This document shows, piece after piece, positions 1-14,107 of a stretch of DNA of 14,107 nucleotides. The notes beneath the pieces were generated by a model, which was given only the letters and a program-made list of their open reading frames with translations, did not search any database and was not told the origin of the DNA. The number at the start of each line of letters is the position of its first letter. The stretch's first letter is position 1. Origin of the DNA: a virus (taxonomy: Duplodnaviria; Heunggongvirae; Uroviricota; Caudoviricetes); IMG/VR virus record IMGVR_UViG_2563366830_000016; one strand, given 5' to 3'. Both the position numbers and the translations under genes were made by a program.

Positions 1-1254
1 ATGCTGGAACAAATGGGCATTGCCGCGAAGCAAGCCTCGTATAAATTAGCGCAACTCTCCAGCCGCGAAAAAAATCGCGTGCTGGAAAAAATCGCCGATG
101 AACTGGAAGCACAAAGCGAAATCATCCTCAACGCTAACGCCCAGGATGTTGCTGACGCGCGAGCCAATGGCCTTAGCGAAGCGATGCTTGACCGTCTGGC
201 ACTGACGCCCGCACGGCTGAAAGGCATTGCCGACGATGTACGTCAGGTGTGCAACCTCGCCGATCCGGTGGGGCAGGTAATCGATGGCGGCGTACTGGAC
301 AGCGGCCTGCGTCTTGAGCGTCGTCGCGTACCGCTGGGGGTTATTGGCGTGATTTATGAAGCGCGCCCGAACGTGACGGTTGATGTCGCTTCGCTGTGCC
401 TGAAAACCGGTAATGCGGTGATCCTGCGCGGTGGCAAAGAAACGTGTCGCACTAACGCTGCAACGGTGGCGGTGATTCAGGACGCCCTGAAATCCTGCGG
501 CTTACCGGCGGGTGCCGTGCAGGCGATTGATAATCCTGACCGTGCGCTGGTCAGTGAAATGCTGCGTATGGATAAATACATCGACATGCTGATCCCGCGT
601 GGTGGCGCTGGTTTGCATAAACTGTGCCGTGAACAGTCGACAATCCCGGTGATCACAGGTGGTATAGGCGTATGCCATATTTACGTTGATGAAAGTGTAG
701 AGATCGCTGAAGCATTAAAAGTGATCGTCAACGCGAAAACTCAGCGTCCGAGCACATGTAATACGGTTGAAACGTTGCTGGTGAATAAAAACATCGCCGA
801 TAGCTTCCTGCCCGCATTAAGCAAACAAATGGCGGAAAGCGGCGTGACATTACACGCAGATGCAGCTGCACTGGCGCAGTTGCAGGCAGGCCCTGCGAAG
901 GTGGTTGCTGTTAAAGCCGAAGAGTATGACGATGAGTTTCTGTCATTAGATTTGAACGTCAAAATCGTCAGCGATCTTGACGATGCCATCGCCCATATTC
1001 GTGAACACGGCACACAACACTCCGATGCGATCCTGACCCGCGATATGCGCAACGCCCAGCGTTTTGTTAACGAAGTGGATTCGTCCGCTGTTTACGTTAA
1101 CGCCTCTACGCGTTTTACCGACGGCGGCCAGTTTGGTCTGGGTGCGGAAGTGGCGGTAAGCACACAAAAACTCCACGCGCGTGGCCCAATGGGGCTGGAA
1201 GCACTGACCACTTACAAGTGGATCGGCATTGGTGATTACACCATTCGTGCGTAA
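1..1254 (+). CDS. proA: Gamma-glutamyl phosphate reductase (glutamate-5-semialdehyde dehydrogenase), complete
   Basis: 417-aa ORF starting at base 1 with ATG; translation recognised as enterobacterial ProA over its whole length (ends ...[12 protein letters not shown]); lies directly upstream of tRNA-Thr, as at the E. coli proA-thrW locus. Confidence 0.95.
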
Positions 1255-1368
1255 ATAAAACCGGGTGATGCAAAAGTAGCCATTTGATTCACAAGGCCAT
1301 TGACGCATCGCCCGGTTAGTTTTAACCTTGCCCACCGTGATTCACGTTCGTGAACATGTCCTTTCAGG

Positions 1369-1444
1369 GCCGATATAGCTCAGTTGGTAGAGCAGCGCAT
1401 TCGTAATGCGAAGGTCGTAGGTTCGACTCCTATTATCGGCACCA
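1369..1444 (+). tRNA. thrW: tRNA-Thr (anticodon CGU)
   Basis: 76-nt sequence GCCGATATAGCTCAGTTGGTAGAGC...GGTTCGACTCCTATTATCGGCACCA with cloverleaf-compatible arms, anticodon loop TTCGTAA (CGT) and encoded 3' CCA; recognised as enterobacterial thrW, a known integration target for P4-like and P22-like elements. Confidence 0.95.
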
Positions 1445-1461
1445 TTCAAACATCTCCCCAA

Positions 1462-1545
1462 GTCTACTAAAGTCTTTCAAAACCCCTTATAATCCGCGTA
1501 TTAAAGCCCCGTTCGTCTTTTGACGTCTACTAAAGTCCCTCAAAA
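1462..1545 (+). repeat. Two 21-bp direct repeats (GTCTACTAAAGTCTTTCAAAA at 1462-1482; GTCTACTAAAGTCCCTCAAAA at 1525-1545) between the tRNA 3' end and int; candidate integrase arm-type sites in attL
   Basis: Read directly: 19/21 identical copies spaced about 63 bp apart, immediately downstream of the tRNA and upstream of the integrase start. Tyrosine integrases of tRNA-integrating elements commonly bind arm-type repeats in this position; the function is inferred. Confidence 0.4.
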
Positions 1546-1609
1546 TCTACGGTCAGATGGGGGTACTTATGGGGGTATTTGCTGTTCGGTTTAGTGGAGG
1601 TACCCCCAA

Positions 1610-2824
1610 GTGAAACTCAATGCCCGTCAAATAGACACAGCCAAGCCAAAAGAGAAGGCTTACAAGCTGGCCGATGGTGGCGGTTTGTATCTCTTGGTAA
1701 AACCTAATGGAGGTAAATACTGGCGACTTAAATATCGTGTAGATGGTAAAGAGAAGCTATTGGCACTAGGTGTGTATCCTGAGGTTACTCTAGCCGATGC
1801 TCGGGCAAAACGTGAAGATGCGAAAAGAGGTATCGCTGGTGGTATCGATCCGATGGAAGCGAAACGAGAGGAAAAGATTGCCCGGGAAACGCAGTTAAAC
1901 AACACCTTCAAAGATATTGCCCTTGAGTGGCACAGCAGCAAATTAAAAAAATGGTCTGCTGGTTATGCTTCAGACATCCTCGAAGCCTTCAACAAAGATG
2001 TGTTCCCTTACATTGGCAAAAAACCAATCGCCGAAATCAAACCACTTGAACTTCTGAATGTGCTGCGGCGCATCGAGGGGCGCGGTGCTACAGAAAAAGC
2101 CAAAAAAGTGAGGCAGCGGTGCGGGGAAGTTTTCCGCTATGCAATAGTCACTGGTCGCGCAGAGTATAACCCTGCACCAGACCTTACTAGCGCGATGCAA
2201 GGCCATGAATCTAATCATTACCCTTTCCTTACAGCTAAAGAATTACCTGATTTTTTCAAGGCATTGTCCAGTTACTCAGGAAGCGCATTGGTTGTTATGG
2301 CGGCTCGTCTACTGATTATCACCGGCTTGCGGACTGGCGAACTACGTGGCGCATTATGGGATGAAATTGATTTCAACAAGGCTATCTGGGAGATACCCGC
2401 TTCACGTATGAAAATGCGGCGGCCTCATATTGTGCCATTGTCTGATCAGGCTCTTTCGCTTATTGGGAAGATTAGAGAAATAACAGGCAATTACCCTCTT
2501 ATGTTTCCCGGGCGCAATGATCCAAGGAAAACAATGAGTGAGGCCAGCATAAACCAAGTGTTTAAGCGCATTGGCTACGCTGGACGTGTAACTGGTCATG
2601 GGTTCCGGCACACTATGAGTACGATTTTGCATGAGCAGGGCTATAACACCGCGTGGATAGAAACGCAGCTCGCTCACGTTGATAAGAACTCAATTCGTGG
2701 CACATACAACCATGCGCAATATCTGGATGGAAGGCGGGAGATGCTTCAATGGTATGCCGACTATATGGATTCTCTCGAGCATGGCGGAAATGTGGTGCAT
2801 ATGGTGTTTGAAAAACACGCATGA
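1610..2824 (+). CDS. Tyrosine-type site-specific integrase, P4-like family (GTG start)
   Basis: 404-aa ORF; N-terminus KLADGGGLYLLVKPNGGKYWRLKYRVDGKEKLLALGVYPEVTLADARAKR is the typical P4-type integrase arm-binding domain; C-terminal HGFRHT and catalytic-Tyr region (YNHAQY) consistent with tyrosine recombinases. GTG at 1610 is the only in-frame start; GGAGG lies 9 nt upstream. Adjacent to the tRNA. Confidence 0.9.
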   Translation: MKLNARQIDTAKPKEKAYKLADGGGLYLLVKPNGGKYWRLKYRVDGKEKLLALGVYPEVTLADARAKREDAKRGIAGGIDPMEAKREEKIARETQLNNTFKDIALEWHSSKLKKWSAGYASDILEAFNKDVFPYIGKKPIAEIKPLELLNVLRRIEGRGATEKAKKVRQRCGEVFRYAIVTGRAEYNPAPDLTSAMQGHESNHYPFLTAKELPDFFKALSSYSGSALVVMAARLLIITGLRTGELRGALWDEIDFNKAIWEIPASRMKMRRPHIVPLSDQALSLIGKIREITGNYPLMFPGRNDPRKTMSEASINQVFKRIGYAGRVTGHGFRHTMSTILHEQGYNTAWIETQLAHVDKNSIRGTYNHAQYLDGRREMLQWYADYMDSLEHGGNVVHMVFEKHA

Positions 2825-2967
2825 AACAACTGGACAAGTATACAGAGGTTTACTAAAGTATAGGGGAGTAGATTGATAAAAACTCACAGAGGATTGCTAT
2901 TTAACAGTTAGCCCTGGAGAAGGGCAATCGCTCTTTTATAAACGAAGGTGTATTGAGCCTTCTACGT

Positions 2968-3032
2968 CGCTGACAAAGCGGAATGTTCTTTAACAGGCTT
3001 TGGCGCTGACAAAGCGCAATTGTTCTTTAAAA
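2968..3032 (+). repeat. Tandem imperfect direct repeats of about 28 bp (CGCTGACAAAGCGGAATGTTCTTTAACA / GCGCTGACAAAGCGCAATTGTTCTTTAAAA) in the int-alpA intergenic region
   Basis: Read directly at 2968-2995 and 3003-3032. Position between int and the regulator gene suggests a protein-binding or regulatory site; function unknown. Confidence 0.4.
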
Positions 3033-3131
3033 CTACTGGATGTCACGCCTAATAGCGTGATCCTGCCGAAATGCAGGGTAGCTCTACCCTTGTGGAGCGA
3101 ACAAACCAAAACAATCTGACTATCTTTTATA

Positions 3132-3166
3132 AAAGACCGCAATATGTTTTTCATATTGTGGTCTTT
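3132..3166 (+). promoter_or_regulatory. Long inverted repeat (15-bp arms, 5-nt centre): AAAGACCGCAATATG-TTTTT-CATATTGTGGTCTTT, upstream of alpA
   Basis: Read directly; one mismatch in 15 bp; no U-tract follows on either strand, so operator-like or RNA-structure rather than an intrinsic terminator. A TTGACG motif follows at 3181-3186. Confidence 0.4.
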
Positions 3167-3252
3167 GGCGTATTCGACATTTGACGCAAATAAAACTCTC
3201 GCCATTCGTTGCAGGAGGGGGTTATTGCGTCATTAGTACAGGATATTAATAA

Positions 3253-3456
3253 ATGGCTAATTACAATTCATTAATTCGTCTCTCTGAAGTTCAAAGGCGA
3301 ACTGGTTATAGCAAAGCATGGATTTATCGTCTTATTAGTCAGGGGAGGTTCCCTAAACAGGTAAAAATTGGAAGTCGGGCAATTGCTTTTGTTGAGTCTG
3401 AAATAGATGAATGGATTGAGAAGTGTATATTAGAATCTAGAGACGAGGTGGCCTGA
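3253..3456 (+). CDS. alpA: AlpA-family phage/island transcriptional regulator (small HTH protein)
   Basis: 67-aa ORF with ...GYSKAWIYRLISQGRFPKQVKIGSRAIAFVESEIDEWIE..., the characteristic AlpA (prophage CP4-57 regulatory protein) pattern; AGGA about 10 nt upstream; same orientation as int, as in P4-like and PICI-type elements. Confidence 0.85.
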   Translation: MANYNSLIRLSEVQRRTGYSKAWIYRLISQGRFPKQVKIGSRAIAFVESEIDEWIEKCILESRDEVA

Positions 3457-3887
3457 TGGAAAAGAAAAACCGCCCATTACAGGCGGCTAATTCAGATATT
3501 CGTGTATCTGATGTTACGCCCCTTACAAAATCCCTTCAAGCACCAAAGCGCACACCGAAAAAGCATCGTGCCAGAGTCTATATGCTGCGTACTGGTATAG
3601 AGGGATGGACAGAAAATGACATTCTTCGCTACTGCCGTCTGTCTTCTGGTCGTAACTATGCAACAGAGTTAGAACGCCAGCTTGGAATCACTCTGGAGCG
3701 TATCGACGAAAAGAATCCTGATGGTATCGGAACACACCTTCGCTACCGTTTCTCCTGCCGTGGTGATGTTCTGAAAGTGATCACTCATATTAACCATCTT
3801 GCGAACATAAATGATCACAACGGACTTTCTCAGCAGGAAATTGCCGACATTCTGAAACTCTACCCGGACGCGTTTAACGCCGCCTAA
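3456..3887 (+). CDS. Hypothetical protein, 143 aa, basic N-terminus; translationally coupled to alpA
   Basis: ATG overlaps the alpA stop (TGATG). N-terminal Lys/Arg-rich segment (PKRTPKKHRARVY) suggests nucleic-acid binding. No family recognised. Confidence 0.6.
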   Translation: MEKKNRPLQAANSDIRVSDVTPLTKSLQAPKRTPKKHRARVYMLRTGIEGWTENDILRYCRLSSGRNYATELERQLGITLERIDEKNPDGIGTHLRYRFSCRGDVLKVITHINHLANINDHNGLSQQEIADILKLYPDAFNAA

Positions 3888-3899
3888 CGGAGACTGAAA

Positions 3900-4733
3900 A
3901 TGAACATCGAAAAAAGCAGATTAATTTCTGAGGCCGCCCCTCATCTGAACGCCTCTCTGGGCACAATTAACGGTAATGAATTTGCCGCAATTGTCCCGGT
4001 TATTCCAGGTCACATCGGTGGGCGTGAAACCAATATTGTTAGCGCAAAAGCGTTACACAAAGCGTTGGGCGTGGGAAAAGACTTCTCTACATGGATCACT
4101 GATCGCATCTCTGAATATGACTTCACCATTGGGCACGATTACTCAGTCCATAAAACAATTTCCCCAAATTTGGGGAAAAGCCCGAATGGCACGGCTTACA
4201 GCAAGATTAAGCAGTCTGGCAGACCCGGCAAAGACTATCTGTTAAGTGTCGGAATGGCGAAAGAGCTGGCAATGATCGAACGCAATGATCAGGGTCGCGC
4301 TATCCGTCGTTATTTCATCCAGTGCGAGGAAGAATTACAGCGTAGCGTGCCTGAAATCGCCGCCCGCTATCGTCGCCAGCTAAAAGCCCGTATCAGTGCC
4401 GCAAACAACTTTAAGCCAATGTGCGATGCGCTGAATATGGCCCGTGCCGAGCAGGGGAAAACGACGCAGCAACACCACTACACAAACGAGAGCAATATGA
4501 TTTCTCGTATCGTTCTTGGAGGGCTAACTGCTAAGCAGTGGGCGCGGATAAATGGCTATTCTGGCGAACCTCGCGACCATATGAACGCAGAACAGCTTGA
4601 GCACCTCTCATATCTCGAAAGCACCAATATCACGTTAATTGATATGGGCATGGAATATGAGCAGCGCAAAGGAGAACTCACCCGCCTGTCGCAACGCTGG
4701 CTCGCCAAGCGTCTGGAGGCGGTCCATGTTTAA
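3900..4733 (+). CDS. Putative phage regulatory/antirepressor-like protein (Rha/KilAC-like region)
   Basis: 277-aa ORF; GGAGA RBS 7 nt upstream; segment DYLLSVGMAKELAMIERNDQGRAIRRYFIQCEEEL resembles the conserved core of phage antirepressor (KilAC/Rha-type) domains. Family assignment is from memory of the motif, not a search. Confidence 0.55.
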   Translation: MNIEKSRLISEAAPHLNASLGTINGNEFAAIVPVIPGHIGGRETNIVSAKALHKALGVGKDFSTWITDRISEYDFTIGHDYSVHKTISPNLGKSPNGTAYSKIKQSGRPGKDYLLSVGMAKELAMIERNDQGRAIRRYFIQCEEELQRSVPEIAARYRRQLKARISAANNFKPMCDALNMARAEQGKTTQQHHYTNESNMISRIVLGGLTAKQWARINGYSGEPRDHMNAEQLEHLSYLESTNITLIDMGMEYEQRKGELTRLSQRWLAKRLEAVHV

Positions 4734-4908
4734 GCCGACAGGAACACCACAACCTCAAAAACGCTACAAAGATGCCCACGGAGCACTCGTTACTGTCGAA
4801 AGCGTGTCTCACAACCGAGTGACGTTTTATCGCGACGGGTATCAATCGCCATGCGTACAACCGCTGGCGCGCTTCATGAAGGAGTTCGCGGAGGTTAACA
4901 AATGCTAA
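4726..4908 (+). CDS. Hypothetical small protein (60 aa)
   Basis: ATG at 4726 preceded by GGAGG (8 nt spacing) and overlapping the stop of the upstream gene; in frame with track ORF 4639-4908. No family recognised. Confidence 0.5.
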   Translation: MFKPTGTPQPQKRYKDAHGALVTVESVSHNRVTFYRDGYQSPCVQPLARFMKEFAEVNKC

Positions 4909-5339
4909 CCGTCCAGAAGAAGATATTTTCACTGACTGCTATGTCGCAAAAATCCAGCAATATGACAGCAAAGTCTGGCATTAATACAGCAGATACAAGC
5001 AAAGCTTATCATTTTATGGTGGTAGGAGCGGATGCCTTAACTATGTCAGAAATTACGGTCGATGGTGTTAGCGTTGAGAAGGTCAGCGGCTGCGCCAGAG
5101 AATTTCTGGTCGTAGATGACCTGTTCTGCTCGCGTAGTGACTCCACAAAAATCTTCGTCCGCACGCGCGACGTTAACGAAATGAGCGCGATGTACTGTGC
5201 CTCTGGTTCTTCCAATAGTGAGTTTTCGGAGTCCATAAAAAAGAGCTTGCCGTTATGCGGCAACACGGTTTATGGTTATAAGGCACCTCATAAAACGGGT
5301 GCCGGGATTAGGACCCCGCAGGCAATCGAGGCGATACAT

Positions 5340-5360
5340 GACGCGCCAGCGTCTTTTTTT
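5340..5360 (+). terminator. Candidate intrinsic terminator / attenuator: GACGC-gcca-GCGTC hairpin followed by T7
   Basis: Read directly: 5-bp GC-rich stem, 4-nt loop, then TTTTTTT at 5354-5360. Short stem, so moderate-to-low confidence. Lies inside the gap with no convincing gene (4909-5524). Confidence 0.35.
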
Positions 5361-5524
5361 GTATCGGCGCACACGCACACCTTATCAATGGTGGGCTGTA
5401 TGGGGCTGACTTCGGTCAGGCTGGTTTCCTTGATTGCCAGTAGTCCTAACCCTGTACAGTCCACCGCCAGCGAGCTTAGGACCTCCGGCGGTGGCTATAA
5501 ACCATCAATCAAGGAGGCTGCCAC

Positions 5525-5719
5525 ATGCTGGCTACTACCCCTACCCAAAAACCGCAATTTATCTGGATTATCGCCGCAGTTCGCCGCGATTGCCCGACAA
5601 TTACCGCCAAAATTCATCATATTGCTGCCGAGTCTGAACGCGATGCTCGCCGTTCTCTGGTGCGCGATCACATCTGCTTTTTTGCTGGTCGTATCCGCAT
5701 GGAGGTGGCACATGATTAA
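5525..5719 (+). CDS. Hypothetical small protein (64 aa); first gene of the coupled operon leading to the primase
   Basis: Strong RBS AAGGAGG at 5511-5517, 7 nt before ATG; host-like codon usage (CTG, CGC, GCC, ATC); its stop overlaps the next gene's start. Confidence 0.7.
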   Translation: MLATTPTQKPQFIWIIAAVRRDCPTITAKIHHIAAESERDARRSLVRDHICFFAGRIRMEVAHD

Positions 5720-5930
5720 AACCTACGATGTGCATATGGATCCCCTCGAACGCACAAGCCAGATCATCACACTGACAGAAGTGATTAACGACATTCTGGT
5801 GAGCAACTCTCCCTCACGAGACGAAAGACTGAAGGCGTTACTCGCGATATTGGATCTCGCCGTTCGTGACGTTCATTTCCTGCTGGAAGGTGGACAAATG
5901 CCATGCAAAACGGGGGCAACCAATGAATAA
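5712..5930 (+). CDS. Hypothetical small protein (72 aa)
   Basis: ATG at 5712 with GGAGGTG 4-10 nt upstream; overlaps the upstream stop; forms the 3' part of track ORF 4902-5930. Confidence 0.6.
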   Translation: MIKTYDVHMDPLERTSQIITLTEVINDILVSNSPSRDERLKALLAILDLAVRDVHFLLEGGQMPCKTGATNE

Positions 5931-6117
5931 CTCAATTAATACCCCTCGCCTTACGTCCGCACTTCAATTAATCGAGCAAGCAGCGGCTGTCCTGGTTGCT
6001 GTCAGTCTTTCGGCTGAAGAAATGGACGCTGCTGATGTCGTGGATGCGATTAAAGCGTGCTCATCTTTGGTTAACGATGCCCGTGCCGAGCTGGTAATTC
6101 TTGGGGGTGAAAAATGA
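5923..6117 (+). CDS. Hypothetical small acidic protein (64 aa)
   Basis: ATG at 5923 (GGGGG 6 nt upstream), overlapping the upstream stop (ATGAATAA); acidic, predicted helical (SAEEMDAADVVDAIKA...). Confidence 0.6.
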   Translation: MNNSINTPRLTSALQLIEQAAAVLVAVSLSAEEMDAADVVDAIKACSSLVNDARAELVILGGEK

Positions 6118-6377
6118 ATATCAACTTAATTTATCGTCATCCGTGTGAGCTGGAAATTGAATCATTGCTGGGGCGCGAAGAGCCATATCCAGACACATTC
6201 ACTCCCGCAGATTGCGCGACTGAACGGCTTACCAGAGCGCGCACAGGTCTGGTTCATGTGATGAATGAGATTGTTCCCTCGGTGGGAGGGGAACAGGCGA
6301 CAGTAATCAATAGCTGGCTACAAAAAGTTACCTCCCTGATAGATATCGGTTTAATCGATGTGGAGAGTGCGAAATGA
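6114..6377 (+). CDS. Hypothetical small acidic protein (87 aa)
   Basis: ATGA start/stop overlap with upstream gene; GGGGGTG RBS. Confidence 0.65.
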   Translation: MNINLIYRHPCELEIESLLGREEPYPDTFTPADCATERLTRARTGLVHVMNEIVPSVGGEQATVINSWLQKVTSLIDIGLIDVESAK

Positions 6378-6595
6378 CCAACATCCAGCTCATTGAAGCG
6401 CAATGTCGCATCGAACAGGTTCAGACTGTTTTAGGGTTCTGGCTTGAAGGGGCCAGCCCCAGCAACAGAGACAAGTTAATGATTGGCGCGGTTATGTCAC
6501 TGCTCAATGGCGTACCAGAAGCTATTCAGGAAGCGGACGAATTGTTGGGCAAATATGAGTTACAGAATCATTCAGGCGAGGCGAAACATGAATAA
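6374..6595 (+). CDS. Hypothetical small protein (73 aa)
   Basis: ATGA overlap with upstream gene; GGAGAG RBS. Confidence 0.65.
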   Translation: MTNIQLIEAQCRIEQVQTVLGFWLEGASPSNRDKLMIGAVMSLLNGVPEAIQEADELLGKYELQNHSGEAKHE

Positions 6596-7190
6596 TTTCT
6601 TAACTTTCCATGCAGAAGCAACGCCTGACGGCGTAAACATCATGTACCGCAGCAACGATGGCATGACAGAACGCGTTGAGACCGTCTCATATATTGATGC
6701 CGTAAATCGTCTGGATGCCGGGGATTATGACGATAAACCAGATGAAGGCATGTTTATACATCTCGCTATTGCCAGTGGCGGCAACCAGGGATATTTCGAT
6801 TACACATCACAGCATCACGTGATTATGTGGCGCTGGCTGATAGCAACAGCATTCATCAATGAAATGAGAAAGGAAAACGGCACTGTCAGCATCATTGATG
6901 ATACTGGCAATCCTTCCGAAGTGGCTGTTTATTCCAACGGCATCGTCGCCATGCCGCTGTATCCAGTAGCAGAGCGCCTCGCTATGGCAAACAACATTGA
7001 GGGCGCGATGATAGAACGTTTTGGCATCGAGTCTGGCACAGAACGCGCCATCATTTTCTACAGAGCCATGATGGATGTGGAACAAGGAGCACTGACTCCA
7101 TTTGGTCGTGAAACGCTTGCTGAACTTCACAACAGCTTTATAGCTGAACTGAATGAAAACGGCATGCCAGCGGAACCAGTGACGCACTGA
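6588..7190 (+). CDS. Hypothetical protein (200 aa)
   Basis: ATG at 6588 overlaps upstream stop (ATGAATAA); GAGG RBS; internal part of track ORF 6483-7190. No family recognised. Confidence 0.7.
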   Translation: MNNFLTFHAEATPDGVNIMYRSNDGMTERVETVSYIDAVNRLDAGDYDDKPDEGMFIHLAIASGGNQGYFDYTSQHHVIMWRWLIATAFINEMRKENGTVSIIDDTGNPSEVAVYSNGIVAMPLYPVAERLAMANNIEGAMIERFGIESGTERAIIFYRAMMDVEQGALTPFGRETLAELHNSFIAELNENGMPAEPVTH

Positions 7191-7200
7191 GGATGGAGCC

Positions 7201-7542
7201 ATGATTACTAAAAATTTCCGACTGAATGCGCTGGCAAATAAGTATGCGTCAGCACTGTATAACCACATTACCTCCACCAGCGGCGGGGACTATTTCATGA
7301 TTGATGCGGACGGAGAGGCCGTCCGTGTGGAAATCGTCAATGGAGTAAAAGGCGTTCGCAGCCTGATCGATAGTTACGCACTGGCAGCCATGAAAGTGTT
7401 CTACCCGCAGTGGGAAACCGTGGGGATCGAGCTTCTTGATCGTTGCGTCACTAAGGACAGATTGACTGACGTCGGGCGTGAGATATGGCAAAGCATGGTT
7501 AATGACATGGGCGCAACTGTAGCGGGAGGTTCTCATGCGTGA
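7201..7542 (+). CDS. Hypothetical protein (113 aa)
   Basis: GAGGATGGAG RBS directly upstream; overlaps downstream gene start. Confidence 0.7.
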   Translation: MITKNFRLNALANKYASALYNHITSTSGGDYFMIDADGEAVRVEIVNGVKGVRSLIDSYALAAMKVFYPQWETVGIELLDRCVTKDRLTDVGREIWQSMVNDMGATVAGGSHA

Positions 7543-7906
7543 AAATGTAGAAATGGCGCTTAGCTCCGCAATCGGAGAGCAGGTGGCAAAGATTGCTGGT
7601 GCTGTGTGGATTCATAACCTTCATTCTACTGGTGAAGAGAAAATGGCAATTCAGACGCCAGAGGGACGCACCATTACTACATCTCTGAAGCCGTCAGATG
7701 TTTGTGATCTGATTTGCGCATTCATGTACCCAGCAATGAGGACTGTCCACGGCGATAAGTGGAAACTTGCGACAACCGCTGAATTTGATATGTGGCTAAA
7801 CAATGATGGCATGCTGACTGATTACGGAATAACCAAGTGGCAGATGCTAGTTAGCCATATCGCAAACGCTATAGACCACGTGGGGTACGGTGATGCGAAA
7901 CATTGA
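7535..7906 (+). CDS. Hypothetical protein (123 aa)
   Basis: GGGAGG RBS 6 nt upstream; 3' end overlaps the primase start by 14-17 nt. Confidence 0.7.
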   Translation: MRENVEMALSSAIGEQVAKIAGAVWIHNLHSTGEEKMAIQTPEGRTITTSLKPSDVCDLICAFMYPAMRTVHGDKWKLATTAEFDMWLNNDGMLTDYGITKWQMLVSHIANAIDHVGYGDAKH

Positions 7907-10649
7907 TCTTATCCGTCAGGTTATCAGTGCGTCTGAAAACAACTGGCCTCATGTGCTGGGCTGCCTGAACATAAATGTCCCTGACTCTCCGCGCCGTCAT
8001 GCTCCCTGCCCTGCATGTGGGGGCAAAGATCGATTCCGGTTCGATGACAACGGGCGCGGTAGCTTCATCTGTAATCAGTGCGGCGCTGGTGATGGGCTGG
8101 ATTTAATTAAACGCGTAAATAACTGCGACACAACAGAGGCGGCGCTTCTTGCCGCTGATGTTCTGGGTATTGATTACCGGACAACGGAAACACCAGAAGC
8201 CACCAGCCAGAAACGGGAACAACTGGAAACCGAGCGCCAGCGACGCGAACAGGAGCGCCTGAAAAGGGCAGAGAAGGACGAACAACAAAGACGGGATACG
8301 TTTTCCCGTCAGTTTGATGACATGCGCAGAAAGGCTGTAAACGGCAAATCTGATTATCTGGTTGCGAAAGGGGTAGGTGATTTTACATTCCCCGTGTTGC
8401 CCGATGGATCTCTGTTGCTGGCGCTGGTGGATAAATCCGGCGCAGTAACAGCAGCACAGACTATTACCTCACATGGTGAAAAAAGACTCCTGACAGGTTC
8501 AGCAAAGCGAGGGGCATATCACGCCATAAACGCACCAGAAACAACACAGAGCATCTTAATCGCAGAAGGGCTGGCAACGGCATTATCTGCCCATTTAATG
8601 CGTCCAGAGGCGCTGACAGTGGCGGCGATTGATGCCGGGAACCTGTTATATGTCGCCCAGGTACTGCGGGATAAATTTCCTTCAGCACAAATCATCATTG
8701 CTGCGGATAACGACCACAGCGAAGGAAGACAAAACACGGGGAGAATAGCAGCAGAAAAAGCAGCTTTATCTGTTTCTGGATGGGTGGCATTACCCCCGAC
8801 AGATCACAAAGCAGACTGGAATGATTACCACCAAAAACACGGCATTAAATGCGCCACAGAAGCGTTCAATAAGTCAATGTACCAACCACAGGGTAATGGC
8901 GTGAAACAGGAGCCACAGACCATTGAGGGAAGCGATTTTAAGGTTATGGATACCGATCCACTGAAACCAAGAATAGAAAGCCGCGAGGATGGTATTTATT
9001 GGGTATCTCCGAGAGCTGACAGCCAGAGTGGAGAAATCATCAATAACGAAAGCTGGTTATGTTCTCCGTTAAGCGTTATCGGTACTGGCAGAGACGATAA
9101 AGACCAGTATCTCATTCTTCGCTGGCTGTCGTTTGGTTCTGAAACGCCGACAACCGCTGCCATTCCACTGGCTGATATTGGTGAACGTGAAGGATGGCGC
9201 ACACTTAAAGCTGGTGGGGTAAATGTCACGACCAAAAGCAGCCTCAGAGCAATACTGGCAGACTGGCTACAACGCAGTGGCTCTCGTGAATTGTGGCGTG
9301 TTGCTCATGCCACTGGCTGGCAATGCGGAGCGTACATCATGCCTGATGGGGAAATCATCGGAACACCTGAAAATCCTGTGCTGTTCAGCGGGAGAAGCTC
9401 AGCCGCAGCCGGATATACCGTCTCAGGGAGCGCGAAAAGCTGGCGTGATAACGTGGCGCGTCTGGCCTTTGGTAACTATTCAATGATGACCGGGATCGGC
9501 GCAGCACTGGCAGCGCCATTGATTGGGCTGGTGGGCGCTGACGGGTTCGGCATTCATTTCTATGAGCAGTCGAGCGCAGGTAAGACCACCACGGCAAACG
9601 TGGCGAGCAGCTTATACGGCAACCCTGATTTACTGCGGCTGACGTGGTACGGAACCGCGCTGGGGCTGGCAAATGAGGCCGCCGCCCACAATGACGGACT
9701 AATGCCGCTTGATGAAGTTGGTCAGGGCGCTGATCCTGTCAGCGTTTCACAGTCTGCCTATGCGTTATTTAACGGTGTAGGGAAACTGCAAGGCGCTAAA
9801 GATGGTGGAAACCGGGATCTAAAACGCTGGCGTACAGTGGCAATCAGCACCGGAGAAATGGATTTAGAAACATTTATCGCTACTTCCGGGCGAAAAACCA
9901 AAGCCGGGCAACTGGTGCGACTGCTGAATATTCCGTTGAGTAAAGCAGTACGCTTTCACGATTACCAGAACGGAAAACAGCACGCAGACGCACTGAAAGA
10001 CGCTTACCAGCATCACCACGGCGCGTCCGGGCGTGAGTGGATTAAATGGCTGGCAGACCACCAGCAACAGGCTATTAAAACCGTTCGTGACTGCGAAAGC
10101 AGATGGAGAAGCCTGATCCCATCCGATTATGGTGAGCAGGTTCACCGTGTAGCCGCGCGATTTGCCATTCTGGAGGCCGCATTGTTGTTAGGCGAGGTTG
10201 TAACAGGCTGGGATGCTCAGACATGCCGTGATGCGATACAGCACAGCTATAACGCATGGTTGCGCGAGTTCGGCACAGGTAACAAAGAGCATCAGCAGAT
10301 TATTGAACAAACGGAGGCATTTCTTAATGCCTATGGGCTTAGCCGTTTTGCACCATTTCCATACAGCCCGGCAGATTTGCCCATCAAAGATTTAGCCGGA
10401 TACCGTCAGCGTGGAGAACATGACGAAAGCCCAATGATTTTCTACACATTCCCGGCCACATTTGAAAAGGAGATCGCATGTGGTTTCAACGCAAAACAGT
10501 TTGCTGAAGTGTTGAAAAAAGCCGGGATGCTAACCCCACCAAACAGCGGTCGTGGATACCAAAGAAAATCACCACGTATTCAGGGACGACAAATAAACGT
10601 TTATGTACTCAATTACCAGCCAGGAGATTATAACTCATCTGAAGAATGA
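7890..10649 (+). CDS. Satellite/phage-type DNA primase-helicase (primase Zn-ribbon + TOPRIM + P-loop NTPase, P4 alpha-like)
   Basis: 919-aa ORF. N-terminal zinc-ribbon CPACGG...FICNQCG typical of primase-helicase Zn-binding domains; charged linker (EQLETERQRREQERLKRAEKDEQQRR); TOPRIM-like acidic motif (IAADNDHSEGRQ); Walker A (SSAGKTTT). Track start is GTG 7890; ATG at 7893 is the alternative. Confidence 0.9.
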   Translation: MMRNIDLIRQVISASENNWPHVLGCLNINVPDSPRRHAPCPACGGKDRFRFDDNGRGSFICNQCGAGDGLDLIKRVNNCDTTEAALLAADVLGIDYRTTETPEATSQKREQLETERQRREQERLKRAEKDEQQRRDTFSRQFDDMRRKAVNGKSDYLVAKGVGDFTFPVLPDGSLLLALVDKSGAVTAAQTITSHGEKRLLTGSAKRGAYHAINAPETTQSILIAEGLATALSAHLMRPEALTVAAIDAGNLLYVAQVLRDKFPSAQIIIAADNDHSEGRQNTGRIAAEKAALSVSGWVALPPTDHKADWNDYHQKHGIKCATEAFNKSMYQPQGNGVKQEPQTIEGSDFKVMDTDPLKPRIESREDGIYWVSPRADSQSGEIINNESWLCSPLSVIGTGRDDKDQYLILRWLSFGSETPTTAAIPLADIGEREGWRTLKAGGVNVTTKSSLRAILADWLQRSGSRELWRVAHATGWQCGAYIMPDGEIIGTPENPVLFSGRSSAAAGYTVSGSAKSWRDNVARLAFGNYSMMTGIGAALAAPLIGLVGADGFGIHFYEQSSAGKTTTANVASSLYGNPDLLRLTWYGTALGLANEAAAHNDGLMPLDEVGQGADPVSVSQSAYALFNGVGKLQGAKDGGNRDLKRWRTVAISTGEMDLETFIATSGRKTKAGQLVRLLNIPLSKAVRFHDYQNGKQHADALKDAYQHHHGASGREWIKWLADHQQQAIKTVRDCESRWRSLIPSDYGEQVHRVAARFAILEAALLLGEVVTGWDAQTCRDAIQHSYNAWLREFGTGNKEHQQIIEQTEAFLNAYGLSRFAPFPYSPADLPIKDLAGYRQRGEHDESPMIFYTFPATFEKEIACGFNAKQFAEVLKKAGMLTPPNSGRGYQRKSPRIQGRQINVYVLNYQPGDYNSSEE

Positions 10650-10672
10650 GCTTCTTCATGTGCGTAGAAAAG

Positions 10673-10787
10673 GTGTTGGTTCAGTTGGTTTAGTTGGTTC
10701 AATTTGTAAAGAGTATTGTTTTATAAGGATTTTATTCTTTTTATTGAACCAACACTGAACCAACAACACGGTATTTTGAACCAACAC
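10673..10787. repeat. Iteron-type origin candidate: 3 direct repeats GTTGGTT(C/T)A (10673-10701), AT-rich spacer, 3 inverted copies TGAACCAAC(A)AC (10745-10787)
   Basis: Read directly. Clustered 9-11 bp repeats in opposing orientation around an AT-rich core, immediately downstream of the primase-helicase gene, is the classic arrangement of a satellite/phage replication origin. Confidence 0.65.
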
Positions 10788-10893
10788 AATGTGACTGAAT
10801 TGATGCGCACAACACCTGGCTGGCATCAGAGAGTGTTTTACGAGACTTTCGTAAAATCCTGTGTACAAGGGCGTGACGTTTTTGAAAGTGAGC

Positions 10894-10912
10894 ACTACGA
10901 AATTTTCGTAGT
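10894..10912. promoter_or_regulatory. 19-bp palindrome ACTACGAAA-T-TTTCGTAGT (operator-like), with an additional TTTCGTA half-site about 45 bp upstream
   Basis: Read directly; 9-bp arms, perfect. Related half-site within ACTTTCGTAAAAT at 10845-10857. Function inferred. Confidence 0.35.
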
Positions 10913-11105
10913 TCAGAAAACAGCCTCTGAGAAGTTGTTATGCCTGTTCAGCAAACCATCCGCATAGCTGATCGCGAATCAAATTACCAATGGAGCCAGA
11001 AGCAAGGGCAGAACTGAAAAGCGCCTGCCGTGAAGAGTAATGCGACACCATAAATATAGTTTTTAGAGTCCATAAAAAACCTGTCAAAACCTGACACACA
11101 GAACG

Positions 11106-11138
11106 ATGCCACCAGCTACTGAGCGGTGGCATTTTTTT
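11106..11138 (+). terminator. Rho-independent terminator (8-bp stem ATGCCACC/GGTGGCAT, 11-nt loop, T7 tract)
   Basis: Read directly: perfect 8-bp GC-rich stem followed by TTTTTTT at 11132-11138. Confidence 0.65.
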
Positions 11139-11171
11139 GTGCTATTTGTTTCATATTTTGCAATTACGATG

Positions 11172-11200
11172 ATGAATATTGCGATTTGTGAAACTATAAT
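11172..11200 (+). promoter_or_regulatory. Candidate sigma70 promoter: consensus -10 TATAAT (11195-11200) with weak -35 ATGAAT at 17-bp spacing
   Basis: Perfect TATAAT hexamer 34 nt upstream of the ATG at 11234 and just downstream of the terminator; the -35 is weak, so low confidence. Confidence 0.35.
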
Positions 11201-11233
11201 AACTGTTGTTTTATACAGTTCTAAGGGGGCGTT

Positions 11234-11395
11234 ATGGCTATTTCAGTAAAGCCGGTATTGATAAGTGAGAAGCAAATGGAAGCGATAAAGAAAATTCAGG
11301 AAGAGCAGCGTAAAAAATCAGGAATTGGAGTAGCGCCAACTCTGCATGAAATTGCACGAGGGTTAATAGATAAGGCGCTGGCAGGCTGTATGTGA
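11234..11395 (+). CDS. Small ORF (53 aa), ribbon-helix-helix-like predicted fold; putative DNA-binding regulator or antitoxin-like protein
   Basis: Below the 60-aa track cutoff; found by reading. AAGGGGG RBS 4-5 nt upstream. MAISVKPVLISEKQMEAIKKIQEEQRKKSGIGVAPTLHEIARGLIDKALAGCM shows a beta-strand/helix/helix pattern typical of Arc/MetJ/CopG-type proteins. Fold assignment is inference. Confidence 0.45.
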   Translation: MAISVKPVLISEKQMEAIKKIQEEQRKKSGIGVAPTLHEIARGLIDKALAGCM

Positions 11396-11411
11396 AAATG
11401 GATGGCATCGC

Positions 11412-11873
11412 ATGGAACTAAAATTTATTGATAACCCTGTGCGATTACAGGCCTTTCTTAACGAGCCAGGCAATACCGAAAATATTGTTGAGCCGGGGCA
11501 CACGTACTACATCAAGCCTGATGCGGTATATCTCGGCATCTACGAAGGATTAGTGCTGGCTGGCGTTCATGAAGTGCGTAACTTCTGGCATAGCGTTGTT
11601 GAATGCCATGCGGTGTACGACCCCGGATTCCGTGGTGAATATGCACTGCAAGGACATCGATTATTCTGCAAATGGCTTCTCGAAAACTCACCATTCCTTA
11701 ACAGCATCACTATGGTTCCTGACACCACGAAATACGGACGGGCAATTATCCGTTTGCTTGGCGCTACCCGTGTTGGTCACCTTGATGATGCTTATATCAG
11801 ATGTGGTAAACCCGTCGGCGTAACGCTTTATCAGTTAACTCGGCAACAATATAAGGAATTCAGCGAATGTTAA
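11412..11873 (+). CDS. Hypothetical protein (153 aa), possibly P22 gp14-like; co-transcribed with downstream ejection-protein-like genes
   Basis: 153-aa ORF; its stop overlaps the next gene's start (ATGTTAA). Position and size match the gene preceding gp7 in P22-like clusters; the homology is recalled, not verified. Confidence 0.6.
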   Translation: MELKFIDNPVRLQAFLNEPGNTENIVEPGHTYYIKPDAVYLGIYEGLVLAGVHEVRNFWHSVVECHAVYDPGFRGEYALQGHRLFCKWLLENSPFLNSITMVPDTTKYGRAIIRLLGATRVGHLDDAYIRCGKPVGVTLYQLTRQQYKEFSEC

Positions 11874-12544
11874 TTACCCATATAGCTCATAAACATCTCA
11901 ATCGTGCCGTATACGAAAAAGGCGGTGATGGTGGTGCCTCTAAAGCTCAGGCGAAGGCCCAGCAGCAGGCAATTGATTTGCAGCGCGAGCAGTGGAATAC
12001 GGTGATGAATAATCTCAAGCCGTATGCAGAAGTCGGATTGCCTGCTTTACAACAACTACAAGGACTGATGACTCTGGAAGGGCAGAATAAAGCCGCGAAT
12101 GATTTCTTTGGTTCTGGTTTATATAAAACACAGGCAGATCAGGCCCGTTATCAGAACCTTGTCTCAGCAGAAACTACCGGGGGGCTTGGCTCAACAGCTA
12201 CCAGTAACCAGTTATCTTCCATTGCGCCCATGCTTTATAACAATTGGCTTAGTGGGCAAATGCAAAATTATGGAAACCTGCTAAATGTCGGGATGAATGC
12301 GGCATCAGGGCAGGCAACGGCAGGGCAAAACTACGCCAATAATACCGGACAACTCTTGCAGGGGCTTGGCGCTATTCGTGCAGGTCAGGCGCAGCAGCCA
12401 TCCAGTCTTGCGCGTGGTATTGGTGGGGCAGCATCAGGCGCTTTAGCGGGTGCGCAACTTGGTTCCGTTGTTCCTGGAATAGGAACTGCGGCCGGCGCTA
12501 TTGGTGGTGGGCTTATTGGTCTTGTTGGGGGGCTTGGATTCTAA
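11867..12544 (+). CDS. P22 gp7-like DNA-transfer (ejection) protein candidate, Gln/Gly/Ala-rich with glycine-zipper hydrophobic C-terminus
   Basis: 225-aa ORF, AAGGA RBS; low-complexity Q/G/A-rich composition and C-terminal GIGTAAGAIGGGLIGLVGGLGF segment. Size and composition match podovirus ejection protein gp7 (about 229 aa). Assignment by composition and synteny only. Confidence 0.55.
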   Translation: MLITHIAHKHLNRAVYEKGGDGGASKAQAKAQQQAIDLQREQWNTVMNNLKPYAEVGLPALQQLQGLMTLEGQNKAANDFFGSGLYKTQADQARYQNLVSAETTGGLGSTATSNQLSSIAPMLYNNWLSGQMQNYGNLLNVGMNAASGQATAGQNYANNTGQLLQGLGAIRAGQAQQPSSLARGIGGAASGALAGAQLGSVVPGIGTAAGAIGGGLIGLVGGLGF

Positions 12545-13863
12545 TGGCGACATGGCAACTTGGCGGGCTGCCTAGCATGGCACCGCAAAATGATAATGCT
12601 CCTCGTTCTTCCGTTCCTCAGCCTGTGCAGTATCAGCAGCAGCCAAACGTAGGTTTAATGGCGCTACAGGGGCTAAGAGGCGTTGCTGAGATTAATCAGC
12701 AGGCGCAAATTTCCCAGCAGCTAAAAGAATATCAGGCACGGTTGGGTAGTGCGGTAGCTAATAATGATCGTGTTGGCGTGCAGAAGTTAATGGCCCAGTA
12801 TCCCCAGTTTATGGCTGATTCTCAAAAACAGATGGGATTCATTGATGCTGAGCAAAATCGGCAGACCGCTGACGCTGCCATGAATCTGCGTCTTGCGTCA
12901 CAAACTGGAGATCCACTGACCATGCAGAAGGCCATTCAGCAGGCAAATCCAGTATTACAGCGATTTGGTCTTCCTGCTGAAGAGGTTTATCAGTCTTGGC
13001 AGAATGACCCACAGGAATTCAACAGAATCACTGACCTCATCCACCTCCATGCTGATCCAAATAGTTACTTTAGTGTTCAAGAGAAGCAGCAAGGGCAGAG
13101 TATTGCACAGCAGAACGCAGATACATCTGCATATAATGCTCAGGTTAATGCGGAGCAGGGTAATCGGCGGCTCGATATGGAGCAGTTCAAAGTCCTATCC
13201 GATAACCAACTACGCACGAGAGAAATGGTTCTGAAAGCACGACTTGGACGTGCTCAAAATGACATCGAGAGAGACAAGCTCAATGCTGAACTGAGCAAGG
13301 TACAGCAGGCGAAAGTGGAGAAGATGAACGATAAAATTAATACTGTTGCAGGTAATATCGACTCCTTGAACTCTGCGCTTGAAGTGGGTCATGAACTGGC
13401 GGGAATTGTAGGGAAACATCCTTCGGCCGTTACCCGTTCGCAGAACTATAACCCCCTGACGCTGGGGTTTGGATTCCTCCCTGATGTAGCAGAAGACACA
13501 CGAAGCCTACGCGCCAAAGCTGATGAATACAACCTAAAGGTTATTCTGCCTAGCCTAAAAGGTACTTTTGGCTCTAACCCAACCGAAGGGGAAAGGGCTG
13601 CCCTTATGCAATCTCAAAATGGCATTAAGTCAGCAACCAGCAATGAGGCATTTTTGCGAGAGTTGAATAAAGCGCAGGACGTAATTATTCGAATGCAGAA
13701 ACGACAGATTGCCGGGCTCGGTATTCCTGTAACCAAATCTAAGGACGAAGAAACTGATACCAAAATGCTGTTGCAGGATCCTTCACTGGTTAAGGATTAT
13801 GTGACCGCACATGGCTATCTGCCGGAAAGTTACTATCAGGCAAAACTTAAGGGATGGCAATGA
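12544..13863 (+). CDS. P22 gp20-like DNA-transfer (ejection) protein candidate, Gln-rich coiled-coil protein
   Basis: 439-aa ORF starting at TAATG overlap with the upstream gene; Q-rich, helical/coiled-coil character; size and position match gp20 (about 470 aa) of P22-like phages. Assignment is inference. Confidence 0.55.
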   Translation: MATWQLGGLPSMAPQNDNAPRSSVPQPVQYQQQPNVGLMALQGLRGVAEINQQAQISQQLKEYQARLGSAVANNDRVGVQKLMAQYPQFMADSQKQMGFIDAEQNRQTADAAMNLRLASQTGDPLTMQKAIQQANPVLQRFGLPAEEVYQSWQNDPQEFNRITDLIHLHADPNSYFSVQEKQQGQSIAQQNADTSAYNAQVNAEQGNRRLDMEQFKVLSDNQLRTREMVLKARLGRAQNDIERDKLNAELSKVQQAKVEKMNDKINTVAGNIDSLNSALEVGHELAGIVGKHPSAVTRSQNYNPLTLGFGFLPDVAEDTRSLRAKADEYNLKVILPSLKGTFGSNPTEGERAALMQSQNGIKSATSNEAFLRELNKAQDVIIRMQKRQIAGLGIPVTKSKDEETDTKMLLQDPSLVKDYVTAHGYLPESYYQAKLKGWQ

Positions 13864-13888
13864 TGGCACAACTGACAGAAAAACAGAA
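13863..13888 (+). pseudogene. 5' stub (about 9 codons, MAQLTEKQN...) of the next gene in the cluster (gp16-like position), truncated by IS insertion
   Basis: ATG at 13863 overlaps the upstream stop (TGATG), continuing the coupling pattern; the reading frame runs into the IS terminal repeat beginning at 13889. Confidence 0.35.
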
Positions 13889-14107
13889 TGAACCGCCCCG
13901 GGAATCCTGGAGACTAAACTTCCTGAGAAAGAGGTAAACAGGATGACTAAAAATACTCGTTTTTCCCCTGAAGTCCGTCAACGGGCAGTCCGTATGGTTC
14001 TGGAAAGTCAGGGCGAATATGACTCACAATGGGCGACAATTTGTTCCATTGCTCCAAAGATTGGCTGTACGCCGGAGACTCTGCGTGTCTGGGTTCGCCA
14101 GCATGAG
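13889..14107 (+). mobile_element. IS3-family insertion sequence, IS629/IS1203-like, left end (partial; continues beyond window)
   Basis: Terminal sequence TGAACCGCCCCGGGAATCCTGGAGACTAAAC followed by orfA encoding [55 protein letters not shown], recognised as the IS629-type OrfA N-terminus (HTH transposase subunit). Identity recalled, not searched. Confidence 0.8.
13943..14107 (+). CDS. IS3-family transposase OrfA (N-terminal 55 codons; truncated by window end)
   Basis: ATG at 13943 with GAGG RBS; translation matches IS629-like OrfA N-terminus; ORF open to the last base of the window. Confidence 0.85.

Follow-up and report, generated by a model that had tools for sequence, protein, structure and literature searches.

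In the analysed stretch of DNA (IMG/VR record IMGVR_UViG_2563366830_000016, 14,107 nt, hereafter the window), a simple transposition of the insertion sequence IS629 (1310 bp) has most probably knocked out, and recently so, an SLT plus gp16-type gene of a phage-inducible chromosomal island (PICI) of the EcCIMP1 type that resides at thrW. Only the first 29 nt of this gene and the left end of the element lie within the window; the properties of the interrupted gene were deduced from its intact homologues. All features are compiled in Table 1.

Table 1. Features of the window, with the evidence on which each assignment is based
Feature	Position	Strand	Evidence
proA	1-1254		
tRNA-Thr (CGU), thrW, island attachment site next to proA	1369..1444	+	ARAGORN, Rfam tRNA
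EcCIMP1-type island, left part, integrase to ejection-protein cassette	1610..13888	+	gene order, Pfam families in relatives, identity to EcCIMP1
DUF2824 protein, cassette head	11412..11873	+	Pfam PF11039, E 1.5e-61
P22 gp7-like ejection protein	11867..12544	+	Pfam PF25688 P22_gp7, E 2.3e-72
P22 gp20-like ejection protein, 439 aa, intact	12544..13863	+	Pfam PF16928 Inj_translocase, E 3.7e-22
5' remnant, 29 nt, of the SLT plus gp16-type gene (intact: 2721 nt, 906 aa)	13860..13888	+	identical to the first 29 nt in relatives L001, L012 and others
Chimeric frame, 25-aa peptide	13860..13937	+	translation; TAA at 13935-13937 inside the IS left end
GAA, predicted 3-bp target site	13886..13888	.	inferred from IS629 duplications and four related 3-bp target-site duplications
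IS629 bases 1-219	13889..14107	+	runs to the window end; 219/219 identity, annotated boundary coincides with 13889
IS629 left terminal inverted repeat, about 25 bp, TGAACCGCCCCGGGAATCCTGGAGA	13889..13913	+	both ends of the complete L010 copy (1310 bp) compared with each other
IS629 orfA, first 55 codons (108 aa complete)	13943..14107	+	HTH_Tnp_1; position equals that of the annotated OrfA

The original prediction had placed an IS629-like terminal repeat at position 13889, and this assignment holds to the base. From there to its end the window is 100% identical (E 4e-111 in the search of phage records) to an IS629 stretch occurring in 13 phage records, two of which, both of Stx-converting phages, carry the depositor annotation “insertion sequence: IS3 family IS629”, and the match is confirmed to lie far beyond chance. 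In LC567824.1 (Stx2a phage Stx2_499), where IS629 interrupts a regulatory gene, the same 219 nt occur with the same terminal repeat and the same position of orfA: the annotated mobile_element of 1310 bp begins at the base aligned to window position 13889, and OrfA begins at element base +55, corresponding to 13943. The portion of orfA contained in the window matches Pfam HTH_Tnp_1 with an E-value of 1.2e-7. IS629 is a member of the IS3 family, with IS1203 and IS3411 as isoforms. Positions 13860-13899 read ATGATGGCACAACTGACAGAAAAACAGAA|TGAACCGCCCC, the first base of the element being the T at 13889, which opens TGAACCGCCCCGGG. The terminal inverted repeat starting with this motif is situated at the element boundary, and the full L010 copy (GCA_964261755.1) has it at either end. 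In the window, the element and the gene that it interrupts point in the same direction.

Alignment of the flank with uninterrupted homologues, which had been proposed as a check on the insertion, places the breakpoint at the same base. Intact relatives align through 13888 and part from the window at 13889, where the IS begins. In case of E. coli A20, the identity amounts to 99.92% over 3999-13888 and the split occurs exactly at 13889, A20 reading ...CAGAA|AGCCTATTCC and the window ...CAGAA|TGAACCGCCC. A megablast search with positions 13000-14107 against 5,426 complete E. coli genomes yielded 72 genomes that match 13000-13888 (query positions 1-889) and then stop, and no record among these 5,426 genomes spans the junction. 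Likewise, the exact pattern of the left junction had no match in genome, viral or metagenome contig collections, and the pattern of the right junction, with a duplication of 0-6 nt allowed, had none in metagenome or genome contig collections. Exact-protein look-ups with the gp20-like protein and with the rarer variant of the gp7-like protein returned, among the 24 blocks with the longest contigs, only long contigs carrying the intact gene. The exact insertion allele is absent from the collections searched.

Due to this uniqueness of the junction, and to the fact that the window breaks off inside a multicopy repeat, 219 nt from its first base, which is frequent for draft contigs, it was considered whether the contig had been misextended during assembly into one of the repeated IS629 copies. 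Such an artefact is extremely unlikely. The break coincides precisely with base 1 of the terminal repeat, which is the signature of transposition, whereas a chimeric join would be expected at an arbitrary internal position; moreover, close relatives show active IS629 in the same island.

Two in-frame ATG codons, at 13860 and 13863, overlap the stop codon of the upstream ORF (12544-13863), a TGA at 13861-13863. As originally described, the ATG at 13863-13865 overlaps this stop, with which it shares the A. Both PGAP and the gene caller of the assembly collection choose the ATG at 13860 (ATGA overlap; MMAQ…), which gives the protein of 906 aa, but translation may instead start at 13863. The IS lies between nt 29 and nt 30 of the 2721-nt gene. 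The statement that about nine codons precede the IS is thus correct for a start at 13863 and becomes ten codons for the start preferred by the gene callers. Of the peptide MAQLTEKQN given in the original prediction, MAQLTEKQ is native, whereas the final N is an artefact of the fusion: the frame from 13863 continues with AAT, to which the gene contributes AA and the IS the T, whereas the ninth codon of the undisrupted gene is AAA, encoding K (...CAGAA|AGCC in the relatives versus ...CAGAA|TGAACC in the window). The native start now gives only the chimeric peptide of 25 residues, and the SLT domain together with the entire gp16-like part is uncoupled from the native start codon. A shortened protein that lacks the N-terminus and begins at Met27 might still be made by read-through or from an outward-directed promoter of the IS.

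In the relatives, the gp20-like gene is followed by a CDS of 906 aa (2721 nt), which in A20 and all the other relatives is annotated as “lytic transglycosylase domain-containing protein”. Homology to gp16 was tested with this intact homologue and not with the 29-nt remnant. The protein carries a Pfam SLT domain at residues 15-117 (E 1.2e-12), in which the SLT motifs ES (34-35), GFAQ (49-52) and YNSG (101-104) were recognized by eye. Furthermore, PF26808 (Phage_P22_gp16) is on record for the 906-aa protein, whereas our own Pfam scan returned SLT only, possibly due to a library lacking PF26808. Among phages, tblastn revealed that Escherichia phage Dewey encodes a homologue over the full length (97% coverage at 46% identity), and further a match of residues 211-899 to the “DNA transfer protein” of epsilon34 (52% identity), and a short conserved block at residues 235-310 shared with gp16 of P22 and ST160 (46% identity). 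A comparison with PDB sequences gave no match at E <= 0.01. Judged by this homology and by the upstream matches to gp7 and gp20, the interrupted gene is a putative ejection protein gene encoding an N-terminal SLT domain and a P22 gp16-type C-terminal part, in agreement with the gp16-like position to which the original prediction had assigned the gene following gp20. Similar to P22 gp16, the DNA transfer protein of epsilon34 and T7 gp16, the intact homologue is preceded by gp7- and gp20-like genes, and with T7 gp16 it shares the N-terminal lytic transglycosylase domain. The gp16-type proteins of these podoviruses are internal ejection proteins that are packaged in virions, delivered into the host and needed for infectivity. 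In contrast to them, the gene is here located on a satellite island devoid of head and tail genes, and just 29 nt of it are kept in the window.

The gene is carried by 76 of the 5,426 complete E. coli genomes, with an identity of at least 99% in 74 of the 76, and the start region is conserved in the relatives. Among the 60 listed records, the gene forms a single uninterrupted piece over the full query in 57 (two at 2720 and 2707 bp versus 2721 bp); listed exceptions that still carry the gene are M15, in which it is interrupted, and TW10690, which contains the 3' half only. The gene is thus generally well kept, and its IS allele represents a rare event confined to one lineage.

The genomic context of the interrupted gene is that of a satellite. 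The gene order of the island is integrase, AlpA, AntA, DUF4222, Ash, small ORFs, a Toprim/DUF927 primase, a 53-aa ORF and the ejection-protein cassette, and the relatives continue with the 906-aa gene, a 232-aa gene, variable accessory genes and perC. The DUF2824 gene at the head of the cassette takes the place that gene 14 has in the gene order of P22. In the window and its relatives, integrase, AlpA and primase are present, capsid, tail and lysis genes are absent, and integration has occurred at a tRNA site; the order proA, tRNA-Thr, integrase is also annotated in E. coli M15, DLI.6n and MP1. E. coli M15, N25 and DLI.6n match the island together with proA at approximately 100% identity, and a Shigella origin need not be assumed. 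The gp20 region had no match in the phage collection by megablast, which indicates that none of the deposited phages contains a close copy of the cassette. EcCIMP1 of E. coli MP1 occupies the same proA/tRNA-Thr site, shows the same order from integrase to ejection-protein cassette, and shares 98.2-98.3% nucleotide identity with the window. Differences are given by the 906-aa gene, which is intact in MP1 and cut at codon 10 in the window, and by ash, which is intact (342 aa) in the window and a pseudogene in MP1. EcCIMP1 excises and circularises only upon induction of the helper podovirus Kapi1, which specifically transduces it, and EcCIMP1 adds to superinfection immunity (PMC11773190). Mobilisation by a helper has thus been demonstrated for EcCIMP1 itself. 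On the grounds of gene content, gene order and identity, the locus is classified as an EcCIMP1-type PICI at thrW that is otherwise intact in the window.

The original prediction had further proposed that the insertion dates the decay of the cluster. A decaying remnant of a P22-like prophage, with the IS as one step of its decay, would be in line with the homology of the cassette to P22 virion genes and the absence of head, tail and lysis genes, and the region was initially taken for a defective prophage by the authors describing EcCIMP1, too (PMC11773190). This reading is nevertheless highly improbable. The order int-alpA-antA-ash-primase-cassette-perC recurs unchanged, 1984 blocks of the assembly collection contain an identical gp20-like protein, and the gp16-type gene is not only conserved in the 74 genomes mentioned above but nearly always intact. 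Given the widespread occurrence of the identical gp20-like protein, the cassette is a module that has been conserved within a functional mobile element, and excision, circularisation and transduction by Kapi1 are on record for the 98%-identical EcCIMP1 (PMC11773190). The other island genes in the window are undamaged and identical to those of intact relatives. The dating of a decay is unsupported, since nothing else in the island portion of the window differs from the intact copies.

The recency of the insertion, which was part of the same prediction, is by comparison well borne out, and the junction is missing from the complete genomes as described above. Two relatives carrying the intact gene, L012 (GCA_052850115.1) and L013 (ERZ27260301), are 99.992% identical to the window over 12,022 bp (1867-13888), and the sole difference is one intergenic base at 10691. 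A single SNP over this distance from intact copies implies that the insertion is younger than the split from L012 and L013 and hence recent. At commonly quoted short-term rates for E. coli, one difference per 12 kb corresponds, as a rough inference, to a time span between decades and, at most, a few centuries. The insertion would accordingly be very recent and belong to one lineage of IS629-rich E. coli.

Elements of the IS3 family transpose by a copy-out/paste-in mechanism. In the proposed course of events, a full 1310-bp copy of IS629, a length that includes orfB (DDE/rve), a programmed -1 frameshift and a right inverted repeat, would have inserted, its right end reading …CCCGGGGCGGTTCA. IS629 is described to generate target duplications of 3-4 bp (PMC3271280). 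Four other IS629 copies were identified in EcCIMP1-type islands, all of them 1310 bp in length, with both ends visible, with clean 3-bp target-site duplications and without loss of flanking sequence; three of the four are in the opposite orientation. Two interrupt the 906-aa gene, namely in L010 (duplication AAG) and in E. coli M15 (NZ_CP185789.1; duplication CTG), the two sites being about nt 357 and about nt 1250 of the gene, compared to nt 29/30 in the window. A second copy in M15 (duplication TTC) is located near a 73-aa gene, at a site close to the 73-aa ORF of the window (6374-6595), and the copy in DLI.6n (NZ_CP103974.1; duplication ATC) resides in the primase gene. As these four related insertions are simple and flanked by 3-bp duplications, a duplication of GAA is predicted for the window as well. 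Beyond the right end of the IS, a GAA (or AGAA) duplicate would then be expected, with AGCCTATTCCCGTCATCTCG coming next; the duplicate would in this case be succeeded by AGCCTATTCCCGTCATCTCGATG together with the 2.69 kb that are left of the gene. The 906-aa gene would thereby be knocked out, and a polar effect on the 232-aa gene, which in the relatives lies downstream in the same direction, is probable.

As the window does not reach the far end of the IS and the junction patterns remained without match, there is room for a different interpretation, in which IS629 marks a rearrangement, i.e., an IS-adjacent deletion or a recombination between two copies, and the right side of the island is missing or relocated. 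In O157:H7, matching duplications are kept at only 21 of 47 IS629 sites (PMC3271280), so that IS-associated rearrangements are common. The closest complete genomes each show 18-33 matches to the IS629-containing query and thus offer many partners for recombination, and the 3' half of the gene retained alone in TW10690 indicates that partial losses occur. However, all four other IS629 insertions of the island family are simple, with intact 3-bp duplications and preserved flanks, and one SNP in 12 kb relative to intact islands leaves little time for secondary events. A rearrangement is therefore considered unlikely, and simple transposition is the preferred explanation.

Insertion of IS629 into phage-related DNA is a usual observation. 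Phage-related mobile elements are the target of 62% of the IS629 copies in O157:H7 (PMC3271280), and the target in the window is likewise a phage-related mobile element; unlike other IS629 insertions in prophage-like elements, the site in the window was found in none of the complete E. coli genomes and collections searched. In M15, the 906-aa gene is additionally interrupted by IS4 with its usual long duplication (12-bp overlap). Considering the window, L010 and both the IS629 and the IS4 of M15, the SLT-gp16 gene has acquired four independent IS insertions among the few genomes examined. It is tempting to speculate that this gene is a preferred or selected target of inactivation in EcCIMP1-type satellites, but we consider this quite doubtful. 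Selection might act against a costly ejection protein of the satellite, or against interference with the helper phage or with superinfection. However, no gene of the island offers a larger target than the 906-aa gene, and the hint of selection is further weakened by a sample that is both small and biased. If interference applied, losing the SLT-gp16 protein would change the relationship between satellite and helper.

IS629, the EcCIMP1 family and gp16-type proteins with a T7-gp16-like transglycosylase are all of known kinds, and the insertion is an ordinary event, minor in itself, as IS629 in prophage-like elements is routine for IS629-rich E. coli. What is gained is, first, the identification of the interrupted gene as that of a 906-aa SLT plus gp16-type ejection protein and, second, the assignment of the locus to a published family of mobilisable satellites, of which it represents an otherwise intact member and not a decaying P22 prophage. 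The strain would constitute a natural knockout of one satellite ejection protein and thus bears on the question whether an own gp16 is needed for transfer or for superinfection immunity. Lacking its own gp16-type protein, the satellite would depend on that of the helper phage. Less ordinary is the observation that the satellite family carries a full set of ejection proteins. It is conceivable, although quite doubtful, that a PICI with an own ejection set (gp14/7/20/16-like) re-equips helper virions for the delivery of DNA.

Insertion of IS elements into the EcCIMP1-type island family in IS629-rich strains is repeated and independent. Besides the IS629 copy of the window, which starts at 13889 within the gene of a 906-aa ejection protein, insertions were found in the islands of E. 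coli M15, E. coli DLI.6n and the relative GCA_964261755.1, and every one of these is simple and flanked by target-site duplications. In M15, the 906-aa gene holds one of the two IS629 copies plus the IS4 element. An IS903B copy furthermore splits crl a few kb upstream of proA in this close relative (4037-5504), a further sign of heavy IS activity in this lineage.

The intact homologue of the interrupted gene in the close relative GCA_052850115.1 (L012) encodes a P22-group gp16-type protein with an SLT lytic transglycosylase domain at the N-terminus, in which the ES, GFAQ, and YNSG motifs are present. Homologues of this protein occur full-length in phage Dewey and partially in Sf101.

Features of the window and of related islands.
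Feature	Sequence	Coordinates	Strand	Remark
'ash family protein' ORF	window	4902-5930		downstream of AntA antirepressor gene
isrK	window	5283-5359	+	Rfam, gathering-level, 63 bits
C4 antisense RNA	window	5384-5471	+	Rfam, gathering-level, 80 bits
Iteron-like array	window	10673-10787		directly 3' of primase gene
Terminator-like inverted repeat	window	11097-11141		GC-containing repeat CACAGAACGATGCCACC … GGTGGCATTTTTTTGTG, then T-run
Intact homologue of IS-cut gene	L012	11994-14714		P22-group gp16-type ejection protein
2 IS629 + 1 IS4	E. coli M15 (L014)	14442-15749, 23527-24834, 24994-26419		
IS629	E. coli DLI.6n (L017)	16124-17433		in primase gene
IS629	GCA_964261755.1 (L010)	12404-13713		in 906-aa gene

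The chimeric 25-codon ORF, in which the native gene start is fused to the left end of IS629, terminates with a TAA (13935-13937) 5 nt ahead of the orfA start codon (ATG at 13943), and AAGAGG is situated shortly upstream (region 13929-13945). Due to this arrangement it is tempting to speculate that transposase synthesis is translationally coupled to read-through from the cassette operon of the island.

The iteron-like array consists of three direct-order copies of GTTGGTTCA (10675-10707) and, opposite to these, three copies of TGAACCAAC (10744-10787), and represents a candidate replication origin. The sole difference between the window and its intact relatives GCA_052850115.1 and ERZ27260301, at 10691 (T in the window, C in the relatives), lies within the middle direct copy. 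The inverted repeat with its T-run, a putative terminator, is located in the 585-nt non-coding gap between the primase gene and the ORF of 53 aa with which the ejection-protein cassette begins.

Within the 'ash family protein' ORF, the isrK and C4 antisense RNA matches adjoin each other, and this pair in the phage-inducible chromosomal island of the window resembles a P1/P7/P4-style antisense immunity RNA.

Among the island relatives (L002-L011), modules are exchanged at the primase region and 3' of the 232-aa gene. Two primase types occur, one of 918 aa (Toprim/DUF927) versus one of 783 aa (Toprim/DUF5906) with two additional ORFs. A variable slot ahead of perC, occupied by Abi_2, Peptidase_M78/ImmA or PRiA4_ORF3 genes, has the appearance of a defence or accessory hotspot.
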